Of a stretch of 64,000 bases of DNA, positions 1 through 64,000 are shown piece after piece. Source of the stretch: Macrostomum lignano (Eukaryota). Location: contig NIVC01001262.1 of assembly GCA_002269645.1 (NCBI GenBank), positions 1 to 64,000 of the forward strand, given 5' to 3'. The notes under the pieces are model-generated. The model was given only the letters and a program-made list of their open reading frames with translations, was not told where the DNA came from and searched no databases. Both the position numbers and the translations under genes were made by a program. Position 1 is the first letter of the stretch, and the number at the start of each line of letters is the position of its first letter.

Positions 1-62
1 ATGACTTATAAATATTTTGATAAAACTATAAAATACGACAGAGTCTAAGAAGCTACGGGCTA

Positions 63-347
63 GGCAACTATAAAGCAGATTAGCAACAGCATTTGGTGTG
101 CCAGACCGCCCTTGCCCAGTGCTTCCGTCTGGTGCGGGTCGACACCCACAGAAACACTGGGCTGGCGGCTGCGGTCGGGCCGGGGGAGGGGGAGGCGGCG
201 GCGGACACGAGCTGACGGCGGCGGGAGGCTGGCCGCAGCGGATGCAGCAGCGGCGGCAACTGCGGCGCTTGGTGGCGCGCCGCGGCGCGATACGCATAGG
301 GGTGGGGCGGAGGGGATTAGAATCCCAGCCGCTCCACCCCCGAGTCC
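63..347 (-). other. In-frame stop-free tail (95 codons) downstream of the AMD1 UAG; candidate readthrough extension
   Basis: Next in-frame stop after TAG 350-348 is TAG 62-60. Translation: GLGGGAAGILIPSAPPLCVSRRGAPPSAAVAAAAASAAASLPPPSARVRRRLPLPRPDRSRQPSVSVGVDPHQTEALGKGGLAHQMLLLICFIVA. Confidence 0.5.
298..341 (-). promoter_or_regulatory. GC-rich stem-loop 6-7 nt 3' of the AMD1 stop codon
   Basis: mRNA GGGGUGGAGCGG (340-329) pairs with CCGCCCCACCCC (310-299), 11 of 12 bp. After a 2x2 internal loop, GGGAU/AUCCC closes a UCUA loop. Confidence 0.7.
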
Positions 348-3286
348 CTAAAAGTACGGGCCCTCGCCCTGGCACCAGACGTCGCGAGGATCCGGCTCGC
401 GCGGGTCGCCAGCGCTGGCGTCGGTCTCCAAGACGGCAGCAGCGACGAAGGCGGCGCCATCGTCTGGCGGAGGTCCGGCAAGCCGGCGGCTCTCGAAGCG
501 GGCAAAGGTGGCGGTCTGGTGGCAGAACATGGCGAACTGGAACTCGCAGCGCTCGTAGCCGGCCACGAGGTCGGCGCTGCGCAGCTGGCCGTGCACGTCC
601 GCGTGGCTGCTCTGCAGTGGGGGCACAGGGAGCCTTGGTTGGACTTTAATGGCGTCAGACTAAGTATGACTGTCTTAGTGTCTCAGTTTTTTATGTCTTA
701 GTGTCTCCGTTTTTTGTCTTAGTGGCTCAGTTTTTATGACTTAGTGTCTTAGTGTATCCGTTTTTTTGTCTTAGTGGCTCAGTTTTTATGACTTAGTGTC
801 TCAGTTTTTTGTCTTAGTGGCTCAGTTTTTATGACTTAGTGTCTTAGTGTCTCCGTTTTTTGTCTTAGTGGCTCAGTTTTGTATGACTTAGTGTCTCAGT
901 ATCTCAGTTGTTTTATGTCTTAGTGTCTCAGTTTTTTATGACTTAGTGTCTCAGTTTTTTTATGACTTAGTGTCTCAGTCTTTATGTCTCAGTGTCTCAG
1001 TCTTTATGTCTCAGTGTCTCAGTCTTTATGTCTCAGTGTCTCAGTCTTTATGTCTCAGTATCTCAGTTTTGTATGACTTAGTGTCTCAGTTTTTAATGTC
1101 TTAGTGTCTCAGTTTTTACTGTCTTAGTGTCTTTGTGTGTCAGTTTTTTGTCTTTGTTTCTCAGTTTTTAATGACTGTCTCAGTTTTCAATGTCTGTGTC
1201 TCAGCGTCTGAGTTTTTAATGTGATTGTGTTTGTATCAATGCCTCAGTATCTGTCTAATGTCAGCCTGAATGACTCGGTGTCCATGGTCTTAGACAAAAC
1301 TGTACAGATCCCGTCAGCCCGGCTTCCCCAGGCCGCCATCCTCACCTCGTCGCTAATGACGGTAACGATGAAGCGACTCGGCTGGAAGATGGCCACCACC
1401 TTGCCGACCAGTTCGGCCGCGTTCTCGCAGTGGTCAGTCTCGAAGCTGGCGTAGGAGGCGCACTTCTCCGGGGTCACGTGGACAGTGAAGTAGCGCTTCT
1501 GAAATGCAAAGCATTTGCTTGTAGCTGGCAATGACCATCTCTGGTTGGCGATGACCAATTTGAAGACCAATTATGACCAACCATTGGCAAAACTATTTTG
1601 TGAATCGGGTCTGGTCTGCTGCAATTGTGACAGGGCCCTGTAGTTTCTGTGAACTTTAGCGGCACTGGCTGTGACAACAGCCTCCCATAGTTGCAGGTGC
1701 CCAGGCGCCCATTGTCATGGAAATTTGCACAAGCGGTAAAATTCTCTGACAAGCCAGAATAATCTGTTTTATCTGGCGGAGTATCGAGATTTCAATCCAC
1801 GTCTTCCCGCGGCAGACATTCAGGTTTTATCAAAATTGCTGACGCACTCGGTGAAGCACAGCCGAGTTTCTGCAGCAAATGCCCGCACAGATTACACCGA
1901 ATGACGTCACAGCTTCACGAAACGAGCCGCCTCTTGTTGCAGGCCGAGCAAAGGTCGCAGACGCGGTGACCGCAGTTGCCCGATAATTGGCCTGAATTAC
2001 ACAACTGCGCCAAATTAACCTGGCTGGTTAGCGAAAGGCAAAGTCTAGGGAGGAAGCGAGGGGCGTCGAACTCACGACTGAAAGACCACTCGGAACAATT
2101 TTTGTCCTTGAGCAAGACACTTAACTCTGCATTGCTTCAGCTCACCCAGCTGTAAAAATCGGTACCAGCATTAGCTGGGGTAATTGAGGCTGTGTGTGGC
2201 GACCCCCCTCCCCCAAGTCCCTGGACTGAACAGCCGTACGCCGCCTTCAGACGTGCCGCGTAATAGCTGCGGCTGAGCTGTCGGTTGCACATCTGATCCA
2301 ACTGGGGCAGGTGTAATAAATAAATATAATTATTATATTACTGCCGGCCTGATAGACCGCTGCAGATCCGCACACTAGCAAGAATGAATTTGATGAGCTG
2401 ACGCCAAACCAACCAGTCTATACTATTTCACACTGTACTAATCATGCCAATGTATCGGGTCTTTACTTTTGAGTCATCCATTGTATCGATTGATGAACAA
2501 ATCCCCATTGCGTGAGTCATCACGCGAAATCATACACAGCCATACACACTGCATGCAAAAAACAGATTAAAAAACAACTTGCATTCTCCAGAAATTACTT
2601 ACAGCAGGTGCAAACAATTTGCATTAATTATCAATAACCAATTAATATTTGCGATACAACAGAGACACGGCAGAAGCGCCACTAAGCAACTAACCTGGTC
2701 GATAATGCCATTCACCGAGTAGCCGCAGGGCTCGAACAGGTAGTCATCGATCATCACGCTAGAGTTGGTGAACAAATCCGCGATGCCGGCAGACTGCGGG
2801 AGGGAGAGTATCAGATTTGACAAGTGCAGCAACAGCCTGAGCCAATTCAGAGCTCAGTTAATAAACTGGCGCATGCTCGATGCTCACCTTGGTGACGTCC
2901 GAGGCGGTCCTGTCGCCTTCCTTGAAGAACAGCATCCGCTTGTCATTGTCCAGCGAGTTCATGATCACCTGCAGGCGGGAATGGGGGGAAGGTAAAGGGG
3001 AAGAAAAGCTGATTATTCTGGCGATCGGGAGCTGTCAGAGCAGAGGTACTAAGAGGGCCTCAGGGCTCACCTCAACAGTGCAGTTGGACCGGCGAGGGCT
3101 CCTGTTGCGGGAGAAGCAGAACAGATGGTAGCAGTCCGAGTTAGTGCTGCCCAGCACCCTAGCCAGGCCCTTGTCGAAATAGTTCAGCAGAGTCTCCGTC
3201 TCGCGCTTGAACTTCTGGTGCCTGAACGGCTGCTCGTCCGGATTCAGAAACTTCGGCCTCGAATAGAACACCTCCTGTGTCGGGGG

Positions 3287-3334
<48 letters not shown>

Positions 3335-5605
3335 TGATAGATCTAGGCACATAACAAACAGGTGGAGCAATCAGGCAACTCACAGCCACAGAATCAAACC
3401 CGACGCTCTTTCCCAGTCCAATGAAATCCTCGATAGCATTCAGCAGGTTGGTCTGGCCGCAGGTCTTCACAATCATTCTGTCCTCAAAGATGAACAGGCT
3501 GCTCTCGCTGTGAAAGACAGATTGATGCAGACAATAAATGAATATTCAAGTAAAAAGTTTAAAGTAAATTTAAACCAAAAACCGGACTTACCTGAGCAGG
3601 TAAGCAGTGACTTGATCTGAGCGACATTCATTCAAGATGCTGCAGTTCACCTTGTCCAGAATCTTCTCAACATCATCTCTAAAAAAGAAACCCAGTTGTA
3701 TAATTACATAGGTTGTCTAGAACAATAAAAGAATACATTTCAATAGGATAATATACTTGCAAATTTACTCAAAAATATTTTTTTCTATTGTAATTATTAC
3801 CTTAATCATCTAAATCACAAGTTAAAAACATAAAAATTATAACTATGATTAGCTTTGTTAAATTAAACCAAGTTAATTATATCTTTAAACATCTTTGTTA
3901 TTCCTGAAGGCCTATTAAAATATTTATTGGTTTTTTAACCAATTTTTTAAGATTAATAGAATAATGAAACTACCTATTATATTGGCTCAATTCAATTAAA
4001 ATAAATAAAATACAAAGTTAGCTAATCAATATTATCATTCATGTTTTTTTTCATTTAATGAAATAAAATTAGATTTTTATACAATGTCAATGCTAATAAG
4101 ATGAAAAAAGGAGGAAAAAAGTAATTTAGATATAACCTCATATTTATTGATAAGTTTTATACTTACTATTAAAAAGATAGTTTTTATAAATTTCAAAGAA
4201 AATAATGCTACTGAATAGCATTTTAAATCAAATCATTTAATGATGACAAATATTTACATTATAGACCTAAATATACTTATAATACAATAGCCTTATTATG
4301 AGAAAAAATTATGGTGATGTTTTACTTTTGTGCAGTTAATTATTTTCTTAGAAAGCTACTATTTACTACTTAAATAGACATAAAATTTTATAACTTCATA
4401 TTTTCTCTAATATAGTCTCTGATGATCAATTGAATAGGTAGATTCAATCAATTGTCAATTATTATGGCCAATATAGGGCCAATGCAATAGACTTATAACT
4501 TGAGCAGCTACACAATACAATTATTTTAGCTGGCTGCATACTAGCACTTAAAAGTATAACTCGAGCTATTTATTTTTGCTTTATTAATTTATAGCACTAT
4601 TTACTTAGTTGATAATTTATCATTTATCCATTAAAATGCATCAATCTTTCCATTGAACCCATTTAGTATTCATTGTTAAACTAAACAGAAACTACAAATT
4701 TCTAAGAGAAAATATTACTTACTAAACTTCTAAAGTGAAAAGCTGCTACTAAAATACTTATTGATAGCTATAGGCATAGCTAGCTAAGCCTACAATAAGA
4801 AAAGGCAAAAAATCAATGATAATTTTCATAAGTGAAGACAAAAATATTTTATTTGCATACATGCTTGGGCGCAACCTAGGGATTCACCCAGCCGTTTCTA
4901 TTGGCAACACACACATGTAAGTTGCTATTGGACAGAATAGTAGTCACGTGACTGCTCTCAGCCAATAGCGACTTACATGCGTGTGTTGCCAATAGAAACG
5001 GCCGGGTGAATCCCTAGGTTGCACATGTATGTTTGCATAGAAGTTTAAATTTTTTTTAGTAATTTAATAAGTCTCTTAACTGATAAAATTAGGCCCCTGG
5101 TAGAAATTGCAACACAGTTTTTAATTAGAATAAAAGATATGAGAACTAGAAACTGATTGCTTGAAATCCTAATTATAATAACACCAACTAAACTTACTCC
5201 TTAAAATCTGTTTTATACCATTTTTTTGCTTTATATAGCATCTAATCATTTTGAGCTAATAAAATTAAAGAACTATGATATGAAACTTTTGTAATTTTGA
5301 ATTCCTTTTAGGGCTAGTCTACCGTTTTTCATTTACTTGTTTGTGTGCAATTAATCATGGTATGAAAATTACCTGCGAAGGCGCAGTAAGTTTATCTCTG
5401 GCTCAGAGTCATTCTCGACAAGCTTCATTCTATTCGCTGCATAGCTTCCATTCCGAAATTTAGCAATGTGCCGACGAGGCCTTTGGAAGGAAATCTCCAA
5501 CAGCTTTTCAGCTCCCTCAAAAGGCTTATCGACAATTGGATCTACAATTGATCCCATCTCCGAAGACGAAGGGGAGCTTGCGAAATCTTCTTGAAAACGT
5601 ACCAT
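348..5605 (-). CDS. AMD1: S-adenosylmethionine decarboxylase proenzyme (about 414 aa from AUG 5605; 398 aa from AUG 5557)
   Basis: Exons (minus): 5605-5373, 3678-3592, 3507-3384, 3274-3071, 2968-2888, 2793-2695, 1498-1346, 611-348. All GT-AG and phase-consistent (1245 nt). Eukaryotic AdoMetDC motifs present: FEGAEKLLEI, AYLLS-ESSLF (E/S autocleavage and pyruvoyl Ser), KTCG, YSRPKF, FEPCGYSVNG, TVHVTPE, SYASFET. Confidence 0.96.
665..1215. repeat. Degenerate ~20-22 bp minisatellite in the last AMD1 intron
   Basis: Repeated cttagtgtctcagtttttatg variants. Confidence 0.9.
2084..2340 (+). mobile_element. SINE-like dispersed repeat, copy 1 (AMD1 intron)
   Basis: About 240 nt closely similar to 51810-52030 (tgtccttgagcaag..ttaactctgcattgcttcagc..attagctggggtaattgagg..gctgcggctgagctgtcggttgcacatctg), with an AT-rich tail. 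Confidence 0.7.
3287..3342. repeat. (GATA)n microsatellite
   Basis: Direct reading; lies next to an AMD1 acceptor. Confidence 0.95.
4871..5022. mobile_element. Palindromic MITE-like element in the AMD1 first coding intron
   Basis: 61-bp arms 4871-4931 and 4962-5022 with only 3 transition mismatches. The 30-nt spacer is itself partly palindromic around CACGTG. Confidence 0.7.
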
Positions 5606-5609
5606 TAGC

Positions 5610-5762
5610 TTAGTACGCAGCACGCAGCACGTAATATGCCACGATACTTAATTTTCGCGTTCTTAGATTTTTACTATATTTAAAAACAGTTTGCAAATCA
5701 TTTAAACAAGTTGAACATAAAAACATTGACAACCTGCCATATATTCGGCAAAAATGCTTCAT
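5610..5762 (-). promoter_or_regulatory. Proximal 50-codon uORF of the AMD1 leader
   Basis: ATG 5762 to TAA 5612-5610 (MKHFCRIYGRLSMFLCSTCLNDLQTVFKYSKNLRTRKLSIVAYYVLRAAY). The stop lies 4 nt upstream of AMD1 ATG 5605. Requires the predicted acceptor at 5855/5856. Confidence 0.5.
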
Positions 5763-5948
5763 TTTACTAAATAATGATCTGTATACAAGTTTTGATCCCT
5801 TCTCTTGTATACAAGCCAGCAAAACAGCGTGTTTGACGACACATGTAGGAAGAACTGTATATTAACTATTAGTAAGATAAAAATCAAAATTTGTAGACAT
5901 TTATCAATTAAGTTATGAAAATGAATTTGTAAGAATTTACATACTTAC

Positions 5949-6550
5949 GGTATAAAGATAATAGGGCCAAACCAAGACTTGTGGCAACAAAAGAACAAAT
6001 TACTATTCGATCTCTCAATGTACATGATCCAGTGTGTGTACAGCTAGATAGATACATAGATAGATAGATAGATATCTAGTTCTATAGATTTGAGCATGAA
6101 AATAAGCAAATATAATAATTTGTTCAAAGTAATCAGTTAAATACCACCGTTTCCTTCAATGTCACGTACGAGTACCTGAGGAGCGTTGCCCATCGCTCAT
6201 AGCAGTTAAAACGCTACATGTATAAGCACTCAGTCTGCCACTGAGCTGCCTGGTCTTTCATCAGGGCCAGATTCACTCGGGGCCAAACCCCGACGTTTGC
6301 AGACTAGAGAGCATACCGCTCCAAGGACTACTTGAGTATATGCTTTAGCTGTCCTTGACCGCTGCTTGCCCGGACGAGCTGAGTTCTCCCCCATCACCGG
6401 TGAGGAGGACCGCGCTGCAGGCGAGACGACGGGACTTAATTCGATGGAAGTCATTGGTCGCTACACCAGGGGATGGGCGGTCTCCTCCGCCTCCTCACTG
6501 CATCCGCTGGTCGATGCCCCTGGCGGCAAAGTCAAGCAAAGTCAGATACT
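5949..6550 (-). other. Predicted non-coding AMD1 leader exons (about 6550-6176 and 29-nt micro-exon 5977-5949)
   Basis: Donor CAG|GTAC at 6176/6175; acceptor ttgttcttttgttgccacAG at 5978; strong donor CC|GTAAGTAT at 5949/5948; acceptor ctaat..tacAG at 5855. TATA-like TTTAAATA near 6569-6576. The TSS is approximate. Confidence 0.45.
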
Positions 6551-7124
6551 ATAGCCATAGCCTATGCTATTTAAATTCGCCCTCATAATATAAAAATATA
6601 AATGTTAATCCTAAAGAATACAGAGATAGCGAATTATTTATTTATTGAAAATTAGAACGGGGGATCAGCATGAGAAGTTTATGCTTCTAATGGAGGGGAA
6701 TATAGAAAAATTTCATGCTTGAAACTGACCTTATTTTGCAATTATTCTACATTTTGCTGCACATGCAGATTTAACTGATATGATTTCCAAATCTTGATGC
6801 AACAGCGCGCGTTCCACCAACTTTGACTGACTCGCGAATGAGTCACACACTTTCACATATAGACGGTAGATACAGGTACAGGTAAGATAGCAAACTATGT
6901 ATATTGCAGTGCAATTTTGGGCGTAAAAGCACAGCCTGCTGGCGTAATTTGAATCTTGCATAAACAGAATTCAATCACCGCCAGTTAAGGAAATTTTGAT
7001 TTCCGTTTGCGATGTCTGCTAAAATTCGAACGCTATAAATGCGGTGCACCAGGGGCGGATTGCAAAACATTTTTCATCAGCTCAGTCAGCTTAAAACTTC
7101 ACAAGCAGAGCAGCCAAGTTAAGC

Positions 7125-9112
7125 ATGCCTTCAAGATTTAGGGGCTTCTCGGTGCTGACAGTCTGCTACACGCTGCTGCTGGTTGCGCTCTGCTCTCAGC
7201 CGCAGCTCACAGCCGCAGGAGTCAACAGCTCCGTGAGCTCGATTTCAATCAGCCAGGAAATATCGATTGTGTCAGCCTCGGTGAACAGCTCGGTGCACAG
7301 AGAGGCTCTGAGAGTCCTGGAGATTGACGGCTGCCAGGCGGCGGTGCACAAGACCCAGCTGAGCAAGGCCAGCTTCCTGCTGGAGCCGCTGCTGTGCTGG
7401 CGGCCGGGCATGGAGCAGCTGCTCTGTCCGGGCTTCGACTACGCCAGGTCGCGCCACTTCCTGCGCATTCCCGTCCTGCTGGCCGACCCGGCGTTCGCTG
7501 ACAAGGCCAAGCGGCGGCTGCACGATCTGTTCCCGACATCCGTCAACTTCATGAACATTGGCGCGATCCAATTCCAGCTGTCAACTGACAGCGCTGCAGT
7601 GGAAGCCGAACTGGAGAAGAGGCTCGGCGTTGCTGGCGGCCGCACCTACCTGCTGCTGAGGTCCTACTGCACTTCGGAGAGCCACTGCCGCGACATGAGG
7701 TTGGTCTTCCCGGGGATAAAAAACTGCTTTCTGAAAACTGAAATGCGACAGAATTAAAATTCCGGAGAGGCGTTAAAATAAACCAGTTGAATCAGAGGTT
7801 CGCATACCAAAGGGACACAATGTACAATAGAATGTCCATGACGTCAGTGCACTGTGCAATGGGTTATTGCCAAACTCATTGCTTGGAATGTCTGCCGCTT
7901 AAAAACAGCTGCATGCTTCGATCACTTCCAGCCAAGGCATCGCCAAGCAGCCCAGCATTTATTTCGAAAGGCTGAGGCTGTCGCTGAGCTCACAGGAGTA
8001 CTCAATGCTCAGCAATTCTGTCCGTCTGGTCGCGGCCGGCCCGTTCGCCTGCCAGAATGAGCTGCTGCGGCCGTTGCAGGGCGGCCAGCTGCTGGGGTCC
8101 GGTGTGGCGGCGCCCGAACCGGCAGCGGAAAACCACACCAAGGTGGTGGAGGTGGACGGCCAGTTGTACTTCCTGGTCCAGCAGCGGTCCAGCGGGAGAG
8201 TGAGCTTCCAGCGGCCCTTCGCCGACTATGAAACCGGCTTTGGGGATCCCCGCGACGACTATTGGATGGGTGAGTTGAGGCTCAGTCAGTCGGGATTCAG
8301 GGTCTTGGTTAAGCCTCAGTCAGTTGGGATTCAGGGTCTTGGGTGAGCCTCAGTCAGTTGGGATTCAGGGTCTGGGGTGAGCCTCAGTCAGTCGGGATTC
8401 AGGGTCTGGGGTGAGCCTCAGTCAGTTGGGATTCAGGGTCTTGGGTGAGCCTCAGTCAGTTGGGATTCAGGGTCTGGGGTGAGCCTCAGTCAGTCGGGAT
8501 TCAGGGTCTTGGGTGAGCCTCAGTCAGTCGGGATTCAGTGTCTTGGGTGAGCCTCAGGCAGTCGGGATTCAGGGTCTTGGGTGAGCCTCAGGCAGTCGGG
8601 ATTCAGGGTCTTGGGTGAGCCTCAGTCAGTCGGGATTCAGACCTCCAAATCGATGGCTGTCCCCAGGCCTCAAGCTGCTGCACTTGCTGACGAAGACCAA
8701 CCGCATCCTCCGGGTGGAGCTGATCCGGCACCGGAGCTCCACCTTCGACCAGGACCTGTTCCACGCTGAGTACACCAACTTCAAGGTCGGGTCGGCGCCC
8801 GCTTACTCGATGACCTACTCGGCCTTCAACAAGGCCAAGTCCTCGGTGGAGCGAGACGCTCTGGCCGAGAGCCGCGGCCGGGCCTTCTCCACGATGGACC
8901 GCGACAATGACCGCTGGGACCACTCCTGCTCCCTGATCAGGGGTGGCTCAGGCGGCTGGTGGTTCAATCGCTGCGGCAAGTGCAACCCAAACGGCCTCTT
9001 CTTCGAAACCAACGTGCGCAACGAGTCTGGCATCCGGTGGGAGTACCTGGACTCCAGGTCGCTCAGCGGCAACGTCACGCTAAAGTACATCCGAATGCTG
9101 CTCAAAGTTTGA
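7125..9112 (+). CDS. Secreted fibrinogen-related domain (FReD) protein, about 425 aa
   Basis: Exons 7125-7699, 8013-8269 (acceptor weak), 8667-9112; phases consistent (1278 nt). Signal peptide at the N-terminus. FReD motifs: VQQRSSGRVSFQRPFADYETGFGDPRDDYWMGL, FSTMDRDND, GGWWFNRC..CNPNG, IRW. Confidence 0.88.
8270..8640. repeat. 34-bp minisatellite, FReD intron 2
   Basis: Unit GTGAGCCTCAGTCAGTTGGGATTCAGGGTCTTGG, about 10 copies. Confidence 0.95.
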
Positions 9113-9275
9113 TTAACTGCCTTTTGTGAAGCAAGAAATTATTATAAATAAACAGATTTTGTCACCTCTTTGGCCGTTCGAGGACGGTGAATCAAGTTCA
9201 CATTGCTTATCATTGATTGACTAACCTCTTTAGTTTGAGGGATGGGAAAATTTGTCAGCGGCAGCGCCAGCGTCA

Positions 9276-9885
9276 GTGTCACAGGCTGCGGTGGTGTGTC
9301 AGGGAGTCACAGAGGCTGCGGTGGTGTGTCAGGGAGTCACAGAGGCTGCGGTGGTGTGTCAGGGAGTCACAGAAGCTGCGGTGGTGTGTCAGGGAGTCAC
9401 AGAAGCTGCGGTGGTGTGTCAGGGAGTCACAGAGGCTGCGGTGGTGTGTCAGGGAGTCACAGAGGCTGCGGTGGTGTGTCAGGGAGTCACAGAGGCTGCG
9501 GTGGTGTGTCATCGTGTCACATGCAGAGGCTGCGGTGATGTGTCAGGGAGTCACAGAGGCTGTGGTGGTGTGTCAGGGAGTCACAGAGGCTGCGGTGGTG
9601 TGTCAGGGAGTCCCAGAGGCTGCGGTGGTGTGTCAGGGAGTCACAGAGGCTGCGGTGGTGTGTCAGGGAGTCACAGAAGCTGCGGTGGTGTGTCAGGGAG
9701 TCACAGAGGCTGCGGTGGTGTCAGGGAGTCACAGAGGCTGCGGTGGTGTGTCATCGTGTCACATGCAGAGGCTGCGGTGATGTGTCAGGAGTCACAGAGG
9801 CTGTGGTGGTGTGTCAGGGAGTCACAGAGGCTGCGGTGATGTGTCAGGGAGTCATAGAGGCTGCGGTGGTGTGTCATCGTGTCAC
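9276..9885. repeat. 30-bp minisatellite
   Basis: Unit gtcacagaggctgcggtggtgtgtcaggga. Confidence 0.95.
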
Positions 9886-10373
9886 AGATGTGTGTCAGAG
9901 TGTCTCAGAAGCTGTTATAAAGGCCGGTTGCTCAAGTCATGGACAGTTAAATTGAGATGCTACCCTCTCATTTCGTGCACATTTTGCTGGAGGCCGGTTG
10001 CATCAATTTTTCAATCTTTCCTAGGCGTCTGTCTGTCTTGAACTTAGTTTTCCAGCCACTGAAAACGCTACTGATAGTAATAATAAATGGAAAAAAGCGC
10101 TGGGTTTATCTTGATACATGGAAACAATTGTTGGTGATTTACTTGCTACTTAAAAAACACGAATTTGCGGTTTTATTGCAGCTCAAAGGGATTGGAGGAT
10201 TAGCGATTGTTGAGAGGAAATCATCCCGGGCCTGAATAAACCAGTGCGGCACGTGTTTTTTTACGCTGTGTTGACTGACAAATGTTTTTCCCTATTCCCG
10301 AGTCGTACGAGCGTATCTATAAAGTTAAATCTTATTCCCGCCACCAGCTCATGCACCTCGCTCATCGCCGTCT

Positions 10374-11992
10374 TCACAGTGCCGGCTGCTCCTCCTCGGA
10401 CTCCTCCCCCTCCTCGCCGCCCTCTGGGGTCAGCGGCTCCTCCTCCTCGTCCACCGCGGAGTTCCTGCGCTGCTGCTGCTGCTGCTCTTCATCTTCTTCC
10501 CCATCCGCGCTCTCCTCACCTCCCTCGGTTTCGTCGCTTCCGCCAGGGCCGCCGGCACCAGTGCCGCCGCTGCCACCGATCTCGACTGTCGCCTCCTCTT
10601 CCTCGGCCTGGTCCAGCTCCGGCTGCGGCACCTGCTCGATCAGCGGCCCCACCATCAGGGCGAACTGCAGGAAGCTCAGTCTAGACGTGTTGTTGTAGTC
10701 ATGCCGCCGGGTCAGCGCTTCGGATACCTGGGCCGGCATGTCCGGGACGTACTGGGCCAGCAGCTTGCGGGCCATGCTCAGCCTCACGGCGTCATCAATC
10801 ACCGAGCAGTGCTGATCAGAGTTGAGTTTGATATAAAAGTATTGGTCCTGACTGTCTGACTGTCTGCCATCTGCCCTCACCCGCCCCAGCTCACAGACTG
10901 TCTGCCATCTGCCCTCACCCGCCCCAGCTCACAGACTGTCTGCCATCTGCCCTCACCCGCCCCAGCTCACAGACTGTCTGCCATCTGCCCTCACCCGCCC
11001 CAGCTCACAGACTGTCTGCCATCTGCCCTCACCCGCCCCAGCTCACAGACTGTCTGCCATCTGCCCTCACCCGCCCCAGCTCACAGACTGTCTGCCATCT
11101 GCCCTCACCCGCCCCAGCTCACAGACTGTCTGCCATCTGCCCTCACCCGCCCCAGCTCACAGACTGTCTGCCATCTGCCCTCACCCGCCCCAGCTCACAG
11201 ACTGTCTGCCATCTGCCCTCACCCGCCCCAGCTCACAGACTGTCTGCCACCTGCCCTCACCCGCCCCAGCTCACAGACTTGGCCTCCTGCAGGCAGTCGA
11301 AGTGGCGGTCGTAGCGCGGCCGGTTGAGGTTCAGAAAGTGCAGCAGCCGGAGCAGCGGCACCGACGGCTGTCGCTTTTTCGCGCGGCGCTGCGGCTGATG
11401 CGATCCTCGATGAGCTCCATCAGACGCTGGCTGGGCTCCCTGTAGCCGAGGCACTTCAGCAGCAGGATTGTCTTCCAAGTCTGCATGGGAGGGTTTTGGA
11501 GTGACACACCGAGTCCCCACAACAGAGCACCTTAATCAGACTCACAGACAGGTAAACCGAGTCCACAGAGTCGAACTCGGTGTGCAGGGTCACGATGAGA
11601 TCCCTGAGCACCACATAGTCGGACGGGCTGAGGTTCGGCAGCGCCTTCTCCTTCTTGACGTCGAGCAGCTGCTGGTGGCAGACTGCGTTCTGCATCTCGT
11701 TGAACTTGGCGTGAATGGAGCGCAGCGTGGTGTTGGCGTAGTGAATGCCCCTGTTGACCTCTTGGATAGTTTTGAGCAGGTCGCTCTCGTCAGCGTTACT
11801 CAGGTCGATCTGGTTCACCATGGAGTAGGCCAGCTCCACCGTCTTGGTGAACTGCTCCAGGTCCTGGGAGAAGCCGTTGACTGCGTGCTCCCGGCTAGAC
11901 GTGACAAGCATGTCGCGCATCTCGTCCCTGGTTTTCATGGTCTCCATGTACTCGTCCTGCAGGCGCCGCATCTCCGGAGTAAAGAAGGCCAT
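10374..11992 (-). CDS. Degenerate calmodulin-like 4-EF-hand protein with helical N-terminus and acidic C-tail; one-base frame break in exon 2
   Basis: Exons 11992-11546, 11480-11275 (206 nt, one short of frame), 10811-10374. Kozak GCAGCCATGG. FDSVDSVYLSTWKTILLLKCLGY aligns by eye with calmodulin EF1 plus helix; DYNNTSRLSFLQF is EF4-like. Confidence 0.6.
10855..11279. repeat. 38-bp minisatellite, EF-hand gene intron 2
   Basis: Unit tgtctgccatctgccctcacccgccccagctcacagac, 11 copies. Confidence 0.95.
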
Positions 11993-12382
11993 GGCTGCGG
12001 CTGGCTGGGTGAGAAATTCCAATTAACAAGTTTTAATAATTTAGAAAATTGATTTTAATCATTTGTAATCCACTTTCCTGACTAAACGCAAAACCTTCTT
12101 TAAATTTAAGCTTACTCTGCACTGAGTGCTTTTAACCATAGATATCTGTTTACCAATTCTTTATTCTTTCAATTCTTTCAAAATTAACTGGAGTAGAATA
12201 TCTGTGGGTAAATTCCCCTCAAGTTTGCAAATTTTCAGATGGCTACTTAGGGTAGTATAAAACGCTTTTTGTGCATTTTCTGTTGGCAAAAATAGTAAAT
12301 AGCCTACAAAAAATTGCGTTCATGAAATGCCATCGCAACGATATTCTCAGGATTTATGAGTGTAACGTCCCACGGGTATTGC

Positions 12383-12555
12383 GCACTCAGCTGAACTGGC
12401 GCCAACTCAGCTGAAATGGCACCCACATACAATAACTGAAATGGCGCCCACACAGCTGAAATGGCCTCCACTCATCTGAAATGGCGCCCACACAACTGAA
12501 CTGGCGCCCACACAACTGAACTGGCGCCCACACAACTGAACTGGCGCCCACTCAG
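12383..12555. repeat. ~21-bp degenerate tandem repeat
   Basis: actgaa(a/c)tggcgcccacaca variants. Confidence 0.85.
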
Positions 12556-13825
12556 TTGTATTTGCAGGATAGGAATTCCGGCTAGTCAGCACTTTACTGT
12601 CTTACCTCTAACTATTATTGAAGAGTTTACTTTAATCGAACTTTTAATTGATTTTTTTTGCAAACTGGAAAAACTTTTCTGTTGAATAATTTGAGAATTA
12701 TTAATCACGTTTGTGTTCGCCTGACGACGGAACTTGAATACATTTCCAACAATAGAAGCCGTTTCTAATAACATCAGAAAACTGAATAAAGAACCAACAC
12801 ACAAACGTCAAGGTCGACCAATAGAGTCGTGTCAATTCGAGAATTTTGTTAAACTAGTTGGCATGTACACCTCACTATGCTTTGGGGGTCGGCCATCAGT
12901 GGCGGTTATTGCCCCGAGCAGAGCCAAGCCAAGTTTAATGAACTGCACTTGGAATCGAGCCTGGGCCGCTGGGACATCAGAATGTCGCTAGGCTATGGCC
13001 CCATTTGTACCATAAATTAATTAATCTGCATTCTATCCTATTATTACTTAAGGTACTATGGGCATTTTATCCTCTTGGCTGTCCATGCGTTAACCAAATT
13101 AGGTTTGGCCATAGACTATATTATTTCCTCTCGATTGGCTTCAAAAGATGTGTACATTCTCCTCCGTTTCCCAGTGTGGCTTCTATGCTTCTATGCTTGC
13201 ACAACTGTAGAAAGGATTAATTGCGCGCCCGAATTCTCAAATTGGTTGCTCCACAGACCCCCCTTCGGGCCATAGACGATGAAAAGCAAGTCTTTAATAG
13301 CTTGATTTTCCCACTAAGGATTAAATTGCTTGCTCCTAGGCTTAATTGGCTTGAAAAATGCTATATTTGACAATTACGAGTAGTTTCTATCCCTGATTTT
13401 ACTGTTTTTTATTCTCCGTGTGCAAACTCCATCATTCACTTTAGTGTCAGTGAATCCCCATTTATCACCCGTTCCCCTGGTCCTGCCTGGGCTCAGATTA
13501 AAAGCGCCTGACCCAGCCCAGTGATTAATTTCACTGCCTACCAAAGGCCCGGTTCAGCACAGCTAACAAGGTGCAACTGGGAGCTTGAGCACCTGCCTCT
13601 CAGGGACTCGAGGATGGCGTGACCAAAAAACAGGGCATTCATTATTAGTGCGACTCAGCTGAGCTGAGTAGGCGCTCTCATCTCCGGGTGGAGCGACCCA
13701 CTTGTTGCGGCTGTCCGATTGTAGATGACCAGCGGTCAACAAGTCTGAATTGTGCTTTTTTCGTGCTCACATTTCACCAGAGCCCTACACAGTTTAGGCA
13801 TTCTGTTGAGCTGCAAAGGGCCTTT

Positions 13826-13987
13826 GGGTATTACTGGAAGTCTGCAGCCATACGGGTGGTCTGTTCGGGTGGTTCATTCGGGTGATCCCTCAGAGTGTCC
13901 AGTGGTGGGTATTACTGGAAGTCTGCAGCCATGCGGGTGGTCTGTTCGGGTGGTCCATTCGGGTGATCCCTCAGAGTGTCCAGTGTC
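13826..13987. repeat. 81-bp tandem duplication (2 copies)
   Basis: gggtattactggaagtctgcagcc.. at 13826 and 13907. Confidence 0.9.
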
Positions 13988-14062
13988 CTGACGGTCTAGT
14001 TGGCAGCAGAGGCATCGCCCCAAGGGTACAACAAGCGCTAAACTGAGAGTCTGAGGCGCTTA

Positions 14063-14270
14063 ATTGAGTGTCTGCGGCGCTTGAGTGTCTGCGGCGCTTG
14101 AGTGTCTGCGGCGCTTGAGTGTCTGCGGCGATTAAGTGAGTGTCTGCGGCGCTTGAGTGTCTGCGGCGCTTGAGTGTCTGCGGCGCTTGAGTGTCTGCGG
14201 CGCTTTGAGTGTCTGCGGCGCTTGAGTGTCTGCGGCGCTTGAGTGTCTGCGGCGCTTGAGTGTCTGCGGC
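14063..14270. repeat. 17-bp minisatellite
   Basis: Unit ttgagtgtctgcggcgc; core resembles the 21-bp unit at 41.4-42.6 kb. Confidence 0.95.
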
Positions 14271-14964
14271 CAATGTAGATTGCGAGGGCCAATGACGAGG
14301 CTCCCTACTGCTTCGCCCTCACAGCCCGCATATAGTTCACTATTGAAAGTTTACCATCGCAAAAAGCTCAGGACTCAGGATCAAAGCAGATCAGACTCAC
14401 TTCTCAAGCCAGCAGCGGTTCGCACACAAGAAGAGTGCTGATAAAGCAAGAAATGCTGCTGTCAAACCGGCTTCTCAGCTGTGACAGGTAAGTTTAGCCC
14501 AGTTTGAAAAGCGGCCCACAGACTAATGTGAAACCTGCTGACTTCGTGAAGTTCGTGTCTGAATAAAAGCAGAATTTCAGACAAAAGCGCTGCTTTGATG
14601 GCCGTGTCTGCGCTGCTGGGCCTGTAATCAGCACGTGGCCAGCGGAGTCTTTTGATCCCGTCCAGCCTGCGGCCTGCAGCAGCTGCGGGGCACAATGGGA
14701 TCAAGAGTCCGCTTCCCCAGTCCAAACAGAATCTTCACCCTCTGATCTGATGCTGCAGCGAATTTCTTGCAGAGAGTCTGCCCGATTTCACCTTATTACG
14801 CTCGTAATTGAATTTGAGGGCTGCACAACAGCTCAAAATCGCAACAGTGCAGTGTGGTTGGCTAGACTGGCCCCCTCTCATTCAAATCAGACTACTCGGC
14901 AGTAGAAATGTGGGAAAATTAGTCTTGACTCTCAAAAATCTCTTTCCTCTGAGCACAAACCTCC

Positions 14965-15386
14965 CATCACTGAGTCTCACCCTCCCGTCCCTGAGTATCA
15001 CCCTCCCGTCCCTGAGTATCACCTTCCCGTCCCTGAGTGTCACCCTCCCGTCCCTGAGTGTCACCCTCCCGTCCCTGAGTATCACCCTCCCGTCCCTGAG
15101 TGTCACCCTCCCGTCCCTGAGTGTCACCCTCCCGTCCCTGAGTATCACTCTCCCATCCCTGAGTATCACCCTCCCGTCCCTGAGTATCACCCTCCCGTCC
15201 CTGAGTATCACCCTCCCGTCCCTGAGTATGACTCCTCCATCCCTGAGTGTCACCCTCCCGTCCCTGAGTATGACTCCTCCATCCCTGAGTGTCACCCTCC
15301 CGTCCCTGTGTGTCACTCTCCCGTCCCGTCCCTGAGTATCACCCTCCCGTCCCTGAGTGTCACTCTCCCGTCCCTGAGTATCACCT
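14965..15386. repeat. 21-bp minisatellite
   Basis: Unit tcaccctcccgtccctgagt(a/g). Confidence 0.95.
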
Positions 15387-16712
15387 GATCCCACAAATTA
15401 TCCTCTCAAAAATAGGATCTAATCGCTAAGCAATAAAGAACTCTGAGTCCAACCAAAGCTAGAATTGAAGCTCAGGCAGACAAACTAGTAAGAAGGTTTA
15501 TACGAGTCACAGCCACGAAATTAGAACTAGAAATTTTTTATTCCAGATTTTCATGACACAGCGTTGTGGGTATAATGCGAGCTTCAATAGACTTGAATAT
15601 CTTCAATTCTGGCTTTGTTACCTCAGATTTTACTGCTCTGGTGCCTCCGTGTTCCCCTGAGAATTATATTTGCCAAGACCCCACTGAACTTTAACAGCTG
15701 TTAAAGCTGTGTTCTGTAGGACTCCCGGTTCACGTGCTGGAGCACAAACAAAGACCAACTGCCCAAAGTCTTCAGCCGGAGCCGACCTAGACAGGTTTTT
15801 CGAGTTTAAAAAAAGCTTGACAAAAGAAGACAAAGACCTTAGAGATTTCTAGGAAAAGAAATAAGAAAGTACAAACAGACAGAACTGGAAAACAAAGTGA
15901 CCTAGAATTGCAATTAGGGCTCTCTCGGGTTTAACCAGTTGAAATTCATCGATCTATTTAGGCACTGTAGATCCAGATCTAGATTTTGGCCAAAATTCTA
16001 GAACTCTTTTTTTATAGATACTCGATTCTAGATTCTACCTTTATAATAGCATAGATACTATTGTGAGCTGTAGCCTGCATCAACACAGTCCTGTAATGAT
16101 AGCATTTATGCAAGGATATAATTGCGCATATCATCATTGGCGGCCGCTATTATAGCTCTTGGCAGCCAACAAAGTTCACAAAATTATTTTTAACATATGG
16201 ACTTCTAAACTTGGAACCAAAGTCTAAGCCGGTATACACATTCAAGGATGCGATGTGTCATCCTTGCAGTCAACAGTCAACAGTCCTCAGTTCAGAGATT
16301 AGATCCCTATTTTTTCAATTCTCTCTCAGTGGTCTCCCGCCATGCAGACTGTCCCCTCTGTTCCCCTCTTTCCCGCCAATGACAGCCTCGATCTCCAGGG
16401 TTCGCTCGGACCTGGCACTCCGGTTTATTGGGTGGTTGGTCTCCAGCTCGTCTCTCTCCCTTCTTCCTCCTGTCCTATGAAGGCTTTGGCGCTATAAAGT
16501 TGCGAGCCTTCACCCACATACCACCCCTAGAATAGAATCTCGTGGAACCCTCAGATTGCTGGCGCAAGCAAAGTGAAGAAAGTTGTTTTGTTAAGTCGTC
16601 CAAAAGCCAAAAAAGCAAATCAAAAGCGCCTCGCATTTTTGGCACTGAAATTATTTCCTGGTAGAACTGAATTAATCTAGCTGAATAGCAAGACAGGAAA
16701 CCTCAGCCAGCC

Positions 16713-19700
16713 ATGTCTAACCCTCTGGACGTAATAAAGAGCAAGTTTAAGAAGTCTAATCCTAGTCCCAAGTGAGTATCTTCGGGTATTTTTTGTTTGA
16801 GGCAATTTTTGCGTATTACCGACCCACACGAAGCTCCTTCTCTCTGCAGTCTGCAGACTGTGAGGGAATCAACAACACTGAGCTCCTTCTCCCTGCAGTC
16901 TGCAGACTGTGAGGGAATCAACAACACTGAGCTCCTTCTCCCTGCAGTCTGCAAACTGTGAGGGAATCAACAGCACTGAGCTCCTTCTCTCTGCAGTCTG
17001 CAGACTGTGAGGGAATCAACAACACTGAGCTCCTTCTCTCTGCAGTCTGCAGTTTTGTAGTTTTTGACTTAGTGCAGTTGCACATTATTTATTTATTCCC
17101 CTATACTAATATCAGTAGGCAGCAAACGGTCTTTGTAATTAAGCGTACGTCTTTGCGAGTCTTTGTAACCGTTGATTTATTCTGACTGGTTACAGGGTGG
17201 GAGAGAGGATTAAAAGCTGACTGCCTTCTCCCAACCCCCCGACCCGCAGCGAGGAGGGCAATAACGAAGGCAACAACGCCGCGAAGGAGCCGATGCTCAT
17301 CGAGGACGGCGGCCGCACAGTCGATCCGAGCGGCGCCGGCGGCAGCGGCATCGAGAGCGGCGGCAGCGGCCTGCCCAGCAACGCGACCTTCGGCCAGCGG
17401 GCCCGGCACCGGCTGCAGACGACCCGCAAGTCCATGATGGAGCCGGAGAATCTGCTGGTGACGCTGACGGTGCTGGCTGTGGTCCTGGGCATTGTGGTGG
17501 GCCTGACCACCCGGCTGGCCAGTCCAGGAGAGCGGGCCATCATGATCGTCGGCTTCCCAGGAGAGCTGCTCATGAACATGCTCAAGATGCTCATCATTCC
17601 GCTCATCGTGTCATCGCTTATTTCTGGTTGGTGTGGCCGAATTTTTACGAGTGTCTCTGGGGTCGCCAAAGTTTTGCAGGCAGGAAGAACCAGGGGCAGG
17701 GGGGAGTCGTGAGTGACTCCTGACACGGCTGGCAGGCCAACCGGAATAGGTTCAAGGACCACTAGAAACTACCACTCTGACACCGCAAGTTCTTGAGTTG
17801 TGTCGGTGATAGACATCCAATAATGGATGGACACCTGATAATTGCAGAGTGCTGTAGGGGACAGACACCTGATGATTGCAGTGTTGTAGGGGACAGACTC
17901 CTGATGATTGCAGAGTGCTGTAGGGGACAGACACCTGATGATTGCAGTGTTGTAGGGGACAGACTCCTGATGATTGCAGAGTGCTGTAGGGGATGGACAC
18001 CTGATGATTGCAGTGTTGTAGGGGACAGACTCCTGATGATTGCAGAGTGCTGTAGGGGACAGACTCCTGATGATTGCAGTGTTGTAGGGAACAGACACCT
18101 GATGATTGCAGAGTGCTGTAGGGGACAGACTCCTGATGATTGCAGTGTTGTAGGGGACAGACTCCTGATGATTGCAGAGTGCTGTAGGGGACAGACTCCT
18201 GATGATTGCAGTGTTGTAGGGGACAGACACCTCATGATTGCAGTGTTGTAGGGGACAGACTCCTGATGATTGCAGAGTGCTGTAGGGGACAGACTCCTGA
18301 TGATTGCAGAGTGCTGTAGGGGACAGACACCTGATGATTGCAGTGCTGTAGGGGACAGACTCCTGATGATTGCAGAGTGCTGTAGGGGACAGACTCCTGA
18401 TGATTGCAGTGCTGTAGGGGACAGACACCTCATGATTGCAGTGTTGTAGGGGACAGACTCCTGATGATTGCAGAGTGCTGTAGGGGACAGACTCCTGATG
18501 ATTGCAGTGTTGTAGGGGACAGACACTGAGACACCTCATGATTGCAGTGTTGTAGGGGACAGACACTGAGACACCTCATGATTGCAGTGCTGTAGGGGAC
18601 AGACACCTCATGATTGCAGTGCTGTAGGGGACAGACACCTCATGATTGCAGTGTTGTAGGGGACAGACTCCTGATGATTGCAGAGTGCTGTAGGGGACAG
18701 ACTCCTGATGATTGCAGTGTTGTAGGGGACAGACACCTCATGATTGCAGTGTTGTAGGGGACAGACTCCTGATGATTGCAGAGTGCTGTAGGGGACAGAC
18801 TCCTGATGATTGCAGTGTTGTAGGGGACAGACACTGAGACACCTCATGATTGCAGTGTTGTAGGGGACAGACTCCTGATGATTGCAGAGTGCTGTAGGGG
18901 ACAGACTCCTGATGATTGCAGTGTTGTAGGGGACAGACTCCTGATGATTGCAGAGTGCTGTAGGGGACAGACTCCTGATGATTGCAGTGTTGTAGGGGAC
19001 AGACACCTCATGATTGCAGTGTTGTAGGGGACAGACTCCTGATGATTGCAGAGTGCTGTAGGGGACAGACTCCTGATGATTGCAGAGTGCTGTAGGGGAC
19101 AGACTCCTGATGATTGCAGAGTGCTGTAGGGGACAGACTCCTGATGATTGCATAGTGCTGTAGGGGACAGACTCCTGATGATTGCAGTGCTGTAGGGGAC
19201 AGACACCTCATGATTGCAGTGTTGTAGGGGACAGACTCCTGATGATTGCAGAGTGCTGTAGGGGACAGACTCCTGATGATTGCAGTGTTGTAGGGGACAG
19301 ACACTGAGACACCTCATGATTGCAGTGTTGTAGGGGACAGACACTGAGACACCTCATGATTGCAGTGCTGTAGGGGACAGACACCTCATGATTGCAGTGT
19401 TGTAGGGGACAGACTCCTGATGATTGCAGTGTTGTAGGGGACAGACACATGATGGTTGCAGTGTGTTGTAGGGGATGGACACCTGATGATTGCAGAGTGT
19501 TGTAGGGGACAGACACCTGATGATTGTAGTGTTGTAGGGGACAGACACCTGATGATTGCAGAATGCTGTAGGGGACAGACACCTGATGATTGCAGAATGC
19601 TGTAGGGGACAGACACCTGATGATTGCAGAATGCTGTAGGGAACAGACACCTGATGATTGCAGAATGCTGTAGTGAACAGACACTTGATGATTGCAGAAT

Positions 19701-22700
19701 GCTGTAGGGGACAGACACCTGATGATTGCAGAATGCTGTAGGGAACAGACACCTGATGATTGCAGTGTTGTAGGGGACAGACACCTGATGATTGCAGAAT
19801 GCTGTAGGGAACAGACACCTGATGATTGCAGAGTGCTGTAGGGAACAGACACCTGATGATTGCAGAGTGCTGTAGGGAACAGACACCTGATGATTGCAGA
19901 ATGCTGTAGGGAACAGACACCTGATGATTGCAGAATGCTGTAGGGAACAGACACCTGATGATTGCAGAATGCTGTAGGGAACAGACACCTGATGATTGCA
20001 GAATGCTGTAGGGAACAGACACCTGATGATTGCAGTGTTGTAGGGGACAGACACCTGATGATTGCAGAATGCTGTAGGGAATAGACACCTGATGATTGCA
20101 GAATGCTGTAGGGAACAGACACCGGATGATTGCAGAGTGCTGTAGGGAACAGACACCTGATGATTGCAGAATGCTGTAGGGAACAGACACCTGATGATTG
20201 CAGAGTGCTGTAGGGAACAGACACCTGATGATTGCAGAATGCTGTAGGGAACAGACACCGGATGATTGCAGAATGCTGTAGGGAACAGACACTTGATGAT
20301 TGCAGAATGCTGTAGGGGACAGACACCTGATGATTGCAGAATGCTGTAGGGAACAGACACCTGATGATTGCAGAATGCTGTAGGGAACAGACACCTGATG
20401 ATTGCAGAATGCTGTAGGGATCGGGAACGATGCCTTTTTTATCGGGTACAAACCAAATTATGAAATGGCACCCTAATCTGCACTTATCCCCTGCTTACTA
20501 CTCTACCTGAATCGGCCCGCAGCCCTAAGCACCTCGGCTTGCTTTTCCAGTTTATTAAAAGCAACTGACCCCAGTCCTTATCGCAATTTCTTCTCTTCTC
20601 CCAGGTCGCTCGTTTTGCGGAATCCGTTGCCAGCTTTGAGTAGTTTCCTATCGTCAAATATTAACGATATCCCTTCTACACTCAGCCTCTCCCTGCTGGG
20701 GTAGCTCTCTACCCATGAGAAGGGCGATGAGGATTTTTGCCTTGTCCAGCAGGCCGGTGGGAAAAACCAAGGGAATAAGTGAGTAGGGATCTCGCAGCAA
20801 GAGAGGAATGGGACAGAGCTCTTCCAGACTCCTTTGAGCTTCTTTTTCTTAACGGTAAATGTCAGGGCAATGAAGCTGGAGGATTTTATTTGCATATCAA
20901 TTGCGTGACAAATTAGTTGGAGTTTTTTTGGGGCTGGAATCTCCAGGTGAACGGCCTGAAAATAAAAAACTGTTTTTTTAGCTCCCGCGGGGGCAATTCC
21001 AGCTTGGAACGCAAGCTTGCATGCAAATCCCGGAACTGCAATTGCCAGGTCTCTCCAGCCTGGACGCCAAGTCATCGGGCAAGATGGGCTCCTGCGCTCT
21101 GCTGTACTACTTCTCCACCACCATCGCAGCTGTGATCCTCGGCATCATTCTGGTCGTTATCATCCACCCGGGCGATCCGGAGATCAAACGCAAGGGCACC
21201 GGAGAAAAGATCACAGCCAGACGGATGCCGAGCACCTTGGATTCGTTCCTGGACCTGTTCAGGTAGGCTGTATTGGTTACTTGGCCTGACTCTAGGAGTT
21301 CGAGCTAACTGAGCTGGGTCCGAGCACTTTTTTACCAGGGACCTGGGTAATTTCTCTGCAGTAATGCGTCTTGGCTCTCTGAAGCTAAGCAAGGTGCAGA
21401 GCCAGCATAGGCTGCGGTTTCTTCCACCTTGCAGCTTCGCGCAGAGCACAGCAGGCACGCAACGGAGGTGCGCGAAGGATGGAAGGCACTGAATGACTTG
21501 TCCCCCCAACGGGGTCACGCCAGCGACAGTCCTCGGGCCTGCCGGGGGCTGGGGTGGGGGCACGCAGCTTGGCCAGAAACAGAAATCCCGTGGGAAAACA
21601 TTCATTTAAGTTCGGGCAAGCTCTCGAAATTGTCCCTGTTCGCGCATAGCACGCGTACAAGGCTGGTCGCAGGGGGAGATTAAATTTTCCACGATGCTGA
21701 GGGTGCAACACGCAGCTTTATTTGAAAAAACCTGCGGAGCGCGTAGCTGCTGTCCTAAGTTGTAGGCCGCCGGAACCTGACGGTGTCCCGGCTTGGGTCG
21801 GGAGAACTTGCACCGCCTGAGCGCCCGCGACTGCCCAGAGCTCGCTGTAAAACCGCACGCCTGAGAGAGAGAAGAGACTGGACGGAGGAAGCCTTCATCT
21901 TTTTGGTCCGGAGCCCCCGGAAAGTTGATATCCTCCCTGGAGGTTTATCGGGGACAAGAAGTGCGCCTGGTGGTGGGGAGGTGATTTCAGGAGAGAGGTT
22001 CGGAAGATTCTGAAATTGCCTTCTGGCCACGCCTCCGGGGCCTCAGCGGCACTTCGAATCCGTCCCTCCGTTTCTTGCCACCCACCGGCCTCTGGGCTCA
22101 TCTCTCAAGGACCAATATCTAGATGAAAGATGAAGGAGTAGGAGAAGGAATTTTAGTAATCGCCTCGCGCCTCTTCAGACCCACTTGGGCGATGCTTTGC
22201 TTCATGAATTGCTCTCCCCTTTTTCACTTGATGCATTGTCGGGCCTCCCCTCTCAGATGTCTGCGAAGCTGCAATTCAATTCCCTATGGAAAGGGCTTCC
22301 AATGGGCCTCCGCTCCGGAGCAGTTTATTAATATTTGTTTACGACACGAAAATGCGTGATGGTGGATGAGCGAATTTACTATTTCTTAAAGCATTTAACG
22401 ATCCAACGTCCCCAATAAAAACTACGCAGAAACATGTTCCCGGAGAACCTCATCGAGGCCTGCTTCCGGCAGACGGCAACGGAGACGGTGGACAAAAATG
22501 TTTCGTATGTCAACGAGACAACCAATGAAACGCTGTGGAGCATGGAGGAGAGCAGCCAGCTCACGATGCTCTGGTCTACCAATGTGCTGGGTGAGCCTGG
22601 CTTGGGCCTTCGGCTGTACACAAAGACTTGACATATTCACACTGAGCACTCAGCCATTTTCACGCCCCCTGGTTGCTAATTGAGGCAGCTAAAGCGAGTT

Positions 22701-25306
22701 TCCTGCTCGCTTTCACACTCCCACCCTATCCGTATCTTTGGGGCATTTAGCAACTCCGAACTTTCGAACCGCTCCCTCCAGGCCTGGTTTCGTTCTCCAT
22801 CTTTTTCGGGCTCATTATCGGCCAGATGGGCGACCAGGCCGTGCTGATGGTGCAGTTCTTCAACATCATGAACGAGATCGTGATGCGCATGGTCAAGGTC
22901 ATCATGTGGTAAGTGAGCACTCGACCATTCTTTCAGCAATCTCAACTTATGATATAATTGCCAGCTCAGACAGCCAAATCCCCTAATCCGAGCAGATCAG
23001 GCGATCGTGACTTCACGTAGAAACTAAGTTAAAGCGGAAAAGCTTGAGTCTGCCGATCTACCCCATTGAACCAGCTCAAAGCCAGCCCCTGCCCATCCGC
23101 AGGTATTCCCCCATCGGTATCTTCTTCCTGATCGTGAGCAAGATCCTGCTGATCAAGGACCTGACGAGCACCGCGCAGAGTCTTGGCCTGTACATGCTCA
23201 CCGTGATTCTGGGCCTCCTCATCCACTCCTGCGGCACGCTGGCCATCTCGTTCTTCCTGCTGACCCGGCGCAATCCTGTCGTGTTCTTCCGCGGCATCTT
23301 CCAGGCCTGGATCACCGCGCTGGGCACCGCCTCGTCCGCCGCCACGCTGCCCATCACCTTTCGCTGTCTGGAGGAGAATAACGGCATCGACAAGCGCGTC
23401 ACCCGCTTCGTGCTGCCCATCGGGGCCACCATCAACATGGACGGCACTGCCCTGTACGAGGCCGTGGCCAGCATCTTCATCTCCCAGGTCAACGCTTTCC
23501 AGCTGAGCTTCACGCAGATCATCGTTGTCAGGTGAGAAATTTACTGCAAGGAATTCGGCTTGCTGCTCCCGCTGGGGGCCTCCTGTCGCCTTCCACTGAC
23601 AGACCATCCCCACTGCAGCTTCACCGCCACCCTGGCCGCCATCGGAGCCGCCAGCGTCCCCAGCGCCGGCCTGGTGACCATGATCCTGGTGCTCTCCGCC
23701 GTGGGCCTGCCGACTGACGACATCTCGCTAATCCTGGCTGTGGACTGGCTGCTGTGAGTGACAGTGAAGGGTTTGGGGTGATTGTGAAGGGTTTGGAGAG
23801 ACAGGGAAGGGTTTGGAGTGACAGTGAAGAGTTTGGAGTGACAGTGAAGGGTTTGGAGTCACTGAAGTGTTTGGAGGGGTTTGAGGGGTTTGGAGTGACA
23901 GTGAAGGGCTTGGAGTGACATTGAAGGAGTGACATGGAAGTATATGGAGTGACAGTGAAGGGTTTGGAATGACAGTGAAGGGTTTGGAGTGACAGCAGTG
24001 AACAGAGAGTAGAGGTCAAGTATTAAATTAAAAAACAAAGGATAGAACGCAAGCGGCCAGTAGCAATTCTACAGCTCCTTCGGTGGTACAGCGCAATTGC
24101 GCCCGCCCGGGCAGGGTTTTCGGTGTATTTATTGCATTAGCGGAAAGTCAATTACTGAAGAATCTGCCCAGCTTCCATTCGCCTGACGTCACTCGCCATG
24201 TGGCAGCGGCGGATCAGGGCTGCGCCATCTGCGTCTCCCGCTCAGTCCACCCAGACATCTCTCACCTTCACGCACCTTTCTGCCTGGCTCTCGGCTTTAC
24301 TGCAACGCATCTGCAAGTGCTTTTTTATTGCTCTGTTGCTAAGACAGTCCCAGTGCTGGGCTGAGGCACTGGGCGGGTTCGGGCCGCACCCAGTGCACCT
24401 GTGCTTCCTGTTGGCCGACCATCTTCGCTCGAGTCCAGCAGTGCCGAGCAGCAAGCAAAAAGAGCAAAAACAAACTACAAACAAAACAGACAACTCGCGG
24501 ATCGGGTGTGCTTTCTTCCGCTAGAGCTGGCATTTCTGCTTGACCCGGGCCCGCGATGGCAACAGGAACCCGGGGAGTGGGGCTAGGGGGGGCGTTCCGC
24601 CAAGCAGAACGAGCTAAGTTCCTTTGCAAAGCAGAGTCACGAAGCCAGGGATGAAGTGCGGCAGATTGCAGGCAACGGTCGCATCTAATTTATTTCCTGA
24701 GGCTGGCAACGCCTGCAATAGGAAGCTCCGCAGTGACAAAGAGAAGAGGTTTTGACTAAAATGCAAACAGACTATTGCAATCTACCAGGGCTGGAGCAGA
24801 GAGGACTATCTGCACTTTAAGAGAGAGCTAAAATGGTTGGCTAGAGAAATCTGAGAGTCCCGGGTTTGAGTCTGCATCAACTTTTCGAAGCCCAAATCCA
24901 AGGCAAAGCATGTCTGCACCAGACCCCAGCAAATTAGTTGGAAACTTCGCACCAGCAGCACCTGCCGATCTATTGATTATCCAAACTGCCCCCCGAATTC
25001 CGCAGCGACCGCCTGCGCACCTCCATCAACGTGGTCGGCGACGCGTTCGGCGCTGGCATTGTCGATCATTTCTGCAAGGCCGAGCTGCAGAAGCAGGACG
25101 AAGAAGCCGCCGCCCAGGCCAAGGAGGCCCTGGAGACCGGAGGCGGCGACGGCCGGCCTCGCCGGCTCAGCGTGGCCGCCGCCCTGCAGGTGTCCGACCA
25201 GCAGAGAGGTTTGTTTCCGCAGATCCACGTGACCGAGGTGCACAGCTGCCAGAACTCGCCAAGGGGCTCGTGCCACGAACTCAGGGTGGAGACGCCCACC
25301 TACTGA
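16713..25306 (+). CDS. SLC1 family excitatory amino acid (glutamate/aspartate) transporter, about 600 aa
   Basis: Exons 16713-16771, 17250-17626, 21049-21262, 22430-22590, 22782-22908, 23103-23531, 23619-23753, 25006-25306; phases consistent (1803 nt). Motifs: [64 protein letters not shown] (EAAT2-like), DWLLDRLRT (Arg typical of acidic-substrate SLC1). Exact paralog not assignable. Confidence 0.96.
16840..17050. repeat. 49-bp tandem repeat x4, SLC1 intron 1
   Basis: Unit ctgcagtctgcagactgtgagggaatcaacaacactgagctccttctcc. Confidence 0.95.
17828..20420. repeat. 2.6-kb 32/34-bp minisatellite, SLC1 intron 2
   Basis: Unit acagac(t/a)cctgatgattgcag(ag/aa)tgctgtagggg. Confidence 0.97.
23756..24000. 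repeat. 20-bp degenerate minisatellite, SLC1 intron 7
   Basis: Unit gtgacagtgaagggtttgga, starting right after the donor. Confidence 0.9.
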
Positions 25307-28300
25307 TTGAGTTCGGCTCCAGCCTGCGGGTTTTAAGTCTCATTTATCTGTTTGAATTTGCGCCCAATTTAGAATTCAATCCGGAAATTCCCTTTGGTGA
25401 TGATAGTCTCGACTTTGCTTCAATAGTTAATCCTATATACTAAAAATTTATTTCTAACGGCGCAAACTCAAATCGATAACAGCTAACAGAACAAATCAGA
25501 TGTCAACGTCTGCGTGAGAAATTTATGTTTCAAGGCAAATCAAAGCTAAGCAGTCAGCTGACTATACACGCACATTTCATCCGTTTTCGCGGGTGTACAA
25601 ATGTACAAATTGCTTTTCTTACCCTCCGGAGCCCACCTCACGCCCCACTCTGCCCCTCCCCAGCCATGCTTAAAGTCTCCTTTCCTCCGGCGAGTTAAAA
25701 AAGTGTGCTTTAAATGCGTCACCACCTAACATTGCTTAGTATTTGCACTTTCAGGAAAGAAGCAAGCCCCCCGTAAGTCATGAGCAGCTGCTGGTTTTAG
25801 CAGCGATCTCAATTGTCTCTATAAATTCTCTTGGATTGAGTTTTGCTGATATACTGCTCTGTTTTTAAGCTTTTGGCGTCTGGCTTGCGATGACCTTGAA
25901 GATTGAATGGCCTTTAAGCAAGCCTTCGTGAGTTAATCTGGTTGCGGCTTCTGAACTCCCCAGTGCAGCTCTGCCCTCTAGTTGTTCTTTCTGAAGAACT
26001 ATAATAAGTTAAGCGTGACCTGACAGAACCCGTAAAACTTTAAAGAGAGAAATTTGCCTGTTGAACTCCCTGCCATTGACCCTGCACTGTGCAATGTCCC
26101 AACAATATGCAGCGGCTCTAATGACCTGCATGCCATTTTTATCTGATTCTCGGAACAGCCCGTGCGAGGCCCTCAGATTTAGAAGCACATTTGACCTGGA
26201 ATGAATTGCTAATACGAGTATCTTAACTTGCTAATCCGAAAATCTGAAACTCCAAGTTGATGAGGTGCCAGCACACACCCATTGACTGACTGACATCAGG
26301 CAGATAAGAGCGTCGCTCCGTGTTTGCATCCACGGACCCACCGCTCTGGTAGCGCCAATGCTTACAAGAGGGCATTTCTCGGAAAGCCACCGCGCAGAAC
26401 AGAACCGACTGTCCCGTGTTTATGAAAGCATTTCAATAGAAGAAGAACAGACTTTTTCAAGAGCGCGACAATCTTCAATAAGAATTTGACAGGGGCTTCA
26501 CTTTGACTGATCTGCGCTGAACCCCCTCAGCGAGACAGCCTGCCTGACAGTCGGGCCAACAGCAGCCACCCCCGGCCCGCCAGGGCAAACAGCTCCCTGA
26601 CAGCTCCGCTCCGACAGGAAGTCTGCAAAGTTAAGCGAATTGAAAAAAGCCGCTTTGCAATCGCATCTGCCCTGCACTGCCAACCCCCCTCCCGCCGCCC
26701 CGGTCCAGGGGCTGCACGGAGCGGCACAAAGGCCACTTCAGTGACGGGGCTCCGCTGCCTGCAGTCCCCGCCCGTGTTGCCAGCTGCACCAGTTGGAGAG
26801 GCCGCACACAGTTGAATACTTTTTGACAAAAATATTCCCAGCTTTGCTGCTTGAGAGGAGGGGAACATGGGGGGCTAATCTGCCGCCACTGACCTCAGGT
26901 CCCGTATGCCAGCCTTCGAGGCCCGCAGCCCGGGAGTGGCGCATTTTTAAGCTGAGAAAATAGACTCCCTTAATCCCCGGGGACAGGCAGCACCGCCTGG
27001 ATAAATATTGGGGAAGAAACCAGCCCGTCCGGACCGGAGCTGCGAAATTGAGTTCAGATAAAACTCTCCTTTCCGATCCGGATCCCCAGCTCAAGACAGG
27101 GGAGAGTCAAGACTGCAAGCACAGCCACGGTAGTTCTGCCTATCCTGTCACTCTTGGGCAGAGCCAGACCTCCCTAACCATGCCATGCAGACTTGTTGCA
27201 GCCAATTGTGCTGTGATTGCGCAAAGTGAATTCATGCGGCCTAAAAGGCCGGTTGAATATTGATATGAATTAACAGCAATCATAGGCCTGGCTGGATCAG
27301 CCACTCTTTCTGTTGTGTACAGTCTAGTCCAGTGTCCGCGCCATGTCGCCCTCAGCACATTTAGCCTAGTTCAAACTGTCAGTCACACTCTGCGTACCAG
27401 GGCCGCTTTTGTGCAGGCATGCTTTCTGACACTGCTGACGCAAAATTAATCAATCATACACAATTTGTAGCTGCTCTTATTTCTTTGAAAACTGAAAAAA
27501 CACTTGATCTCCAGCTCAGCTCACAAAGCATGCGCACATGCGAACGCTTCTGTATTTTGTACCGTACTTGATATTGCGTGTACTTGCATTCTGTGTCCAA
27601 GCACTATTCAAGGACTACTTAAGTAGAAGGACTGGAAATATTTGTTTCTTAGAAAATTTTTGGGGCTGCAGGGTTCAGGTGCGGAAAAACACGAAACAGC
27701 GACAGTTTTTAATTAGAAGCAGATTGGGAGCTCAGCTTCTAGCAAAGCCTCTCTGTTTTATTGCTTCGTTGATTTCTGCGAAGCTTTGTTTGTACCCGGT
27801 AAAAACAATAAATTCATATAATTTCTATCCTTTGGTAAATTCACCTTAGCTACTATTCTAGTTTCTGAGTAAAATTTCCCAAAATTACGAAAAATTAGAT
27901 TTTTTTATTTCTTAGAAGGTCTTCTTATAATTAGGATAAGAAATTCTAAAATTCTAAAATTCTAAATTCTAATTAGTATTAGTAATTCAAAATGAGGTTT
28001 CTTACTCTCTTACTGAGGTCTTTTTCACAAAATTCAATAGAAGAATTCCAAATTCCAAATTCCAAAAATTATTCCATTTTTAAGTCTTTCTAGAAAGAAG
28101 ACAATTGTGGATTTGTTCAATGAATAATATGAATATTGGTTTTTAAATGCTTAGATGAATCTGTAACTTTAGAAAATCAAACATTGCAAAAATCAAAGAA
28201 GTAATAAAACAGGATTATAAAAGATAAACATTCAATCTGATTCCATTGTGCCGTAAAAATGGAATTTTCTACCCAAGGGTTTCCAATCCTTCATATATAA

Positions 28301-30127
28301 GTCGTCCTTGGCAGTATCATTCACCTGTAGCCGCAATGCAGTCAGTTCCCACTGCAACGCCCAAACTGCACCGCCATCGCTAACCTCCACCCGCTCCTCC
28401 TCCCCCGCACGCTCCTTCCCGCTGGCTCCGCAGCCGACAGCAAGGAGGCCGCCACCGACAAGAAGTCGCCACCGTCGCCGACGCGTCCGCAGATTGCGTG
28501 AAGCTCTTTTAATAAGACCCGGAAAAATAAATAACGACATTTTTGCACAGTCATAGCTGTGCTACGATGCGGGAGAAAGGTAATTTTTTAGGCAAAAAAT
28601 TTGAATGCAAACAACATTTTTTAATTTCCGTCTCTGTGGCGACACGCGCGAATCTTCCGCTCCCATGCCCTGTTTCTGTCGTTTCTGCACTTTCTTCAAT
28701 CCCTTCACTACCTACTATATGTTGTTTTTAACGTGAAAGTTTGCTATTTAGCCATTTCGCACTGCCGTTTTTAATTATGAATAATTGTCGTCTTCGGTGT
28801 TATTTTTAGTTTCGAACTGAAAAAGAAAGGATTTTAACAAATATTTTGCCTCCGCAACTTTATTGCAAAATTATAACCCCTCTAGACGGAGGATTGCGCA
28901 GAGGCCATTGTCTGCTGTTTGTGTGTACATATCCCAGCTAATCCTCCGCTTATTCATTTATCGTTGCACCTTCGCGGCTTAGAACTGAGCATTCATTTAG
29001 TAGCAAAAACTTTTTATAAGAATCTATTTATCGCACTAAGCCAAGAAATTTCTGTGCTCTATTTTGGCCCCGTCTCTCTCTTTTCTGAATTCGAATTCCA
29101 AAAAAATGACTTTAAATATTTTTTAAAAATTAAATGTAAAATTCAAGCCGATCTGATAATTTCACACTTTTACTACAATAGCAAGGAAATCGCCCACGAC
29201 TGTAACCATTTGTTTAACTTTTCAGTACACAGCATTAGTTAACTCGATCGCACCTTGAACTGATGTACAGAACGCACCTGTGCTGATTGATAGCTCTGTC
29301 CGTTTTGTTATTAATTTATTCACCTGTCCGCATGCATCTCCCCGCCGCCTCAATAGGTGATTTCTGCCCGAATCAACATTTTAAAAAATTACCTTTGTTT
29401 AACTGCATGTTGCGTTTTAAACCAGTAAACCATTTTTTAAATGTAACCCTAACCAATTTTTAAATGTCCGGAAAAATGACCCCAATTTATTTACCACTCG
29501 CTTGTTACGCCATATGTTGAATTCACATGCGCTTCGGACCTTTTTATTAGTCTTGTGACGCTTCATTGAAGTAATTAACAGAAAATAAAATTGCAACATT
29601 ATCTCTATTGTCTCATACTGCTTCACTGTCTCAATTTATGTCAAAATTTTAATTGTAATCAATTTCCACTGATTGAAATTACATGCATGGCAGGTTCAAG
29701 AGTCTGCAACAGGCAATGCTCTTTTTTGTGGCAGATTTGCACAAGGTTGGAGCTGGGATTCCTCATTAAAAGGATTTAATAAAAGCAGCAAAGTAGTTAT
29801 TGTCAGCTTCTTCAGCTTCTGAGCACACAGTCTACTCAAATATCACACTTTCTCCGTGTTGTTGACTCGGAGTCAATCTGCTCTGCTCAGCTTCATCTCT
29901 CAGTTCCTGCCCCGGACTCATTTCTGCCGCGGATTGCGCAGAAAATTTGCATTTCTATTGCCCTTCGCTTTAAACGCAGCAGCCAAAGGGGCCTCATTTG
30001 CAAGTAGAAGGGGAGCGCTCGGCTGCGGGGCGGCAGCTGGCGATTCTCTCCGGATCTATGATCCCAGGATGTCTCATTTCTACAGGGATCCAGGGATCAA
30101 GCAAGGGCTTGACTGAGATCTGTGGCT

Positions 30128-30265
30128 GTCTTTGTCTGTCTGTCTATCTTAGTGTCCGTCTTGTGTTTTAGTGCCTGTCTGTCTGTCTTAGTGTCTGTCT
30201 GTATGTCTTAGTGTCTGTCTGTCTGTCTGTCTGTCTTATAGAATGCCTGTTTGTCTGTCTATCTT
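30128..30265. repeat. Degenerate (TGTC)n
   Basis: Direct reading. Confidence 0.8.
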
Positions 30266-31071
30266 TTTGTCTCCCTCTCTCTCCCGTCAGTCACACAGTT
30301 TTTCCCAGTTCAACAATGCTCACGTCAGCTCTTCAGGCCGCAGCCACCTATTCAACTTGATAAGCCAGGCAGAACCCTGTGAATCCACGCGGCTCGGCAA
30401 CTGTTGTCAAGTGCCAATCTAGCTCGGGTTTCCAATCCAGACAGCTAGTGCTGCATGCCCGAATTCAGCAAATCTCGCTCCATAGATTTCAAGAGGGTCA
30501 AGAAGATTTCCATTTGTTTTTCTCTGCTCGCTTGGGTTGGCCAAAATGGAGGGAGAGAGGGGGAATGTTCGCCCGCAGTTGGGAAGCCGCGCTTTCAGTC
30601 GGGCTAAAAATTTCCACCTACTGCAGGGGAGCAGCGCCATGTCGCCACTTTGCAGCCGCGGCAGCAACCCGGCCCGGCCCGCCTCTTCACAACTGATATC
30701 GGGAGCCGCAGGTTCAACAATTCTGAACGGACAGTCCTGGCGCCACTTAGACAGGCTGAAGGAGCGGGAGAGGGCGGGCGCTGATCAAGCATTGAATGTC
30801 CAAATGAATGCGCAGGCCTACTATAGAGAATTTCCAAGAAAACATTTTGCCTGTTTAATCGTTTCGATGCGATTGTCCGCAGCTCAACAGCACGAGACAG
30901 TTCTGCTACATGTACAGCACATGTACAAGCGCCGCAGCTTTACATCAACTTGCAGGGTGTACAGCGGCCATACTTTCTACCTTGTACACATGGCTTCTGT
31001 TTGTCTCTGCCTGTCTGTCAGCGTCTATCAGTCTACACGCAAAGCATCACCCCAGTAGTCCAGTGCTGACC

Positions 31072-31190
31072 GCAGGGGCGTAATTGCCATGGATTTTATG
31101 GTGGGGGGGGGCAAAGCTAGGAATTCTTCGTGACGATAAGTTCCTACATTGTTTTAGGAATCGGTGTTGTTAGCAATAGTTTTGGCGCTG
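31072..31190 (-). mobile_element. Inverted fragment of the 41.2-42.8 kb element (right arm)
   Basis: gcaggggcgtaattgccatggattttatggtggg..caaagctaggaattc matches the reverse complement of 42700-42753. tacatt.tttt..gaatcggtg is also shared. Confidence 0.55.
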
Positions 31191-31871
31191 GTACGATAAA
31201 GCATTGGTAGACCCAGACTAAGGCTACATGTACAAGGCGAGCTTTCGCAGGCAAGGGTTTGAGCTGGGGCGCACACGGAACAGACGATCTGACTAAAACA
31301 ACCGCCCTGCAGCGCCAGTTCCCCATTGTTTATCTCCAGCCGGCACCGCTGCAATCACGATTTGCAGTAGCTCGGCACTGGAATCTGAGCGTCCCCCGTA
31401 AACAAAGTCCACGCGGGAAGATGAAATGCCATGCAGGCTGTGCAGATGGCAACCTGTTCTTTTGCTGTCTTTGCATGCGGCTCGGAGTTGTGCTGATCGA
31501 TACACAGCCTACAGGCTCAGTCACTGATGAAATCAGCCATTAGCTGCACTGCAGGAGACTGTAAATGCATCTATGCCGCAGTTATTTAACATAGGGTTGC
31601 ATTTGATTGACCCAGAGTCCAAAATCTGGGACGCGTTTATTTGCTTCTAGAAGCAAAAAAATCTATGCGCGCTGCTTCAAGCAGACAGGCGGTGCTGCGT
31701 GCCGGAAACCGCAGCAGCCTGGGAGCAGAATCTGCTCAGGCAGCAGCGAAAGCAGGAATTTGTGTGGGTTTGAAAACTGGCGATGCTTGCAATCTTTTTG
31801 TTGTTGGCCTGTTTTTTTGCTTTATGTTGATCTGAATCCGCCTGACTTCAGTACTTTTTATAGAGTCAAAT

Positions 31872-32400
31872 TGTCTGTCTGTCTGTCTGTCAGTCTGTCT
31901 ATCAGCCCGTCTGTCAGTCTCTGTCAGGTCAGCCTGTCTGTCAGGTCAGCCTGTCTGTCAGGTCAGCCTGTCTGTCAGGTCAGCCTGTCTGTCAGGTCAG
32001 TCTGTCTGTCAGGTAAGCCTGTCTGTCAGGTCAGCCTGTCTGTCAGGTCAGCCTGTCTGTCAGGTCAGTCTGTCTGTCAGGTAAGCCTGTCTGTCAGGTC
32101 AGCCTGTCTGTCAGGTCAGCCTGTCTGTCAGGTCAGCCTGTCTGTCAGGTCAGCCTGTCTGTCAGGTCAGCCTGTCTGTCAGTTCAGTCTGTCTGTCAGG
32201 TCAGCCTGTCTGTCAGGTCAGCCTGTCTGTCAGGTCAGCCTGTCTGTCAGGTCAGTCTGTCTGTCAGGTAAGCCTGTCTGTCAGGTCAGCCTGTCTGTCA
32301 GGTCAGCCTGTCTGTCAGGTCAGCCTGTCTGTCAGGTCAGCCTGTCTGTCAGGTCAGTCTGTCTGTCAGGTAAGCCAGTCAGGTCAGCCTGTCTGTCAGC
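31872..32400. repeat. 17-bp minisatellite
   Basis: Unit gtcaggtcagcctgtct. Confidence 0.95.
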
Positions 32401-33009
32401 CTGCTAGTCAGAGCAAACAGAGGCCGCAGCAACCCGCCACTCCCACGCTGTCACGCGGGCAGCAGTTTGCTAATCCGAGCCCCAATCAGCGATTGAAGGT
32501 TAACTCAGCGCAGGCGGATTAACTAGAAGGCAAGCGGATTATCGAGCGGCCCCTTAGCCAGATGTCGAGAATCAACGAAGCCGGCTTAGAAAAAAATATA
32601 AAGCAAATAAAAGTACAAAATATTGCGTTTTTAATTCTCGCTCGTCACTTTTGACGGATTTTTTGTGCCCTGACTGGCAGCGCACAGACTAAGAATGCGG
32701 CAGAATTGCAGGCAAATCAACGGGCTGGGAAAAAGCTGCCATTGTCATCGACAATTGCCAGACTATGAGTTGATCTTCAGTGATAAACTGCAGAGCTAAG
32801 TAAGCACTAGGAGTAGCACGGAAGGCAAAACAGAATGAATAAAGCTGATTAAATGCTGAGCTGTCTCTGAAGGCTCAGAAAGAAAATACCTACAGTGAGG
32901 TGATGAAAACAAATGAAATTAATGAAAAATTGCAAACTTAAAGAGCTAAAATGTCAAATATCAGCCTTTTTGGTACAATCTCATCTATCGAATCTACTCT
33001 CCATATTCT

Positions 33010-33530
33010 GCTCTACTCTTATCCTTCTGGTCTACTCTCATCCCTCTGATCTGATCTACTCTCATCCCTCTGTTCTATTCTCATCCCTCTGATCTGTTCT
33101 CATCCCTTTGATCTGTTCTCATCCCTCTGATCCACTTATCCTTGTGATCTACTCTCATCCTTGTGATCTACTCTCATCCCTCTGTTCTATTCTCATCCCT
33201 CTGATCCACTTATCCTTGTGATCTACTCTCATCCTTGTGATCTACTCTCATCCTTGTGACCTACTCTCATCCTACTGATCTACTCTCATCCTTCTGATCT
33301 ACTCTCATCCTACTGATCTACTCTCATCCTTCTGATCTACTCTCATCCTACTGATCTACTCTCATTCTTCTGATCTACTCTCATCCTTCTGATCTACTCT
33401 ATTCTCTCTGCTCTACACTCATCCTTCTGATCCATTCTCATTCTGATCTACTCTCATCCATCTGATCAACTTATCCTTCTGATCTAATCTCATGCTTCTG
33501 ATCTACTCTCATCCTTCTGATCTAATCTCA
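33010..33530. repeat. 19-bp degenerate minisatellite
   Basis: Unit ctctcatccttctgatcta. Confidence 0.9.
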
Positions 33531-33752
33531 CTCAATCATCCAATTAGAAACGTCAACATAAACTCATTCGGATAATCTAAAAAAAATACAAGCCTCACCT
33601 TTTTCAACTTATCCTTATAGTCCAATTTCCAACAGCCCAATCTAATCTCACCCCGATCATCTATCTCAGGCATCAACCCAGTTGCCAGCAGAGCAGTCAG
33701 TGCATTTAATAACACAGTTTAAATCTCGCCTAGCAACCAGCTGAGAAGTGGC

Positions 33753-36700
33753 TCAAGGCCGGTAGAGAAAGGCGTCCATGACAACGGACTCGGCCGGCAG
33801 GCTGAAGGCGGAGCGCAGGAGGCCAACCACGCTGTCGGTCAGGTTGCCCAGCAACGCCCTGGGCGCGTAGCCGTCCCGGCCGGACCGGGCCACCGTGACC
33901 AGCCGCGGACGAAGGCCGGCCGCGCCCAGGCTGCCGAGGAAGTCGCCGAGCTGACGCAGCCCTTTGGCGACGCCGGTCCCAGCCGGTCCCGGCGACTCGA
34001 CCACGGCGCTCTCGAACGGCAGATTGGCGCCGACGCAGAGGCGAAACTGCGGTCGGGAAGGCGGCGCCGCAAACGGCATCGGCGACCGGGCGACAATTTG
34101 GCGATTCCATGGCGAGCCGGCGAAGCAGAGGCCGAGGCGGCGCAGGGCGGCCAGGGCGGCGGCGCCAAGGTGGGCCAGCGGGCGCAGGCGGAACCGCAGG
34201 CTGCTGAAGAAGCTGGCGCGGTCGTCCGGCTCACGGGGACAGAGCAGGCGGCGGGTCTGGGAAGCCGAAAATCAGGATTTCGCGAGCTCGAGTCCTCTTT
34301 CCCGGAATCTCAACGCATGCTGTCAATCTCGCTTCCAATTCCGAACTTCAACTCTGAATCATCAGGTCTCACACAAGATCTCACGAATCTCACCCTGAAT
34401 CATCGAATCTCGCAGCCAAGTATCTAATCTTACGTGGGAATCTCACCCCAAATCATCAACTCCACCCTCGTCTAATCGCAAGTCATCTAAGCGAATCTCA
34501 CCCCTCGCCAATTATTCGAATCCCACCCCTCGCCAATTATTCGAATCCCACCCGTTGCTAATGAGTCAAATCTCACCCCTCGCCAATTATTCGAATCTCA
34601 CCCCTCGCCAATTAATCTAATCTCACCCCTTGCTAATGAGTCAAATCTCACCCCTTGCCAATGAATCGAATCTCACCCCTTGCCAATTAATCTAATCTCA
34701 CCCCTTGCCAATGAGTCGAATCTCACCCCTTGCCAATGAGTCGAATCTCACCCCTTGCCAATGAGTCGAATCTCACCCCTTGCCAATGAGTCGAATCTCA
34801 CCCCTTGCCAATTAATCGAATCTCACCCCTTGCCAATTAATCTAATCTCACCCCTTGCCAATGAGTCGAATCTCACCCCTTGCCAATTAATCGAATCTCA
34901 CCCCTCGCCAATTAATCGAATCTCACCCCTCGCCAATTAATCGAATCTCACCCCTCGCCAATTAATCGAATCTCACCCCTCGCCAATTAATCGAATCTCA
35001 CCCCTCGCCAATTAATCTAATCTCACCCCTCGCCAATTAATCGAATCTCACCCCTCGACAATTAATCGAATCTCACCCCTTGCCGATTAATGGAATCTCA
35101 CCCCTCGCCAATTAATCGAATCTCACCCCTCGACAATTAATCGAATCTCACCCCTTGCCGATTAATGGAATCTCACCCCTCGCCAATTAATCGAATCTCA
35201 CCCCTCGACAATTAATCGAATCTCACCCCTCGCCAATTAATCGAATCTCACCCCTCGACAATTAATCGAATCTCACCCCTTGCCGATTAATGGAATCTCA
35301 CCCCTCGCCAATTAATCGAATCTCACCCCTCGCCAATTAATCGAATCTCACCCCTCGCCAATGAGTCGAATCTCACCCCTTGCCAATGAATGGAATCTCA
35401 CCCCTTGCCAATGAATGGAATCTCACCCCTTGCCAATTAATCGAATCTCACCCCTTGCCAATGAGTCGAATCTCTCCCCTTGCCAATTAATCGAATCTCT
35501 CCCCTTGCCAATGAATCGAATCTCACCCCTTGCCAATTAATCGAATCTCACCCCTTGCCAATGAGTCGAATCTCTCCCCTTGCCAATGAATCGAATCTCA
35601 CCCCTTGCCAATGAATCGAATCTCAATACCACAGCCGCAGCTCCTCACCCCGGGTCCAACGGCGGCCGCAGGCGCCAGAACGAAGCTGTTCAGCTGTTCG
35701 TCCGTCCAGCCGTCGATGTCGCACGGCTCGCCGCAGTTTGCCGCCAGTCCGTTCAGCATGGCAACGAAAGCGGCGTTGCCAGCGGCTTCGTCTTGGTCGC
35801 CTGTCGGGCACAGCAGGAGGCCGGCGAGCTGCTCCGTCCAGTGCATCGCAGACTCGAACTTGGAGCTCGAGTTGCCTTGGTTAGTGTTCACGGGAATAGG
35901 GAGTTTTGCGGTTGCAGCTCTAACAAAACAGGAGAGACTGGGAGAGATTCCAGATGAGACTGGGGGAGATTCCAGATGAGACTGGGGAGATTCCAGAGGA
36001 GACTGGGGGAGATTCCAGATGAGACTGGGGGAAATTCCAGATGAGACTGGGGGAGATTCCAGAGGAGACTGGGGGAGATTCCAGATGAGACTGGGGAGAT
36101 TCCAGAGGAGACTGGGGGAGATTCCAGATGAGACTGGGGGAGATTCCAGAGGAGACTGGGGGAGATTCCAGATGAGACTGGGAGAGATTCCAGATGAGAC
36201 TGGGGGAGATTCCAGAGGAGACTGGGGGAGATTCCAGATGAGACTGGGGGAAATTCCAGAGGAGACTGGGGGAGATTCCAGATGAGACTGGGGGAAATTC
36301 CAGAGGAGACTGGGGGAGATTCCAGATGAGACTGGGGAGATTCCAGAGGAGACTGGGGGAGATTCCAGATGAGACTGGGAGAGATTCCAGATGAGACTGG
36401 GGGAGATTCCAGAGGAGACTGGGGGAGATTCCAGATGAGACTGGGAGAGATTCCAGATGAGACTGGGAGAGATTCCAGATGAGACTGGGGGAGATTCCAG
36501 ATGAGACTGGGAGAGATTCTAGATGAGACTGGGCAAGATTCCAGATGAGACTGGGAGAGATTCCAGATGAGACTGGGGGAGATTCCAGATGAGACTGGGG
36601 AGAGATTCCAGATGAGACTGGGGGAGAACCGCTTACCCAGAGCCAAGTAGAGCGGCCAAGAGGGAAGCTGCACAGCCAGGAAGTCCAGATCAATATCAAG

Positions 36701-39700
36701 GATAAACTGCCCGGATTTCAGCAGGCCTGACTGAGCCAGCAGATTCGAACCCCGGCCCGACTCTGTCCAGCTTAGTTGAGCACTTAGCGCTCGAAGCCGC
36801 AGCGCCGCTTTGTCCTCGGAGCAGCTGGCGAACTCAGACTGGTTGCGCAGCAGCTCAACGTCCATCCGCAGGCGGCAAGAGTCCAGCTCGAACGATGAGT
36901 TATCAGCGTCTGACGACACCGCGGAGAGGCACACGCAGGGCCGAACTCCGCTCAGCCAGGAGTCCCTGAGGAAGGACAGGCTGAGCAGCTCGGGGAGGCG
37001 GCCAGCCAGCATGTGGCTGCGGACTTCACTGGCAACCCGCCGGAGCTGGTTGGCGGGCAGCTCCGGGTCCGCTGTCCAGTCCGGCCGCAGGAAGATCAGC
37101 CGGTCGATGAGGCCGGAGTAGGCGGCCGACTGCGGCAGGGAAGTCGAATAAAAGTACAGCTTAGACAGTTGGCTTGTTGAATTCCTCGTTGAGAGACTAG
37201 ACTTTGCCCTTGGGGCATCAGGTGAGAGACTAGACATTGCAATTGGGGCATCAGGTGAGAGACTAGACATTGCAATTGGGGCATCAGGTGAGAGACTAGA
37301 CATTGCAATTGGGGCATCAGGTGAGAGACTAGACATTGCCATTGGGGCATCAGGTGAGAGACTAGACATTGCAATTGGGGCATCAGGTGAGAGACTAGAC
37401 ATTGCAATTGGGGCATCAGGTGAGAGACTAGACATTGCAATTGGGGCATCAGGTGAGAGACTAGACATTGCAATTGGGGCATCAGGTGAGAGACTAGACA
37501 TTGCAATTGGGGCATCAGGTGAGAGACTAGACATTGCAATTGGGGCATCAGGTGAGAGACTAGACATTGCAATTGGGGCATCAGGTGAGAGACTAGACAT
37601 TGAGACGATTGGGGCATCAGGTAAGAGACTAGACATTGCCATTGGGGCATCAGGTGAGAGACTAGACATTGAGACGATTGGGGCATCAGGTGAGAGACTA
37701 GACATTGCAATTGGGGCATCAGGTGAGAGACTAGACATTGCAATTGGGGCATCAGGTGAGAGACTAGACATTGCCATTGGGGCATCAGGTGAGAGACTAG
37801 ACATTGAGACGATTGGGGCATCAGGTGAGAGACTAGACATTTGTCAGCTGGGTAAAAATAAGACGAAGCGACTAAGAATATGCTCAGACTCAAGTGAGGG
37901 AGAGAGACATGACCTAGTCAGCACTGCAGCGCGGTTGCCATAGTAAGCACTGTTTACATTAAATCCCTGAGCATCAGGAAGAATCGAGAATGAGACAAGA
38001 TCAGGACAGCAGATCAGGCGAATGCATCTGCTCAGCGGCAATCAGTTAGGGATTTGAGCAAACAGCTCGATGTAAAACATTGCCTGTTGCTGAGCACAAA
38101 GCATATCTTCTGCTCTCCTAGATGGGGAACAGAGGAGAGGGAGTGAGCAGTGAGCAGGTCGCTACACGGGTCTGAGTCCGCAACCCAAGCCCATCAGAGA
38201 CTGCGCTACAATGCGGCCCCGGAGGCGCTACACGAGGCAGCAGCAGCCAAGCAAAATAAGCTGGCAAGGCCGATCTCACAGACCCCTGCAGTGGGTGAAG
38301 ACCCCTCAAATCTTCAGTTCTTAACCAGAAACTAGAACCTTAATAAGTCAAACTCCGGCCCGCAAAGCCTCTCTATCCGGCCTTCGGGTTCTTTCAAACT
38401 TCATTCACAATAGCAATCCGGCCCGATCAGGGCTTGCGTCTCTTCTCAGCTCTCTTTCCTCACTTCTTCCTTCTCTCCCCTCTACTCTCTCCCCTCATCT
38501 ACTTTCCTCTCCTTTCATATCCCAACTCATCTCTCATCTCTCCTCTGTTGCCTCTCCTTTCCTCTCTTAACTGGGCCGCGGCCATGAGCTGGATGCTCTA
38601 TCTGGTCCTTGAGTTATAAAAGTTTACTGACCCGGCCCTGTTCTAAGCTAACAAAAAGTTAAAAGATCCCACTCGGCAGTTCTGCGTGTGAAGTTAGCGC
38701 AGAGAATCTGCGTAAGAAAACACTTTTGTAGTGGAAAAATACACAAGGGACCACTTGACTCGACAACCTGGATGATGCCAGTTCGAGAGAGCGTTTGGAA
38801 AAGTTCGCCAAGAAAGCGGTCCAGCCCGCGGTGGCGGCGCGCCTGTCTCTCTCTGTCGGTCTGCTTCTGTTTTTGTTATTCTTTTTACGCCATCCCCCGA
38901 GCGCCCCCGTGGCGGACGGATCGGCACGTCCGCCTAGCTGCTGCATAGCCAATGAAAAGAATTTCTGCTTTCGGCGTCGGGCAGATGAAAAGAAAATTGA
39001 AGAAATTGAAGAGGAAGAATGCCCCAGCGACTGTCGCTTACCCGCGCCGCGATCATGAAGCGATGAAGTCAGAGATTTGAAGAAATTTCAGCCCCGCGAC
39101 AGGCATGGCAATCTGGCCGGAACTGCATTGCAGCATGCGGAGCTCTGGCCTGATAGCTGCAATTTCCTTCGCTTTAAAAAAGCAATTCCGGTTTGCATTC
39201 GCAAATTGCCCGGGGAAGGAATGAGAGAATAAAATAAGCATTAAACTTTGAGCGTCAATATTTTTGATGAGCAAATAATTGCTGCCGGATTTGGCAACCA
39301 ATTGGCAGTATTGGGTGCCAGATGGCGCTGCCGGCACGGCCTCACTTGATCACTGGGTGGCAACATCAAAGGGGTGCTGCATCTCAGTAACTGATAGTAC
39401 TCTGGTGACATACAAATTGTCACTCATCTGACACCCAATGACCCTCGTGTGACGTAATAGATTTATCACTCATCTGACACCCAATGACCCTCGTGTGACG
39501 TAATAGATTTATCACTCATCTGACACCCAATGACCCTCGTGTGATACTATATATTTATCACTCATCTGACACCCAATGACCCTCGTGTGATACTATATAT
39601 TTGTCACTCATCTGACACCCAATGACCCTCGCAGACACTATAGATTTATCACTCATCTGACACCCAATGACCCTCGCAGACACTATAGATTTATCACTCA

Positions 39701-42700
39701 TCTGACACCCAATGACCCTCGCAGACACTATAGATTTATCACTCATCTGACACCCAATGACCCTCGCAGACACTATAGATTTATCACTCATCTGACACCC
39801 AATGACCCTCGCAGACACTATAGATTTATCACTCATCTGACACACAATGACCCTCATGTGACGTAATAGATTTATCACTCATCATCACACCCAATGACCC
39901 TCGTGTGATACTATAGATTTGTCACTCATCTGACACCCAATGACCCTCGTGTGACGTAATAGATTTATCACTCATCTGACACCCAATGACATTCGTGTGA
40001 CGTAATAGATTTATCACTCATCTGACACCCAATGACCCTCGTGTGACGTAATAGATTTATCACTCATCTGACACCCAATGACCCTCGCAGACACTATAGA
40101 TTTGCCTACTCGTCTGATACCCAATGACCCTCGTGTGATGCAATAGATTTATCACTCATCTGACACCCATGACCCTCGTGTGACTTAATAGATTTATCAC
40201 TCATCTGATACCCAATGACCCTTGCGTGACACCCCAATGACACTCGAGTGACACCCCTATGACACTCGAGTGACACTACAGATTTGTCACTCATCTGTCA
40301 CCCAATGACCCTCGCGTGACACCTCAATGACACTCGAGTGACACTACAGATTTATCACTCATCTGACACCCAATGACCCTCGTGTGATACTACAGATTCA
40401 CTTGTTAGTACTTCTTATCAAAGATTTTGCTGAACTGCTGCAACACGACAGCTGATGCATAATAACAGAAACTGTTAGTAAGCTGCAGGCTTGCAAATTT
40501 CCCTGTCACGCCTTGAGCAGACATTAGTGAAAATGGGGATATTGGAGAGAAGAGGGCGCTTTTAATGACAAGGGGAGAATCGGATAATGACAGACCCGCG
40601 TCAAGGGAGTAGACGAGCTCGAGGCTCGGCAAATTCCCAGCTGGGGAATGATGAGGCAACGATTCGCGCTGACCTAGCTACATGCGCAGTCTCCGCTGCA
40701 TTGCAGCAGCTGAGAGCTGGAAGCCGGCCCAGTCCCTCATCATAGCAACTCTTTCACTCTCTTTCCACGAGAAATGAGACAGAAACACAGACACGGGCCA
40801 GCACAGAGAGAAAAGCACAAGATAAATGGTGCATGGGAATCAATATTCATAATTACACACAGAGTTAACTGCGCGATGGCCTGGGCAGTAAAGAAGGCGC
40901 TGGGGGGGGGCTTCGCTGCTAAGCTCTTTTACCAGTTGACTGGCAGAGCAGGCCGAGGTCGGGGCCTGGGACAGAAGAGAGGCTGACGGAGTTCGGGACA
41001 GAAAGCGATCGCGCGGTTGCCGCGGTCTGGATTCAATTTCCCGCCGGCTTTTCAGCGGCAAAACAACCTCTAGGAGCCGGGAGAGCGAGCGGGCAAACAA
41101 AAATCGATACACCAGCCAGCAGAAGACGTCTCATTGTTGACTTCTCTCCGCGGCTGCACATTATTTCTGCAGCTAAGCTTTGGTGAAAGCGTGTAATCAA
41201 AGAGTTCGGAACCATTTGTCGAGTAATGTATAAGAGCAGGGGACAGGGGGACGTGTCCCCGCCAGTAAAATCTATGGGAGGACACGCCAATGCTTTGTCT
41301 CCCCCACCCCACCTTTGTTGACCTGTCATGGAAATCAGCAATTTTGCTTCAGGGCGAGAAAAATGGTGCCTGCGGCGCTAAAATGGTGCCTGCGGCGCTA
41401 AAATGAGTGCCTGCGGCGCTAAAATGAGTGCCTGCGGCGCCAAAATGAGTGCCTGCGGCGCCAAAATGAGTGCCTGCGGCGCTAAAATGAGTGCCTGCGG
41501 CGCTAAAATGAGTGCCTGCGGCGCTAAAATGAGTGCCTGCGGCGCTAAAATGAGTGCCTGCGGCGCTAAAATGAGTGCCTGCGGCGCTAAAATGAGTGCC
41601 TGCGGCGCTAAAATGAGTGCCTGTGGCGCTAAAATGAGTAACTGCGGCGCTAAAATGAGTGCCTGCGGCGCTAAAATGAGTGCCTGCGGCGCTAAAATGA
41701 GTGCCTGCGGCGCTAAAATGAGTGCCTGTGGCGCTAAAATGAGTGCCTGCGGCGCTAAAATGAGTGCCTGCGGCGCTAAATTGAGTGCCTGCGGCGCTAA
41801 AATGAGTGCCTGCGGCGCTAAAATGGTGCCTGCGGCGCTAAAATGGTGCCTGCGGCGCTAAAATGAGTGCCTGCGGCGCTAAAATGAGTAACTGCGGCGC
41901 TAAAATGAGTGCCTGCGGCGCTAAAATGAGTGCCTGCGGCGCTAAAATGAGTGCCTGCGGCGCTAAAATGAGTGCCTGTGGCGCTAAAATGAGTAACTGC
42001 GGCGCTAAAATGAGTGCCTGCGGCGCTAAAATGAGTGCCTGCGGCGCTAAAATGAGTGCCTGCGGCGCTAAAATGAGTGCCTGTGGCGCTAAAATGAGTG
42101 CCTGCGGCGCTAAAATGAGTGCCTGCGGCGCTAAAATGAGTGCCTGCGGCGCTAAAATGGTGCCTGCGGCGCTAAAATGAGTGCCTGCGGCGCTAAAATG
42201 AGTGCCTGCGGCGCTAAAATGAGTGCCTGTGGCGCTAAAATGAGTAACTGCGGCGCTAAAATGAGTGCCTGCGGCGCTAAAATGAGTAACTGCGGCGCTA
42301 AAATGAGTGCCTGTGGCGCTAAAATGAGTGCCTGCGGTGCTAAAATGAGTGCCTGCGGCGCTAGAATGAGTGCCTGCAGCGCTAAAATGAGTGCCTGCGG
42401 TGCTAAAATGAGTGCCTGCGGCGCTAAAATGAGTGCCTGCGGTGCTAAAATGAGTGCCTGCGGCGCTAGAATGAGTGCCTGCAGCGCTAAAATGAGTGCC
42501 TGCGGTGCTAAAATGAGTGCCTGCGGCGCTAAAATGAGTGCCTGCGGCGCTAAAATGAGTGCCTGCGGCGCAAAAATGGTGCATGCGACACTAAAATGGT
42601 GCCTGCGGCGCTAAAATGAGTGTCTGCGGCGCTAAAATGATCACCGATTCTGAAAAGAATGTACATGTAGAAATTTAGTCATGTACAGTTACATGTACAT

Positions 42701-45642
42701 GCAGAATTCTTGGCTTTGTCCACCCACCATAAAAACCATGGTGACACCCCTGCGCCGATAGATAAACATGCTACTCATAAAGGGTATCAGACGAATAAAA
42801 ACTGAGAAATTCGATTAACTGCCCAGGCTAAGCGTGTGCTAGACATTGTGACAGCATTTCATTTAATGTGAGAAAAGTCACTCCAATTGTCACTCTTTTG
42901 GCACTCCAATACCCAACCACGTGACGCTACTTTGTCACTCCTGCCCCCGCGCAGCTGTCTCTCGCTGTTGCAACCCCCCCCCCCGCCCGAGGTTTCCCGG
43001 CATCGCCGCTCACCATGATGAACTCGTCGTTGCGGTCGACCATGGCGCCCAGCTCGGGCCAGCTGGCCGGAAGCCGGGCGTAGGGGAAGCCGTCCAGCTG
43101 GGGCAGCGACATGTCCGAGTGCGCGTCGATGTGCAGCAGCATCAGACGGGAGCCGCGCGGCCCCCGGCGGTGCAGAGCGTCGGCCAGCCATTTGAGCAGG
43201 GCTGGATTAGTGAGGAATGAGGATGCTTCTAAAGATCAAAGTCTACGCCCTGAGTTCATGAGGGCCAACCCTGAGGCACAGATTGCGTATCCACATGACG
43301 ATGAGAAGCCAGGGCAGGTGCACAGCCGTGTGTGGGCCTGCGAACTCTTCCGTTAGTTCATTATTGACTGAGCGAGAGACTTAGTGATGAAGTATGATTG
43401 GGTTCATGAGAGACTTAGTGATTGAGTTCATGAGTGAGTTCATGAGAGACTTAGTGATTGAGTTCATGAGAGACTTAGTGATTGAGTTCATGAGTGAGTT
43501 CATGAGAGACTTAGTGATTGAGTTCATGAGAGACTTAGTGATTGAGTTCATCAGAGACTTAGTGATTGAGTTCATCAGAGACTTAGTGATTGAGTTCATG
43601 AGAGACTTAGTGTTTGAGTTCATCAGAGACTTAGTGATTGAGTTCATGAGAGACTTAGTGATTGAGTTCATCAGAGACTTAGTGATTGAGTTCATGAGAG
43701 ACTTAGTGTTTGAGTTCATCAGAGACTTAGTGATTGAGTTCATGAGAGACTTAGTGATTGAGTTCATCAGAGACTTAGTGATTGAGTTTATGAGAGACTT
43801 AGTGTTTGAGTTCATGAGAGACTTAGTGATTGAGTTCATGAGAGACTTAGTGATTGAGTTCATGAGAGACTTAGTGATTGAGTTCATGAGAGACTTAGTG
43901 ATTGAGTTCATGAGAGACTTAGTGATTGAGTTCATGAGCACGCAGCTCCCCTACAAACTAAGCATCACAGCGCAGTGAAACTCTTTCCAGATGCATCGAT
44001 ATTGCTGTTGCCCACCTTCTTGGTGCTCCTCAACGACGTACACAATCGGACGGACCGAGTGAGCAGCCGGAAGGTGCTCCTCGACCAGGTGCGCCACCAG
44101 CTTTCGCCGGCCGAGCTCGGTGCGCAGCTGTAAGCAGACAGCGCAGGCCAGGCAGACCAGCAGGCAGACGGTGCACCAGCGAGTCCGCAGCCAGCGGAGC
44201 GGCGGGCGAAGCGCGGCGACCTGCAATTTGAGCAGGTGGCAACAGCAGGTGACTCTGCCAACTCAAGCGCCTTCTCAAGACGGCACCTCAGTCTGAAGAT
44301 CTGTGGAAGCTGGGGGCACGGCCTGGGGATCTGTGGAAGCTGGGGGCACGGCCTGGGGATCTGTGGAAGCTGGGGGCACGGCCTGGGGATCTGTGGAAGC
44401 TGGAGGCACGGCCTGGGGATCTGTGGAAGCTGGAGGCACAGCCTGGGGATCTGTGGAAGCTGGAGGCACGGCCTGGGGATCTGTGGAAGCTGGAGGCACG
44501 GCCTGGGGATCTGTGGAAGCTGGAGGCACTGCCTGGGAATCTGTGGAAGCTGGAGGCACGGCCTGGGGATCTGTGGAAGCTGGAGACCCGGCCTGGGGAT
44601 CTGTGGAAGCTGGAGGCACGGCCTGGGGATCTGTGGAAGCTGGAGGCACGGCCTGGGGATCTGTGGAAGCTGGAGGCACAGCCTGGGGATCTGTGGAAGC
44701 TGGAGGCACGGCCTGGGGATCTGTGGAAGCTGGAGGCACGGCCTGGGGATCTGTGGAAGCTGGAGGCACAGCCTGGGGATCTGTGGAAGCTGGGGGCACG
44801 GCCTGGGGATCTGTGGAAGCTGGAGGCACAGCCTGGGGATCTGTGGAAGCTGGGGGCATAGCCTGGGGATCTGTGGAAGCTGGAGGCACGGCCTGGGGAT
44901 CTGTGGAAGCTGGAGGCACAGCCTGGGGATCTGTGGAAGCTGGAGGCACGGCCTGGGGATCTGTGGAAGCTGGAGGCACAGCCTGGGGATCTGTGGAAGC
45001 TGGAGGCACGGCCTGGGGATCTGTGGAAGCTGGAGGCACTGCCTGGGGATCTCGAAGGGCAGCAACGGACCTGCTTGAGGATCTAAGTAGGTGGAAGCCC
45101 GATCCGGTGATTTTAAAAAGTCTAAAAAAGAATGTCAGGAAAGTCACTTTGTCACTGTTAGCACTTTGTTCGCTTTGTATTGAAATTTCATTGTCTCGGC
45201 AAAATTTCAGTTGCTGTCATGTACAGTTGGAATTGTTGCAGGTTAAAAAATCTATGATTCAAATAGAGTGGTACGAATACAAAGTATAGAAACCTACTAC
45301 GGAACAAAATATAAATAGACAAAAATAAAAAAATTCACAACAATCAGCATTACCAGTTGAGTTATTAAATCTACTTTTGAAGAGATTGAGAGAGGAGAGA
45401 AAGGTGACCGATCAACGGTTTTGGTCAACGCTAATAAAAATAAACGCAAATCTCCACTTGTGCTACTGATGGTAGGATAAAAATACAGACGCGCTTTGGA
45501 AGAGTTTACTAATTAAAAAAATATTATAAAATATTGTACGCTGTTCTATTCTACGCAAATATAAAAATCGGATATAAAGAATGACAAACAACAGAGCAGA
45601 AGCAGTAGTAGTCACTTACACGGAGTCCGCACCGTTGTACAT
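33753..45642 (-). CDS. UPF0489/C5orf22-family protein (arginase/deacetylase-like fold) with N-terminal hydrophobic segment
   Basis: Exons 44220-44016, 43201-43014, 37129-36637, 35875-35649, 34256-33753 are phase-consistent. Tentative first exon 45642-45622/45620. Motifs: VYVVEEHQE, LHIDAHSD, NDEFIMSAAYSGLIDRLIFLRPDW, LDIDLDF, PRLVTVARSGRDGY. Confidence 0.82.
34495..35625. repeat. 25-bp minisatellite, UPF0489 intron
   Basis: Unit tctcaccccttgccaattaatcgaa. Confidence 0.95.
35932..36626. repeat. 22-bp minisatellite, UPF0489 intron
   Basis: Unit gagactgggggagattccagat. Confidence 0.95.
37195..37840. repeat. 33-bp minisatellite
   Basis: Unit ggggcatcaggtgagagactagacattgcaatt. Confidence 0.95.
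39418..40395. repeat. 45-46-bp minisatellite
   Basis: Unit tttatcactcatctgacacccaatgaccctcg(tgtgacgta/cagacact)ataga. Confidence 0.95.
41237..42752. mobile_element. Putative non-autonomous element with CAGGGG..CCCCTG ends carrying an internal 21-bp satellite
   Basis: Short terminal inverted motif. The right arm recurs inverted at 31072-31190; the left flank plus degenerate repeat units recur at 62543-62700. No TSD seen. Confidence 0.5.
41362..42640. repeat. 21-bp satellite array (about 60 copies)
   Basis: Unit aaaatgagtgcctgcggcgct. Confidence 0.97.
43405..43937. repeat. 24-bp minisatellite
   Basis: Unit gagttcatgagagacttagtgatt. Confidence 0.95.
44297..45050. repeat. 30-bp minisatellite
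   Basis: Unit ctgtggaagctggaggcacggcctggggat. Confidence 0.97.
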
Positions 45643-45776
45643 CCAAAGCAAGAAATTAAATAGAAAATCATTATCGACAGAAACAGGTACATCGAAAAAC
45701 ATCAAATTGGAAGCGGCATTCGAAATACAATGAAGGAGACACGGATTGGGACAAGCAGATAAAACTTGAATTTAGG

Positions 45777-45778
<2 letters not shown>

Positions 45779-45815
<37 letters not shown>
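45779..45815. repeat. (AAT)n microsatellite
   Basis: Direct reading. Confidence 0.95.
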
Positions 45816-45816
<1 letters not shown>

Positions 45817-45901
45817 TCGCTCATGTTTCGCTCATGCTTATGAGCGTGGTCATCGTGGTTAATAAATTATCCAAACAACTCAAATCTCTGCTAGCCAGAG
45901 C

Positions 45902-48900
45902 TCAGGCGGCGGACAGAGAGGTTTCAATTTCCTTTTGCTTCTCCAGCAGGCCTCGCCTAATGTTTGAGAGCTGCTGCAGGATGGCGTCCTGTCTGGCGGT
46001 CGGCGTGTCCTTCACCAGGCCGGGGTGGAAAATCGGGTCCTGCAGCACAGTTGAGGGAGCAAATTATCAATTTCAGTTCAATCGATCGGCAAGAAATTTG
46101 TAACAATTATTTTGTATTTCGCCATGTATTATAGCAAATTTAAACGATAAAATATAATTTAATTAGAATTACATTACAAAGTCATCAGCAAACGATAGTC
46201 ATGTACAGAAGATCGCGAGTGCATTTAAGTACTTTTAAGTAATTTTAGCAGTGGCTAGAATTAGAAACAAGCCGTCAAAGGGACCAATCATTTAAACTAT
46301 ATTTCTGACTGTCTAGCTGGTAAATTTCGATCGACCGTACATTACTGCCTCCCCCCGCACGGCTGAGTGTACAGTAGCAGTGGAGCAATGTACATATGGA
46401 CACTAACTCCACTGAGATATCAACAAACCGCCGCAGACTAGACCGTAGCGATTCTACTAAAAGAAAATTAATTGGGTGGACCCAGACTAGAAAAGTCAAC
46501 GGGGTAGAGGGGTGAGGGGTGAAGGGTGAAGGGTAAGGGGTAAGGGGTGAGGGGTAAGGGGTGAGGGGTAAGGGGTAAGGGGTGAGGGGTAAGGGTGAGG
46601 GGTAAGGGGTAAGGGGTGAGGGGTAAGAGGTGAAGGGTAAGGGGTAAGGGGTGAGGGGTAAGGGGTGAGGGGTAAGGGGTGAGGGGTGAAGGGTAAGGGG
46701 TGAGGGGTAAGGGGTGAGGGGTAAGGGGTAAGGAGTAAGAGGGGAGGGGTAAGGGGTAAGAGGGGAGGGATAAGGGGTGAGGGAGTGAGGTCTTGGGACG
46801 CTGCCATTGGACAAGAGGATGGCTGTCTAAGGAGAGAAGTTGGGGTGGGTGTCTACGGGGGAAGGAGTGGAGGGGTTCACGGGGTACAGGGGTGGGGTAT
46901 GGGGTTTTTGGGAGGCATCTTGGGACGCTGCCATTTAACAAGAAGATTCACGGGATTCACGTTTATTATAGAATAATCTAGAATCAGAATTCAAGAAGGG
47001 AAGCCCGCTAGTTTCTATTTTTAGCCTGCAGGCTCCCGAGTCCACGAATCCTAAGGACAAGTCCAGTCCAGCCCACTGTGGACCCACCCATCAAGACCAG
47101 TGTACCATGCTCTTCACCCACCCCAAAATTAACAGTCAGCCAAAAAGTGCAGACACAAAACATAAGGAGCGAGAGGACAAGGGCAGTATAGATAAAAATA
47201 AATTTAAGGCAAGGTTGTTAGTGAAATGTCTCATAGATTAGAGAATAGAGAATAGAGAATAAAAACAAAGAACAAATAAAGAAATCACTAAGCTGAGACA
47301 TGATAAAATCGATGGATATTGATTCCCATCGACACGGACCGCTGCTGGCTGAGCGGCGCGCGCTTTAGCAACGATTCTTCCGCCGGTGCCGCGCTGATGA
47401 GGCGGCGCCCGGAGGCTGGCAGTTGATGGACTGTTCTTGCTGGGCTTTGGCTATTTGATTGATAAGCAAGGTTAGCAAAAATGCGACAACTTTGCTGAAT
47501 AGACAAGCGGCACACAATTAGTAAGCAGAAATAAATAAAGTACTGCTAATGATCGAAATCGATGAAATAATTATTAAAGATGATTTAATTCGACAATCAA
47601 GATGAATATTAGTCTCAATTTCCCTTTCAATATCATTACTGATCGATAAATTAAAAAGATCAAATCTATAAAAAACTGCACGCAACATAAGTTATTAATT
47701 ATTATCAAGACACGTACCGGGACTGTTAGCACACCAATAATCGAATTCTATTGGAACAGTCAGGACTGTAAACATTTGTGGCACGGAGATATTTAAGCAT
47801 TTCAATAATTTCATTTCTTCATACATGGCCAGAGTAAGTGTTAGTCTGGTTAGCAACCGCACACTCCCGAGAATATCATACCTTATTGTGCTTAGCCGGC
47901 AGCGTCCCCTCAATTCGCGCGTCATCATAGTTGTCCATAGAAACACCGTAGTGCGACGGGTTGAGCCCGCGGATGTAGGCGCGGCGGGCCAGCTCCCTGG
48001 AGGTGGTCTCCCGGCTCAGCGGCAGAGGCTTGGCGGCAGCGGCCGGATTCAAAAATGCAGAGGTGCGAACGAAGTTCTGCTGCTGCTGGGACAGGTGCTG
48101 GCTCTGTCGCTGCGTCAGGTAGTACCGGTCGTCCAACGGTTCGAGCACGTCGTCACGAACCCGCGACGCCCTGGCCCGCTCGCTGGCCAGGTGGGTGCGC
48201 AGGCCGGCATCGTCGTCAAATCCGACGGTCGGGTCGGCATCATCCGGCAGGTTGTAGGTCTGCGGGCGGGCGGGTGGAGGTGCGCGGAGTCAGGCATCTG
48301 GGAGCTTTGATAGGCGAGATGAGTCAGGTAGGGCATTGAGGTCATGACCCAGGATTAGACTGACGCACTGAGGTCATGATCCGAGATTAGATTGACGCAT
48401 TGAGGTCATGATCCGAGATTAGATTGACGCATTGAGGTCATGACCCAGGATTAGACTGACGCATTGAGGTCATGACCCGGGATTAGATTGACGCATTGAG
48501 GTCATGACCCAGGATTAGATTGACGCATTGAGGTCATGATCCGAGATTAGATTGACGCATTGAGGTCATGACCCAGGATTAGACTGACGCATTGAGGTCA
48601 TGACCCGGGATTAGATTGACGCATTGAGGTCATGACCCGGGATTAGATTGACGCACTGAGGTCATGACCCGGGATTAGATTACCGCATTGAGGACAAAAA
48701 CTTTGTGATACGATTAACGCGGTGGTAAGAGACAAGTAGGGTGGATTCGATAAGCCAGCGCTATATGAACTTTAATGAAGTTCATGAGCAGGGTAAATAA
48801 TACTGTGCCAAGGTCCGTTCACGTTGATATCAAATCCAGCTATTGTACGTCTTATATTTTTCAACCGTTTATTTGGTCAAAAAACACAATGTACATAAAA

Positions 48901-51900
48901 GCTTCATGTGACATCAATGTAAGCGCCTTCAGAGTCGGAAAGGCTTGGAGAGACACTTTCTTTTTATTGTAGTACGTGCATAGAAGTTTACAGTACTTAA
49001 CAACATTGTGTTGGCGTATCAAAGCAAACAAAAAAATGCACAGCTGCAATAGGAAATCGATTTTTCCGCTACAGTGTACATACGATATAAACAGAGCAAC
49101 TCAACTAACGCACTCTGAGTTTTGGGCACTAGCTAGACTGACAGATTTACCGACCTGCGTACATTTCCGATACGATACGAACATTGCTTTGTAAGCGACT
49201 TTGTAGCTCAGATCAGAAGAATGCTTGAGTTTGAGCTTGAGAGAGGGAGTAGGGGTGGAGACCGCACGAGTGCGCCAGAGTTTTTAGTTGGGCAAACAAA
49301 AACGCCATGCGGGGACAAAACTTGCACAAAAATAAATGTGCAACTCAACCAGGACAGCGCGAGGGAACCAGAGTGCCTGGCCAATAGACTGGCCTTTATA
49401 GCGGAGAGAGAAACAGAGGAGACGCGAAGGCAGCCTAGAAAAGGAAGTTGAGCGCTGTCGCTCAGACTACAGAAATTTCGCGGAACAGGAGCCTCGCGGG
49501 CTATCAGCCACTTGACAATGCTGGCCTGCCGATGCCTCTGGCCGCTGCTGCTGACAGTCGCCAGCTGCCAGCTGCTGCCGACAGTGCGTCAGATTGGCGG
49601 CCAGTTCGAAAGCGTCCACCGCGGCGCCGCCAGCAACTGGGTGAACTATCTGTACGTGTACAGCTTCGTGGAGAAGGCCAACCTGACGCAGGCGGTGAGG
49701 CTGCAGGTGGCCAGCCCCAGCGCCAGCCGGGAGTATCCGGTGCTGTTTGTTGTCAGGCAGCAGCGGTCGATCTTGTCCTTCCAGGTGCCGGAGATTCTGG
49801 ACGGTGATCGACGCTACTCGGATGTGTCGCGTACGCTCTGCCCGGTGGAGGACGCGTCCAAGGGCGCGGTGGACAAGAACCAGACCATCTACATTGACGT
49901 ATCAACAGCAAGCGAGCGGCCAGTGGAATTCACGCTTAACGTGACGCTTGTACGAGAGTTTCAGCTGCATATTGATCGAACTTACCACCAGACCATCACG
50001 CCGTCAAGGCCGAAGTACTTCAAGGCGGTATTCCCTGACGGGGCCCGACGACTCTCCATATCGGCGGAGTCCGACAAGCCCGACTGCATGATTATGAGCG
50101 CGCAGTCGGTTAACTGCCCGGTCTACGACCTGGTGCGTAACGTGGAGTTCGCTGGCGAGTACCAGACAATGTCAACTCGAGCGGAGCTCACGGTGGAGAG
50201 AAGCAGCATCAACGGTGACAGTTTCTACATCGTGTTTGTGCTCAAGCCGTCCAGCGAGCACTGCAGCTTCACGCGGCTCAACGACTTGCAGCCGAGGGTT
50301 ATGGCAGATGTCTACAAGATCAAGCCGCCCATAGCAACTACAGCCACAACACTATCAGCAGCGGCCACTGAGACAACTGCCGCCGCAGTTACTGGGGCAC
50401 TGGGCGCTGTCTCAGCCGGCCCGACCAGCAAGGCATTCAAATTCCGAGTAAGCGTGTCGCTGGACAACAGCCAGTACTACCTGCCAGTGTTCGGTGCGGT
50501 TGCCTTCTTTGCCTGCTTCCACATTCTCGCTGCAGTCGTCATCTACGCACAGCAGCGTTTAGAGGCCCGATCAAGCGGTGACCAAAGCGAGCTGTCGGAA
50601 GACTCCGAAAGCTGCGACCGGTTAAACTGCGGTGCCGATGACGCCGAAGACGACGGGTGTGCCGATTACAGCGCCACCGTCGGCACTTGGCGGCCGCTGC
50701 CGCAGTCACCACCAACGCACAGTCATGAGCGATGGCGACATAAATACGCTATGCAGGCGGTTCCTATGACAACCAGCAAAAAGCAACTTGGCAGCGGCGG
50801 CCACGGTGAAAGCGCCGACCTCGACGAAGAGGAGTTGAGCAGCCCTGGGGAAGAGGCGGAGGCCCGCCAGCCAATCATGGCCGAGTTCAACAAAGCAGCA
50901 GCAGCGGCAGCGCAAGCAGCAGCCGCAGCGGCCGCCGCTGACGAAGAGGGCCGGCCGCGACGTCTCTACCTGGCTGACCTGTGCCAGAAACGGCCGGCTC
51001 TGCTGCGCAACAAGTACCGGCTGTACTATTGGTACCTCATCATCATCAGCATATTCTACGGCTTGCCAGTAGTGCAGCTGGTCATCACCTACCAGCAGAT
51101 CCTGCGCATCAGCGGCAACCAGGACATCTGCTACTACAACTTCTATTGCGCCCGGCCGCTTGGTGTGATCTCGGCTTTCAACAACATCTTCTCCAACATC
51201 GGCTACGTGGCCCTGGGCCTGCTGTTCCTCGGCCTCACCAGGCGGCGCGATCTCATCAATAAGCGACGGCGGGCTCTGCTAGGAGACCGCGAGGACAACA
51301 GAGGCATACCGCAGCACTTTGGCATCTTCTACGCCATGGGCATCGCGCTGATCATGGAGGGCATCATGTCCGGCTGCTACCACGTCTGTCCGAGCTACTC
51401 AAACTTCCAGTTCGACACGGCCTACATGTACGTGCTGGCGGTGCTGTGCATGCTGAAGATCTACCAGACCAGGCACCCGGATATCAACGCGTCGGCCCAC
51501 GTTGGCTACATGGCCATGGCCATAGTCATCTTTGTCAGCGTTGTGGGCGTCGTGTACGGGACCAGCTTCTTCTGGATAGCCTTCACAATCTTCTTCATCT
51601 TGTCCAGTCTCTTTGTCACAGGTGAGCTGCATAGATTTTTAAAACTAAAGCCAGGATTTCTTTCGGTCAAAATTAAAAATCCCATTTGGCACAAATTTTC
51701 AAAAAAATGGCACAAATGTGTACCATAACTACTCGTATTTATGTACATCCCAATAGTTGATCATTAATACTCGTCATTGGGGGTTTAGCCTTGTGGTTAA
51801 AGCGATTTCTCGACCCACTCAGAACAATTTGTGTCCTTGAGCAAGATGAAGACATTTAACTCTGCATTGCTTCAGCATTAGCTGGGGTAATTGAGGGTGT

Positions 51901-54900
51901 GTGTGGCGACCCCCCCCAGTCCGTGGACTGAACAGCCGTATGCAGCCTTCAGATGCGCCGCGCAATAGCTGCGGCTGAGCTGTCGGTTGCACATCTGGCC
52001 CAATTGGGGCAAGTGTAATCAATTAATATATTATATTAGTATTATTATTAAAATAATTACTATTATTATGTCCCAATGCCAACAAGCCCATAGTCCAAAA
52101 TCCCTCAAATAAAACAACGTACGAGAGAATTAGTCAGATAAGCAACACGCGACATGGCTAGTCCAATGTTTCACCAAATCTATCAAGGCGTAATCCATTA
52201 CAAATCAATCCATAACAAATCAAACACAGTCAGCCAGTAGCCGAGTGCAACGAATTCAAATATAACGAGAACTGCTTTCGCACACGGCTTCTAGGAGAGA
52301 GGAACGGAAGAGAGAGCAGAAGCGCAGCGGAGGGAGGGAGGAGACCAAGCAGTACAATCAGGTCCAACTATATCTCAGAGCTGCTATTGCTTCCTCTGTT
52401 TTAGCTACATATACAGAATTAGCTACAATTATAGTGGATAGGGACAGCAGCTGCGCGTGTGCTGATTGCACAGGGCCTGGCGGAGCGGAGAGAGCGGCAG
52501 AGTGAGCTCCATTTAGCGAGCGCGCGTCCCGCACTCCCCAATCGGCAAATCCAATCGATAATGAAAAGTTGCACGCGGCACAGCCCAGTCCCCAGTCTTG
52601 GACAGAGGAGTATGCAGTAGGGAAATCTGCAACTCTCGGGACTCCAGCGCGTGAGCAGAATCCAGTGCTGCGTGCGGGACCGTCTGACTCAAATCCGAGG
52701 GGCAGATCAGAGACTCCGGAACTAAGAGTGGGGGAGAGAACGGGAAGGACAGAAAAGGGAGACCACCCAAAGAGCATGCTTAACTATTTAGTGCTTCTAA
52801 GTAAAGTATGAGTAACAATATACTATAGTTAAACTAGATACAAAATTAACTGGTGGGAAATTCTTTAATTAAACCGATCCAGTAGGGGGATCACGTGGTG
52901 CACAGTGTCAATCAGTGTCAATGTAATCCAGTGTCACAGAGGCACCCAGGTCCTCCAGGGTCACAGAGGTACCTAGACCCTCCAGCGTCACAGAGGCACC
53001 CAAATCCTCCAGGGTCACAGAGGCACCCAGATCCTCCAGGGTCACAGAGGCACCCAGTTCCTCCAAGGTCACAGAGGCACCCAAATCCTCCAGGGTCACA
53101 GAGGCACTCAGATACTCCAGGGTCACAGAGGCACCCAGTTCCTCCAGGGTCATACAGGCACCCAGACCCTCCAGGGTCACAGAGGCACTCAGACCCTCCA
53201 GGGTCATACAGGCACCCAGACCCTCCAGGGTCACAGAGGCACCCAGATATTCCAGGGTCACAGAGGCACCCAGACCCTCCAGGGTCACAGAGGCACCCAG
53301 ACCCTCCAGGGTCACTAACAGCTTACCCCAGCTCCGCCTCTTCCCACCCACCCCGCAGGAGAGGTGTATTACATGGGCCACTGGAAGGTGGACGTCGGCC
53401 TGGCCAGACGGTTCTACCTGCTGATGAGCAGCCAGGGCATCGGGTGCTTCAGGCCGATGTACAAGGACCGCATGGCGATTCTGGCCGCTGCCAACCTCAT
53501 CAACTGGACAATCGCAGTGTACGGCGCAATAAGCCGGCCGAGGGACTTCAACAGCTTCCTGCTGTACATATTCCTGGTCAACCTGCTGATGTACACAGCA
53601 TTCTATGTTGTAATGAAAGTTCGCAGCGGCGAGCGAATCCACCTCCAGCCGCTATTCTTCATCGGCCTCTCCTGCTTGACCTGGGGCGCGGGCCTGTACT
53701 TCTTCATGCAGCAGCCCAGCAACTGGGCTCTGAGCCCGTCCGAGTCCCGGGCCCTCAACCAGGGCTGCCTGCTGTTCGACTTCTACGACGTACACGACGT
53801 CTGGCATTTCCTGTCGGCCATGAGCCTGTTCTTCTCCTTCATGGGCCTCATGACTCTGGACGACGACCTGGTCAGGGTATCGCGCGATTGCATCCCCGTG
53901 TTTTGAGCCTCTTGCCCGCCCCTCCCGGATGCTTTCATGATTGCTGCGCCAGAATACAAGCTTAATAACTGCAGGTTATCGGTGACATGAAAATGCCATA
54001 AATTTATGTAATTTTTTTTGTTTTAGAAGCACTTTCTCAAAGCAATCAGAGATTAAACAAATTAAACTAATCTGGTACTGATCCCGAGCACAGGCCGGAT
54101 ATTGCAGCGGCCCAAGCTGGTACAAGCTGATCCCTAGCCCAGGATATTGCAGGGGCCCTAGCTGGTACAAGCTGATCCCTAGCCCAGGATAATGCAGGGG
54201 CCCTAGCTGGTACAACCTGATCCCTAGCACAGGATATTGCAGGGGCCCTAGCTGGTACAAGCTGATCCCTAGACCAGGATATTACAGCGGCCCAAGCTGG
54301 TACAAGCTGATTCCTAGCCCAGGATATTACAGCGGCCCAAGCTGGTACAAGCTGATCCCTAGACCAGGATATTGCAGGGGCCCTAGCTGGTACAAGCTGA
54401 TCCCTAGACCAGGATATTGCAGGGGCCCTAGCTGGTACAAGCTGATCCCTAGACCAGGATATTGCAGGGGCCCTAGCTGGTACAAGCTGATCCCTAGCCC
54501 AGGATATTGCAGGGGCCCTAGCTGGTACAAGCTGATCCCTAGCCCAGGATATTGCAGGGGCCCTAGCTGGTACAAGCTGATTCCTAGCCCAGGATATTAC
54601 AGCGGCCCAAGCTGGTACAAGCTGATCCCTAGACCAGGATATTGCAGGGGCCCTAGCTGGTACAAGCTGATCCCTAGACCAGGATATTGCAGGGGCCCTA
54701 GCTGGTACAAGCTGATTCCTAGACCAGGATATTACAGCGGCCCAAGCTGGTACAAGCTGATTCCTAGCCCAGGATATTACAGCGGCCCAAGCTGGTACAA
54801 GCTGATTCCTAGCCCAGGATAATGCAGTGGCCCTAGCTGGTACAAATAAGAAATTTTATTAATACTCAATTAAATATTGCCCGCATCCAAGGCAAACACC

Positions 54901-57900
54901 TGTTGCTATGTGCCTGAGGATTGCGTTGCATTTTCTGCTCTGCATAAAACTATAAATGTTTAACTAATAATGCGCCTGGTCGCACATGCAGGTATCGCGC
55001 TTCATATTTAATTCTGTGATTTCATCGAGTCCGCATCTGTGGATTAAGGCAATGACTCTTTTTCCTGAACCGGTCCCGTGACTTAAATAATGAAAAACAG
55101 AAACGTAAAAGTAAATATATGCAAACAATAAACCTGCCAGTAGCTATGTGTGAAATTTTGCTCAGACTGGTACTCTGCGACTTCTTAAGCAGATTTTTGC
55201 ATTCCTGTTGTAGTTATTTTCTCCCATCAGCGCTTTTTCAACAAGAGAGTCCAGGATAAGTCAAGGTCAGATGTGTAAATACACCTATAGAGTCTCACAG
55301 CAAACAAGAATCTCTGGCAAACAGGGAATCTCTAACAAACAGGGAATCTCTGGCAAACACAGGGAATCTCTGGCAAACACAGGGAATCTCTGGCAACACA
55401 GGGAATCTCTGGCAAACACAGGGAATCTCTGGCAAACACAGGGAATCTCTGGCAAACACAGGGAATCTCTGGCAAACACAGGGAATCTCTGGCAAACACA
55501 GGGAATCTCTGGCAAACACAGGGAATCTCTGGCAAACACAGGGAATCTCTGGCAAACACAGGGAATCTCTGGCAAACACAGGGAATCTCTGGCAAACACA
55601 GGGAATCTCTGGCAAACACAGGGAATCTCTGGCAAACACAGGGAATCTCTGGCAAACACAGGGAATCTCTGGCAAACACAGGGAATCTCTGGCAAACACA
55701 GGGAATCTCTGGCAAACACAGGGAATCTCTGGCAAACACAGGGAATCTCTGGCAAACACAGGGAATCTCTGGCAAACACAGGGAATCTCTGGCAACACAG
55801 GGAATCTCTGGCAAACACAGGGAATCTCTGGCAAACACAGGGAATCTCTGGCAAACAGGGAATCTCTAACAAACAGGGAATCTCTGGCAAACACAGAAAT
55901 CTCTAACAAACGGGGAATCTCTGGCAAACAGGGAATCTCTGGCAAACAAGAGAATCTCTGGCAAACAGGGAATCTCTGGCAAACAGGGAATCTCTGGCAA
56001 ACACAGGGAATCTCTAACAAACACAGGGAATCTCTGGCAAACACAGGGAATCTCTGGCAAACACAGGGAATCTCTGGCAAACATAGGGAATCTCTAACAA
56101 ACGAAATCCCCTGTCCGACTCACCTGCCGAAACTTCCCAGCCGGCTCCGCCCTTGCAGGCTGCCGTCTCTGCGAGGCCGCACCGCCGCCCCCCGCAGGCG
56201 CTGTCGCGGCCGCCGGCGCCGCATAGTCGCCCACGCGGACCTGCGCCAGCAGTTCGGCCTGGCGCCGGCGCAGCCGTTCACGGCGCTGCTCCCGCGCCTC
56301 CGGAAGGGGGTCGCGCTCGCTCTGCGGAATGAACTCGCGCGAGGGCATCTTGACGCCCCATGGCGGCCGCTCCGCGATGGGCACCGGGCGGCCGGCGCGC
56401 TGCTTTTGCCGCTTCGCCTCCTACAGATGCAGGCGTGGGTTGACGGGTTGGTAGGCGCTCTCTATATGCTACTTATAAGCTGGATTGAGTAGCAAAGCGA
56501 GTGAAGTATCCGTATTCTTATATTCGACAGTAGGCGCTCTCTATATGCTACTAATAAGCTGGATTGAGTAGCAAAGCGAGTGAAGTATCCGTATTCTTAT
56601 ATTCGACAGTAGGCGCTCTCTATATGCTACTTATAAGCTGGATTGAGTAGCAAAGCGAGTGAAGTATCCGTATTCTTATATTCGACAGTAGGCGCTCTCT
56701 ATATGCTACTTATAAGCTGGATTGAGTAGCAAAGCGAGTGAAGTATCCGTATTCTTATATTCGACAGTAGGCGCTCTCTATATGCTACTAATAAGCTGGA
56801 TTGAGTAGCAAAGCGAGTGAAGTATCCGTATTCTTATATTCGACAGTAGGCGCTCTCTATATGCTACTTATAAGCTGGATTGAGTAGCAAAGCGAGTGAA
56901 GTATCCGTATTCTTATATTCGACAGTAGGCGCTCTCTATATGCTACTTATAAGCTGGATTGAGTAGCAAAGCGAGTGAAGTATCCGTATTCTTATATTCG
57001 ACAGTAGGCGCTCTCTATATGCTACTAATAAGCTGGATTGAGTAGCAAAGCAAAGCAAAGTGAAATACGATGGAAAATTTCATATCAGACACATTGATGC
57101 TCTTGATTGTCGGTTTCTAAGCTAGAAAAAGTTGATCTGGCATCACTAACCAGCCGCCTGCGTGCTTCCGCTGACCGCCGCTCGTGCGCCTTCCGATGGC
57201 TGTCCTGAGCCTCCCAGTCTCTGTGCTGGCGCTGCTGCTGTTGCTGCCGCTGGCTCCTTTGCTGCTTCTGCTGCTGCTGTTTCTGCAGTTGTTGCAGCCG
57301 ACGTTGCTGCTGCTGCTGCTGCGCCAGGCGGATCTGCCTCAGCGTGGACTCGTCTGTCTGAACCGCGTGCTCTACACTGCGATGCGAGGTTGGCAAGGCC
57401 TCGTCGCTAAGGACTCGGCGCTGCTGCTGGGATTCGTTGGGTGCCCCGGCCAGACCCAGGCCGCCGAGTGCCAGGGACGGCACGGCAGGGTACGGCGGGC
57501 TGCCGGCTCTGAACTGTGGCGGCGGCTGCTGCTGCTGGTGGTGCAGTAGGCCGGCAGACTCCAGCATCCCCAAGAAGCGGGGCGAGCTGTACTCGGCCAG
57601 CAGGCCCCGGCGCAGGTTGCTGGTGTCGTGGCCGCCAGCGTCTAGCTTCTGGATGCGGGCCAGCAGCTTCTCGAGCCTGCGCGAGATAATTCCGGGATCT
57701 TACTTGGCACCCCGGTATCTTACTTGGCACTCCGGGATCTTACTTGGCACTTCGGGATCTTACTTGGCACTCCGGGATCTTACTTGGCACTCCGGGATCT
57801 TACTTGGCACTTCGGGATCTTACTTGGCACTCCCAGATCTTACTTGGCACTTCAGGATCTTACTTGGCACTCCCAGATCTTACTTGACACTCTCCCTGCT

Positions 57901-60675
57901 CTTACTTGGCACTCTCCCTGCTCTTACTTGGCACTCTCCCTGCTCTTACTTGGCACTCTCCCTGCTCTTACTTGGCACTCTCCTCCGCCAACATCAGCGA
58001 TCTGCGCATGTCCGCTTCTCGCTGCGTCTCCCCGGGCGCCGCTCCGCCGAAACCCCCAGCGCCGAGGTCGGTGGAGCCCAGCGGCTGCGGTGGCGGCGGC
58101 AAGGCGGACCGGTGAGTCGCTGGCTGCTGCTGCCTTGACTGCTCTTGGTCCTCCTTGAACTTCCGCTCAGCTTCGATATCCTCAAGCTGGCGGCGCTGCC
58201 TTTCTGTCGCCTGGAGGCGCCGCTTCTCTTCAACTTGGGCGCGCACGGCGTCCTGGTACTCCAGCTCGCGGCGCCGGCGGGCGTCCGCCTCGCGCAGCGT
58301 GGCATCGTCTGTGGCGGCGAAACCGCGGCCGCGCTCGAAGCTGACGGTGGTGGCGGCTGCATGCGGCTGCTCGGCTGTGGGGAAGGGAGGGGAGGGCGGA
58401 TTATGACGTCATAAATAACCTCAAGCAAAATCCAGTCAGGGGATCCCGCTCCCCTTCCCAATCTCCAGTCAGGGGATCCCGATCCCCTTCCCAATCTCCA
58501 GTCAGGGGATCCCGATCCCCTTCCTAATCTCCAGTCAGGGGATCCCGCTTCCCTTCCCAATCTCCAGTCAGGGGATCCCGCTCCCCTTCCCAATCTCCAG
58601 TCAGGGGATCCCGCTCCATCAGTCTCCCGCAGTGGGTCGGCTCCCTGTTTTACCTGGCAGCAGCAGCGGATTTCCCGCAGGCGCGCCGCCTCCGCGCCCA
58701 GTGGCGCGCTGTTCGCGCTCCCGCTCGCGCTGCTCGTCCAGCTCGCGCAGCCACTGGCGCCGTTCGGCCTCGCGCTGATCGTCGAAGCGACCATCGTTGG
58801 GCGCCAATTCGCCAACAACAAAGGAGCTCCGGATGGCCGCTGGTGGTGCAGTCAGAGACTGTTGAGTTGGAGGCTGCGGCTGCTCCTGAAGCTGCTGCTG
58901 GCGCTGGGACTGCTGCGGCAGGGGTTGCGGCGTGGCTGCAGCAGTCTGCAGCATGGCGGGTGGGGCGCCACCGCCGGGCCGGCCCCAGGGGTCATAGTGG
59001 CCACCCAGCCGCTGCAGCTCAGCGCGCTCCCGAGCCCACTGCAGCTTTTTCAGCTCCGCCTTGCTTTGCGGTGGTGGCGGCACCGCCTGCGGGGCTGGCG
59101 GAGGCGGAGACTCCGGCCGCTTTGCCGGGACGGCCTCCGCTGGTTTCTCTTTCTGCTGTTTCGGCTGCCGACCGCCGCCGCTGGTTTTAGTGGCCTCCTC
59201 GACATCGTCGCCAAGCAGTCGGCGTTTCTCCTCTTCGAAGGCCTTTGCCAGCAGGTCGACGAGGGCGTCCTCGCTCATCTTGTCGATGTTTTCGTCAATC
59301 AGGCGCTGCATCCTGGCGTCCACGGAGTCCGACGCTGCCGCCGCGGCTGCCGCAGCCGCCGCCGCTTCCGTCTGGCGACCCTGACGCTTCTGCACTTTTG
59401 CCGGAGAACTTTTCGCTGCCGCTGCATTAGCGGCGGCCGGACGGCGCGGCTTTGCGGTTGCTTGCGCGCCGTCAGCCGCGGCGCCGGCAGTTTTCGGCAG
59501 CAGGCCGAGGATGGACTCGCCTGCCGCCGGGGTCTTGCGGCCTGTGCCGTCTTTTGCCGCAGCTGCCGGCCTCCTTGGCTGAGCCTGCGACTGCCGCTTC
59601 GACTGTCTGGGAGGCGGCGGCGGCTCATCGACATCCGAGTCCCGGCCGATGGCGCTGTCCGCGTCATCCGCGTCGGTCTGCCGTTTCGCCTTTTCATTGG
59701 ACAAGTCCGCGCCGCCTCTCACCGCTGGAGGCTCCTCGTCCCAGCGGTGCACGCGGCCTTCGATTTTCACTCGATTGTGCGCGCCGTCTGCGGGAGTAGC
59801 GGTCAGAAGTTTTCAATATTTTATAGCTCAATTAATCCCACTTTTTTATCGATTTCGCTGTTATTTTAGCGTTTATTTTGTTGGTTTAATCTGATTTTCA
59901 TTTTTGCCCCCGCCTATTTTACTTTCCTGGATGATTCCGGAGCACAGTCCGTGCCATGTGTGCTCGGCTCAGATTATTTATCAGCGTTTAGACAGTCCGT
60001 GATGTTTGAAATTTAGACAATAGCGTCTTAGAGCTGCTGCCCAATCACAGCGGGGTGAATCGCAAAGCTCACCTTGGGGGCGTCGCAAGCAGCCAATGAG
60101 TTGAATGACGGGGTTGTCATAGCCTTTTAGAATTCCGGTACGCTGGCTGTTTAACATGACTGGTTGAAATTCCCAACTCACCGAATTCAATTTTGACGTC
60201 GCGATCGCCAGTTGAGGTGAGCTTCTCCACGGAATCAATGATGGCTTTTAGCTGGGTGTCCGTGAGGACTCCGCCTGAGCTCTGCTGGGTCTGATGCTTC
60301 TGCGGTTGCTGCTGCTTCTGTGACTGCTGCTGCTGCTGCTGTTGTGGCTTTTGTTGTTGGCTTTGCAACTGAGGCTTTTGCTGCTGTTGCAGATTCTGCT
60401 TCGGTTGCTGTTGCTGCTGCTGCTGGCCATCAGTTGCAGCTGGCGCAGCAGGCCGAAGCGGGTACGGCTGCTCCCTGGTCTTGTAGTTCACAGGACGCCG
60501 CTTGGCCACTGGTGGCTCCTCTGTGAGTATTTTTAATAAAGGCTTACTTCAGCAACTAACAGCACAGAAAAAGAAATTTAAAACTGACCATTAATATAAA
60601 ACTCAAAAACTTACCAACTTGAAATGTGATCTTTGGCTTTCCATGCTCATCCTTTTTTGTTTTAAACTTTAACAT
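45902..60675 (-). CDS. CCDC66: CCDC66 (CCDC66/CSPP1-family centrosomal/ciliary coiled-coil protein), about 1091 aa
   Basis: Exons 60675-60615, 60520-60182, 59787-58654, 58374-57972, 57676-57151, 56420-56124, 48259-47882, 46039-45902; phases consistent (3276 nt). Recognised blocks: QWLRELDEQ, EYQDAVRAQVEEKRR, GHDTSNL, FIPQSERDP..RRRQAELL, FVRTSAFLNP, RQDAILQQLSNIRRGLLEKQKEIETSL. Confidence 0.8.
46500..46790. repeat. (GGGGTRA)n G-rich 7-mer array
   Basis: Alternating ggggtaa/ggggtga units in the last CCDC66 intron. Confidence 0.92.
48333..48692. repeat. 32-bp minisatellite
   Basis: Unit gaggtcatgacccaggattagactgacgcatt. Confidence 0.95.
49518..53906 (+). CDS. SID-1 transmembrane family member (SIDT1/2, CHUP-1-like), about 883 aa, two exons
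   Basis: Exons 49518-51621 and 53359-53906 (2652 nt). Signal peptide; CPVYDLVRNVEF; GNQDICYYNFYC; AFNNIFSNIGY; IPQHFGIFYAMG; MSGCYHVCPSYSNFQFDT; YYMGHWK; DVHDVWHFLSA; DDDL..IPVF terminus. Confidence 0.96.
51779..52070 (+). mobile_element. SINE-like dispersed repeat, copy 2 (SIDT intron)
   Basis: Same body as 2084-2340. tRNA-like 5' head (gggtttagccttgtggttaaagcg, A-box-like), (TAT)n-like tail, and about 28 nt absent relative to copy 1. Confidence 0.7.
52930..53312. repeat. 27-bp minisatellite, SIDT intron
   Basis: Unit ccagggtcacagaggcacccagaccct. Confidence 0.93.
54088..54845. repeat. 45-bp minisatellite
   Basis: Unit gctggtacaagctgatccctagcccaggatattgcaggggcccta. Confidence 0.95.
55305..56100. 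repeat. 20-bp minisatellite
   Basis: Unit gggaatctctggcaaacaca. Confidence 0.97.
56451..57053. repeat. 79-bp tandem repeat (7 full copies plus partial), CCDC66 intron
   Basis: Units start at 56451, 56530, 56609, 56688, 56767, 56846, 56925, 57004; nearly identical. Confidence 0.97.
57692..57981. repeat. 20/22-bp repeat of the CCDC66 exon-4 donor junction
   Basis: Each unit contains (minus strand) AGTGCCAA|GTAAGA; 14 copies counting the real donor. Confidence 0.95.
58430..58617. repeat. 33-bp minisatellite, CCDC66 intron
   Basis: Unit ccagtcaggggatcccgctccccttcccaatct. Confidence 0.93.
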
Positions 60676-62542
60676 TGCTATTAGCACATGCAAAAAATAT
60701 GAATAAAAATTTTGCATTAGCTAGTTAGTATTTTGTAAACATTGCTTTCCTTTTCTACTCAATTACAAATACAAAAAAGCAAATTATAGTTTTTGAAATA
60801 ATATCAAAAGGGCCCATTTAATTTAGAGGAAACATTTCTTAAGCTAGATAATCAAGTTCAAATATTTTTTTATCTAATAATATAGATATACAAGTGATAT
60901 ATCTAGAAGATAAATCCTAAAGACTGCTTAAGAACTCAGGAAATTACATTTGCAAATAATAGAAATTCTAGAAAAAGCCACTGCTTTAGTTGTATCTATA
61001 GCTTTTTAATATGGATTCATTTTGTCTAAACTAGCATTGATAATATAAAATAATGATACTAAAAAAGTTTTATTGCCATTGCATTAACCACATTCTAGAA
61101 GATATAATTTACAATAGAATTTTTGGAATGATTTGATTTGATTCGAATAAAATATTGGCATGCATTGCTGTGACTTTGGGCAATGCCTAGTGTGATACCA
61201 TGGTTAATGTTACTATAATATCTTGACCATTCAACATGAGAATAGTGTATTAATATAACTGCACTAAAAAGCATTTGCTTTCTTGGATATTTTTGGTTAT
61301 CTGAATGCAAGCCTTTTGCATTCCCATATGATATTACCAAATAATATTAAAACAATAATGTCTTGCCAAACTGATACTAATGCAACTTATTTCTATTGAA
61401 GCATTTTAAAGACAGTTTAAATACTAATATTAATAATAACCTTGCAATATAGTGAACTCATATGCTAAGCTAAAATATTAAAATAACTTGTGTTATAATA
61501 ATATATGAGATTTAAGTTTGGGTAAATAGGAATTATGTATTGGTGCTGGTCTATGGCCCATTTCTATGTCCCTGTATGTCAATCAACAAAAAAGTATTGA
61601 GTAGAATGCTCAAAGATAAGAAAAATATATAATTCTAGTTGATGTTTTATTAGAAAGTAGTATAACCTATAAACTGGTTCTTTTCCTAATTATACTCCAT
61701 AAGAATAAATCATTATGCTGTTGTCAGCGGCCCAGCCCGTTTCTTCTATTTAAAAACAAAATGGCAAATATATATTTTCATGTAAAATTGATGTTTGAAA
61801 CGGCATTTAAATATTGATGCCATGCAAATACAAATGCTATTTATTTCGAATAAAATATTGCATAAATACCTAAAAAAGAAAATAATAAAGATAAGTATAT
61901 GTTGTTGCTATCAACTTTGACCAAGAATTTGCAAGAACTGTACTGCATTTGTTGTTTCTTATTCTACCGTTTTTACCAAATCCGAGAATCTGATTTAACC
62001 TTTTAGTGTGTATTCAACGATCAGAAAAAAATCAATCCATATACTTACATCTTATTTTTAAATAGTTTTTAAACTGATGAAATTACAAGACAAATATTTT
62101 GATTTGTGACATGGTGCGACCTGGGCCTACTACATGTAGTAGATCACCTAAGTATAGTAACACACTCATAGTAGGGCATGAACTACTTATTACGTTACGC
62201 CCGAGTTAGAGTCTATGCGCGAAACGACGTGCCCAATGGAGAGATTAATCAAGTATTCAGGAATTCACTGCAAAACATCCAGGCGAGAAAGAGTTGCGGG
62301 GTTCTCTTTTTGCACACGCTGTATAGCATCAGTAGTGGATGTCATCGTTGCCGTCGGATGAAGAAAATATACGCAGGGACGATTAAGGTCATCCTTGATT
62401 ATACATCGACATCGATCGACCAAATTTCGGTTTAATGTAAAAGTACCCGTTTGTCAAAGACGCTCAACGAAGTCGGATTCGGCGATCATGTCAGATCAAG
62501 GACGTCGGAATGTTGCACGGTAGAGTTCTTATGCACAACCTA

Positions 62543-62700
62543 ATGGAAATCCAGAATTTTGCTTCAAGGTGCTGAAATAAGTGCCTGTGGCGACAAGATG
62601 AGTGCCTGCGGCGATAAAATGAGCACCTGCGCCATATTGTGAGCCGGCGGCGCAGAAATAAGTACCTGCGATGAGCTGGCACCAAATGAGTATTACATGC
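62543..62700 (+). mobile_element. Degenerate copy of the 41.3 kb element (flank plus several 21-bp units)
   Basis: atggaaatccagaattttgcttcaagg matches 41327-41355, followed by gagtgcctgcggcgataaaatgag-type units. Confidence 0.55.
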
Positions 62701-64000
62701 TGACGTAGTCTGGTCTGCAGCACCAAAAATCAGTGCTGTTCGCCCTGTTCCTCATTTTCGACACCCAGCGCGTTGTCAGCGGTCGTAGGCACGATCTATC
62801 CGAGGAGGAGTACGTCTACGGAGCTACTATATTATAACAACACCAACTCCAAAAAATATAAAACTTCCTCGTTTTTGTAATTTTGGTTTGGTTCCTCACC
62901 ATAAAATCGATGGCGCGATGCCCCTATCCTTAGTGCTTTACTTATTCGTAAGTCGTCATTGGACAAGGACCAAGGCTACAGAGTCGGCGCCGGCGGTGGC
63001 ATCAGCAGCAAAGCGTGCCTGTTCTCGCTGCATGGTAGAGTGCCTGCAGCGCCAGCAGCAGCCTCCTGTACCTGTTCTGGTGCAGGAGTACGATTCCTAG
63101 CTCACGGCGGATGAAGTGATCTGCCAGCTGGAGTCGCCGATAAATCAATTCGACGGCGACAGAATTCGGCGTGCGCGGCGACAGAATGCCGCTATGGTGA
63201 CCCGCTCGTCGTGGATCTTGAAGGGGGCACAGCATGCCAGTGTGAGCCGTGTCAGCTGGCTGCCTGAGCGAACCTGAGCAAGCGGGACGATCTTAACTAC
63301 CACCTGGAAAGCTGCCCTCACAGACGAAGTTTTCGCAGAGCATCTGCTCTTCCATCCGTATCGGCATGCAAATATTGAAATGAACAAAACTTCTAATGCT
63401 GTAAGTTAATTTGCAATTACCGAGTCTTTTCAGTTACGTTTTGAACTTTTTGATCTGCTCGAAGGAAACTTTTAAGCAAGATTTCTAAAGGAACAAGTGC
63501 TGAAAGTCAACATGACACACCTTGGTACTTGACTTGACTGACTCTCACTTGACGCTAAGCGTAAATGAAGGCGTTTATTTTAGATTTAATAAGATTTGAA
63601 TATGCTTTCTATTTTATATTTGACTCGATAATAATTAGTAAATCAATTTTTATTGCATGGTAATTTTAAAATGATTATATGTTGATTGCTTCAATAGGTT
63701 AGGATGTAAAAGTACATCATGTGCAGCTCGCCCTGCACAGCATGTGCAAAATGGGAAATGAGAGGCCGCAATGGAAAAGCACTGCAGCTAGTTGTGGCCT
63801 AAGATATTCTGTGGACAAAATCCGATTCGAATTCGCGCCAAAGTAATTGATGGCATCATTGATCGAGCTACTCTCGGGGGGATCAGGTGGAATCGCAGTC
63901 ATTGTGGCTATTCAAAGGCAGAGAAAATATAGTTTGCTAAAAGTAAAAACTGAGCATAAAGACATCTTAAAAGTGTTGCGAAGAAATCAACCCATAATTT

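Follow-up and report, generated by a model that had tools for sequence, protein, structure and literature searches.

In the 64,000-nt stretch of Macrostomum lignano DNA analyzed here (the window), the minus-strand segment 350-298 contains the stop codon of AMD1 and a stable hairpin just downstream of it, and we somewhat favor the interpretation of this segment, which comes from sequence analysis, as a structure-assisted stop-codon readthrough signal on the AMD1 mRNA. Ribosomes probably read through the M. lignano AMD1 stop at some rate, and the signal is best read as the invertebrate equivalent of the C-tail of vertebrate AMD1. We infer the readthrough in M. lignano, its stimulation by the hairpin (HP1) and a function of the tail. 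The same layout, combined with significantly open extensions in AT-rich invertebrates, provides comparative support for deeply shared readthrough. An initial annotation of this DNA had suggested such deeply shared, structure-stimulated readthrough; the suggestion gains from the recurrence of the layout and of open frames among invertebrates, whereas the M. lignano tail peptide proved unreliable.

The AMD1 gene (S-adenosylmethionine decarboxylase, SAMDC) consists of eight minus-strand exons with AG/GT borders. Its identity is supported by the Pfam domain SAM_decarbox (PF01536, E 1e-93, residues 28-367 of 414) and by 100% identity of the protein to the M. lignano entry PAA47949.1. Exons 1-7 total 981 nt and end in phase 0. 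The last coding exon (348-611, minus strand, including the stop), which is defined by the exon model, Pfam and identity to the protein entry, encodes the end of the SAM_decarbox domain and a 47-residue GC-rich C-terminal extension that ends in GEGPYF. The stop codon UAG is located at 350-348, in the context UAG GGA CUC as initially annotated, and is the same in the three further genomic copies of M. lignano (L001, L002 and the paralog L003) that, together with the window, made up the comparison set. The protein database contained no other Macrostomum AMD1, the next match being 38% identical, and exact look-ups of two UniRef entries and of Ptychodera for closer AMD1 relatives returned no match. 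Because there is no poly(A) signal before +1985 downstream of the stop, and the 3'UTR is conserved to +755 between the paralogs, AMD1 transcripts should contain the tail; polyadenylation before the tail end, which the initial annotation had named as an argument against readthrough, is not indicated. The sequence remains GC-rich up to about position 95, as had been noted, with a GC content of 0.72-0.78 over 101-350 that drops to 0.34 at 1-100.

The stop is followed by the 6-nt spacer GGACUC (347-342), which would be read as Gly-Leu codons, and this start, stop-GGA-hydrophobic codon, also occurs in rotifer and other invertebrate AMD1 mRNAs. HP1, the putative readthrough stimulator (341-298, minus strand), is a 44-nt hairpin of 17 bp, in which 8 bp, a 1x1 loop, 4 bp, a 2x2 loop and 5 bp are capped by the loop UCUA; its folding energy alone is -31.4 kcal/mol. 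The 72-nt window around it folds at -34.6 kcal/mol (z -2.76), and none of 200 shuffles, which average -25 kcal/mol, was equally stable. Seven strand-specific sites fold as well as HP1 among the 63,950 50-nt windows of the 64 kb (128 kb on both strands), and the same is true of 15 of the 5,886 windows at or above 0.68 GC (0.25%). Neither of the two neighboring genes in M. lignano has a hairpin near its stop (z -0.8 to +1.0). The GC-rich stem-loop of about 17 bp that the initial annotation placed at 341-298 stands; that annotation took the hairpin as a stronger clue than ORF length, and HP1 is rare and the ORF length non-significant. Readthrough signals stimulated by 3' structure use UAG or UGA rather than UAA and have a stable stem about 6-12 nt past the stop, and both features are present here, with UAG as the stop and 17 bp behind the 6-nt spacer. 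HP1 is kept in L001-L003, with a 1-nt shortening in L001 and a single uncompensated C to A change in L003 that costs 3.7 kcal/mol; the z-scores of the 72-nt windows in L002 and L003 are only -1.8 and -1.0. The M. lignano copies are too similar to reveal covariation in HP1, and none was detected. A repeat or transposon origin was rejected for HP1 and for the second hairpin, HP2, described below, as each is single copy within the window.

The layout of the M. lignano stop is found again in bdelloid rotifers and two other invertebrate clades, with UAG or UGA as the stop, G as the next base, and a hairpin of 11-26 bp behind a spacer of 4-10 nt; all ten hairpin-bearing relatives (10/10) use UAG or UGA. 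In the bdelloid Didymodactylos carnosus, the stop context is UAG GGA UUA and a hairpin of 23 bp (z -4.2 and -5.9) starts after a 6-nt spacer; the 72-codon tail is open at 27% GC (openness p 0.003). Two bdelloid-like contigs, resembling Adineta/Rotaria (L027 and L088), have UGA GGU/GGA UUA and 24-26-bp hairpins (z -5.2 and -3.2), and the L088 tail extends over at least 80 codons (p 0.017). The animal clade A (L007, L009 and L087), for which a homology search gave mites, ticks and rotifers as the nearest matches, with about 50% identity, combines UAG GGA/GAA and an 11-19-bp hairpin with tails that run for 90, 97 and 81 codons (p 0.0002, <0.0002 and 0.004, respectively). The lophotrochozoan-like clade C (L008, L013 and L089) has UGA followed by G and 11-21-bp hairpins, and the L089 tail comprises 70 codons (p 0.004). 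In the AT-rich relatives, only the readthrough frame is open, for 70-97 codons, and the other two frames close within 0-35 codons. The position of the hairpin is equal across the clades and its sequence is different; the stems of different clades share too little sequence for a meaningful covariance-model E-value in 128 kb.

The alignment of 3' regions that the initial annotation had proposed as a check yielded, in the relatives, the open frame together with synonymous changes and compensatory stem pairs. There are two compensatory pairs in the bdelloids and two in clade A, versus 0-1 broken pairs. At the tail end, clade A conserves KRLR[YF][LF]..N...KPR-stop, a sequence that is kept through synonymous changes (AGA/CGT/CGA, CGG/AGA), a substitution pattern that shows translation of this tail end. 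L008 and L013 likewise share a conserved GVHRTDL block that is in frame despite many indels. A coding signature of the downstream ORF is therefore present in the relatives, with frame 0 as the only open frame (p 0.0002-0.004), and missing in M. lignano. An AMD1 contig of chelicerate-like origin (L010/L011) ends in UGA CUAG.

An unbiased metagenome sample allowed comparison of 13 animal-like AMD1 loci with 42 others (58 others for the +4 base). A hairpin with z of -3 or below was found in 4 of the 13 animal-like loci versus 0 of 42 others (Fisher p 0.002), and a significantly open tail, again, in 4/13 versus 0/42 (Mann-Whitney on p_open, 7e-5). The +4 base was G in 8 of 13 animal-like loci compared to 10 of 58 others. 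The fungal, plant and protist AMD1 loci showed neither the hairpin layout nor a significantly open extension.

In M. lignano itself, the extension has to be viewed differently. The window's own reading has an in-frame extension of 95 sense codons (347-63, minus strand), closed by TAG at 62-60, as the initial annotation stated, and that annotation's caution that a second minus frame is also stop-free here, which makes ORF length weak evidence, was warranted. Fully open frames 0 were obtained in 918 of 5,000 dinucleotide shuffles (0.13 in a second test), so that p for the M. lignano frame is 0.13-0.18; since 69-75% GC gives such openness by chance, the openness of the tail carries no weight and ORF length was dropped as evidence. 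The extension is not statistically distinguishable from non-coding GC-rich sequence: the codon log-likelihood of both sequence versions is negative in every tail frame (-0.09 to -0.48), compared to +0.37 to +1.22 for the eight exons, and GC3 periodicity gives no coding signal in either version (GC3 excess p 0.06).

The copies differ, moreover, in the tail they would encode. The window and L001-L003 differ by +1 and -2 indels that put two thirds of the tail peptide in another frame with another end. The frame is open in both sequence versions, for 95 codons in the window and for 88 codons in L002 and L003, where the extension (...RTRRKHWARAVWHTKCCC) is closed by a TAA at 82-80; the TAG at 62-60 is CAG in the paralog L003. 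The hydrophobic end MLLLICFIVA, which the initial annotation emphasized, is thus present in the window and absent from the L002/L003 frame, which ends in HTKCCC (…WARAVWHTKCCC). L001 has an additional 1-nt deletion that leads to a stop after nine codons. At the other indel sites, where alignable, the diverged paralog agrees with L001/L002, so that the window's own tail frame is probably derived or erroneous. As a defined product, the 95-codon tail is not reliable, with indels between copies, no codon signature and an openness expected from GC, and the M. lignano tail peptide looks weakly constrained or unconstrained. The L002 and L003 tails differ by only three changes (two synonymous and one not, in the L002 frame), too few for a test. 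The 3' block is about 1% diverged between the paralogs, the introns of which differ by about 12%; however, because the low divergence runs for about 750 nt through the 3'UTR, it is uninformative on coding of the tail.

Two further structures are located in the GC-rich 3' region. A small stem of 7 bp with an 8-nt loop (283-262, minus strand; 283-277 paired with 268-262) came out of folding and copy comparison: relative to the other three copies, three of its base pairs are flipped in the window, with perfect pairing in either version. These flips might represent real covariation or, alternatively, a symmetric consensus artefact at 283-222, which is conceivable because a strand- and sequence-specific error hits both arms of a palindrome alike. 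The second structure, HP2 (169-105, minus strand), is a 26-bp hairpin within the putative tail (-45.9 kcal/mol, z -7.2), identical in all four copies (4/4) and the most stable minus-strand hairpin of the 64-kb window; in the frame of the other copies, it lies 24 nt upstream of the tail stop. HP2 is much stronger than HP1 and had been overlooked in the initial annotation. Its shape (26 bp, -45.9 kcal/mol) fits a microRNA precursor, a hairpin of about 60-70 nt with arms of about 22 nt, but its loop has only 6 nt and no Rfam family matches it above chance. A search of Rfam found no family for HP1, HP2 or elsewhere in the 64-kb window.

If the segment 350-298 acts as a readthrough signal, then, with the UAG in the ribosomal A site, the base of HP1 would be 6 nt downstream, at the mRNA channel entrance, where known stimulators act (the MuLV pseudoknot, the stems of alphaviruses and plant viruses, Drosophila hdc and kelch). 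HP1 would shift the competition from eRF1 towards near-cognate tRNA, and a minority of ribosomes would go on to translate about 88-95 codons of the GC-rich 3' region. If vertebrate AMD1 is a guide, this extension would probably limit enzyme output by stalling or product destabilization, rather than add a functional domain. It should be noted that a very stable hairpin, such as HP2, inside a translated region is unusual and counts against the readthrough reading.

These structures lend some plausibility to the view that the GC-rich block 347-95 is an untranslated, structured 3'UTR element, with the open frame as a by-product of base composition, which we regard as a real, although minor, possibility. 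HP1, the small stem and HP2 could then function in mRNA stability, localization, protein binding or small-RNA production, and HP1 would lie near the stop by accident, or else to slow termination or recycling rather than for recoding. The whole 321-nt segment is more stable than 100 of 100 shuffles (z -4.23), two of the window's strongest hairpins, including the outlier HP2, fall within it, and the small stem is perfectly paired in both sequence versions. The missing coding signature in every frame, the tolerance of frame-shifting differences between the copies and the paralog conservation that spans the 3'UTR to +755, beyond the tail, point the same way. However, such an element, for which there is no Rfam match, leaves unexplained the recurring succession of stop, G, spacer and hairpin in rotifers and two other clades, the in-frame ORF of the relatives, which exceeds the expectation from composition, and the fact that hairpins of unrelated sequence always begin 4-10 nt past the AMD1 stop.

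The recurrence of the identical layout in independent lineages also makes it improbable that a GC-rich, low-complexity 3' region merely contains a chance palindrome at the stop, with nothing selected in M. lignano. GC-rich sequence folds well, as the average of the 72-nt shuffles demonstrates, the z-scores of the L002 and L003 versions are modest, the M. lignano ORF is non-significant, and the feature was singled out post hoc by the initial annotation; conversely, the low fraction of GC-matched 50-nt windows that fold as well as HP1, and the divergence of the block between paralogs, far below that of their introns, are not expected from coincidence. Alternative splicing is a very unlikely explanation. 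The sequence CCGTACTTTTAG followed by GGA resembles a 3' splice acceptor, with a pyrimidine-rich tract and TAG-G at 360-347, and joining exon 7, given its phase-0 end, to position 347 would produce the readthrough frame as a truncated enzyme plus tail. Such an enzyme would be missing the final strands of the SAM_decarbox domain. Moreover, in relatives whose stop reads UGA-GGA, the stop offers no AG acceptor, although these share the layout, on intronless transcripts.

A broader version of the readthrough interpretation, which we consider speculative and rather unlikely, is that AMD1 stop readthrough is an ancient bilaterian trait with lineage-specific hardware, the idea shared across lineages being that a fraction of ribosomes is let into a 3' trap. 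In flatworms, rotifers and other spiralian-like animals, the hardware would be a hairpin close behind UAG/UGA-G; the chelicerate-like lineage would use UGA-CUAG and amphioxus UGA-C, and tail-end peptides, e.g., KRLRYL...KPR-stop, would be particular to each lineage. In M. lignano, where the tail peptide would be unconstrained, the very stable HP2 might take the place of an arrest peptide as a roadblock 24 nt ahead of the tail stop.

AMD1 controls how much decarboxylated SAM is available for making spermidine and spermine, and few known genes have so elaborate a translational regulation. In the literature searched, a 3' device of readthrough and stalling has so far been described for it only in vertebrates. 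If the invertebrate versions are true, the device is far older than vertebrates, and there are natural variants that separate the amount of readthrough from tail function, as well as a clear cellular, non-viral case of hairpin-stimulated readthrough. A compact stimulator of the HP1 type is easily mutated, and because M. lignano is amenable to transgenesis, the prediction is directly testable. Genome annotation should mark an AMD1 stop as a candidate for recoding wherever G, a short spacer and a hairpin come after it.

Structure-stimulated readthrough is exemplified by MuLV gag-pol, where UAG-G is followed by a pseudoknot, by the stem-loops of alphaviruses, tobraviruses and furoviruses, and by Drosophila headcase and kelch; the MuLV signal likewise begins with UAG-G-G-A. 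The M. lignano candidate shares with these signals UAG/UGA, a short spacer and a stable stem of at least 10 bp, with compensatory changes in the stem seen here in the invertebrate relatives. It differs in that HP1 is a compact hairpin with a 4-nt loop, neither a pseudoknot nor a stem that closes a 50-270-nt loop, and in that it is located in a cellular housekeeping gene of a flatworm. Spacers of 7-12 nt are typical of the known 3' stimulators (Firth et al. 2011, PMC3159437), compared to 6 nt in M. lignano and 4-10 nt in its relatives. In the UGA-CUAG system of mammalian OPRL1, AQP4, LDHB and MDH1 (Loughran et al. 2014, cited in PMC8831848 and bioRxiv 10.64898/2026.07.14.738498), a cellular signal is similarly set by the nucleotides directly after the stop, whereas M. 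lignano reads UAG GGAC. In human cells, no base at +4 is less favorable to readthrough than G (PMC7089771); therefore, the stop context alone cannot be the stimulator in M. lignano.

In vertebrate AMD1, readthrough leads into a conserved 127-codon tail, the end of which combines a K117/R121/F124 clamp with an R125 hook, in the pattern K-x3-R-x2-F-R-x2-stop (Maldosevic et al. 2026, PMC13025110), and there is still debate on whether the readthrough-and-stall device works through a ribosome queue, a degron or no-go decay (PMC8831848, PMC7089771). The invertebrate candidates resemble this C-tail in gene, in position directly after the main-ORF stop and in an extension of about 100 codons. In clade A, too, conservation falls on roughly the final 16 residues ahead of the second stop; position -3 is basic, in KPR-stop (clade A) as in RPT-stop (L089). 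The vertebrate arrest motif is absent from both M. lignano ends (…CFIVA and …HTKCCC) and from the other invertebrate tails, the M. lignano tail end resembles neither the other invertebrate ends nor the vertebrate motif, and a PDB sequence search with a clade A tail turned up no related entry, the vertebrate nascent chain included. The literature searched describes no stop-proximal hairpin for vertebrate AMD1 and no conservation of the AMD1 tail outside vertebrates.

The 5' leader of vertebrate AMD1 contains the MAGDIS upstream ORF, which encodes a polyamine-sensing arrest peptide. Translation of the same mRNA is controlled there, too, through the behavior of ribosomes at a stop codon, with the difference that the control resides in the 5' leader and depends on a nascent peptide rather than on RNA structure. 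This analogy suggests that polyamine feedback is the likely purpose of control at the AMD1 stop.

The gene on the minus strand is AMD1 (SAMDC) of the free-living flatworm Macrostomum lignano, since its predicted 414-residue product carries the Pfam SAM_decarbox domain over residues 28-367 (E 1e-93) and is 100% identical to one M. lignano protein in the database, the next best match reaching 38%. In the reverse complement of the first 6 kb we delineated eight exons with canonical AG/GT borders (5605-5373, 3678-3592, 3507-3384, 3274-3071, 2968-2888, 2793-2695, 1498-1346 and 611-348); the last 47 residues of the product are encoded by GC-rich sequence and lie outside the domain. Several repeats were found in the introns and nearby. 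In intron 1, an inverted repeat (4871-5022; 61-nt arms, 95% complementary, 30 nt between them) is reminiscent of a miniature transposon or of a long hairpin. Most of the last intron, intron 7, consists of 22-nt units (TGTCTTAGTGTCTCAGTTTTTA) repeated in tandem over about 500 nt (671-1176), and at 3287-3342, again within an AMD1 intron, there is an (AGAT)14 microsatellite. The neighboring fibrinogen-C-domain gene (about 7130-9120, plus strand, by correspondence with the genomic copy L002) includes a 34-nt unit repeated 10.7 times with 95% matches (8276-8640).

The AMD1 stop codon UAG (350-348) is followed by GGA CUC and, 6 nt past the stop, by a 44-nt hairpin of 17 bp (HP1, 341-298), as the initial annotation had described. 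The stop itself lies in CCGTACTTTTAG followed by GGA (347-360, minus strand), a sequence that looks like a 3′ splice acceptor. In a 72-nt window, HP1 folds at -34.6 kcal/mol (z -2.76), a value equalled by none of 200 shuffles. Folding of all 50-nt windows of the 64 kb, for either strand, gave no more than 7 strand-specific sites that reached this energy; at a GC content of 0.68 or higher, 15 of 5,886 windows did so. Thus, HP1 exceeds chance expectation. It is present in a single copy in the window, and the two neighboring M. lignano genes show no structure near their stop codons (z -0.8 to +1.0).

The frame past the stop (347-63) is open for 95 codons to TAG at 62-60 and ends in MLLLICFIVA, and GC content is 0.72-0.78 to about position 100 and lower beyond. 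The cautions attached to the original proposal were well founded: a second minus-strand frame is also stop-free, and the length of the open frame is weak evidence, given that dinucleotide shuffling of 347-63 left frame 0 wholly open in 918 of 5,000 cases (p 0.13 in a second shuffling run) and at least one frame open in 47%. The openness of the tail does not exceed chance. The tail is also unlike the coding sequence of AMD1, and GC in frame 0 is not highest at the third codon position. No AATAAA or ATTAAA poly(A) signal occurs before +1985, and therefore the transcripts should contain the tail region.

We compared the window with L001-L003, the three genomic members of the AMD1 protein cluster in assembly GCA_002269645.1. 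L001 and L002 differ from the window by 7 and 12 substitutions over 7.7-9 kb, and L003, a paralog, has diverged by 1.5% in the CDS and by about 12% in introns. All three differ from the window in the tail, with a cluster of changes at 282-263, one additional nucleotide at 281 and two fewer at 223-222; in L001 the G run at 341 is also one base shorter. Because of these indels, the read-through translation is 88 codons long in L002 and L003, ending in RTRRKHWARAVWHTKCCC, and only 9 codons long in L001, so that none of the three copies has MLLLICFIVA, proposed as a hydrophobic tail end, in frame. It should be noted that the window lacks 1-3 bases held by L001 and L002 at 3747, 2088, 1639, 620 and 281, none of them within the CDS, which points to small deletions introduced as errors or to an allele that is derived. 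Since L003, where alignable, agrees with L001 and L002 against the window at 3747, 1639 and 620, the window's version of the tail probably represents a derived state or an error of the consensus. Nor does the L002 version carry a coding signature. Only three substitutions separate the tails of L002 and L003; however, identity of 97-100% extends for about 750 nt beyond the stop, through AT-rich 3′UTR (L002 11308-12060), compared with a difference of about 12% in introns, and therefore the low divergence is not evidence specific to the tail. Either strong constraint acts on the whole 3′UTR, or the last exon and the UTR have undergone gene conversion.

A second hairpin, HP2 (169-105, minus strand), which was absent from the initial annotation, surpasses every other minus-strand hairpin of the window in strength (26 bp, -45.9 kcal/mol, z -7.2). 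No second copy of HP2 occurs in the window, and its sequence does not vary among the four M. lignano copies. It falls within the putative tail, 24 nt ahead of the codon that closes the tail in the L002/L003 frame; a ribosome roadblock, a small-RNA precursor and a protein-binding site are candidate roles. Rfam searches yielded no match for HP1 or HP2. The entire 321-nt segment folds with z -4.23, and between the hairpins a 7-bp stem (283-277 with 268-262, minus strand) pairs perfectly in both sequence versions, with three base-pair flips between the window and L001-L003 (GCGGCGC/GCGCCGC versus GGGCGGC/GCCGCCC) and a 1-nt loop indel. The flips could have arisen by compensatory evolution and so be real covariation. 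A symmetric artefact of the consensus is the other candidate, because a one-strand, context-specific error would strike both arms of a palindrome.

Comparable arrangements were found in other animals. In the bdelloid rotifer Didymodactylos carnosus, AMD1 ends in UAG GGA UUA with the same 6-nt spacer as in M. lignano, followed by a 23-bp hairpin (-26 kcal/mol, z -4.24) and an in-frame extension of 72 codons in DNA of 27% GC (p 0.003). In amphioxus, the AMD1 stop reads UGA C, with 66 codons open after it (p 0.016) and no hairpin, and the Echinococcus stop region shows nothing notable. When metagenome contigs were searched with an AMD1 alignment, 80 mostly intronless loci were recovered, to which three Logan contigs were added, all labelled by their best named relatives. 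The layout of stop, G, spacer (4-10 nt throughout) and hairpin recurs in three groups of these contigs: Adineta/Rotaria-like L027 and L088 (UGA GGU/GGA UUA; 24-26 bp; z -5.2 and -3.2), animal clade A, comprising L007, L009 and L087 (UAG GGA/GAA; 11-19 bp), and the lophotrochozoan-like clade C, comprising L008, L013 and L089 (UGA G..; 11-21 bp). In AT-rich members, frame 0 alone is open for 70-97 codons and the other frames shut within 0-35 (p 0.0002-0.004 per sequence, the comparators being partly metagenome or SRA contigs and the sequences within one clade not independent). Clade A tails have variable middles with in-frame indels, and all end in S[HN][KR]..KRLR[YF][LF]..N...KPR-stop with synonymous codon replacements (e.g., AGA/CGT/CGA and CGG/AGA), a protein-level signature. 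The L089 tail ends in RRKLWFLRALVSIRPT-stop; the basic residue at -3 and proline at -2 in clade A and L089 recall termination-arrest peptides. L008 and L013 keep the hairpin and a GVHRTDL block in one frame, with about half of the CDS synonymous sites substituted. Within clades, two plus two pairs of the stems have changed in a compensatory way and no more than one is broken; between clades, the stem sequences are unrelated and their position is alike.

In the unbiased metagenome sample, hairpins with z of -3 or below were found in 4 of 13 animal-like versus 0 of 42 fungal, plant and protist AMD1 loci (Fisher p 0.002), and the counts for significantly open tails were again 4/13 and 0/42. G at +4 was present in 8 of 13 animal-like and 10 of 58 other loci, and UAA stops are the majority outside animals and rare within them. 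Nematode-like and cestode sequences have no tail. Some single loci merit mention: hexapod-like L017 (70% identical to cockroach and mayfly; UGA GGA CUU, stop at 1229) has 309 open in-frame codons after the stop at 40% GC and no hairpin near it, and chelicerate-like L010/L011 (stop at 4027) has a 29-codon in-frame extension after UGA CUAG, a motif known from mammalian genes with efficient readthrough. With few exceptions, the AMD1 proteins of arthropods, bdelloids and amphioxus terminate in PS (KAPS, KFPS, KHPS, AKPS). The two codons preceding the stop are thus shared across phyla, possibly as part of a recoding context; M. lignano AMD1 ends in GPYF, without the shared PS. The annotated Adineta ricciae model P0196 (403 aa) changes frame close to its C-terminus and extends over the stop region into 3′ sequence, which shows that the rotifer stop region confuses automatic annotation.

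We lean towards HP1 acting as a stimulator of readthrough at the AMD1 stop. This computational reading draws on the anatomy of the site, its rarity and its recurrence, together with selected ORFs, in other animals; readthrough in M. lignano and the part played in it by HP1 are inferred. While UAG occupies the A site, HP1 would have its base 6 nt downstream, at the mouth of the mRNA channel, and would tip the balance from eRF1 towards a near-cognate tRNA, as in MuLV. G at +4 is the least leaky stop context in human cells (PMC7089771); therefore, structure rather than context would have to shift the balance. A minority of the ribosomes would go on to decode 88-95 GC-rich codons, and we infer, by analogy with vertebrate AMD1, that the purpose of the extension would be to throttle enzyme output.

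M. lignano taken alone is also described rather well by a structured 3′UTR element that is never translated, a possible but doubtful explanation, which leaves the recurrence of the layout with selected ORFs elsewhere unexplained. That recurrence, together with the rarity of HP1 among GC-matched windows, makes chance unlikely. Use of TTTTAG before G as a splice acceptor would join exon 7 (phase 0) to position 347 in the same frame as readthrough; it would also remove part of the SAM_decarbox domain and is inapplicable to relatives with UGA, and we regard it as very improbable.

The searchable literature on AMD1 readthrough covers vertebrates only, with no mention of invertebrates, SamDC readthrough or a stop-proximal hairpin. 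In vertebrates, ribosomes that pass the stop stall once they have reached the end of a tail of 127 codons, and levels of the extended protein are held low (PMC13025110, PMC8831848). The M. lignano extension begins at the same place as the vertebrate C-tail, but by sequence it is not of that family, because the arrest motif K-x3-R-x2-F-R-x2-stop is absent. In its presumed mode of action, the M. lignano layout is likened to 3′ structure-stimulated readthrough signals, whose stimulators also sit at the mouth of the mRNA channel; their distance from the stop is 8 nt in MuLV (a pseudoknot) and in Drosophila kelch, compared with 7-12 nt in the stems of alphaviruses and plant viruses (PMC3159437).
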